In this document: piece by piece, positions 1 to 12,452 of the stretch | How the letters are laid out: each line of letters begins with the position of its first letter | Numbering within the stretch: the first letter of the stretch is position 1 | From: a virus | Virus genome (UHGV): UHGV-2080389 | Strand: one strand, 5' to 3' | Length of the DNA stretch: 12,452 nucleotides | Made by a program: the position numbers and the translations under genes | The notes under the pieces: generated by a model | What the model was told of the DNA's origin: nothing | The model's input: only the letters and a program-made list of their open reading frames with translations | Database searches by the model: none

Positions 1-392
1 CCCCTCTACCCGATACGCATCTACGTCGGGAAACAACCTGGTATTATCCACTGGAAGCTATTCGCGAAACTGTTGTAAATGCACTGGCTCATCGTGACTG
101 GACACGCTTTGTTGAGATAGAGATTGGCTTGTATAGCAATCGATTTGAAGTTATTAGCCCAGGGGCGCTGAATAATTCGATGTCGATTGAAAAGATGGTT
201 ACAGGTCAGCGATCACCACGCAATACGATTATTATGGAAGTCTTACGTGATTATGGTTACGTTGATTTCAGGGGGATGGGAGTCAGGACAAAGATTATTC
301 CACTAACACAGGCCATGAGTGGCCAACTCCCTGAGTTTACTGCAACAGATGATTACTTGAAAACAATACTTTATCGCTCACCATCTTCTTGA
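1..392 (+). CDS. Putative transcriptional regulator, C-terminal part only (5' end lies outside the window)
   Basis: Frame 3 is open from the window edge to the stop at 390-392. Translation PLPDTHLRRETTWYYPLEAIRETVVNALAHRDWTRF... carries the ALAHRDW-type motif I associate with the HATPase_c_4 C-terminal domain of AlbA_2-type regulators. The tracked ORF 129..392 is only its internal-Met tail. Confidence 0.55.
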   Translation, partial: PLPDTHLRRETTWYYPLEAIRETVVNALAHRDWTRFVEIEIGLYSNRFEVISPGALNNSMSIEKMVTGQRSPRNTIIMEVLRDYGYVDFRGMGVRTKIIPLTQAMSGQLPEFTATDDYLKTILYRSPSS

Positions 393-404
393 TATATAAG
401 GTCT

Positions 405-429
405 GGCCTTTCCATCCATAAGAAAGGCC
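405..429. terminator. Stem-loop between convergent genes (8-bp stem GGCCTTTC/GAAAGGCC, 9-nt loop); possible terminator
   Basis: Inverted repeat read directly from the sequence, lying between the stop at 392 (+) and the stop at 448 (-). Neither strand has a clean U-run after it. Confidence 0.3.
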
Positions 430-447
430 ATTGCTGTAAAAAATAAA

Positions 448-1068
448 TTACCCGCGACTGCAGCCGAAGCTACGGTCGCCATCTCCATATGCTTTTGTAT
501 CGAGTTTAGCTAGGTAGTCGAGACGATTCAGTAATTTATTGTATTCTCCTTCAAAGTTAAAATCATTGACGTCTAAAATATAACGACAATTTTCAGGGTA
601 GTGAACCAATCCCGGATAATCATCCAGTTCCAATCCCAGTGCGCTATACCATGCTCTTACAATCATCATCCTTAAATTTCTTTCAGCCTCATAATCACCT
701 AAATGGTAATAAGCATCTTTATTAAAAAAAAGACCAAGGTGAAAGTGACATTTTCCTTCTTCGGAAAACTCCCGTGCCCAAACATGACGAACACGGTTTG
801 GATATATTCTTTTGCCGTTAGCTGCTCTGGTTCTCTCATTGGCCTCCAACATGGCATTTAATGCATTACGGAAACGGGATATGGCACCAGGCTCTAGATT
901 AGGAAAACAGCAAACAGTGTCACCTCTGTCTAAAATGGGTGGATAATGAACATCAACACGTAACGCCATTGTTCTGGGGAATTCACTGATAGCATCATTG
1001 ACGACTCGTTCAATATGTTTTTTATAGGCGAGCACATGCTCACCATGGGAACCATGATATAATTCCAT
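448..1068 (-). CDS. YagK/YfjJ-family protein (inovirus Gp2-like domain), typical cargo of CP4-type islands
   Basis: 206-aa ORF with ATG at 1066-1068 and AGGA about 8 nt upstream. The protein resembles the YagK/YfjJ family of the E. coli K-12 CP4-6 and CP4-57 elements (recalled, not searched). Confidence 0.7.
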   Translation of the reverse strand: MELYHGSHGEHVLAYKKHIERVVNDAISEFPRTMALRVDVHYPPILDRGDTVCCFPNLEPGAISRFRNALNAMLEANERTRAANGKRIYPNRVRHVWAREFSEEGKCHFHLGLFFNKDAYYHLGDYEAERNLRMMIVRAWYSALGLELDDYPGLVHYPENCRYILDVNDFNFEGEYNKLLNRLDYLAKLDTKAYGDGDRSFGCSRG

Positions 1069-1270
1069 GTTTCGATCCTGTCGTTAGCCCTACGGCTTTG
1101 GATAGCCGTATATAGTAATATGATCAGACATAGCTGAATGTCTGTGGTTAGTTATATTAATTAACTATTAATAGTAATGACTGTTATATAATACCTTTCC
1201 AACAATAAAACTTGTTATCAACCCATTACCCATGCAGTAAAATACTTAAAAAGCAACTCTGCAATTATAA

Positions 1271-1447
1271 TCACCCAAAGATGCCATTATCCCAGTGTCT
1301 TTTTACCGTGGAAATACTTATTCCTAAGATCTTTGCCACCTTGGATTGAGAGTAATGCTTAGCCTTCTCACTCTGAATTAAATGGGAATATTTACTTCCT
1401 TCAGGCCTTCCTAGAATTTTCTTTGATTTTGCTTTGTTAGTAGGCAT
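1271..1447 (-). CDS. Small helix-turn-helix protein (58 aa); below the ORF-track size cut-off
   Basis: Hand-translated: ATG at 1445-1447 preceded by GAGGG about 6 nt upstream, TGA at 1271-1273. Product MPTNKAKSKKILGRPEGSKYSHLIQSEKAKHYSQSKVAKILGISISTVKRHWDNGIFG contains an HTH-like segment (SQSKVAKILGISISTVKRHW). Same orientation as flanking genes. Confidence 0.4.
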   Translation of the reverse strand: MPTNKAKSKKILGRPEGSKYSHLIQSEKAKHYSQSKVAKILGISISTVKRHWDNGIFG

Positions 1448-1529
1448 CTTTTACCCTCATCAAGCTATTAGGTACTAACTCCATACTGTCGAGATGTATG
1501 CAACTAAGTGGTTATGCTTAACATTGGTA

Positions 1530-2294
1530 TCAGAAAGTATGGCTTACTTCACCGTTAAAGGGGTTAATAATGATGGCATCTCCTCCTTTCATCGCCTTTT
1601 GAGGTGTATCGCCTTCGGCAATCACAGGGACCATTACCGCTAGATCATTTGTGTAATAAATTGGTATCCAGCAATAGCATGATTGTTTAGGGGGAGTTTT
1701 ATTTCTTTTCAATACTGCTTCAACTCCAAATGTAATAAGTTCAAAGATTGGCATAATCACAATGCTGCTCAAATCAAAAAAACAACCATCGTAGACTGTT
1801 TCCTTTATCAGTATGATATTAGATAACCCTCCTGCAATGAGATGTTTGTGGTTCACGCGCCGATCTGTGTAAATAAAAATTGCTTTTTTTACATTGAAAC
1901 TTTTTATAATGTATGAGAGCTTTTCATGAATTAATTTTTTTTCGCTCTTACCCATCTTATCATGAGGTATTTTGTGCGCATAAAAATCTTGATCGACAAC
2001 CTCGTTCCGGTGTCGAATGTGAGTGTTCCAGACGGAATGAAAAAACTCTTCGTAAGTTAATTTTGGCTCCCCCCGTGCTATTGACGGGACCTTCTCTTCA
2101 AAAATACAGCCTAATGTTGACTCCAAAGTTTGAGCTATATGATATTGCGATGTTATTTTATTCAATGCTGGGACTGTGGCGTTTAATAAAAATGATATCA
2201 CCTCTGACCTGGAGTATCCTTTTGCATTGCTATAGTCGTCAATTGCATCAATAGTAGAACTATTGTTTACGCTGAAAGTGATGCGTTTTTTCAT
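1530..2294 (-). CDS. Hypothetical protein with an N-terminal ribbon-helix-helix-like segment and a ~200-aa C-terminal region of unknown function; AT-rich
   Basis: 254-aa ORF with ATG at 2292-2294. N-terminus RITFSVNNSSTIDAIDDYSNAKGYSRSEVISFLLN has the beta-strand/helix pattern of RHH (CopG/Arc-type) domains. I recognise no family for the rest. Base composition is visibly more AT-rich than the surrounding genes. Confidence 0.6.
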   Translation of the reverse strand: MKKRITFSVNNSSTIDAIDDYSNAKGYSRSEVISFLLNATVPALNKITSQYHIAQTLESTLGCIFEEKVPSIARGEPKLTYEEFFHSVWNTHIRHRNEVVDQDFYAHKIPHDKMGKSEKKLIHEKLSYIIKSFNVKKAIFIYTDRRVNHKHLIAGGLSNIILIKETVYDGCFFDLSSIVIMPIFELITFGVEAVLKRNKTPPKQSCYCWIPIYYTNDLAVMVPVIAEGDTPQKAMKGGDAIIINPFNGEVSHTF

Positions 2295-2379
2295 ATGTGA
2301 CCTTGAATTTTGTTAATGTGAGATGTGATAAATAGTATTAATCTCCCCCCATTGTTAATGGAAGGTTTGTATTAACTAA

Positions 2380-2405
2380 CCCGGCTATTCTTTAGAATAG
2401 CCGGG
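2380..2405. repeat. Perfect 11-bp inverted repeat (CCCGGCTATTC-TTTA-GAATAGCCGGG)
   Basis: Read directly from the sequence. It sits 12 nt downstream (minus strand) of the AlpA-like stop and upstream of the 254-aa gene start; an adjacent GGAGGCCTC is also palindromic. Confidence 0.5.
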
Positions 2406-2416
2406 GGAGGCCTCTA

Positions 2417-2638
2417 TTAGTTACTATATACTGAGAAGGTTAATAGGTATCTATCAATGTCTTTACGTGACCAATAGTGTCGGTTTTTAATTTTCTTCGG
2501 TCGCGGTAAACCATTAGGCAGTTTGTCTTTGCAAAGCCAAGCTCGAATAGTTTGTACTTCATAGCCAATAATATTAGCTAACTCGCGGGTAGAAATTAGT
2601 TGTGACTGAGAGGGTTTTTGATGTTTGATATCGCTCAT
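2417..2638 (-). CDS. AlpA-family phage/island transcriptional regulator (excisionase-like HTH)
   Basis: 73-aa ORF with ATG at 2636-2638 and a GGGGTG RBS. The motif STRELANIIGYEVQTIRAWLCKDKLPNGLPRPKKIKNRHYWSRKDIDRYL matches the AlpA/Xis-like pattern (HTH followed by a basic wing and conserved W). Lies next to a P4-type integrase. Confidence 0.7.
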   Translation of the reverse strand: MSDIKHQKPSQSQLISTRELANIIGYEVQTIRAWLCKDKLPNGLPRPKKIKNRHYWSRKDIDRYLLTFSVYSN

Positions 2639-3138
2639 TTCATCACCCCAACATTTGATATGTGGGCAAATAAGACGATCATTGTTTTTAACAGAGATGA
2701 AAGAATGAAATGAAAAGGGGTGAATATGGGGTCTCTATCGGGATCGGGGTCGCTACTACTACCATCCGATGAAGATGATGATGAGTTTTTTGATGACGTT
2801 GTTGAACTTCGGCGTGAGCGGGAAGTATTCCCCTTTGGTGGAAAAAGGCATGTTATAGTATTGACTACATTCCTAATAGCAACTAAAAGTTTTGAAACAC
2901 GGTGCCAAAGAGGTAGTATTCGGTCAGTACTACTATTATTAAAACGCTGAATTGTTGTTTCCCAAAAATTAGAACTTTTGTTTTTAGTCGGATGTAAACC
3001 CCATCTCGCTCTGATTTCCGCACTTCGGTCTTCTCTTGATACAGTTATTGGGTTAGTCACTGTAGTTAATCTCCTGCTTAGTGAGTGAATGTAGTTAGCA
3101 GTAATAAAAGATAACTGAAAAAAAATTTCTGTCAACAC
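2635..3138 (-). CDS. Questionable ORF: Ser-rich, low-complexity product; starts with GTG in an AT-rich stretch
   Basis: Open frame whose TGA overlaps the AlpA-like ATG (ATGA). It contains no internal ATG until the last few codons and its product is low complexity (SSTTSSKNSSSSSSDGSSSDPDPD). It overlaps the plus-strand ORF 2726-2950; at most one of the two is real. Confidence 0.2.
   Translation of the reverse strand: MLTEIFFQLSFITANYIHSLSRRLTTVTNPITVSREDRSAEIRARWGLHPTKNKSSNFWETTIQRFNNSSTDRILPLWHRVSKLLVAIRNVVNTITCLFPPKGNTSRSRRSSTTSSKNSSSSSSDGSSSDPDPDRDPIFTPFHFILSSLLKTMIVLFAHISNVGVMK
2726..2950 (+). CDS. Questionable small ORF (74 aa) with an acidic stretch, divergent from the AlpA-like gene
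   Basis: ATG at 2726 preceded by AAGGGG at 2715-2720 (5-nt spacer). Product has GS-rich and acidic segments (SDEDDDEFFDDVVEL) and uses several codons rare in E. coli. The divergent arrangement mirrors yfjH/alpA in CP4-57, which is only weak support. Confidence 0.25.
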   Translation: MGSLSGSGSLLLPSDEDDDEFFDDVVELRREREVFPFGGKRHVIVLTTFLIATKSFETRCQRGSIRSVLLLLKR

Positions 3139-3174
3139 ATGTGATTTTATGTAAGTTGTTGATATTTGATAAAA

Positions 3175-4494
3175 TCAACGCTTATCAACGTTGTTTTTTA
3201 TTTTTGCTTCTTCTAAGATCCATAATTCAACTTTTTCATGCCATTTTCTTAGCAAATCTAATGGACGGCGGCGATAGTGCTTTTCAGCAAGAGCGCTAGG
3301 CTTATGGCCCATAATCTGCGCAACAATACCTGTTGGTACTTCGACCCATTCAGCGAGGGTCCCAAAACTACGGCGCAATCCGTGCAAGCTGATATGTGGT
3401 AACTCCGCGCGAGTTAATGCTCTATTATGTGCTGAACGCGGTTCAATAATTTTGCCACTTTTGCTGTTACTTCTGAAAACCCAATTCTCCTCGTTTGTAC
3501 CACGATTGGGGATCTCCATCAGTGAGCGTAACAAGTCAGAAACATAGGGAGTGAGGGGGATAATTCGCTCGCCTTCGATCTTGTCTTTAATTCTCATGCT
3601 TGACCATTTGAAATCTATGTCAGACCAGCGAAGTGAGGAAATTTCTTCACGCCGTGCACCGGTGAGCAAAAGCACTTGGAGATAGGCTGATGCAATGGGA
3701 TTATTGAGGCTACGCACGGCACTGAACCAGCTTTTGAGCTGTTCTTTTTGTAAGCAATCTCCCGCTTTGCTCGCTGATATTGGAACCATTTTTCTCACGT
3801 TATGATCTTGTGCAAGATCGCCATCGATTATTCCCTGATATTTTTTCTGGTAATTAGCCCATTTGATGAATGCACGCAACAGACGGTAGGCATGAGCAGT
3901 GACGGTAGGCCGATTTTGTCTCTCTGTACTTAGCCATTCGGCAATGTTCTCTGGTGTTAGTTCTGATAATGGTCGGTCGAGCAGGCTAGCCAGTGGCCCA
4001 GGTGAGGTTGGGCCCCGGCCTCTTTTTTTACTTTCGCCTCCACGACTGGACAAGTTAACGTGATCGGCAATGTAGCGTGCAGAGTAGGGGCGTTTAGTTT
4101 TTGCGCTGATTCCGGTTCTCAATTCATCAAGATAATCTTCCCAAGCGCTTGAAAAGGTTGCCTTCGTTTTACGAGATTCAGCCTGCTGTGATTCCGCTTC
4201 AGCAATTTTTTCCGCCTTAGCTATACGCGGATCTATCCCAGTATCGATTAATGTTTGCAGTCGCCTGGCTTCGGCCCTCGCATCATCAATCCTCCAATCG
4301 TTAATGTTGCCAATGGTCATGCGAAGGGTTTTTCCCGCATACAGGCTTTGGAATACAAAGGCTTTTGCTCCACGAGTTGCTCGACATGCCAAGCTTGTTA
4401 CGTCCGTATCCCAAAGGAAAACTTGGTTTTTCCCTTCAGGTAAAGTAAATCTTCGAATTCGTTCGAAGGTTAGTTTTTGTCTTGAAAGCGCCAT
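3175..4494 (-). CDS. int: P4-family (CP4-type) tyrosine integrase
   Basis: 439-aa ORF with ATG at 4492-4494. N-terminal arm-binding-like region (GKTLRMTIGNINDWRIDDARAEARRLQTLIDTGIDP) and C-terminal catalytic signatures (HGLRRSFGT ... EKHYRR, with the Tyr nucleophile context). The start is adjacent to the tRNA-derived att core. Confidence 0.9.
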   Translation of the reverse strand: MALSRQKLTFERIRRFTLPEGKNQVFLWDTDVTSLACRATRGAKAFVFQSLYAGKTLRMTIGNINDWRIDDARAEARRLQTLIDTGIDPRIAKAEKIAEAESQQAESRKTKATFSSAWEDYLDELRTGISAKTKRPYSARYIADHVNLSSRGGESKKRGRGPTSPGPLASLLDRPLSELTPENIAEWLSTERQNRPTVTAHAYRLLRAFIKWANYQKKYQGIIDGDLAQDHNVRKMVPISASKAGDCLQKEQLKSWFSAVRSLNNPIASAYLQVLLLTGARREEISSLRWSDIDFKWSSMRIKDKIEGERIIPLTPYVSDLLRSLMEIPNRGTNEENWVFRSNSKSGKIIEPRSAHNRALTRAELPHISLHGLRRSFGTLAEWVEVPTGIVAQIMGHKPSALAEKHYRRRPLDLLRKWHEKVELWILEEAKIKNNVDKR

Positions 4495-4566
4495 TTTTAG
4501 GGTTCCTGTTGGGGATTACGGTTTACAGTAATGTAACGGCTGGTGTAAGTAAATTGAAAGGATAAA

Positions 4567-4592
4567 CATCAACACTCATCAATTTACATCAA
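4567..4592. repeat. Three CATCAA direct repeats at exact 10-bp spacing (4567, 4577, 4587), the outer two extended to ACATCAACA
   Basis: Read directly from the sequence, between the integrase start (4494) and the att core (4678), followed by an AT-rich tract. Confidence 0.5.
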
Positions 4593-4677
4593 CAGGTTTT
4601 TTGTTTTAATATTATGATTTAAAATGATAAATTTGTGATTTCTGATGGTTGTTCAAGCAGTTAAAATATAAAAACTT

Positions 4678-4726
4678 CGCATTCGTAATGCGAAGGTCGT
4701 AGGTTCGACTCCTATTATCGGCACCA
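4678..4726 (+). other. 3' segment of tRNA-Thr(CGU) (anticodon arm through CCA) without the 5' half: att core / displaced partial tRNA copy
   Basis: CGCATTCGTAATGCGAAGGTCGTAGGTTCGACTCCTATTATCGGCACCA contains an anticodon loop with CGT, a T-arm GGTTCGACTCC, an acceptor 3' strand TATCGGC and CCA. No matching 5' acceptor strand (GCCGATA) or D-arm lies upstream. It resembles the thrW 3' end, the attachment site used by P22-type integrases and by CP4-6 (recalled). Confidence 0.75.
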
Positions 4727-4740
4727 TTTAAATCAATAAG

Positions 4741-5064
4741 TTACCTAGCATTTAAGTAAACCACGTTCTCCTCTTGTGCCGTATTTGTGCCATTGCGACT
4801 TATAATCGCATCGATTTTGCTTGCGTGCTCGGTGAGATGCCCGGCTGAAAGGTGGGCGTATCTTTGAACCATTTCGAGAGTTTCCCATCCTCCCATCTCT
4901 TTAAGTGCAAGAAGAGAGACACCGGACTGAACCAGCCAGCTTGCCCAGGTATGCCTCAGATCATGGAAGCGGAAGTTGCTAATGCCTGCCCGCTTTAACG
5001 CTCCCTTCAGAAATCCATCCATCTCAATTAGTGACATTTGTTTCATTTCTTCCCACTCCGCCAC
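4741..5064 (-). pseudogene. int: C-terminal remnant of a P22-type tyrosine integrase
   Basis: Product [42 protein letters not shown] matches the conserved C-terminal catalytic region of P22-like Int. The tracked 'M' start is a GTG. The frame is closed by a stop roughly 16 codons upstream, and there is no room for the ~280 missing N-terminal codons before the next genes. Confidence 0.7.
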
Positions 5065-5225
5065 ATCGCATTCAGATATTTGTTTTGATTTACTGATGGA
5101 AAAGAATTTCTCTTAAGCAATTCCTCTCTCGATGGCATTGGCTTTACGCGTTGGCGAATAATCATTTCTGCCGGAAGAATGCCGGGATTGTATGCAAGTC
5201 CTCTCATGGTAAATTCCTCAGTCAT
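5043..5225 (-). CDS. Small hypothetical protein (about 60 aa), translationally coupled to the upstream gene
   Basis: ATG at 5223-5225 lies inside the upstream gene's last codons (AATGACTGA overlap). Product [42 protein letters not shown]... The tracked ORF 5043..5357 extends it with a less protein-like N-terminal stretch that is probably not translated. Confidence 0.35.
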
Positions 5226-5511
5226 TACTGATAGCGCCATAGCGTGAGCGGTAATTACGCAGGCGCGGGTCAATTTCAGGGAAGTGGGTATATGTGGCTT
5301 TGCGGAATGGTCGGATTGATGTCTGGTAAATTCGCTCGCGTTCTTCTTTCTCTGCAAGCCATATACAATGGCGAAATTCCTTTTCCTCTTTCGTTTCCTG
5401 CGGTAGAGACATTATTCGATCGTAGTTTTTTCTGAATTTATCCAGCACCTCCGATACGGAATTGCCGGAACAGCGGCGCGCGTCGTCCGCACCATACAGA
5501 GGCGCTGGCAT
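5218..5511 (-). CDS. Hypothetical early-operon protein (97 aa)
   Basis: ATG at 5509-5511 preceded by AAGGA (7-8 nt spacer), 23 nt downstream of the ssb-like stop. I recognise no family. Confidence 0.5.
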
Positions 5512-5534
5512 AATGGAATCCTTATGTTGCTACT

Positions 5535-5918
5535 TTAGAAGGGAATTGAATCGTCGTATTCAGGATGATTTTGATGATTGCTACTTTGCTGCTGTTGGCT
5601 GTTTCCTGAGGTTGCAAATCCAATCTTTGCATTCAGTAATTCAAGAGTGATTGATTGACCATTTTGCCCCTGATAAACATCAACCCTGATGTTTTCTCCG
5701 GTAATTTCTACAATGCCACCTTCAACAAGAACACTACGGTAGTAATCCGCTTGCGCTCCCGGCTTGGCAAATACAACGGCGCTGTAGTTTGTCCATTCTT
5801 TCTTTTTTGTCTGGCGATCGTAATACTGAACGCCAGCACGGATGTTGAATCCGATATTTTCCCCGGCCTGAAACTCTCTTGCGGGCTTGTTTAGTCTTAC
5901 AGTAATCGAATGTGCCAT
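5535..5918 (-). CDS. ssb: Phage single-stranded DNA-binding (SSB-like) protein
   Basis: 127 aa from the ATG at 5916-5918 (AAGGAG upstream). OB-fold-like core with a Gln/Ser-rich linker and an acidic tail ending DDSIPF, like the SSB C-terminal DDDIPF tip. The tracked 157-aa ORF over-extends the N-terminus into the erf 3' end. Confidence 0.75.
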   Translation of the reverse strand: MAHSITVRLNKPAREFQAGENIGFNIRAGVQYYDRQTKKKEWTNYSAVVFAKPGAQADYYRSVLVEGGIVEITGENIRVDVYQGQNGQSITLELLNAKIGFATSGNSQQQQSSNHQNHPEYDDSIPF

Positions 5919-6523
5919 TAAGCAGCCGCTCCTTCTAATTCGTCTCGTCTGATGTTGTAAACGTCCTGCGCTTTGTGCTGCTCCGGTGTGCCTTCGAGCA
6001 TCTTCCACGCTTTGGCGAACGCCTGTTTAAGCTCTTCTACGGTGTTTTTCTGCATTGCTGCGTCAGTGAATGCTTTTAGAACCTGTTCAGGTGTAGGTGA
6101 TGGTTTTGATTGCTTTGCTGCTGCGTTCTGCTGATGTTTATGCTCGTCGGTATCTGCATCTTTCGCATCATCAATGCCGAACAAACCATTGAGGCAATAC
6201 TTGCGTGCATAAGAGCTTGTAGCTCCCGTAACTTGTGCAGAATCCATTCCTTTCTTGCTTTCTTCCTCTCGTGCAAGAGCGGTTGCCGTATGACTGTTTT
6301 CGCCATCGGTAATAGTTGCCGTGGCTTTCACGTAATACCGATCACCAATCAACACAACTTCATCGCTGATTGATAAAAACAGGCCATTCAGTAACGGCTT
6401 AACGCCTTCAAGAATGTCTTCGCAGCTTCTGTATTTATATTTGCCGAATGAGTTGTACTGATTCTTTGGTGCGTTCAGATTCTCCTGAATAGCTGCCAGT
6501 CTTGCGTAAAATTCTTTGCTCAT
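5918..6523 (-). CDS. erf: Erf (essential recombination function) single-strand annealing protein, P22-type
   Basis: From MSKEFYARLAAIQENLNAPKNQYNSFGKYKYRSCEDILEGVKPLL..., closely matching my recollection of P22 Erf. ATG at 6521-6523. Its TAA overlaps the ssb ATG by one base (TAATG at 5916-5920). Confidence 0.9.
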   Translation of the reverse strand: MSKEFYARLAAIQENLNAPKNQYNSFGKYKYRSCEDILEGVKPLLNGLFLSISDEVVLIGDRYYVKATATITDGENSHTATALAREEESKKGMDSAQVTGATSSYARKYCLNGLFGIDDAKDADTDEHKHQQNAAAKQSKPSPTPEQVLKAFTDAAMQKNTVEELKQAFAKAWKMLEGTPEQHKAQDVYNIRRDELEGAAA

Positions 6524-6533
6524 ATGATTGTTC

Positions 6534-7022
6534 TCAGAATGGACACGGCCCAAGTAAATAACGCTGATTTAATACTTCAGTCTTTGCCGCATTTAAAAAT
6601 ACGCGAACACCTTCACGATCTCCCTTCTGGCGATACATTAACGCCTGCTGCGTGTACATGCGTCTCCGGTAGCCTGCCGCGTAAATGGCTACGTTTGGAA
6701 GACATACACCAGTTTCTGGTTGCTTATGTCCAAACTCATTCGCGTACACAATGGCCGCTCGCTCCAGATTGCGTCTGTATTCTTTCTGTTGCCAGATCAC
6801 GTCCTGTGCCATGAACTTAATTGGCTTAGCGTCTTCTATGCGCTCAGGCGTTTCGTGAGTACCTTTAGCCTGAATCTGCGCTCTGCTTAGAGTAGGGCGG
6901 TGTAATACTTCTGAACTTATTGCTTCTTCGCGGGCCAGCACGCCGTTAGCTAATGCCTTTGCCTTTAAACGCTCACGACGACGAGAACGTGAATTGCCTT
7001 TGAACTGAGTTCTGCGTGTCAT
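6534..7022 (-). CDS. N-like transcription antitermination protein with a P22-type arginine-rich motif
   Basis: ATG at 7020-7022 with AGGAGG 6 nt upstream. N-terminal GNSRSRRRERLKAKALA aligns with the P22 N arginine-rich motif (GNAKTRRHERRRKLAIER) and lambda N (QTRRRERRAEKQAQW). It is the first gene downstream of PL/nutL. At 162 aa it is longer than lambda N. Confidence 0.55.
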   Translation of the reverse strand: MTRRTQFKGNSRSRRRERLKAKALANGVLAREEAISSEVLHRPTLSRAQIQAKGTHETPERIEDAKPIKFMAQDVIWQQKEYRRNLERAAIVYANEFGHKQPETGVCLPNVAIYAAGYRRRMYTQQALMYRQKGDREGVRVFLNAAKTEVLNQRYLLGPCPF

Positions 7023-7187
7023 ATAGACCTCCTGATGAACTTTGGTGGTGTGGTAGGTGGGAGACCTATTTCGACCTGTTTCGGCCTACTTCAATTCGGC
7101 AATAGTCCCGCAGGCCTCGCCGCTTTACGTGCGACATATTCCCGTCCATGAACCCTTCACCACACCCCAAAGTTCACTTTGGTTATT

Positions 7188-7202
7188 GCGCTTTGTCAGC
7201 GC
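7188..7202 (-). promoter_or_regulatory. nutL boxB hairpin, P22 type (transcript reads GCGCUGACAAAGCGC: 5-bp stem, GACAA loop)
   Basis: Plus strand gcgctttgtcagcgc. Located in the PL leader between the PL start (about 7264) and the N-like start (7022). The 15-mer matches the P22 boxB-left RNA as I recall it. Confidence 0.55.
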
Positions 7203-7270
7203 CGTAGATTCATATTTGAATCGTTGTATATTCACCGCCCTGGTGAGTAGTGCGTCCTGCTGATGTGTTT

Positions 7271-7333
7271 AGTATCACCGCCAGTGGTATTTATGTCAAC
7301 ACCGCTAGAGATAATTTATCACCGCAGATGGTT
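7271..7333 (-). promoter_or_regulatory. Lambda-type OL1-OL2-OL3 operators with PL (-10 GATACT = plus 7271-7276; -35 TTGACA = plus 7294-7299; 17-bp spacer)
   Basis: OL1 at 7273-7289 (TATCACCGCCAGTGGTA), OL2 at 7297-7313 (one mismatch to lambda OL2), OL3 at 7317-7333 (TATCACCGCAGATGGTT). These are the lambda 17-mers from memory. Confidence 0.85.
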
Positions 7334-7418
7334 ATCTGTATGTTTTTTATATGAATTTATTTTTTGCAGGGGTGCATTGTTTGGTAGGTGAGAGATCTGA
7401 ACTGCTATGTTTAGTGAG

Positions 7419-7448
7419 TTGTATCTATTTATTTTCAAATAGATACAA
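7419..7448. repeat. Perfect 12-bp inverted repeat (TTGTATCTATTT-ATTTTC-AAATAGATACAA)
   Basis: Read directly from the sequence, between OL3 and the tIMM-like terminator. Confidence 0.5.
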
Positions 7449-7485
7449 TTGGTTATGTGTTCTTGGGTGAGGGGGATCGTGAGGC

Positions 7486-7511
7486 AAAGAAAACCCGGCT
7501 CTGTGGCCGGG
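7486..7511 (-). terminator. Intrinsic terminator ending the leftward cI/rex-slot transcript (tIMM-like)
   Basis: Minus strand reads CCCGGC-CACAGA-GCCGGG followed by UUUUCUUUG, immediately after the last rex-slot stop at 7520-7522. Confidence 0.6.
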
Positions 7512-7519
7512 AATAACAT

Positions 7520-7898
7520 TTAGGAATCAAGGTCAGGTAGCATGATTTTCTCAATCAACGTCAATGCCCTTTGGTCTCGTTCAGCAAAATATTTAGGAGC
7601 GTACTGAGGCAGCCACACTTCGTTGAAGTATTGTTTGAAATCTGCAATATTCGTTTGGGTATAGACGTACCGGGAATGTCCGGCCATCTGGGTACTCATG
7701 GTTATATGTTGGGAATGTCTTCGGCTCAACCCCCCGGTTGTCACGGAGCCATTGCGAGAAAACCCTACCCTCTGAAATATCAGGGACCATTTTTTCTGGC
7801 AGCGTATATCCGGCCTGTTCAAGTGGCGCAACCAAGTTAAACGTCAGTTCATTAAGCATAGAAAAGTGCGTATGAGGAACTCTGCCTCGGTTTGTCAT
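7520..7898 (-). pseudogene. Disrupted C-terminal portion of the KilA-N-domain gene (two ORF fragments in different frames)
   Basis: ORF 7593..7898 is in the same frame as the KilA-N ORF, separated from it by one TAA (7938-7940) with 13 sense codons between that TAA and the next ATG. ORF 7520..7831 is in the +1 frame. Protein-like sequence runs in the first frame up to about ...FPVRLYPNEY and continues in the second from about ...NIADFKQYFNEVWLPQYAPKYFAERDQ, so the switch is near 7640-7665. Confidence 0.4.
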
Positions 7899-7937
7899 AT
7901 ACCGCTTAAGGTGGATAGGGAGTTCGGCAGGCGCTCT

Positions 7938-8279
7938 TTAACCTGACATCCACTCACGCACCCATCTCGATACTTGCACTGCAAATTTTGGAGATAGCCA
8001 CTGAGCTAAATTAATTGCGATGTCTGGATGAACCCAAGTCCCTTGATTCTCTGCTCTTCCGCCTTTAAATGATTGAATTAACTCCGATATGGGAATCCCC
8101 ATATCGCGTGATAATTCATCAAAAAAATCTTGTGTTGTTTTTAGTCGTGTATAGTCAGCAAGTAGCTTCCCCGCAGACTTGCACATCGCGGTGGCATTGA
8201 TGTATCCGTCTTTGGTGCGAAGATGGATGACTTCTCCATCAACTTCTCTAGCGATTAATGCAAGTTGAAATTGTGTCAT
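7938..8279 (-). CDS. KilA-N (APSES-like) DNA-binding domain protein in the rexAB position
   Basis: 113-aa ORF with ATG at 8277-8279 and AGGA 7 nt upstream, 31 nt downstream of the cI stop. Signature GTWVHPDIAINLAQWLSPKFAVQVSRWV is typical of the KilA-N domain. Confidence 0.7.
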   Translation of the reverse strand: MTQFQLALIAREVDGEVIHLRTKDGYINATAMCKSAGKLLADYTRLKTTQDFFDELSRDMGIPISELIQSFKGGRAENQGTWVHPDIAINLAQWLSPKFAVQVSRWVREWMSG

Positions 8280-8310
8280 AAATCATCCTATTACGTGAAA
8301 AATAAAACAA

Positions 8311-9027
<717 letters not shown>

Positions 9028-9034
9028 TTAAATC

Positions 9035-9100
9035 TATCACCGCAAGGGATAAACTTCTAACACCGTGCGTGTTGACTATTTTACCTCTAGCGGTGATAAT
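9035..9100. promoter_or_regulatory. Lambda OR3-OR2-OR1 with divergent PRM/PR (PR -35 TTGACT 9072-9077, -10 GATAAT 9095-9100)
   Basis: OR3 at 9035-9051 (TATCACCGCAAGGGATA), OR2 at 9058-9074 (TAACACCGTGCGTGTTG), OR1 at 9082-9098 (one mismatch to lambda OR1). The PR spacer is 17 bp. Confidence 0.9.
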
Positions 9101-9124
9101 GGTTGCCTGTACTAAGGAGGTTGT

Positions 9125-9325
9125 ATGGAACAACGCATAACCCTGAAAGATTATGCAATACGCTTTGGGCAAACCAAGACGGCTAAAGATCTCGGCGTAT
9201 ATCAAAGCGCGATTAACAAGGCCATTCATGCAGGCCGAAAGATTTTTTTAACTATAAACGCTGATGGAAGCGTTTATGCGGAAGAAATAAAGCCCTTCCC
9301 AAGTAACAAAAAAACAACTGCATAA
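9125..9325 (+). CDS. cro: Cro repressor (lambda type, 66 aa)
   Basis: [66 protein letters not shown] differs from lambda Cro at two positions from memory. AGGAGG RBS upstream. Confidence 0.95.
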
Positions 9326-9333
9326 GTAACACC

Positions 9334-9378
9334 GCTCTTTTCACAATGGACATTCGTCCTACGTCGCTGACAAAGCGA
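9334..9378 (+). promoter_or_regulatory. nutR: boxA-like CGCTCTTTT (9334-9342) and P22-type boxB hairpin UCGCUGACAAAGCGA (9364-9378)
   Basis: Located between the cro stop and cII. The boxB has the same GACAA loop and 5-bp stem architecture as nutL. A small hairpin (ATGCGT-TTCC-ACGCAT, 9409-9424) follows and may be part of a tR1-like region. Confidence 0.55.
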
Positions 9379-9462
9379 GCCCCAAGATATCTGACCAACT
9401 AAGGCCATATGCGTTTCCACGCATACCTTTCAACTAACTATTCACTATTGGAAAATTAACAA

Positions 9463-9759
9463 ATGACACAAGCAAGTTATAGCAAACCAACACAGCGAGA
9501 AATTGATCGCGCTGAAACTGATTTACTCATCAACCTGTCAACGCTTACCCAGCGCGGTCTGGCAAAGATGATTGGCTGTCATGAATCGAAGATAAGCAGA
9601 ACGGACTGGAGGTTTATTGCTTCGGTCTTGTGTGCTTTCGGAATGGCATCAGACATCAGTCCGATTAGCAGGGCTTTTAAGTATGCATTGGATGGAATCA
9701 CAAAGAAAAAATCCCCGGCCGCCACCGAGGATTTTAAGCAAATTGATATGCAATTCTGA
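9463..9759 (+). CDS. cII: CII-like transcriptional activator
   Basis: 98 aa. The central ...SKISR...W... segment and the C-terminus KKKSPAATEDFKQIDMQF resemble lambda CII (...KKRPAATERSEQIQMEF), but the protein overall is a different allele. Confidence 0.7.
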   Translation: MTQASYSKPTQREIDRAETDLLINLSTLTQRGLAKMIGCHESKISRTDWRFIASVLCAFGMASDISPISRAFKYALDGITKKKSPAATEDFKQIDMQF

Positions 9760-9791
9760 GGTCATTACTGGATCAATCTACAGGAGTAATT

Positions 9792-9953
9792 ATGACAAAA
9801 CGTCGTAAGAAATACCAGGAAAAAGAAGAGATTCGACACCCTGATTCACCTGAGGGATTAGTGGTAGCCGCAGCAAATAACAGGGCGTTCGCAGAGCGCC
9901 TTGTTGGTGTTTACAGACTAGCCAAAGCAGGAGTGAAACATGGGCGTCGTTAA
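9792..9953 (+). CDS. Small hypothetical ORF (53 aa); below the ORF-track cut-off
   Basis: ATG at 9792 with AGGAG 5 nt upstream. Product MTKRRKKYQEKEEIRHPDSPEGLVVAAANNRAFAERLVGVYRLAKAGVKHGRR, stop at 9951-9953. It overlaps the next ORF by 14 nt. Confidence 0.4.
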   Translation: MTKRRKKYQEKEEIRHPDSPEGLVVAAANNRAFAERLVGVYRLAKAGVKHGRR

Positions 9954-10110
9954 GTTAGCTGATTACAGGCCTCAACTGGAGGTCGTGGAGCATCGCGTGG
10001 CAGAACTCGAAGATGGCTACACTCGGACTGCAAACACACTGTTAGAAGCCGCCATGCTTTACCGAATACTGAAGAATTACGCCAAAACCCTGACAGGAGC
10101 AGGAGTATGA
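9940..10110 (+). pseudogene. O-like replication initiator: N-terminal stub only (56 codons)
   Basis: ATG at 9940 with AGGAG upstream. The segment VAELEDGYTRTANTLLEA aligns with the lambda O N-terminus (VADLDDGYARLSNMLLEA, recalled). The frame then ends after about 20 more codons, with no room for the remaining ~250 codons of O or for P. Confidence 0.45.
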
Positions 10111-10195
10111 AGTCAGAGATAACAATCAACTAATACTGTTTTGTTGATTTTTGCTTGTGATTGGCGTTCTGGTCTGATTTTTGTGGAGTAAGTTG

Positions 10196-10581
10196 ATGCG
10201 TGATATTCAGATGGTTCTTGAGCGTTGGGGAGCGTGGGCGGCTAATAATCATGAANNNNNNNNNNNNNNNNNNNNATTGCCGCCGGTTTTAAGGGATTAA
10301 TTCCTTCAAAAGTAAAATCTCGCCCGCAATGTTGTGACGATGACGCGATGATCATTTGCGGGTGCATGGCCCGTCTGAAAAAGAACAACAGCGATTTGCA
10401 CGATTTATTAGTAGATTATTATGTAGTCGGTATGACATTCATGTCACTGGCAGGTAAGCATTGCTGCTCTGATGGTTATATCGGGAAAAGGTTACAGAAG
10501 GCTGAGGGCATAATTGAAGGGATGTTAATGGCATTAGATATCCGGTTAGAGATGGATATCGTTGTTAATAACTCTAATTAA
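10196..10581 (+). CDS. Q: Q-family late antiterminator (phage 82 / QuuD type), interrupted by a 20-N gap
   Basis: ATG at 10196 (GGAG 7 nt upstream) gives [20 protein letters not shown] up to the N-run. After the N-run the frame of ORF 10348..10581 reads [36 protein letters not shown]...VVNNSN. Both halves match my recollection of Q82/QuuD. Confidence 0.75.
10256..10275. other. Run of 20 N: assembly or scaffold gap, not biological sequence
   Basis: Literal n characters. Flanking Q codons are out of frame by one across the run, so its length is a placeholder. Confidence 0.95.
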
Positions 10582-10594
10582 TATGCCAATTGTT

Positions 10595-10633
10595 TACTAA
10601 AAATTATTAAAAATGGGGCGTTGAGACGCCCCC
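10595..10633 (-). terminator. Intrinsic terminator for minus-strand transcription downstream of the porin gene
   Basis: Minus strand reads GGGGCG-UCUCAA-CGCCCC followed by AUUUUUAAUAAUUUUUAG. Confidence 0.5.
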
Positions 10634-10720
10634 AAAAATAAAGGGTAATATATAACAGAAGGTTTATATAGTTAGAAGCAAGGTTGTGCTTCTAAAGGAA
10701 GTGGCTTGAGGGAGCCACTT

Positions 10721-10760
10721 ATATGTTGGGGAGGCAACGCCTCCCGCAACATATCTTTTT
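10721..10760 (+). terminator. Strong plus-strand intrinsic terminator downstream of Q (tR'-like)
   Basis: ATATGTTG-GGGAGGC-AAC-GCCTCCC-G-CAACATAT (about 15-bp stem with one bulge) followed by CTTTTTC. A second hairpin (AAGTGGCT/AGCCACTT) lies at 10699-10720. Confidence 0.6.
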
Positions 10761-10770
10761 CGTAATCAGA

Positions 10771-11868
10771 TTAGAACTGGTAAACCAGACCTACAGCAAC
10801 GATGTCATCAGTGCTTACACCGAGTGCTTTAGTGAAGTCATTTTTGTCAAGCAGGTTGATTTTGTAATCAACGAAAGTAGACATATTTTTGTTGAAGTAA
10901 TAGGTTGCACCTACATCAACATATTTGACTAAGTCCTGATCGCCCCATACTCCAAGATCTTTACCTTTAGATTGCAGGTAAGCAACGGACGGACGCAGAC
11001 CGAAATCGAACTGATATTGTGCAACAGCTTCGAAGTTTTGGGCTTTATTAGCAACGAAGTGATCAGCAAATACAGTCATATTCTGGGTTTCAGAATAGGT
11101 AGTGGCCAGGTAAATGTTGTTAGCGTCATATTTCAGACCTGCGGCCCAAACTTCTGCATTTTTACCGGAAGCAAATACTTCAGGAAGAACTTTCCCTGCA
11201 TTAACTTGAGTGTCGGTACGATCAGATTTCGCATAAGTTGCACCGATACCGAATCCTTCGTATTCATAGGTAGCAGAGAAACCGAAGCCATCACCGTTAC
11301 CTTCAGTGTAGTTATCGAAATCGCTACGATCGTTTTTGCCTTGGTACTGAGCAGCAAAGTTCAGACCATCAACCAGACCAAAGAAGTCGTTGTTACGATA
11401 GGTTGCAACACCAGTGGTGCGACCAGTCATGAACACATCTGTTTGGGTCCAGGTATCGCCACCGAATTCTGGCAGAACGTCAGTCCACGCACCGATGTCG
11501 TATGCTACACCGTAGTTACGGCCGTAATCGATTGAGCCGTAGTCACCGAATTTCAGGCCTGCAAATGCAAGACGGGTTTTGTCTTTGGAGGAACCTTGAG
11601 ATTCAGCGCGGTTGCCTTTGAATTCATATTCCCACTGACCGAAACCAGTCAGTTGATCGTTGATTTGGGTTTCACCTTTGAAGCCAAGACGGGCATAAGT
11701 AGTATCACCATCATCTGCATCATTAGAGGAGAAGTAGTGCTTGGCATTAACTTTCCCGTACAGATCCAGCTTGTTACTGTCTTTATTATAAATTTCAGCT
11801 GCCTGAGCAGACATCGCCATCAGTACTGATGCAGCTACAGCAGAAATTGCCACTGTTAATTTTTTCAT
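10771..11868 (-). CDS. nmpC: Prophage-borne outer-membrane porin (NmpC/Lc family, OmpC-like), with signal peptide
   Basis: 365-aa ORF. N-terminal signal [23 protein letters not shown] followed by AEIYNK, and the classic porin C-terminus ...VGLVYQF. Its position between Q and the lysis genes, on the opposite strand, is that of nmpC in DLP12 and lc in phage PA-2. Confidence 0.9.
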
Positions 11869-12296
11869 CGTGAGCCCTTTTTTTTGAACTATTATTAAAA
11901 AATGATGTCACTGCGCGATAAATATTCATCTAATCAATGTGATTATTTCAAGATGTAAGTTTTGGTTTCTCGTTTGATTTGTGAAGTAGATCTCTATTTT
12001 TATCTGAACTTTTTTCTATCGAATCCTATTCATAGCTCTTGGCTGAATAAAAATAAATCTATTAGTCAATTTATATTAACGGCTGTTATTTATAAGTGCT
12101 CTATAATTTGAAGGTTCAATTTAAATCGGCTAAAAATAACACTGGAAATTATTTGTTGGTTATTTGTTGAGGTTTTCTTATGTATTTGTGGTGGTGTTTT
12201 GAACACTCGGTAGCATTCTCATAAATATCATTCAGTGGTTTACGTACGTAAAAAATTGGTTATGCTGTTAAGAGTGGTTACTTCGTCACACAGCTT

Positions 12297-12329
12297 AAAC
12301 CCGCCGTCGAGCGGGTTTTTCCATTTTTT
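12297..12329 (+). terminator. Plus-strand intrinsic terminator just upstream of the holin-like start
   Basis: AAACCCGC-CGTCGA-GCGGGTTT followed by TTCCATTTTTT. Confidence 0.45.
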
Positions 12330-12441
12330 GAGTCTCGATATTAGCTGATAACCCAATACCTGAGTTATTCACTGACTCCGAGTCTGTTACGTTTCGTAGT
12401 ATTCCCTCAATTTACACCCGCTTTGTCTGCGAGGTGGGGTT

Positions 12442-12452
12442 ATGAAATCCAT
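12442..12452 (+). CDS. First codons of a lysis gene, probably a class II (S21-type) holin; continues beyond the window
   Basis: GAGGTGG RBS at 12431-12437 then ATGAAATCCAT (M K S ...). S21-type holins begin MKSMDK and follow the porin in DLP12-like prophages. Only 11 nt are visible. Confidence 0.35.

What the first reader, a model, noticed from the sequence alone, without database searches (positions are those of the whole stretch)
1530..2294. AT-rich orphan cargo gene: RHH-like N-terminus fused to a large unrecognised domain
This 254-aa ORF is visibly more AT-rich than its neighbours, suggesting acquisition from a low-GC source. The first ~35 residues look like a ribbon-helix-helix DNA-binding module, but the protein continues for about 200 residues with no family signature I recognise. 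RHH modules usually occur as small stand-alone repressors or antitoxins, so a single-chain fusion is unusual. It sits in the variable cargo position between the integrase/AlpA genes and the YagK-like gene, where K-12 CP4-6 carries yagL/M/N. This type of location often holds defence or addiction functions.
Basis: partly seen in the sequence, partly recalled or inferred. Interest (0 to 1): 0.65.

Follow-up and report, generated by a model that had tools for sequence, protein, structure and literature searches.

The report
Divergent YagM-family island backbone gene
The 254-codon gene is not an orphan cargo gene but a diverged copy of the uncharacterised E. coli K-12 gene yagM, a conserved backbone gene of CP4-6-type genomic islands whose product starts with a CopG-like DNA-binding module, so it is a fairly ordinary find in a family whose function is still unknown.

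Summary

- **Not an orphan.** It is a full-length homologue of K-12 YagM (32% identity, E 2e-43; hhalign probability 100%). Close relatives carry Pfam PF27701 (UCP007319).
- **Not in a variable slot.** The order int–yagN–ykgV–yagM–yagL–yagK recurs in every chromosomal island locus long enough to show it, across about 12 genera. The cargo (sucrose operon, type I R-M and others) starts beyond yagK.
- **Not more AT-rich than its neighbours.** It is 37.3% GC. The three adjacent genes are 36.9-38.3%.
- **No defence or toxin signal.** PADLOC, Pfam and PHROGs find nothing in the C-terminal ~180 residues. No solved structure resembles that region, and few residues in it are conserved family-wide, so an enzyme is unlikely.

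Family members also sit beside intact serine resolvases on small plasmids. In islands the resolvase (YagL) is decayed. Here only its 58-aa HTH tail remains.

Best guess: a sequence-specific DNA-binding regulator or architectural protein of the element's own maintenance module. Function is unproven. Interest is low to moderate.

The parts
1530..2294 (-). yagM-like gene (254 aa; RefSeq WP_008321066.1 'hypothetical protein'); YagM / UCP007319 (PF27701) family
   Evidence: ORF. It is 32% identical to K-12 YagM over 249 aa, E 2e-43; hhalign probability 100%. Relatives carry PF27701. dN/dS 0.14-0.26.
2169..2294 (-). Codons 1-42: RHH DNA-binding module (strand KRITFSV, helix A 12-25, S-R-S cap, start of helix B)
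   Evidence: S28, S30 and P42 are among the very few positions conserved across the whole family.
1533..2069 (-). Codons 76-254: alpha/beta C-terminal domain with no relative among solved structures
2295..2416 (-). ykgV-yagM intergenic region. It holds a perfect 12-bp-arm palindrome (2380-2405) and a conserved proximal block (2301-2332). Both are candidate promoter/operator/terminator elements.
   Evidence: The palindrome GCTATTCT..AGAATAGC recurs in loci whose YagM is only 37-39% identical. One symmetric (compensatory) change is seen within the close clade.
1271..1447 (-). 58-aa HTH ORF: the C-terminal tail of YagL, with the resolvase catalytic domain lost
   Evidence: 58% identical to YagL residues 183-232. 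The ORF is conserved in 7 related loci with dN/dS 0.23-0.35. It gives weak hits to HTH families.
448..1068 (-). yagK-like gene (YagK_YfjJ_C; RefSeq 'inovirus Gp2 family protein') with HUH-like motifs
   Evidence: PF11726 E 5e-52. 56% identical to YagK. R.D, H.H (CHFHLGLFF) and YL.K are invariant in the alignment.
1069..1270 (-). AT-rich (32% GC) non-coding region upstream of yagK. Conserved blocks at 1246-1266 and 1187-1204, and a hairpin at 1087-1110.
2417..2638 (-). ykgV-like AlpA/HTH_17 gene (73 aa)
   Evidence: 66% identical to YkgV. PF12728 E 2.7e-6.
2635..3138 (-). yagN-like gene (167 aa, Ser/Asp-Pro-rich). Its stop overlaps the ykgV-like start.
   Evidence: 31% identical to YagN, E 7e-12. 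ORF.
3175..4494 (-). IntF-type tyrosine integrase (439 aa)
   Evidence: 89% identical to K-12 IntF. Phage_integrase and Arm-DNA-bind_3 domains.
4675..4725 (+). 3' part of a tRNA-Thr(CGU)-like gene (thrW-type att repeat) that bounds the island
   Evidence: Rfam tRNA match at 4651-4723, 36.3 bits. ARAGORN finds no complete tRNA. Sequence read; coordinates.

Best explanation
**What it is (shown).** The gene is a diverged allele of yagM. It is a conserved backbone gene of CP4-6-type integrative islands, which insert at thrW in K-12.

**How it most likely works (inferred).**
- The protein most likely dimerises through its N-terminal CopG-like RHH module.
- The resulting two-stranded beta-sheet (R4/T6/S8 of MKKRITFSV) would read repeated or palindromic DNA in the element's own control regions. 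Candidates are the conserved palindrome and proximal block between ykgV and yagM, and the conserved blocks upstream of yagK.
- The long helix (residues 29-67) and the alpha/beta C-terminal domain would provide higher-order oligomerisation, or contacts to the adjacent YagL protein. YagL is serine-recombinase-derived and survives here only as a 58-aa HTH tail.
- The net role would be an autoregulatory repressor or architectural DNA-binding factor for the yagM-yagL-yagK maintenance module.
- It is neither cargo nor a defence effector.

**Status of each step.** Shown: homology, synteny, purifying selection and the RHH resemblance. Inferred: dimerisation, the DNA targets, the repressor role and the job of the C-terminal domain.
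For: **Identity.**
- BLASTP to K-12 YagM: 32% identity over 249 aa, E 2e-43. hhalign probability 100%.
- All five neighbours are collinear with CP4-6.
- The same order is present in full in 9 loci, and in part in every other locus, across about 12 Enterobacterales genera. The Salmonella contig shows it too.

**Backbone, not cargo.** The genes beyond yagK differ between loci while yagM stays:
- scr operon;
- type I R-M.

**RHH module.**. The S-R-S cap and P42 are the best-conserved positions family-wide.

**Non-enzymatic C-domain.**
- Only F173, D174 and G190 are nearly invariant across the family.
- No Pfam, PHROG or PADLOC hit on the C-terminal domain in any of 24 members.
- The domain is still strongly constrained (dN/dS 0.08-0.12).

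**Link to a DNA-transaction module.**
- A serine-recombinase-type gene lies directly downstream in islands and on two plasmid-like molecules. PF00239 scores 1e-33 and 3e-32 on the plasmids, but only 20-24 bits in islands.
- In distant members, AlpA and a YagK-like Rep lie divergently upstream.

**Conserved non-coding elements next to the gene.**

**Established knowledge.** Nearly all characterised RHH proteins are operator-binding repressors or architectural factors.
Against: - No DNA binding, dimerisation or regulation was tested.
- RHH sequence scores are all below curated thresholds.
- The AF2 monomer leaves residues 1-11 unstructured, with pLDDT 45.
- The direct repeat CATTAACAA x2 upstream of the gene is not conserved in relatives.
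- The conserved palindrome could equally be a transcript hairpin or terminator for ykgV, or a site for another protein.
- Neither YagL nor YagK is a universal neighbour, so no single partner is established.
- The C-terminal domain has no structural analogue from which to argue.
Confidence: 0.5

Rival explanations
1. YagM is an accessory or architectural factor of a DNA-transaction enzyme rather than a transcription regulator. It would bind next to a recombination or nick site. There it would help the neighbouring serine recombinase (multimer resolution or directionality), or the HUH Rep-like YagK (origin or oriT assembly). The RHH proteins TraY, TraM and NikA do this in relaxosomes.
For: - yagM-like genes sit directly upstream of intact resolvases on a 4.1-kb circular Providencia plasmid and on a Rep_3 plasmid-like contig. 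The gap is 134-135 nt, about the size of a res site from my knowledge of Tn3 res.
- The 4.1-kb plasmid shares a ~0.5-kb non-coding segment with more than 150 small plasmids. That segment is probably its origin, so YagM is not its replication protein.
- YagK carries HUH-like H.H and YL.K motifs.
- Conserved hairpins and blocks lie upstream of yagK.
Against: - In islands the resolvase domain is decayed or deleted, yet yagM stays under purifying selection. Its role therefore cannot depend on resolvase catalysis.
- YagK is absent from the plasmid contexts.
- No res, ori or oriT site was identified.
- The TraM match is weak.
Confidence: 0.25
2. A single-chain addiction or anti-phage module. The RHH part would act as an autoregulating antitoxin-like domain. 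The C-terminal domain would be a toxic or abortive-infection effector.
For: - The islands carry defence cargo.
- A position upstream of a resolvase resembles where Tn3-family transposons keep toxin-antitoxin pairs (my knowledge: Lima-Mendez et al. 2020).
- K-12 yagM lies behind one of the strongest Rho-dependent terminators. Its authors link that class to silencing toxic prophage genes (PMC9160355).
Against: - PADLOC gives 0 hits.
- No toxin family appears in Pfam, NCBIfam or PHROGs for any of 24 members.
- No catalytic-type residues are conserved.
- The gene holds a fixed backbone position while the defence cargo varies.
- K-12 yagM clones were recovered as survivors in an ASKA overexpression screen, so it is not grossly toxic (PMC8228696). 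This is weak evidence.
- No phage homologues were found.
Confidence: 0.12
3. A CopG-like copy-number repressor of a rolling-circle replicon. After excision the island would replicate using YagK as HUH initiator. YagM would repress the rep promoter, as CopG represses copG-repB in pMV158.
For: - The N-terminus closely resembles CopG: MKKRITFSV against MKKRLTITL.
- yagK encodes a Rep-like protein: PF11726, a weak REP_ORF2-G2P hit and HUH-like motifs.
- In distant members the Rep-like gene is divergently transcribed from the yagM-like gene across a 290-380-nt shared control region.
Against: - yagM-like genes occur without any yagK on plasmids that replicate by other means.
- The protein is about five times the size of CopG.
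- There is no evidence that these islands replicate.
- yagL lies between yagM and yagK.
Confidence: 0.1

Closest known systems
E. coli K-12 YagM (b0279, CP4-6 cryptic prophage); Pfam PF27701 'UCP007319'
   Same: - Homologous over the full length: 32% identity, E 2e-43, hhalign probability 100%.
- Same slot between the AlpA-like ykgV and yagL/yagK, next to an IntF-type integrase that is 89% identical.
- The function of the family is unknown. It is on the y-ome list (PMC11551758).
   Different: - Only 32% identical.
- It lacks the ~35-residue N-terminal extension of the annotated K-12 protein.
- Its downstream partner is reduced to a 58-aa HTH.
- This allele is rare in E. coli: 14 of 5426 complete genomes, against 337 for the K-12 allele. 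It is found mainly in Kluyvera, Enterobacter, Citrobacter, Serratia, Scandinavium and Buttiauxella.
CopG (pMV158) and other small RHH repressors (Arc, Mnt, omega)
   Same: - Strand-helix-helix pattern.
- Nearly the same N-terminal strand.
- S-x-S cap at helix B.
   Different: - CopG is 45 aa and stands alone. This protein has ~210 further residues, including a long helix and an alpha/beta domain.
- No operator or regulatory target has been shown.
NikR (RHH plus C-terminal regulatory alpha/beta domain)
   Same: Same kind of architecture: an N-terminal RHH followed by an alpha/beta domain that could oligomerise or sense a signal.
   Different: - Foldseek matches to NikR are insignificant: E 1.5-2.9, probability <= 0.11.
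- No conserved His/Cys metal ligands.
- Not a member.
RHH antitoxins (ParD, CopG-family antitoxin 5ceg_A, MazE4, TacA2)
   Different: - No cognate toxin gene.
- No toxin-like domain recognised.
Relaxosome accessory RHH proteins (TraM, TraY, NikA)
   Same: - RHH plus an oligomerisation domain.
- Encoded near an HUH-type gene.
   Different: - No conjugation genes or oriT known.
- The score is weak.
- yagK has not been shown to be a relaxase.

Membership tests
YagM / UCP007319 (Pfam PF27701) | Full-length sequence similarity to K-12 YagM | tested here: met
   BLASTP 32% identity over 249 of 254 residues, E 2e-43. hhalign probability 100%, 248 aligned columns.
YagM / UCP007319 (Pfam PF27701) | Match to the PF27701 model above threshold | tested here: inconclusive
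   The local Pfam copy lacks PF27701. All 22 relatives, including a 96%-identical one, carry a precomputed PF27701 hit. That is an indirect pass.
YagM / UCP007319 (Pfam PF27701) | Genomic position between an AlpA-like gene and yagL/yagK next to an IntF-type integrase | tested here: met
Ribbon-helix-helix (CopG/Arc/MetJ) superfamily | N-terminal strand-helix-helix sequence pattern with a polar cap at helix B | tested here: met
   - hhalign of the N-terminal profile against CopG: probability 90.5%, E 1.4e-6.
- PDB profile search finds CopG, E 0.16.
- DUF6364 hits 8 of 24 members, all below the gathering score.
- S28/S30 are conserved.
- Support is moderate, not strong.
Ribbon-helix-helix (CopG/Arc/MetJ) superfamily | Fold: two helices packing as in RHH proteins | tested here: met
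Ribbon-helix-helix (CopG/Arc/MetJ) superfamily | Obligate dimer forming an antiparallel beta-ribbon that binds operator DNA | not testable with these tools
   Only monomer prediction is available. Residues 1-11 are coil at pLDDT 45.
Known anti-phage defence systems (PADLOC-DB v2) | Match to any defence-protein model | tested here: not met
   0 families at E <= 1.
Type II toxin-antitoxin module with an RHH antitoxin | Adjacent or fused recognisable toxin domain | tested here: not met
   - No toxin family in Pfam, NCBIfam or PHROGs for 24 members.
- The neighbours are an HTH gene and a Rep-like gene.
NikR-like regulators | C-terminal ACT/ferredoxin-like tetramerisation domain with conserved metal ligands | tested here: not met
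   Foldseek E 1.5-2.9. No conserved His/Cys.
CopG-type copy-control repressors of rolling-circle replicons | Small RHH gene immediately upstream of, and co-transcribed with, the rep gene it represses | tested here: not met
   - The protein is 254 aa, not small.
- yagL and a 202-nt spacer separate it from yagK.
- Family members occur without yagK.

The most novel reading that the evidence does not exclude
The YagM family is the DNA-binding partner of a small serine recombinase. The pair would be an ancient plasmid and island maintenance module. In CP4-type islands it has been domesticated: the recombinase has lost catalysis, and here even its catalytic domain. In this reading YagM uses a previously unseen C-terminal fold to assemble a nucleoprotein complex. 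That complex would control excision, replication by the HUH protein YagK, or stability of a widespread class of enterobacterial defence-carrying islands.
Probability: 0.2. Interest if true: 0.6.

Novelty: new member of a known kind. Interest (0 to 1): 0.3.

Why it matters
- **Annotation.** This gene, the 58-aa ORF and yagK should be treated as island backbone. They should not be counted as cargo or candidate defence genes when such islands are mined.
- **A y-ome family.** The work gives the first domain-level reading for YagM/UCP007319: a CopG-like RHH, a long helix and a constrained alpha/beta domain with no solved relative.
- **Where to test it.** The series from intact resolvase (plasmids) to decayed resolvase (islands) to HTH only (this lineage) points to a tractable system. 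The 4.1-kb Providencia plasmid is a natural place to test what YagM does.
- **Limits.** None of this is a major surprise, and the function remains unproven.

Tried and rejected
- **Pfam, NCBIfam, PADLOC and PHROGs** on the protein and on 24 family members gave only weak N-terminal RHH-type hits.
- **Exhaustive profile search** of 1.8 billion representatives found only 51 hits. All were family members or fragments, with no bridge to another family.
- **An N-terminal-only profile against PDB** did not improve on the full-length profile. Designed helical repeats outranked CopG.
- **Phage genomes** gave no homologue.
- **Rfam** found nothing in the island apart from the tRNA fragment, and nothing on the small plasmid-like loci.
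- **The direct repeat CATTAACAA x2** (2310-2327 and 2352-2369) looked like an operator. Its distal copy is not conserved in close relatives, so it was dropped.
- **GGCTATYCWAAAG** was searched as a shared motif between the two hairpins. It occurs only once.
- **Literature searches** for PF27701 and UCP007319 returned no papers. The yagM, yagK and yfjJ literature holds only screen hits and lists.
- **The wide alignment A2** was too divergent for locus retrieval, so A1 was used instead.
- **Considered and rejected:**
  - pseudogene or chance ORF, ruled out by dN/dS and conservation;
  - NikR membership;
  - a replication protein of the 4.1-kb plasmid, because its likely origin is a segment shared with more than 150 small plasmids.

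Full report
**1. The observation**

- The window has an ATG-to-stop ORF of 254 aa at 1530-2294 on the minus strand. An AAGG motif lies about 6 nt upstream of the ATG.
- Twenty-two database relatives start at the same M-x-K-R-I-T-F and run to about the same length.
- Against orthologues in Kluyvera, Scandinavium, Serratia, Buttiauxella and another E. coli, dN/dS is 0.14-0.26. Over codons 76-254 it is 0.08-0.12. It is a real, constrained gene.
- The claim that it is more AT-rich than its neighbours does not hold.
  - The ORF is 37.3% GC.
  - The adjacent ykgV-like gene is 36.9%, the yagN-like gene 38.3% and the 58-aa ORF 37.9%.
  - The yagK-like gene is 41.1% and the integrase 46.0% (profile).
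  - The whole stretch 1069-3138 is uniformly low in GC.

**2. Identity**

- The local Pfam, NCBIfam and PADLOC libraries give nothing above threshold.
- All 22 relatives found in the 5.8-billion-protein collection carry a precomputed Pfam family, PF27701. A later look-up names it UCP007319.
- Fetching K-12 CP4-6 showed that the protein is a full-length homologue of YagM: 32% identity, E 2e-43; hhalign probability 100%.
- The neighbours are collinear with K-12:

| Window gene | K-12 counterpart | Similarity |
|---|---|---|
| integrase | IntF | 89% identical |
| ORF167 | YagN | 31% identical, E 7e-12 |
| 73-aa HTH | YkgV | 66% identical |
| 58-aa ORF | last 50 residues of YagL | 58% identical |
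| 206-aa ORF | YagK | 56% identical |

- So the gene is not where K-12 has yagL/M/N. It is the yagM counterpart.
- An exhaustive HMMER profile search of 1.84 billion representatives found only 51 family members or fragments. The family is small, confined mainly to Enterobacterales, and catalogued.
- K-12 YagM itself is uncharacterised. It is on the y-ome list (PMC11551758). Otherwise it appears only as a hit in oxidant-resistance, persister and c-di-GMP screens.

**3. Backbone, not cargo**

- I called ORFs in the 20 fetched loci and matched them to the six reference proteins.
- Wherever the contig extends far enough, the order int–yagN–ykgV–yagM–yagL–yagK is found. The genera are Escherichia, Kluyvera, Scandinavium, Serratia, Buttiauxella, Erwinia, Winslowiella, Pantoea, Enterobacter, Proteus, Providencia and Pectobacterium.
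- What lies beyond yagK differs between loci:
  - a sucrose (scr) operon in E. coli MS6192 and AW1.7;
  - type I R-M in E. coli LHM10-1, Providencia and Pectobacterium;
  - a Gabija-like pair on the other flank in Providencia.
- The window itself starts inside the scr-type cargo. The HATPase_c_4 fragment at 129-392 is part of it.
- This allele is in 14 of 5426 complete E. coli genomes. The K-12 allele is in 337.

**4. Anatomy of the protein**

- **N-terminus.**
  - MKKRITFSV...GYSRSEVISFLL aligns to CopG MKKRLTITL...GLSKSAMISVAL.
  - hhalign of a 24-sequence N-terminal profile against CopG residues 1-39 gives probability 90.5%, E 1.4e-6.
  - The AF2 model (mean pLDDT 78) has helices at 12-25 and 29-67.
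  - Across the widest alignment the only invariant or near-invariant positions are S28, S30, P42, F173, D174 and G190, apart from the start methionine. The RHH cap is the family's most conserved feature.
- **C-terminus (residues 76-254).**
  - It is an alpha/beta domain with confident core strands.
  - The TDR motif of the close clade is N-Q-R in K-12 YagM.
  - No catalytic-looking motif survives family-wide, which argues for a binding or oligomerisation domain rather than an enzyme.

**5. Partners**

- **In islands.** The gene immediately downstream is YagL-like. Its resolvase domain scores only 20-24 bits against PF00239, at or below the 23.3-bit gathering score.
- **In this lineage.** Only a 58-aa HTH remains. 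It is conserved, with dN/dS 0.23-0.35.
- **On plasmid-like molecules.**
  - On a 4136-bp circular Providencia plasmid, a yagM-like gene sits 134 nt upstream of a bona fide resolvase (PF00239 E 1e-33).
  - On a 6.6-kb Rep_3 plasmid-like contig, a very distant family member sits 135 nt upstream of another bona fide resolvase (PF00239 E 3e-32).
  - The Providencia plasmid shares a ~0.5-kb non-coding segment with more than 150 small Morganellaceae and Enterobacteriaceae plasmids. That segment is most likely its origin, so YagM is not its replication protein.
- **In other distant members.**
  - There is no resolvase. Instead an AlpA gene and a YagK/REP_ORF2-G2P-like gene lie divergently upstream.
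  - They sit at the junction between defence cargo (Dpd, type I R-M, TerB/BrxC-like) and a CP4-57-like conserved arm.
- **YagK.** It has invariant R.D, H.H (CHFHLGLFF) and YL.K motifs. This fits an HUH-type Rep or relaxase, and RefSeq calls it 'inovirus Gp2 family protein'.
- **YagL.** K-12 YagL binds nucleic acids through its C-terminal HTH (PMC11587861).
- **Overall.** The constant theme is a mobile-element maintenance module. No single partner is universal.

**6. Non-coding context**

- Just after the ykgV-like stop there is a perfect palindrome, CCCGGCTATTCT-AA-AGAATAGCCGGG, at 2380-2405.
  - Its core GCTATTCT/AGAATAGC recurs in Erwinia and Winslowiella (imperfectly in Enterobacter wuhouensis), whose YagM proteins are only 37-39% identical to this one. 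A variant occurs in Pectobacterium.
  - Within the close clade it shows one symmetric G:C to A:T change.
  - As RNA the region folds well, z = -4.6.
  - It could be a transcript hairpin or a symmetric protein-binding site.
- A 32-nt block at 2301-2332, just upstream of the start codon, is also conserved.
- Upstream of yagK, blocks at 1246-1266 and 1187-1204 (TGTTGGAAAGGTATTATA) are conserved, even in Providencia and Pantoea. A TACGG...CCGTAGG hairpin at 1087-1110 is conserved in most loci, with compensatory inner pairs.
- In K-12, one of the strongest Rho-dependent terminators lies upstream of yagM (PMC9160355).

**7. Mechanism**

- I commit to this reading: a CopG-like RHH dimer that binds the element's own control DNA. 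The C-terminal domain would oligomerise or contact YagL. The protein would act as a repressor or architectural factor of the yagM-yagL-yagK module. Confidence is about 0.5 for this mechanism and above 0.95 for the identity and backbone status.
- Rivals:
  - an accessory factor for the serine recombinase or the HUH protein (0.25);
  - a fused addiction or defence protein (0.12);
  - a CopG-like copy controller of a YagK rolling-circle replicon (0.10).
- The evidence for and against each is listed in the Rival explanations section.

**8. Verdict**

- The ORF and its RHH-like start are real.
- The 'AT-rich orphan cargo in a variable slot' reading is not supported.
- It is a new, diverged member of a known but uncharacterised family (YagM/UCP007319).
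- Interest is low to moderate (0.3). It rests on two things: the unknown fold and function of a y-ome family, and the resolvase-decay series that suggests how to study it.

Noticed in passing
window 1271-1447 (-): A 58-aa HTH ORF, not annotated in RefSeq records such as MS6192, is the surviving C-terminal tail of YagL. It is 58% identical to YagL residues 183-232. Across loci there is a series: intact resolvase on plasmids, decayed resolvase domain in islands, and HTH only here. The short ORF is conserved, with dN/dS 0.23-0.35.
   Followed up: yes
window 2380-2405: A perfect 12-bp-arm palindrome, CCCGGCTATTCT AA AGAATAGCCGGG, lies just after the ykgV-like stop and has no T-run. Its core recurs in distantly related islands, and one symmetric compensatory change is seen in close relatives. 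It is either a transcript hairpin or a dimer-binding site.
   Followed up: partly
window 1069-1270: This is a 202-nt, 32% GC spacer upstream of yagK. Blocks AATTGCAGAGTTGCTTTTTAA (1246-1266) and TGTTGGAAAGGTATTATA (1187-1204) are conserved across genera. Hairpin TACGGCT..AGCCGTAGG (1087-1110) keeps its pairing in most loci through compensatory changes. The region is a candidate promoter, 5'UTR or origin for the Rep-like gene.
   Followed up: partly
window 448-1068 (-): The YagK-like protein has invariant R.D, H.H (CHFHLGLFF) and YL.K motifs in an alignment that includes distant members. This fits an HUH-type Rep or relaxase. The family appears uncharacterised in the searchable literature.
   Followed up: partly
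window 4651-4725 (+): Rfam calls a tRNA here (36.3 bits) but ARAGORN does not. Only the 3' ~50 nt (anticodon arm with CGU, T arm, acceptor end, CCA) look like tRNA-Thr. This is probably the thrW-type att repeat that bounds the island.
   Followed up: partly
window 4741-12452: Directly beyond the att fragment lie a truncated integrase ORF (4741-5064, -) and a lambdoid prophage segment. The segment has a lambda-cI-like repressor (8311-9024), a cro-like gene (9125-9325), a cII-like gene (9463-9759) and a porin gene (10771-11868). The cI/cro/cII labels are my reading of the translations. The island and the prophage appear to sit in tandem at one site. No complete E. coli genome holds the whole window in one piece.
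   Followed up: no
window 10256-10275: A run of 20 N (assembly or scaffold gap) lies inside the prophage part.
   Followed up: no
window 3175-4494 (-): RefSeq annotates the identical integrase in MS6192 and AW1.7 as a pseudogene with an internal stop, 1395 nt long. The 439-aa ORF aligns to IntF from IntF residue 26 to the end. The 'internal stop' may therefore just reflect an over-long N-terminal model.
   Followed up: no
L021 (NZ_CP114799.1, 4136-bp circular Providencia plasmid): This small plasmid carries only a yagM-like gene, an intact resolvase and a 381-aa lipoprotein-like gene. Its non-coding segment at 194-704 is ~93% identical to segments in more than 150 small plasmids of Proteus, Providencia and Morganella, and is likely a shared Rep-independent origin. 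Rfam finds no RNAI-type match.
   Followed up: partly
window 2635-3138 (-): The YagN-like ORF has a Ser-rich and Asp-Pro-rich low-complexity tract. Its stop overlaps the start of the ykgV-like gene, which suggests translational coupling. It has no family in Pfam.
   Followed up: no

Follow-up and report, generated by a model that had tools for sequence, protein, structure and literature searches.

A hybrid attachment junction between a CP4-6-family island and a decayed lambdoid prophage at the tRNA-Thr gene thrW

The interval at positions 4495-4740 of the viral DNA analyzed here (UHGV-2080389, 12,452 nucleotides, hereafter the window) is the spacer separating two minus-strand integrase reading frames, and it is very probably the att junction internal to an array of integrative elements arranged in tandem at thrW, the gene for tRNA-Thr(CGU). 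The element on the left can be recognized, from its gene content and order, as the int-proximal end of a CP4-6-family genomic island, and the one on the right, from its homology, as the remnant of an HK542/HK97-like lambdoid prophage. The original prediction had proposed that two unrelated elements lie in tandem at one tRNA-Thr site, and this proposal is upheld by the hybrid structure of the junction, by alleles that carry only one of the elements, by the complete array of E. coli ECONIH4, and by four metagenome contigs that span the junction. Since the intact thrW gene and any further copy of the core lie outside the window, which holds a single core copy, we infer the array of this lineage from near-identical islands and prophages found elsewhere.

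At the center of the junction, 49 nt (4678-4726, plus strand) reproduce the 3' end of thrW exactly. This core extends from the anticodon stem to the CCA (CGCATTCGTAATGCGAAGGTCGTAGGTTCGACTCCTATTATCGGCACCA) and matches, base for base, the 3' portion of tRNA-Thr as annotated in E. coli PD7 and of K-12 thrW. A 25-nt sub-pattern of this core occurs once in the window and found no match in 200 shuffles; given the 49-nt identity and this shuffling result, the match to thrW is not attributable to chance. The core starts at 4678, at a distance of 184 from the start of the left integrase ORF (4494), and ends at 4726, at a distance of 15 from the stop codon of the right integrase remnant (4741, minus strand); the tRNA segment and the 184-bp and 15-bp spacings on which the original prediction was built proved exact to the base. 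ARAGORN called no tRNA in the window, and the Rfam tRNA model matched positions 4651-4723 with 36.3 bits. This match is explained by the 27 nt upstream of the core (4651-4677, plus strand), which form the degenerate 5' half of a tRNA; the whole of 4651-4723 is a pseudo-tRNA comparable to K-12 ptwF.

The core is bordered by DNA of the island on one side and of the phage on the other. On its left, the island-side att arm (4495-4677, plus strand), which includes the degenerate tRNA half, is ptwF-type island sequence with 84% identity to the K-12 intF-ptwF spacer, and neither the phage's own left arm nor the 5' half of thrW. On its right, the attP right-arm spacer that runs from the core to the int stop codon (4727-4740, plus strand) matches the attP/int region of HK542 and the attL flank of PD7, and leads as an HK542/SfX-type right arm into the 3' end of int, not into the chromosomal flank seen when the island is alone. 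The extent of identity with thrW is also specific to each element: the island has 49 nt in common with it (CGCATTCG…CCA), whereas the phage attP has only the last 46 nt (4681-4726, ATTCG…CCA), the phage identity beginning 3 nt later; at the far end of such a prophage, the HK542-type left arm would meet the core as …GGTGCTACAG followed by ATTCG…. The junction is a hybrid att site made of an island arm, the core, and a phage arm, in which the single core copy is at once the attR of the island and the attL of the prophage. Such a hybrid is the expected outcome of two elements successively using one tRNA 3' end, with strand exchange presumably located in the anticodon stem-loop.

Within the island arm, between the start of the island integrase and the core, two exact direct copies of ACATCAACA (4566-4574 and 4586-4594) follow each other with a spacing of 20 nt. 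Their K-12 counterparts are CATCAAC and AATCAAC, and these repeats are candidate arm-type binding sites for an IntF-type integrase. As a separate observation, in some genomes in which the same island abuts chromosomal genes, as in loci L007 and L015 (about 9769-9817), the attR core has a 1-nt deletion (TATCGCACCA vs. TATCGGCACCA); a degenerate attR of this kind might impair excision.

The genes of the left element, all on the minus strand, follow the order yagK-yagL'-yagM-ykgV-yagN-intF, which is that of K-12. They encode a protein of the YagK/YfjJ family (inovirus Gp2-like; 448-1068; Pfam YagK_YfjJ_C, E = 5e-52; 56% identity to K-12 YagK), the C-terminal remnant of a YagL-like resolvase (1271-1447; 58% identity to YagL residues 183-232), a YagM-like protein (1530-2294; 32% identity to YagM over 249 aa, E = 1e-42), a small YkgV/AlpA-like HTH protein (2417-2638; 66% identity to K-12 YkgV), a YagN-like protein (2635-3138; 31% identity to YagN), and a P4-family tyrosine integrase of 439 aa, orthologous to IntF (3175-4494; Pfam Arm-DNA-bind_3, PF13356, and Phage_integrase, PF00589). 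The YkgV-like protein, on which Pfam HTH_17 gives a weak match in related loci, is a candidate excision (directionality) factor of the island. The integrase is 89% identical to K-12 IntF over 441 aa, aligned from IntF residue 26, and the DNA from int through the pseudo-tRNA is 82-84% identical to the K-12 intF-ptwF region. The similarity to K-12 intF/ptwF that had been noticed in the sequence is thus one of true homology, as attested by the identity of the integrases and by the collinearity of the module.

Indeed, the right end of K-12 CP4-6 has the same thrW site, the same int-proximal gene order, and the same layout at its border, in which int reads away from a pseudo-tRNA carrying the identical 49-nt thrW segment. 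The two islands differ in their accessory proteins, which are only 31-66% identical (all five module homologues being collinear and that of yagL reduced to a remnant), and in their cargo: near-identical copies of the window's island carry a sucrose (scr) operon, a type I restriction-modification system, or other genes. They differ also in what follows the pseudo-tRNA, which in K-12 is only a 69-nt phage-int fossil and then yagP, and in the window several kilobases of prophage.

The island integrase is read as probably intact, because its ORF is complete from an ATG at 4494 with an AGGA 9-12 nt upstream, because neither its arm-binding nor its catalytic domain is truncated (its sequence has the R, HxxR, and Y motifs), and because the exact 439-aa protein occurs in 2,870 blocks of the public collection; it is presumably active. 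In every E. coli record that we examined, RefSeq/PGAP nevertheless labels it as a pseudogene with an "internal stop." We set this label aside as a start-site artefact: the stop in question sits in a 25-codon upstream extension (window model 3175-4569, minus strand) taken over from the 466-aa K-12 annotation, which begins 25 codons upstream of the conserved ATG. It may be the start of K-12 IntF that is mis-annotated.

On the other side of the core, the phage integrase is reduced to its last 88 codons and the stop codon (4741-5008, minus strand), with only the HxxR and Tyr motifs kept. The encompassing ORF (4741-5064) covers only the last third of the catalytic domain (positions 103-170 of the 172 of the Pfam Phage_integrase profile), and its residues 20-107 (88 aa) are 100% identical to the Int C-terminus of Shigella phage SfX and of phage ECP1, as opposed to 63% identical to P22 Int. 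The remnant had initially been called P22-type; it does belong to the same thrW-targeting group as P22, but these identities led us to replace the label with SfX/HK542-type. At the DNA level, positions 4681-5008 are 98.5% identical to HK542, from its annotated attP into the 3' end of int. The annotation of this attP reads "similar to thrW tRNA gene and ptwF tRNA gene"; it immediately follows the int stop codon, and the 15 nt from the stop codon to the CCA end are found in both. The HK542 int reads into attP, and the remnant has the same orientation. As expected from the original prediction, each of the two integrases is therefore oriented as in its reference element, that is, away from the pseudo-tRNA for K-12 intF and into attP for HK542 int.

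The truncation of int results from a deletion whose junction carries a 6-nt microhomology, CCCTTC (5003-5008). In blastn alignments, positions 4681-5008 correspond to HK542 1454-1781 and positions 5003-6666 to HK542 3469-5135, so that about 1.69 kb is lost relative to HK542 (1.73 kb relative to the PD7 prophage), including the N-terminus of int (298 of 386 codons, or 77%), xis, and one or two early genes. Beyond this point extends a lambdoid early and immunity region (5009-9970), delineated by Pfam matches and by gene calls in a nearly identical contig (L027), with DUF2737 (C-terminal part of the ORF; 5043-5357), abc2 (5218-5511), erf (5918-6553), N (6534-7022), KilA-N (7938-8279), cI (8311-9024), cro (9125-9325), and cII (9463-9759). 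The region is 96-98% identical to HK542, HK97, and the PD7 prophage, which bears out the suggestion that a lambdoid prophage had been added to the locus, here in the state of a decayed remnant. The fused DUF2737 ORF (104 aa) returned no record on look-up; ORFs of 56 aa and 101 aa gave matches instead.

A second deletion (9970-10059) has removed O, P, and the nin region. It is spanned by a 56-aa fusion ORF (9940-10110); the alignment leaps there from 14553 to 18640 of locus D5, and the same junction is found in contigs L027-L030. Neither deletion junction occurs in any of 5,426 complete E. coli genomes, and both are found in several gut metagenome contigs. The prophage of the window is thus missing a complete int, xis, and the replication genes O and P. 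Given that the N-terminus of int and xis are deleted, it would be unable to excise itself, and it can be regarded as a dead, locked-in remnant of its family. With HK542/SfX it has in common the attP right arm and int 3' end, a 46-nt core identical to thrW, and an HK97/HK542-like early region; unlike them, it has neither the N-terminal 77% of int nor xis, O, P, and the nin genes, and the left flank of its core is island DNA.

Farther downstream, a run of 20 Ns (10256-10275) interrupts the Q gene (quuD-like antiterminator); it looks like a scaffold gap or a masked stretch, and takes the place of 18 nt that, in the related contig L029, code for DVTWSS. The ends of contigs L027 and L028 fall at window positions 10248 and 10255. 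Owing to this run, positions 10276-12452 are tied to the remainder of the window through scaffolding. Between Q and the holin lies a gene for an nmpC/lc-type porin of 365 aa (10771-11868, minus strand), at the location usual in DLP12-like lambdoid prophages; the exact protein occurs in 17,985 blocks of the collection.

Genomes with other occupancies of thrW, one of the tDNA hotspots used most often in E. coli (PMC7545054), allow the two elements to be separated. An empty site is found in CUVET25-1155 (proA-thrW-yagP-paoD). The island alone is found in MSB1_9D, where the island and the core are directly followed by yagP-paoD. The phage type alone is found in PD7, where 14 nt separate proB-proA-thrW from an intact int, which xis and a related lambdoid prophage follow; the far end of this prophage has the 46-nt core preceded by the HK542 left arm. 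PD7 also carries, after this thrW prophage, the remnant of a WYL/DUF932 island. The very prophage of the window is found without the island in a metagenome contig (L027/L033, ERZ27231935), in which frsA-crl-phoE-proB-proA and an intact thrW precede the same decayed prophage with both of its deletions. This contig shows one mismatch in 5,571 nt against window positions 4678-10248, the match starting exactly at the first base of the core; the samples with the remnant alone are ERZ27231935 and SRR27029635. The comparison with strains that lack one element, by which it had been hoped to reconstruct the order of integration, is therefore available for both elements, but the order itself is unreadable from the junction.

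Complete arrays are also found. In ECONIH4 (NZ_CP026399.1, about 2.085-2.180 Mb), three elements lie in tandem at thrW with three copies of the core, in the order proA, intact thrW, a 44-kb island, core, a phage with an intact int, core, and a CP4-6-like element that shares an identical left end with K-12 CP4-6. The end of the 44-kb island is 99.9% identical to the island of the window; the intact thrW and the third core that had been anticipated, absent from the window, are thus present in this genome beside nearly the same island end. This 44-kb island carries a sucrose operon, remnants of conjugation genes, and many IS elements, and the phage next to it is an e14-like prophage with Mu-like tail genes. 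More broadly, a phage integrase of 386-387 aa lies just past the core in 5 of the 10 distinct contexts listed for the exact 439-aa Int.

As for the seam between the island and the truncated phage int, it is carried by four independent ENA metagenome contigs from different samples (e.g., ERZ28595824, ERZ27272333, ERZ917698, and ERZ19634310), at 99.6-100% identity, each of which spans the island int, the core, the int remnant, and the deletion junction. The exact combination of island and remnant was found in none of the 5,426 complete E. coli genomes, none of which matches more than 39% of the window at a single locus, and an exact scan for a 102-nt seam pattern returned no copy in GTDB representative genomes or JGI metagenomes. 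We also tried short seam-spanning queries as a count of tandem junctions in complete genomes and discarded them as uninformative: coverage of the seam cannot separate tandem from single occupancy, because the flanks of native thrW and of K-12 ptwF resemble the phage arm. In the empty site of CUVET25-1155 and in the K-12 ptwF flank (L031 4050-4118; L006 37256-37323), about 69 nt immediately preceding yagP correspond to window positions 4727-4795; they are homologous to the SfX/HK542 attP right arm and, with a frameshift of 1 nt, to the last 18 or so codons of int. What borders thrW on the native chromosome thus appears to be the fossil of an earlier thrW phage, and the K-12 ptwF locus is itself the scar of the same island-plus-phage layout.

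This fossil raises the possibility that no second element is involved, and that the right side of the junction is only the short relic of an integrase found after thrW throughout E. coli, since unoccupied thrW and K-12 ptwF display the same phage-arm homology and last int codons. The reading is refuted by the extent of the homology, which passes 4795, runs through 267 nt of int, and continues for about 5 kb over abc2-erf-N-cI-cro-cII at 96-98% identity, and by the island-only allele of MSB1_9D, which departs from the window at 4795 into yagP-paoD. One may also wonder whether an assembler joined the attR of an island to the thrW-prophage junction of another strain across the 49-67 nt repeat: the run of Ns indicates that the assembly behind the window was scaffolded or masked, the window's combination of elements is absent from all complete genomes searched, and a metagenome contains an allele in which the same prophage lacks the island. 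Such a chimera is very unlikely in view of the four contigs that span the seam in different samples, three of which bear names that refer to assembly k-mers of 119 or 127, a length exceeding that of the repeat; closed genomes moreover display this architecture with other phages.

On the preferred reading of two elements in tandem, the junction could be formed as follows. The P4-family integrase of the island would recombine a 49-nt stretch of its attP with the identical 3' end of thrW, leaving beside int, as attR, a displaced tRNA 3' segment equivalent to K-12 ptwF. The phage integrase, of the SfX/P22 group, would use the last 46 nt of the same segment, its int reading into attP. Both elements would thereby duplicate the same tRNA 3' end, so that one core would become common to both. 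In the order that we favor, the phage would first have inserted at thrW and decayed there, losing 77% of int together with xis to a microhomology-mediated deletion of about 1.7 kb and O, P, and nin to a second one; the island would then have entered the regenerated intact thrW at the phage attL and pushed the prophage remnant downstream.

The junction has the same sequence whichever element came first, and it is the alleles that inform the order. Because the island-free contig has the same decayed prophage, the island was gained or lost after the phage integrase had died, and since the island was thus inserted or excised after the loss of the phage int, the phage was not the last to move. Between gain and loss, a late integration of the island into intact thrW at the phage attL seems to us the likelier event. 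It is favored by the near identity of the island beside differing neighbors, whereas the prophage is old enough to have undergone two deletions, by the most distal position, in ECONIH4, of the element that most resembles K-12 CP4-6, which fits with newcomers entering at the intact tRNA, and by the experimental entry of a newcomer into the attL of SfX (PMC3306764). Conversely, the island could have come first, the phage then inserting into the pseudo-tRNA at the island's attR, which would serve as a secondary attB, and decaying there, before a precise IntF-mediated excision yielded the island-free allele. The 46-nt phage core indeed lies wholly inside the 49-nt segment of the pseudo-tRNA, a second element may enter either restored core (PMC7192596), and excision would be plausible for an island that keeps an apparently intact Int and a YkgV/AlpA-like protein. 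This reverse order nonetheless appears rather unlikely in light of the 99.9%-identical island copies beside quite different neighbors, which suggest a recent spread, of the distal position of the CP4-6-like element in ECONIH4, and of the experimental precedent, which concerns attL (PMC3306764).

In this regard, a close parallel to the late entry of the island is provided by Shigella flexneri, in which phage SfI was shown experimentally to integrate into the attL of a resident SfX prophage at thrW, and in which tandem SfI-SfX lysogens were built in the laboratory (PMC3306764). There too, two elements occupy one tRNA-Thr site with a hybrid att copy between them, and the newcomer enters the attL of a resident SfX-type prophage. 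The pair in the window differs in that its partners are a dead prophage and an island whose integrase belongs to the P4 family, and in that it is known from sequence, whereas SfI and SfX are two live phages with related integrases. More generally, tandem arrays that arise when a second element enters either restored core are a general property of integrative elements (PMC7192596).

It had further been suggested that such a site could allow cross-mobilization, for which there is a precedent in streptococcal phage-ICE tandems (PMC13651849). Nothing that we found supports this suggestion here. For the two elements to move as a composite island, the IntF-type Int and its YkgV/AlpA-like partner would have to bring about recombination between the intact thrW and the core copy on the far side of the dead prophage, which we hold to be improbable because the phage integrase is dead and because the distal att would carry phage arms rather than island arms. 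Were it true, the prophage remnant, with its nmpC-type porin, anti-RecBCD, and recombination genes, would be newly accreted cargo of the island, and the array would be an enterobacterial counterpart of the Streptococcus tandems (PMC13651849).

Overall, the tandem arrangement at thrW is real but ordinary, being common and already known in kind in E. coli; both elements belong to known families, and their combination is present in several public assemblies. As a matter of fact, thrW ranks as a textbook hotspot of integration, accretion in tandem at tRNA genes has been well documented, and no new mechanism is revealed here. The main use of the analysis lies in annotation, for which it provides exact borders for the two elements and explains the presence of a "tRNA fragment" between two integrase genes. 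Beyond this, the pair of alleles in which the same dead prophage is found with and without the island offers a clean natural example of an island that moved after its neighbor had lost its integrase.

Follow-up and report, generated by a model that had tools for sequence, protein, structure and literature searches.

The DNA analysed here, a stretch of 12,452 nucleotides from the UHGV virus genome UHGV-2080389 (the window), carries a lambda-type immunity region in which the slot between cI and N is occupied by a segment other than rexA-rexB. We suggest that this segment (7512-8310) is very probably a pseudogene of the BstA family, whose members are abortive-infection genes of prophages, and that it occupies the cI-N 'moron' slot, the site of rexA-rexB in lambda. 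The reading is built on four kinds of direct observation: the homology of the gene, its lesions, the anatomy of the locus, and the distribution of its alleles.

BstA was characterised in the Salmonella prophage BTP1, where its gene lies downstream of cI and expression in the lysogen is high (Owen et al. 2021, Cell Host Microbe, PMC8585504). The protein provides an abortive-infection defence in which the phage cannot replicate its DNA and the infected cell dies. Stop-codon mutants (bstA-STOP) are without defence, and homologues from Klebsiella and E. coli are likewise protective (PMC8585504). Owen et al. describe the placement of the gene behind the repressor as conserved and the cI-N region as a recognised hotspot of mosaicism, and they point out that the equivalent site of lambda is occupied by rexAB (PMC8585504). 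It had been proposed in the original prediction that KilA-N proteins are not a characterised occupant of this slot, which disagrees with the order of cI, KilA-N/BstA, and terminator described by Owen et al. (2021, PMC8585504). Table S1 of that study includes E. coli O178:H19 2012C-4431 (PMC8585504), and we found that this strain encodes a 301-aa homologue of the BstA-Ec type, with 42% identity to BstA-BTP1, directly behind the cI WP_001274755.1, which is identical to the lambda-type cI of E. coli D5; the junction lies immediately behind the cI stop. A defence gene of the KilA-N type has therefore been documented before in the slot of the lambda rex genes. Since BstA has been characterised behind cI and the O178:H19 case exists, the proposal of a defence function was right in kind and the claim of novelty was wrong. 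As for the gene being a candidate for exclusion or defence, what stands is that anti-phage activity has been demonstrated for the family of the intact gene (BstA), but the copy in the window is a pseudogene.

The surroundings of the segment are those of lambda. A lambda-type cI, cro, OR1-3, and OL1-3, the elements that define an imm-lambda region, are all present in the window (Table 1). An identical single change relative to lambda, CTCTGGCGG to CTCTAGCGG, is found in OR1 (~9083-9099) and in OL2 (~7297-7313). In the alignment to lambda, homology ends 2-4 nt past the cI stop and restarts exactly at the tIMM hairpin; the rexA-rexB segment of ~1.4 kb has therefore been cleanly replaced by one of ~0.8 kb. 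Neither rexA nor rexB is present between cI and tIMM, and the ORFs in between match only KilA-N in Pfam. The ATG of the KilA-N ORF follows the cI stop after a spacer of 31 nt, with AGGA upstream of it, and a search for a terminator-like site on the minus strand between cI and this ORF found none. The tIMM-like hairpin (7511-7494), which has 6 bp, all of them GC, and is followed by TTTTCTTTGC, lies 8 nt past the original stop of the gene. The placement is thus that of BstA genes, i.e., downstream of the repressor, co-oriented with it, and with a Rho-independent terminator of its own, and this anatomy suggests that the KilA-N ORF is co-transcribed with cI. The original prediction had described lambda-like cI, cro, OL1-3, and OR1-3, a stretch between the cI stop and the terminator that does not encode RexA/RexB, a KilA-N ORF with downstream fragments, and a 31-nt gap without a terminator. 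Our results agree with this description in all details that can be checked.

Table 1. Features of the immunity region and the rex slot in the window
Feature	Position	Strand	Basis or remark
Near-identical 'lambda immunity + dead bstA' module, ~2.9 kb, PL/OL to cII	7154..9980		Common to many prophage backbones
PL promoter-like site, TTGACA-17-GATACT	7299-7271		In the OL/PL region
OL3-OL2-OL1 with PL, lambda type	7271..7333	-	Alignment to annotated lambda operators; 1 mismatch, in OL2
Rho-independent terminator, counterpart of lambda tIMM	7484..7511	-	Hairpin CCCGGCCACAGAGCCGGG + TTTTCTTTGC; aligns to lambda just downstream of rexB
BstA_C remnant, codons 115-253 of the intact gene	7520..7937	-	Alignment to the intact 762-bp PhiR5_2 gene
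5' part of bstA-family gene, KilA-N ORF, 113 codons	7938..8279	-	Pfam KilA-N, E 1.7e-27, residues 13-112
aba-equivalent position, including the 31-nt cI-bstA spacer and AGGA	8246..8308	-	Putative function, by analogy to BTP1
cI repressor, lambda immunity type, 237 aa	8311..9024	-	HTH_3 + Peptidase_S24 (Pfam); 233/237 residues as in lambda cI (98%)
OR3-OR2-OR1 with PRM/PR	9025..9124		97% identity to lambda; 1 mismatch, in OR1
PR-like site	9072-9100		Promoter-like site within the OR region
cro, 66-aa ORF	9125..9325	+	Cro annotation in identical loci
cII	9463-9759	+	After cro

Intact versions of the gene, which the original prediction had proposed to look for, are present in phage PhiR5_2 and in E. 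coli D5 (WP_000191544.1), and the locus is not uniformly degraded. In both, a 762-bp gene directly behind the same type of cI encodes a protein of 253 aa composed of a KilA-N and a BstA_C domain. This is the outcome of the HMM searches that had also been proposed, with KilA-N in the N-terminal part and BstA_C in the C-terminal region of the intact homologue; the name BstA_C is taken from precomputed annotations, whereas our own Pfam scan gave KilA-N alone. Homologues in a large protein collection have precomputed Pfam assignments to KilA-N and PF26567 (BstA_C). The intact protein matches PHROG 6287, 'BstA abortive infection system, replication inhibitor', over residues 1-252 (1.8e-82), the same PHROG that is matched by BstA-BTP1 (2.1e-150), and the PADLOC model of BstA over residues 120-237 (2.5e-20). 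BLASTP aligns it to BstA-BTP1 over residues 133-251 with 29% identity (E 5e-15). NCBIfam contained no model for the intact protein, and nothing useful was found in the literature on phage PhiR5_2. In an alignment of 14 homologues with BstA-BTP1, the residues P166, D167, S169, G171, W177, R179, H194, D198, G199, Y207, P208, F215, and Y231 of the C-terminal domain are invariant and form the motifs PDxS-G, W-R, H-x3-DG, and YP. The intact allele thus has both the KilA-N domain and a C-terminal domain homologous to residues ~156-307 of BstA-BTP1. In the window, the latter exists only as a coding remnant, and the positions of F215 and Y231 fall beyond its frameshift.

The lesions of the copy in the window are a stop codon and a frameshift. 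The 113-aa KilA-N ORF, which itself matches phrog_6287 'BstA' (4.3e-28, profile positions 6-121), ends at a premature TAA at codon 114 (7940-7938), where the intact alleles have GAA (G>T with respect to PhiR5_2, D5, and MB51). Further downstream, two bases (TC) are deleted after codon 211, between 7648 and 7647, and the original stop of the gene is found at 7522-7520. The ORFs 7593-7898 and 7520-7831, i.e., the downstream fragments mentioned above, are two frames of one former reading frame, and in identical loci elsewhere the remnant fragments are annotated as 'PF26567 BstA_C (weak)'. Over the whole 762-bp gene, only four differences separate the window from PhiR5_2: a synonymous A/G in codon 4, the change of GAA to TAA, the 2-bp deletion, and a substitution in codon 218. 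The single uninterrupted two-domain frame needed for BstA defence is thus lost through the TAA at codon 114 and the 2-bp deletion. The product of the window copy is at most a 113-aa KilA-N polypeptide, and the copy is a pseudogene, not a working exclusion gene.

A sequencing artefact was ruled out as the source of the lesions, which recur in many independent assemblies. The complete E. coli genomes EC2641 and 1008S19 are 100% identical to the window over 1001 nt, and an identical stretch of 841 nt was found in 10 of 10 loci sampled from other assemblies. Other strains carry fewer or more lesions. Strains H5 and H6 have a 97%-identical allele with the TAA at codon 114 only and are free of the 2-bp deletion, and strain 81 has both lesions of the window together with an extra 1-bp deletion and a frameshifted cI. 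From this comparison, the order of events was therefore first the stop, then the frameshift, and then further decay, which is the usual course of a pseudogene. At the H5 locus (3001-3762), E114* leaves two intact 113-aa ORFs, one for KilA-N and one for BstA_C starting from Met127. The codon next to the H5 stop differs from that of the window (GGC versus GGT), and otherwise ~270 nt around it are window-like, so that the stop may have recurred or may have been transferred by recombination.

The dead allele is widespread. Its exact 113-aa product was found on at least 1000 contigs (1970 index blocks), and the intact 253-aa allele on 924 contigs; in the same protein cluster, truncated forms with 69, 81, and 93 aa occur on 86, 9, and 5 contigs, respectively. 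The 253-aa subfamily is represented in 139 of 5426 complete E. coli genomes, in 22 of them at ≥95% identity and in the other 117 by the 257-aa sister allele (77.5% identical). The sampled loci of the 113-aa allele represent various prophage backbones, from complete-looking ones to remnants. In 13 loci, ungapped extension from the bstA start defined a shared, near-identical module that covers the immunity region (Table 1): its right limit was 7154 in 12 of the 13 loci, its left limit was 9977-10032 in 8 of the 13, with 2-11 mismatches, and came earlier in the rest. The simplest reading of these sequences is that the pseudogene is hitch-hiking on a mobile immunity module.

In the Enterobacterales, members of the subfamily are found behind varied repressors: lambda cI, an XRE-type repressor (H5), another LexA-type repressor (MB51), and a Proteus phage cI. 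In the E. coli H5 and MB51 loci (2950-3000), ~12 nt identical to the 3' end of the lambda-type cI (ACGTTTGGGTGA) stand just upstream of the bstA start, behind the unrelated repressors. This relic looks like the footprint of a module exchange out of an imm-lambda context. In phage vB_EcoS-613R10, a 257-aa sister allele (3968-4741, 86% aa identity) is located away from cI, in the nin region, where it is flanked by the replication genes and Q and has the opposite orientation. Relatives are present in at least 217 species-representative genomes from many phyla. A position 'downstream of the repressor' was rejected as a universal trait of the family: the lambdoid members examined from enterobacteria conform to it, but with a crude nearest-ORF method, only 4 of 73 homologues of species representatives outside the Enterobacterales had Peptidase_S24 in the nearest upstream ORF. 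In eight species representatives, from Stenotrophomonas and relatives, the nearest upstream gene is aceK (isocitrate dehydrogenase kinase/phosphatase), which suggests a fixed chromosomal, non-prophage site in this group. Other neighbours of homologues include AbiTii and SIR2 proteins.

The prophage that carries the module in the window is defective. Its O gene is a 56-aa N-terminal stump (9940-10110), and P, ren, and the nin genes are missing (9760-10200), so that the Q-like gene comes almost directly after cII. Only a 107-aa C-terminal piece of the integrase is left (4741-5064). A run of 26 N (10257-10282) lies inside the Q-like antiterminator gene (about 10196-10581) and looks like masking or a small gap rather than a deletion, because the frame is kept on either side of it. 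Downstream of Q, on the opposite strand, the window carries a gene for a Gram-negative porin of 365 aa (10771-11868; Porin_1, 1e-156), and strain D5 has the same porin between Q and the lysis genes. Such a porin is a known type of lambdoid moron. Adjoining the prophage is a separate integrative element (1-4795) that encodes an integrase (3175-4494) and a protein of the YagK/YfjJ family (448-1068); two more of its ORFs (1530-2294, 254 aa, and 2635-3138, 167 aa) have no Pfam or PADLOC match. Elements with 99.9% identity to it are present in E. coli ECONIH4 and in further strains.

The resident BTP1 prophage is protected from its own BstA by aba, a homologue-specific DNA element of 63 bp that spans -29 to +34 of the bstA start codon (PMC8585504). 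The equivalent region of the window is intact, differing from that of the intact allele only by the synonymous A/G in codon 4, and ~45 nt upstream of the ATG accompany the gene behind other repressors. By analogy with BTP1, the window may hold an aba element. No direct repeat comparable to the CCCGCC(A) of BTP1 was found around the start codon of the window with the tool that recovers the BTP1 repeat (spacing 56); if aba elements are homologue-specific, such a result is to be expected. A 7-nt inverted repeat at +12 to +41 (8239-8268), which shows one apparent compensatory change in the 257-aa sister allele, was rejected as a conserved element and attributed to chance: the best inverted repeat in the 5' region of 60 homologues averaged 5.7 nt, compared with 5.56 nt in control windows of the same genes.

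It might be argued that the 113-aa KilA-N protein, together with the retained aba-like 5' region, is a maintained product and not mere decay. Such a product might act as a decoy or in a dominant-negative manner against the cognate BstA of related prophages, or the cost of abortive infection might have been dropped and the immunity kept. The stop coincides exactly with the end of KilA-N (Pfam 13-112; stop at codon 114), the intact allele is no more abundant than the dead one, which also speaks against plain decay, and the 10 sampled loci, some of them in complete-looking prophages, are all without further change. Natural homologues that consist of the N-domain only have also been reported (Owen et al., PMC8585504), and the presence of E114* on the allele background of H5/H6, where the frameshift is absent, leaves room for some selected role of a KilA-N-only product. 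However, a recent spread of the linked immunity module explains the uniformity equally well, the abundance is accounted for by this linkage, and the shared stop may stem from recombination, as the central tract of H5 is window-like. The truncations of 69, 81, and 93 aa, which lie inside KilA-N, indicate that the N-domain decays too, and no experiment hints at an effect of a KilA-N domain by itself on BstA. We therefore regard a maintained product as unlikely. A more specific form of the idea, in which E114* would be a selected 'KilA-N-only + aba' state that has shed the abortive-infection effector and kept aba, with or without a DNA-binding decoy, against the BstA of competitors, appears quite unlikely; if true, it would account for a truncated allele that equals or exceeds the intact one in abundance and is unchanged on many backbones.

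Two further readings concern the architecture of the protein. A split but working system, in which KilA-N and a C-terminal domain restarting at Met127 (ATG at 7898) cooperate as two polypeptides, would make use of the in-frame ATG after the stop (codon 127), and H5/H6 retain, for the downstream part, an intact ORF of 113 aa that is annotated as a separate gene; the covariance analysis of Owen et al. likewise indicates two domains with few contacts (PMC8585504). In the window, however, the 2-bp deletion takes the last 42 residues out of frame, including the invariant F215 and Y231 together with other conserved positions, and strain 81 carries a further frameshift. Because of the frameshift, a split system is excluded for the lineage of the window, and overall we hold it to be very unlikely. 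An ordinary antirepressor or lytic regulator of the KilA-N/Bro type, next to cI by chance, is extremely improbable. Proteins of that type combine KilA-N or Bro-N with a C-terminal ANT/Bro-C domain and have a lytic or independent promoter. It is true that KilA-N domains are present in antirepressor-like proteins and that the N-domain here also matches phrog_129 'transcriptional regulator' (8.3e-24), but there is no ANT or Bro-C match, the C-terminal half being BstA_C instead, the best full-length match is the BstA PHROG, and the gene has the position and orientation of BTP1 bstA in the lysogenic cI operon, with a terminator of its own.

According to the preferred reading, that of a dead BstA-family gene, the intact gene would be transcribed together with cI from PRM/PRE, with the transcript ending at the tIMM-like hairpin. 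By analogy with the BstA proteins of BTP1, Klebsiella, and E. coli, the intact protein would block the DNA replication of superinfecting phages at the loss of the infected cell, and this defence activity of the intact allele is inferred from that analogy; on induction, the resident prophage would escape this block through an aba at the start codon of the gene. In the window the gene is dead, with TAA at codon 114, right at the end of the KilA-N domain, and a later 2-bp deletion after codon 211 that takes the conserved end of BstA_C out of frame. The dead allele would be riding the ~2.9-kb lambda-immunity module as this recombines among lambdoid and P22-like prophages, its present host being a defective prophage without O, P, and the nin genes. 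What speaks against this reading is that the 253-aa subfamily is only 22-29% identical to the tested proteins, in the C-domain only, and has a canonical Pfam KilA-N where BstA-BTP1 gives no Pfam match, that no aba-like repeat is recognisable around the start codon of the window, and that most homologues outside the Enterobacterales are not neighbours of a repressor.

There is little here that is scientifically new, as both the role of the cI-N slot as a hotspot for defence genes expressed in lysogens and its occupation by BstA were known before. The value lies in annotation: the 113-aa 'KilA-N domain-containing protein' that is widespread in Enterobacteriaceae can be read as the stump of a dead BstA-family gene, and censuses of defence systems should count it neither as a working system nor as an unknown one. 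The intact 253-aa subfamily, with its canonical KilA-N and BstA_C, is a reasonable further variant of BstA with a putative cognate aba.

Compared with BstA of BTP1, the gene described here has the same setting, a single gene right behind a co-oriented cI, followed by its own Rho-independent terminator and then N, and the protein has the same plan, an N-terminal KilA-N or KilA-N-like domain and a conserved C-terminal domain, with both proteins falling into PHROG 6287 and Pfam BstA_C. They differ in length (307 aa in BTP1 and 253 aa here), in the BLASTP alignment, which is limited to the C-domain (29% identity), and in the N-domain, which has no Pfam match at all in BTP1 and is a canonical Pfam KilA-N here. 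Moreover, the copy in the window is inactivated and lacks terminal repeats of the CCCGCC type around its start codon. The BstA-Ec type of E. coli O178:H19, which belongs to the same length class as the tested BstA-Ec of NCTC10963, occupies the same slot, with an identical lambda-type cI (WP_001274755.1), cro, and a junction at the cI stop. However, its 301-aa protein has 22% identity to the protein here, in the C-domain only, and the spacer and 5' sequence are unrelated.

RexA/RexB of lambda share with the present gene the slot between cI and tIMM, the operon logic of expression with the repressor in the lysogen, and a defence of the abortive-infection type, but there is no sequence relationship, and a two-protein system of sensor and membrane channel contrasts with BstA as a single DNA-associated protein. 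Other APSES/KilA-N proteins, such as yeast Mbp1 and Bqt4 and KilA of phage P1, act in transcription or tethering and combine the domain with different partners, and none of them is known to carry BstA_C. Set beside the tested BstA proteins of 298-307 aa, with which it shares 22-29% identity in the C-domain only, the 253-aa subfamily is, on the strength of these sequence comparisons, a divergent branch of the BstA family with predicted defence activity.

Follow-up and report, generated by a model that had tools for sequence, protein, structure and literature searches.

A premature stop codon and a 2-nt deletion interrupt a bstA-family gene in the cI-N cargo slot of a lambdoid prophage

Positions 7520-8279 on the minus strand of the window (the whole stretch of 12,452 nucleotides from UHGV virus genome UHGV-2080389 that was analysed) very probably hold an inactivated gene of the bstA family, which occupies the cargo slot between cI and N and has been broken by the nonsense mutation E114* and a 2-nt deletion in the course of ordinary decay. 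No evidence against the inactivation of full-length BstA was encountered. BstA, which is encoded by prophages, acts by abortive infection and combines KilA-N, a DNA-binding domain, at its N terminus with BstA_C at its C terminus (Owen et al. 2021, PMC8585504). The BstA_C domain corresponds approximately to residues 156-307 of BstA-BTP1, and defence, in which replication of phage DNA is blocked, was assayed for BstA of BTP1, for one E. coli homologue and for one Klebsiella homologue; lambda, phi80, P1 and T7 are reported to be sensitive to BstA (PMC8585504).

Layout and family of the interrupted gene

The remnant as a whole spans 7520..8279 (-), which is 760 nt compared with 762 nt in the intact allele. 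The sequence and the list of ORFs showed that the KilA-N ORF at 8279-7938 (-) encodes 113 aa and ends at a TAA at 7940-7938. On the 3' side of this stop codon there are 13 in-frame sense codons and then an ATG at 7898-7896, from which an ORF of 101 aa (-) remains open to 7593. A further ORF in the +1 frame was found at 7520..7831 (-). Every coordinate given in the initial annotation was reproduced here.

Aligned with the intact alleles, the three pieces fall into one gene. Fragment 1 (7941..8279, -) is a complete KilA-N domain ORF of codons 1-113, matched by Pfam PF04383 and PHROG 6287, and the premature TAA at codon 114 follows at 7938..7940 (-). Fragment 2 (7647..7937, -) contains native codons 115-211 in the original frame, with matches to PADLOC BstA and PHROG 6287; the ATG at 7898-7896 is the native Met128 and not a genuine gene start. 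In fragment 3 (7523..7645, -), which is matched by PHROG 6287, the native codons 213-253 have shifted to the +1 frame. The original stop codon, also a TAA, was placed at 7522-7520 (-) by comparison with the intact allele. Fragment 1 is likely the sole piece to be expected as a native polypeptide.

A lambda-type cI repressor gene of 237 aa (8311..9024, -), annotated in identical loci as a LexA family protein, is located directly upstream of the remnant, and 31 nt separate the cI stop codon at 8313-8311 from the ATG at 8279-8277. An AGGA motif resembling a Shine-Dalgarno sequence was read from the sequence at 8286..8289 (-), 6 nt 5' of this ATG. Directly 3' of the original stop codon, a GC hairpin and the T run after it resemble a terminator (7494..7511, -; CCCGGCCACAGAGCCGGG TTTTCTTT), and this hairpin is also kept in the intact YA-1 allele. 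With these two signals noted, the remnant would still be transcribed together with cI, in the manner of lambda cI-rexAB, and PRM, the promoter of cI, would drive it. The product in a lysogen would then be a free 113-aa KilA-N domain, with no functional BstA_C, and the BstA-type defence would therefore be lost.

The gene had been described in the initial annotation as a KilA-N gene. A KilA-N domain is indeed present in the ORF at 7941-8279 (PF04383, E 1.7e-27, model positions 4-106/107), but the gene is a member of the BstA abortive-infection family. The three pieces in the window match phrog_6287 (BstA) at positions 6-121 (E 4e-28), 164-253 (E 7e-30) and 255-301 (E 3e-8). Since these are consecutive segments of one profile, the split pattern is not due to chance. 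The PADLOC BstA model matched the second and third pieces, with E values of 4.3e-12 (ORF 7596-7898, profile positions 160-226) and 0.037, and a 55-aa gene call at the position of fragment 3 in related loci gave a weak match to PF26567 BstA_C. BstA of BTP1, used as the positive control for the PHROG 6287 and PADLOC models, was detected with E values of 2e-150 and 2e-124.

The intact 253-aa protein matched PHROG 6287 BstA over its full length (E 1.8e-82) and PADLOC BstA at residues 120-237 (E 2.5e-20), and BLASTP aligned it to BstA-BTP1 with 29% identity in the C-domain only (E 5e-15). The precomputed Pfam assignment of this protein consists of KilA-N and PF26567 BstA_C. In the local Pfam copy, no match to the C-domain was obtained for the intact protein or for the two C-terminal fragments, and hence the evidence for BstA_C comes from PADLOC, PHROGs, BLASTP and the precomputed Pfam assignment. 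NCBIfam had no model for the intact 253-aa protein. A PDB sequence search returned marginal Mbp1 (APSES) matches to the KilA-N part (E ~0.04) and no structure for the C-domain.

The position of the remnant within the prophage, directly 3' of a repressor gene, is that of the BstA family. On the basis of profile and pairwise homology to BstA-BTP1 together with synteny, we assign the 253-aa subfamily to the BstA family. In BTP1, the first 34 bp of the gene overlap with aba, a DNA element which shields the phage from its own BstA; such elements are specific to each allele (PMC8585504). No CCCGCC terminal repeats were observed at the 5' end of the remnant, and 14 of 63 positions were identical to aba-BTP1 when the comparison was anchored at the ATG; because aba elements are allele-specific, this dissimilarity says little. 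The two domains are found in one polypeptide in the intact alleles, whereas in the window they are separated by the TAA at codon 114 and the deletion at codons 211/212. Without a continuous two-domain ORF, the copy in the window is a pseudogene of the BstA family and not a working member.

Lesions, haplotype and host prophage

A megablast search against 5,426 complete E. coli genomes gave 22 close copies at an identity of at least 95%. Fifteen of the 22 have a length of 762 nt and share 99.3% identity with the window; their annotation is a single 253-aa "KilA-N domain-containing protein" (WP_000191544.1), and its translation is continuous for 253 aa through both interruptions seen in the window. 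The intact gene was also found in an isolated phage, Escherichia phage PhiR5_2 (XSB41358.1). All other homologues have a single ORF, namely the Klebsiella-type alleles (96%), a 257-aa E. coli paralogue group (117 genomes), and those of three vB_EcoS phages (87%), a Proteus phage (80%) and BTP1. The initial annotation had read the locus as a single product split in pieces, and both the colinearity of the fragments with one BstA profile and the existence of an intact 253-aa gene bear this out. Homologues made up of three independent genes would have spoken against it; the opposite was seen, as those at 99%, 96%, 87%, 80% and 29% are all single continuous ORFs. Phages vB_EcoS-666R9 and 613R10, in which two annotated features underlie the match, were considered as carriers of split copies and rejected: the gene of 257 aa is intact in them, and a small ORF upstream of it accounts for the second feature. 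The ratio of intact to TAA copies was 17:5 among the close copies in complete E. coli genomes and 23:9 in IMG/VR.

Base-by-base DNA alignment to the intact YA-1 allele revealed exactly four differences in the window, namely G9A, G340T, a deletion of nucleotides 633-634 and C652T. The G340T change, at window position 7940, converts GAA into TAA (E114*). It falls in the linker between residue 112, the last of KilA-N, and about residue 120, where the match to BstA_C begins. At codons 211/212, TAT CTT GCA of the intact allele now reads TATTGCA, with either TC or CT lost, so that the deletion site at 7646..7648 (-) is ambiguous by one base. The deletion moved the last 41 codons to the +1 frame, and past it the old frame continues for 17 foreign codons up to a TAA at 7595-7593. 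The ORF starting at Met128 consists of 84 native and 17 foreign residues and lacks the conserved last 41. G9A, a synonymous change (Q3) at 8271 (-) which serves as the fourth haplotype marker, and C652T (H218Y), at 7630 in fragment 3, have no effect by themselves. The initial annotation had postulated a nonsense mutation and a 1-nt deletion, with a frame change near ~7650 at the ACCCAAACG run at 7660-7652. The nonsense mutation holds, but the alignment to intact homologues gives a 2-nt deletion, which is situated 4-6 nt 3' of the run.

The four-change haplotype was recovered from 2 closed genomes (EC2641 and 1008S19), 10 further NCBI/ENA contigs, six of seven JGI/ENA metagenome contigs and 8 IMG/VR contigs; the last were identified by the deletion-junction pattern, and the TAA was present in all 8. 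Among the ~30 copies there were no intermediates of this haplotype, with either the TAA only on the 339T background or the deletion only, and the TAA-junction pattern had no match in species-representative genomes. Some copies have continued to decay. Strain 81 has lost one G from the G6 run and carries CC to TA at 597-598, locus L054 has gained one G in the same run, and L054 shares T551G with L049. These extra indels and substitutions are all located in the C-terminal part.

The remnant is part of a 2.8-kb cassette (7163-9970) comprising the region after the cargo, the bstA remnant, cI, cro, cII and a small ORF, and this cassette is 99.6-99.95% identical among loci with differing left and right flanks. 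It matches the immunity regions of HK97, mEp234 and lambda everywhere except in the bstA segment. Several carriers (L010, L012, L015 and L016) have complete replication, nin and N regions. Since the broken haplotype is fixed in the cassette and some carriers have locally complete early regions, it predates the decay of the prophage in the window. The initial annotation had tied the lesions to the other decay in this prophage, a connection which is contradicted by the fixation of the same haplotype in the cassette of many prophages. The lesions would have arisen once, in an ancestor of the immunity cassette (~7163-9970). Recombination between lambdoid prophages and the expansion of clones may then have spread them with the cassette, before the prophage in the window lost its replication and nin genes.

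The slot between the lambda-type cI and N has the same conserved flanks in different phages (window 7232-7480 and 8311-9339), and its cargo differs by phage. The cargo is rexAB in lambda, hicAB in mEp234 and HK106, gp48/49 in HK97, and bstA-like in PhiR5_2 and the window. In related loci, bstA was found 3' of at least six different S24 repressor types. In the Klebsiella loci, a second copy of the 3' end of the repressor gene (CCTGATGAGSTGTTTGGGTGA) lies just 5' of bstA (L028, 3870-4000), and this duplicated end is probably a recombination joint by which the bstA cassette moved between repressors.

The rest of the prophage is degraded, and this degradation (O/P/ren/nin, N and integrase) is independent of the bstA lesions. 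The O, P, ren and nin genes, which in E. coli D5 lie between cII and ylcG/quuD (L043, 4046-8140), are absent from the window (~9340/10016 to 10059), and the prophage is therefore replication-defective. The ORF of the N antiterminator at 6534-7022 (-) encodes 162 aa compared with 127 aa in related prophages. Homology to N stops at 6665/6666, where approximately the last 9 codons have been replaced and the ORF runs into sequence upstream of an erf-like gene, implying a deletion of the ral/sieB/cIII/kil region. At window 1-4795 and 4741-5064, a separate and unrelated island of the P4 integrase type adjoins a lambdoid integrase ORF that is truncated. The island carries genes for an inovirus Gp2-family protein and an ATP-binding protein, and other E. 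coli have islands with 99.9% identity to it. Twenty consecutive N at 10257-10276 fall inside the quuD-like Q antiterminator gene (~10197-10581, +), where E. coli D5 has 18 nt.

Readings of the interruptions and the recurrence of E114*

The two interruptions could in principle be bridged by programmed recoding, in which readthrough of the TAA and a +1 ribosomal frameshift would rebuild the full-length protein. The geometry of the locus is the one point in its favour, as the frame stays open 3' of the stop codon and the native sequence is taken up again in the +1 frame. However, both interruptions are missing from the 99.3%-identical alleles and from every more distant homologue, and the proposed shift site is a deletion scar. 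RNA structure in the 96 nt 3' of each lesion was no better than in shuffled sequences (z of -0.08 and +0.50), and an Rfam search gave no match, leaving recoding without a stimulatory RNA structure or Rfam element. Moreover, derivatives of the haplotype bear further frame-breaking indels, and two independent low-efficiency events would be needed in one mRNA. We consider recoding extremely improbable. An error of sequencing or assembly in the window, with a true source reading GAA and TATCTTGCA, is just as hard to credit. Nothing counts for it, the only related fact being the masked N run at 10257-10276 elsewhere in the window, and the identical four-change haplotype recurs in ~30 assemblies of independent origin, closed genomes and gut metagenomes among them, for which different technologies were used; this rules out a sequencing artefact. 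With no recoding signal and with the same lesions in ~30 independent assemblies, neither recoding nor sequencing error explains the interruptions, and comparison with intact homologues agrees with the preference of the initial annotation for pseudogenisation over both.

The same nonsense mutation was also found outside the haplotype of the window. The exact 113-aa protein is present in at least 1000 public contigs (1970 index blocks), and the intact proteins reach a comparable abundance, with 924 and 670 contigs (1559 blocks for the latter). Alleles of at least 95% identity are carried by roughly 5000 public contigs. A Klebsiella allele ending at residue 113 equals the common intact Klebsiella allele with only A241G and G340T added. 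It has no other lesion, and at position 339 it carries C where the window carries T. That E114* also occurs on an allele with another base next to it points to two or more independent origins, and the most parsimonious account of these sequences would be that the window type and the Klebsiella type represent two independent hits of one mutation. A conversion tract starting exactly at nt 340 is possible instead of two origins. In a third TAA type (H5/H6, L025 and L055), the TAA lies within a recombination patch at approximately nt 271-461, and this type seems to have taken it from the Klebsiella type by recombination. Alleles with E114* only and an otherwise undamaged C-domain ORF (L003/L008 from E. 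coli H6/H5, L025, L055 and L028-L032) were observed in E. coli and Klebsiella prophages with early regions that are locally complete in appearance.

This recurrence raises the question of whether the truncation has been selected and is not neutral, which we consider unlikely overall. A stand-alone KilA-N domain co-expressed with cI would then have a function of its own, perhaps as a decoy or dominant-negative form which blunts a cognate BstA or binds its aba, or as a regulator. The TAA-only alleles might alternatively encode one half of a two-polypeptide BstA; the C part in the window would be dead regardless. In favour of selection, G340T is found on at least two backgrounds differing at base 339 and at ~20 other sites, and there are 109 single-base changes by which a stop codon could arise in the gene, of which G340T is only one. 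The TAA alleles are abundant; the counts for the three types are at least 1000 contigs, 118 blocks and 23 contigs. In E. hormaechei, a 124-aa form has its frameshift two codons further on and is adjoined by an intact ORF for the C part, and on the window haplotype every additional mutation falls in the C part, bar one synonymous change. Natural homologues with only the N half or only the C half exist (Owen et al. 2021, PMC8585504).

Against selection, the coincidence was spotted after the fact, and truncations at 69, 81, 93, 175, 176 and 239 aa also occur, showing that loss of this gene is common anyway. The ~5 mutational events on the TAA haplotypes are too few to test constraint on KilA-N. 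The TAA alleles may owe their abundance to an immunity cassette or a host clone that was successful and with which they hitch-hiked, and no convincing Shine-Dalgarno sequence precedes Met128 or Met141 for separate expression of the C-domain. A short gene-conversion tract could also have carried the TAA, as apparently happened in the H6 allele. Still, the KilA-N ORF is intact in each of the copies seen, and together with the abundance and the recurrence of E114* this indicates that the N-terminal fragment may not be a purely neutral remnant. The most specific version, namely that E114* arose independently at least twice, at the very boundary between KilA-N and BstA_C, and owes its high frequency to a benefit from the free KilA-N domain made with the repressor, is quite unlikely in our judgement. 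Such a domain might neutralise the cognate BstA of competing prophages, or it might relieve self-targeting while keeping DNA or aba binding. A selected stand-alone KilA-N domain, or a functional split BstA in the TAA-only alleles, is possible, but we would give either a low probability.

The RefSeq label "KilA-N domain-containing protein" for the 113-aa product should become that of a bstA-family pseudogene, and surveys of defence systems should score this very common allele as non-functional. The locus provides a case of a prophage defence gene lost in the cI-N slot while its immunity cassette still spreads. The role of the KilA-N half was left open by the BstA paper (PMC8585504), and nothing usable was found in later mechanistic literature on the BstA domains. 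If the repeated nonsense mutation at the domain boundary is selected, it would inform on what this half does alone.

Comparison with known systems

Among the closest known relatives of the gene in the window is the intact allele WP_000191544.1 of E. coli YA-1, D5, ML35 and others. The DNA identity is 99.3% over the whole gene, and the two loci share the lambda-type cI/cro cassette, the flanks and the terminator. In lambda, rexAB is an exclusion/abortive-infection module expressed in the lysogen. The rexA-rexB genes occupy the same slot directly 3' of cI, but the proteins are unrelated to those of the window and the cargoes have no homology.

BstA-BTP1 (ST313-td) resembles the intact relative in matching the same PHROG 6287 and the same PADLOC model, with 29% identity in the C-domain. 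As in the window, its gene is located directly 3' of the prophage repressor gene and 5' of N; in BTP1, c1 is followed by bstA (ST313-td), then by a small ORF in reverse orientation and N, and the genes of the window are arranged alike. BstA-BTP1 is 307 aa long, whereas the intact relative of the window gene has 253 aa, and the KilA-N half of BstA-BTP1 could not be aligned by BLASTP to that of the intact relative. Unlike BstA-BTP1, the copy in the window is interrupted by both a stop codon and a frameshift and hence cannot be a working BstA.

Stand-alone KilA-N domain proteins (PF04383) have reportedly been described from phages (Iyer et al. 2002), and the 113-aa product in the window is likewise a nearly bare KilA-N domain. 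In contrast to those stand-alone phage genes, the form in the window derives from a two-domain gene through a nonsense mutation and is not ancestral.

Follow-up and report, generated by a model that had tools for sequence, protein, structure and literature searches.

The 436 bp that separate cII from the antiterminator gene Q in the viral genome UHGV-2080389 are very probably what remains after one illegitimate (microhomology-mediated) deletion within a single lambdoid prophage integrated at thrW. We analysed a stretch of 12,452 nt of this genome (hereafter the window), in which the interval 9760–10195 runs from the cII stop (9759) to the Q ATG (10196), and Q, a gene of the QuuD type, is the next large gene 3′ of cII. 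A first-pass annotation had described a gap of about 430 bp holding two short overlapping open reading frames (ORFs) with strong ribosome-binding sites, and this description needs little adjustment: Q starts at 10196 and not at 10197, both ORFs have an AGGAG motif, and they overlap by 14 nt (Table 1). Given that the window contains 80 ORFs of at least 40 aa, such sizes are frequent by chance, and the evidence on what the two ORFs are is therefore their homology and not their length. The same annotation held that the replication genes expected between cII and Q have been deleted, which is borne out: at this place, intact relatives have O, a DnaB-type helicase or λ P, and nin genes, and comparison with them defines the junction to the base, at a TT dinucleotide.

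Table 1. Features of the early-right and late-regulatory region of the remnant (positions in the window)
Feature	Position	Strand	Description
λ-type cI	8311–9024	−	From the ORF list
PR-like promoter	9072–9100	+	TTGACT-17-GATAAT, 10/12 in a consensus scan; between cI and cro; predicted from its position to drive cro–cII–gp53–fusion–Q
cro	9125–9325	+	From the ORF list
nutR boxB-like hairpin	9364–9378	+	TCGCTGACAAAGCGA; aligns with epsilon34 boxB, identical in HK97; annotated by alignment only
tR1-like hairpin	~9411–9426	+	Aligns with epsilon34 tR1, identical in HK97; annotated by alignment only
cII-family activator gene	9463–9759	+	Intact, 98 aa; PF05269 positions 1–90/91, E = 1.7e-33; phrog_191; 97–98% nucleotide identity to HK97 cII
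oop-type antisense RNA region	9702–9782	−	Ends inferred from the numbering in PMC3349717 (−90 to −10 from the ATG)
oop terminator tO	9708–9735	−	Hairpin and T run
HK97 gp53-family gene (first ORF of the gap)	9792–9953	+	Intact, 53 aa; phrog_1331 positions 1–53/53, E = 1.4e-37; ribosome-binding site AGGAGtaattATG
O-type initiator gene, 5′ stub (codons 1–40)	9940–10060	+	121/121 nt identical to the gene for WP_021563804.1 of E. coli Z1322HEC0003
Deletion junction	10059–10060	.	TT common to both parental sequences, 2-bp microhomology
ylcG 3′ end (codons 31–46 and stop)	10059–10110	+	Identity to WCHEC020031 (E. coli) ylcG 100%; continues the reading frame of the O stub
Fusion ORF O(1–40)::YlcG(31–46) (second ORF of the gap)	9940–10110	+	56 aa; probable by-product of the deletion; ribosome-binding site AGGAGtgaaacATG
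Q antiterminator gene, QuuD type	10196–10581	+	PF06530 on the C-terminal part; mask of 20 N at 10256–10275

A fusion ORF spans the junction

The second ORF of the gap is composed of the beginning of one gene and the end of another. Its predicted product consists of O(1–40), MGVVKLADYRPQLEVVEHRVAELEDGYTRTANTLLEAAML, joined in frame to YlcG(31–46), YRILKNYAKTLTGAGV. Mismatches to O start at 10061 and, reading leftward, mismatches to ylcG start at 10058, which leaves the TT between them as the only sequence common to both sides. From 10059 on, the ylcG 3′ end, the spacer and the start of Q are 100% identical to E. coli WCHEC020031 and to many other genomes. In Z1322HEC0003, the gene that matches the stub encodes a 276-aa O-type 'replication protein' and is followed by a DnaB-type helicase gene. 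In mechanistic terms, a break-and-join at the common TT would have fused O codon 40 to ylcG codon 31, and would have taken with it about 236 O codons, the iterons inside O, the helicase or P gene and the entire nin region.

This ORF had initially been likened to the first 40 or so residues of λ O. That reading holds in so far as residues 1–40 do come from an O protein, with 13/21 identities to λ-type O (E = 3e-7), but they are closer to the lineage of HK97 gp54 and P22 gp18 (27/40 identities to HK97 O, E = 1e-18, the first 21 residues being identical), and residues 41–56 are the YlcG C terminus. Consistent with an O-family origin, the ORF matches four PHROGs described as 'replication initiation O-like', over their first ~45–50 positions only (best E = 2e-12), and the Pfam family Phage_rep_O (PF04492) over positions 1–33 of 95, with an E value of 3.8e-5 and a score of 24.6 bits that lies below the gathering score of 28.7. 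The phage_O_Nterm domain (TIGR01610) occupies residues 22–113 in an intact O-type relative, and of this origin-binding domain of about 92 residues the fusion ORF keeps only 19; measured against PF04492 and TIGR01610, it is a fragment of a family member. On the YlcG side, an NCBIfam scan of the 56-aa fusion gave no match, where the intact 46-aa YlcG scores 74 bits (NF033498); the ORF has no full-length match to the YlcG family (NF033498/PF26818), and its sole Pfam match on this side is a precomputed one labelled 'weak'. On sequence grounds, the 56-aa ORF is neither an O protein nor a YlcG protein, and the fusion peptide is expected to be inert, without a function of its own.

Loss of the replication genes and the origin

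What stood between the two breakpoints can be estimated from two sets of relatives. In prophages with the same O allele (Z1322, 980-2 and 18KM2445), Q is preceded by O (276 aa), a DnaB-type helicase, NinB, NinE, NinF, RusA, NinH and other nin genes; in those with the same right arm, it is preceded by O, P, ren, nin genes, rusA and ylcG. The length of the missing interval, counted from O nt 122 to the equivalent of the join, varies with the relative taken (the prophage of E. coli D5, about 4.0 kb; 18KM2445, about 4.3 kb; 980-2, about 5.4 kb), so that the deleted length of about 4–5.5 kb, like the deleted content, is an estimate bracketed from relatives that carry one side each. The matching O allele contains four iterons of about 23 nt at nt 345–434, that is, beyond the breakpoint, and in ES18 and epsilon34 ori is annotated at the same place in O. 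We found no iteron-like sequence in the window with up to three mismatches allowed, and the other ORFs of the window include no member of the lambdoid replication families and no P or DnaB-type ORF. The first-pass annotation had allowed for a full replication module in an unusual position elsewhere in the prophage; none is present up to the window end at 12452. We infer that the remnant cannot initiate its own replication. Moreover, because the replication genes and ori are gone, and int and xis are gone as well (see below), the element should neither replicate nor excise. A role of the cII–oop–O′ piece in the λ 'inhibition phenotype', in which oop and the ori iterons block incoming phages, was also considered and is ruled out by the deletion of the iterons.

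The gp53 gene is left undamaged

Whether the first ORF of the gap encodes a real protein had been left open. Several lines of evidence indicate that it does. It matches phrog_1331 over its full length, it lies in the expected position between the cII/oop region and O, and it evolves as a protein-coding sequence: in a small sample of eight sequences (including those from Cronobacter and Enterobacter phages, and one with an indel close to the end), the in-frame pN/pS is 0.275, compared with 1.39 and 1.50 in the other frames, and the numbers of variable columns at codon positions 1, 2 and 3 are 21, 14 and 39. The amino-acid sequence is 100% identical to that of HK97 gp53 and to those of many HK, mEp, Stx and Salmonella phages, and 77–79% identical to ORFs of Cronobacter and Enterobacter phages. 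At least 1,000 contigs carry the exact protein, and a gp53-type ORF is present in 97 phage records; those with annotation at this spot place it immediately in front of the O/gp18 gene or overlapping with it. Annotated loci of HK97, ES18, epsilon34, Stx2-1717 and E. coli prophages show the ORF at this position too, again overlapping the O start by 14 nt. As judged from its sequence, the ORF at 9792–9953 is thus a conserved phage gene under purifying selection, which the deletion has left undamaged.

A gene layout of cII–oop–orf–O has been described previously, in which the orf is orf48 in P22 and HK022 and gp53 in HK97, and is absent from λ (PMC3349717). gp53 and λ O have homologous starts: the sequence is identical to that of a λ-type prophage through ...AGGAGT(A/C)ATTATGACAAA and then diverges. 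The stretch 9760–9799 aligns with the λ-type cII–O junction, and the −10 element of pO overlaps the gp53 start. The oop antisense unit is likewise kept; an Rfam scan for the oop family or other RNAs returned only a tRNA-like match, at 4651–4723, and oop is placed here by the terminator scan, this alignment and the published layout. The gp53 family has no assignment in Pfam or NCBIfam, and a literature search gave positional mentions only.

One mosaic parent or two prophages

The two arms of the remnant resemble different phages. The early-right region of the parent would have been HK97-like, with a λ-type cI and cro, cII, oop, gp53 and an O of the HK97 gp54/P22 gp18 lineage, and its late-regulatory region DLP12/λ-like, with nin genes, rusA, ylcG, a quuD-type Q, a porin gene on the opposite strand and essD. 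On the left, identity to HK97 and to many E. coli prophages, all of which have cII, gp53, a full-length O and a DnaB-type helicase, is 95–98% up to the breakpoint. HK97 itself (NC_002167) is collinear with the remnant through cI, cro, cII, the oop region and gp53 (97.3% over window positions 8315–10016), but continues into a full 273-aa O (gp54) with an internal origin, a DnaB-type helicase (P, gp55) and a nin region before Q, whereas the remnant lacks everything past O codon 40; beyond residue 21, the O allele of the remnant is closer to E. coli prophages of the Z1322HEC0003 type than to HK97. The synteny of the early region is that of a lambdoid phage, with cI, then cro and cII rightward from PR, and N leftward, and is 97% identical to HK97; the N peptide family is found at 6534–7022.

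On the right, the ylcG–Q segment occurs in 2,882 complete E. coli genomes with up to 100% identity from the breakpoint on, and in the relatives inspected it lies downstream of an O–P–nin region. DLP12-type prophages, including that of D5, are collinear with the remnant over the ylcG 3′ end, the spacer, the quuD-type Q, the opposite-strand porin gene, a tR′-like terminator and the start of essD (97% over 10059–12452). They differ in having a complete ylcG, which follows rusA, the nin genes, P and O; in the remnant, the first 30 ylcG codons are gone and the rest of the gene is joined to O. The Q flanks are identical to 127-aa quuD-type genes in two sister contigs (L006 and L008); the mask within Q spans 20 nt in the window compared with 18 nt in relatives and sister contigs, and the reading frame through it is unreadable in the window.

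Arms of different affinity could also have been brought together by illegitimate recombination between two lambdoid prophages of the same cell, the first HK97-like and at thrW, the second DLP12-like and at another site, with the intervening chromosomal DNA lost or rearranged. In keeping with this, the left arm (Abc2, Erf and cII–gp53–O) is HK97/P22-like and the right arm (ylcG–quuD–porin–essD) is DLP12/λ-like, the ylcG–Q segment is often multi-copy in E. coli, at up to four places per genome, and no single intact parent has come to light. Searches of complete E. coli genomes and phage records returned no intact prophage or phage with both the O allele and the ylcG–quuD–porin arm: Z1322, 980-2 and 18KM2445, which share the O allele, have a different Q and lysis arm, and prophages with the same ylcG–Q–porin arm have early regions of the λ type or the YdaS/YdaT type instead. 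A look-up of the exact porin for the right arm of the lineage returned only intact, unrelated prophages, the protein being extremely common. Against two parents, however, mosaicism at just these module borders is routine among lambdoid phages, and both the KilA-N/cI/cro block and the ylcG–Q–porin block are about 97% identical to one and the same D5 prophage. The matching segments are 7232–9339 (a BstA-like gene, cI and cro) and 10059–12452, and similarity at this level on both sides fits a single mosaic parent with an HK97-type cII–gp53–O module. On the K-12 map, furthermore, a deletion from thrW to argU, the usual site of DLP12, would presumably remove about 300 kb containing essential genes. 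We therefore consider recombination between two prophages quite unlikely, and prefer a deletion within one prophage.

Decay elsewhere in the element

A deletion within one prophage is in line with the state of the rest of the element. The first-pass annotation had reported a truncated int; this reflects a real internal deletion relative to the intact thrW prophage of E. coli PD7. The deletion measures 1.7 kb, has flanks at 4678–5008 and 5003–5600 that share a 6-bp microhomology (5003–5008), and took the first ~295 codons of int, an xis-like gene and more. The KilA-N/BstA-like gene beside cI differs from the D5 allele by a GAA-to-TAA nonsense mutation (stop at 7938–7940) and by a 2-bp deletion at 7646/7647. 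The int–xis deletion and the broken BstA-like gene point to decay rather than design. Of the holin gene, only the first 13 nt fall inside the window, which places the retention of lysis genes outside its view.

We also considered the short cII–gp53–O′–Q layout as a selected functional design, for example that of a satellite-like or domesticated element that borrows the replication of a helper. The intactness of cI, cro, cII, gp53, N and the porin gene (and of Q in sister contigs), together with the persistence of the allele in slightly diverged backgrounds, would suit such an element. Yet the breakpoints lie inside two genes and not at module borders, the same element carries the two lesions described above, the allele is confined to a handful of contigs, and neither cos nor pac nor any helper-exploitation gene was seen in the window, all of which makes this reading highly improbable.

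Separately, the window carries a CP4-type island between thrW and the remnant, with a P4-like integrase gene (3175–4494) and a gene of the YagK/YfjJ family; the island is absent from one of the sister contigs (L004).

Occurrence of the junction

The junction is a real genomic allele. Its sequence is identical in four human-gut metagenome contigs (L004–L007) from four independent assemblies; two of these contigs are 99.98–100% identical to the window over 4.9–5.6 kb, the other two having SNPs in the flanks. The exact fusion protein is listed on five contigs, and a one-residue variant on one more; the contigs carrying the fusion protein that we examined number eight. In contig L004 the remnant directly adjoins proA–thrW, which identifies it as a thrW prophage. 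An assembly chimera, with contigs of two prophages joined across a short repeat into a molecule that never existed, would suit the fact that lambdoid prophage modules are repeated within genomes and break short-read assemblies, as well as the end of L004 138 nt after the fusion ORF and the masked run of N 196 nt downstream of the junction. Yet no assembler would be deceived by an overlap of 2 bp, and the recurrence of an identical junction in four assemblies, with the protein also recorded from NCBI, JGI/IMG and Logan sources, makes a chimera hardly credible.

The allele is new and rare. None of the 5,426 complete E. coli genomes searched contains the junction, nor does any of 50,697 phage records, and the junction 40-mer TGTTAGAAGCCGCCATGCTTTACCGAATACTGAAGAATTA had no match among the GTDB representative genomes. 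The process behind it, prophage decay by microhomology-mediated internal deletion, is already well known.

Discussion

The remnant has counterparts among both laboratory and natural deletions. The nin deletions of λ (such as nin5) and the laboratory cryptic λ fragments used for replicative-killing selection are likewise internal deletions of the PR operon between the replication genes and Q that shorten the path from PR to Q. In nin5, O, P and ori are intact and the phage is viable; the deletion in the remnant also removes O, ori and the helicase or P gene, and arose in nature rather than under laboratory selection. The cryptic prophages of K-12 (DLP12, Rac, Qin and e14) are fixed lambdoid remnants with a truncated int and internal deletions that have kept some regulatory, porin and lysis genes. 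The present remnant differs from them in lying at thrW with a complete λ-type immunity region, and in a junction that none of the complete E. coli genomes searched contains.

If cI repression were lost, the PR transcript through cro, nutR, tR1, cII, gp53, the fusion ORF and Q would be only about 1.5 kb long. With the nin-region terminators gone, Q might be made earlier and with less dependence on N, as is the case in λ nin deletions. Between PR and the Q stop, plus-strand hairpins followed by T runs are found at 9603–9628 (in cII) and 10537–10560 (at the 3′ end of Q), and none lies in the cII–Q gap. Both are native to retained genes, and the tR1-like hairpin is also kept.

The loss of replication may itself have mattered to the host. 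In integrated copies of λ, origin firing when excision is impossible leads to replicative killing of the cell (PMC3349717), and in non-excisable prophages the loss of O, P or ori lets cells survive induction. Once int and xis had been deleted, the loss of O, P and ori may thus have been favoured, because it would abolish lethal 'escape replication' in situ; that the int–xis deletion came first and the loss of O, P and ori second is our conjecture. Going further, the deletion could be non-neutral in one of two ways. It may have created a compact, SOS-triggered switch from cI/PR to Q without in-situ killing, which the host retains for immunity, porin or lysis functions; or the O(1–40)::YlcG peptide, made from PR together with gp53, might interfere with the O-type initiators of superinfecting phages of the HK97/P22 type. 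The one observation that speaks for a switch or for interference is the intactness of the regulatory genes, and we regard a non-neutral deletion of either kind as very unlikely.

For annotation, the 56-aa ORF should be recorded as an O′–′ylcG fusion pseudogene, not as a replication protein and not as YlcG, and the appropriate label for the element is that of a defective prophage, from which neither replication nor excision nor phage production is expected. Defined to the base, the junction can conveniently mark the lineage of the E. coli clade in which it occurs, and provides a clean natural case of microhomology-mediated prophage decay. More speculatively, if the shortened route from PR to Q really changes when induction or lysis takes place, this allele would be the equivalent in nature of the nin deletions known from the laboratory.

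Internal deletion and hybrid attachment site

The first-pass annotation had described int as truncated, and comparison with E. coli PD7, whose thrW prophage is intact, bears this out: the truncation results from a second deletion inside the prophage, about 1.7 kb long and with 6-bp microhomology at its junction (5003–5008). It removed the first approximately 295 codons of int together with a xis-like gene and left an int remnant at 4678–5064; the listed int ORF continues past 5008 into unrelated sequence. At 4651–4726, Rfam scores a tRNA (36.3 bits), and ARAGORN detects no tRNA in this interval. Identity to thrW, in the form present in the gut-metagenome contig L004, is confined to 4678–4726 and covers the 3′ 49 nt of that tRNA gene; the 5′ part derives from the neighbouring island. 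The interval as a whole is a hybrid att-site pseudo-tRNA.

Flanking island and accessory genes

In the window, thrW is separated from the lambdoid remnant by a CP4-type island placed in tandem. In addition to its integrase it encodes an AlpA-like helix–turn–helix (HTH) gene and a YagK/YfjJ-family gene, and it is 99.9% identical to islands of other E. coli. L004 carries the same remnant as the window, without the island; the island was gained or lost after the remnant became fixed.

Features of the window outside the deletion junctions
Feature	Position	Strand	Remark
CP4-type island	1–4677		in tandem, between thrW and remnant
P4-like integrase	3175–4494		in CP4-type island
KilA-N/BstA-like gene	7520–8279	minus	adjoins cI
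OmpC/NmpC-type porin gene	10771–11868	minus	intact
tR′-like terminator	12297–12318		downstream of porin gene
essD holin gene	start 12440		first 13 nt only

BstA-type proteins are known phage-defence proteins. Compared with the 253-amino-acid allele of E. coli D5, the KilA-N/BstA-like gene of the window contains a GAA-to-TAA stop at 7938–7940 and a 2-bp deletion at 7646/7647 and is a pseudogene. The porin gene is intact; the exact protein is extremely common in lambda-like prophages (listed in 17,985 blocks of the collection). Because essD starts so close to the right end, just 13 nt of the holin gene fall within the window.

Masked run in Q and flank variation of the junction allele

Within the antiterminator gene Q, a masked run at 10256–10275 consists of 20 N, compared with 18 nt (GATGTGACCTGGTCGTCC) in every relative, including L005, a metagenomic contig that is 100% identical to the window across their 4,863-nt overlap. 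Either the mask is not length-preserving or a 2-nt insertion frameshifts Q, and the window alone gives no choice between the two.

Two further contigs, L006 and L007, have the identical O′–′ylcG deletion junction, yet depart from the window sequence at a number of positions in the flanks, with L007 showing 10 single-nucleotide polymorphisms (SNPs) across cII and the spacer; one protein variant (entry P0002) carries A48T. These flank differences indicate either that the junction allele predates a single clone or that its flanks were converted by other resident lambdoid prophages.
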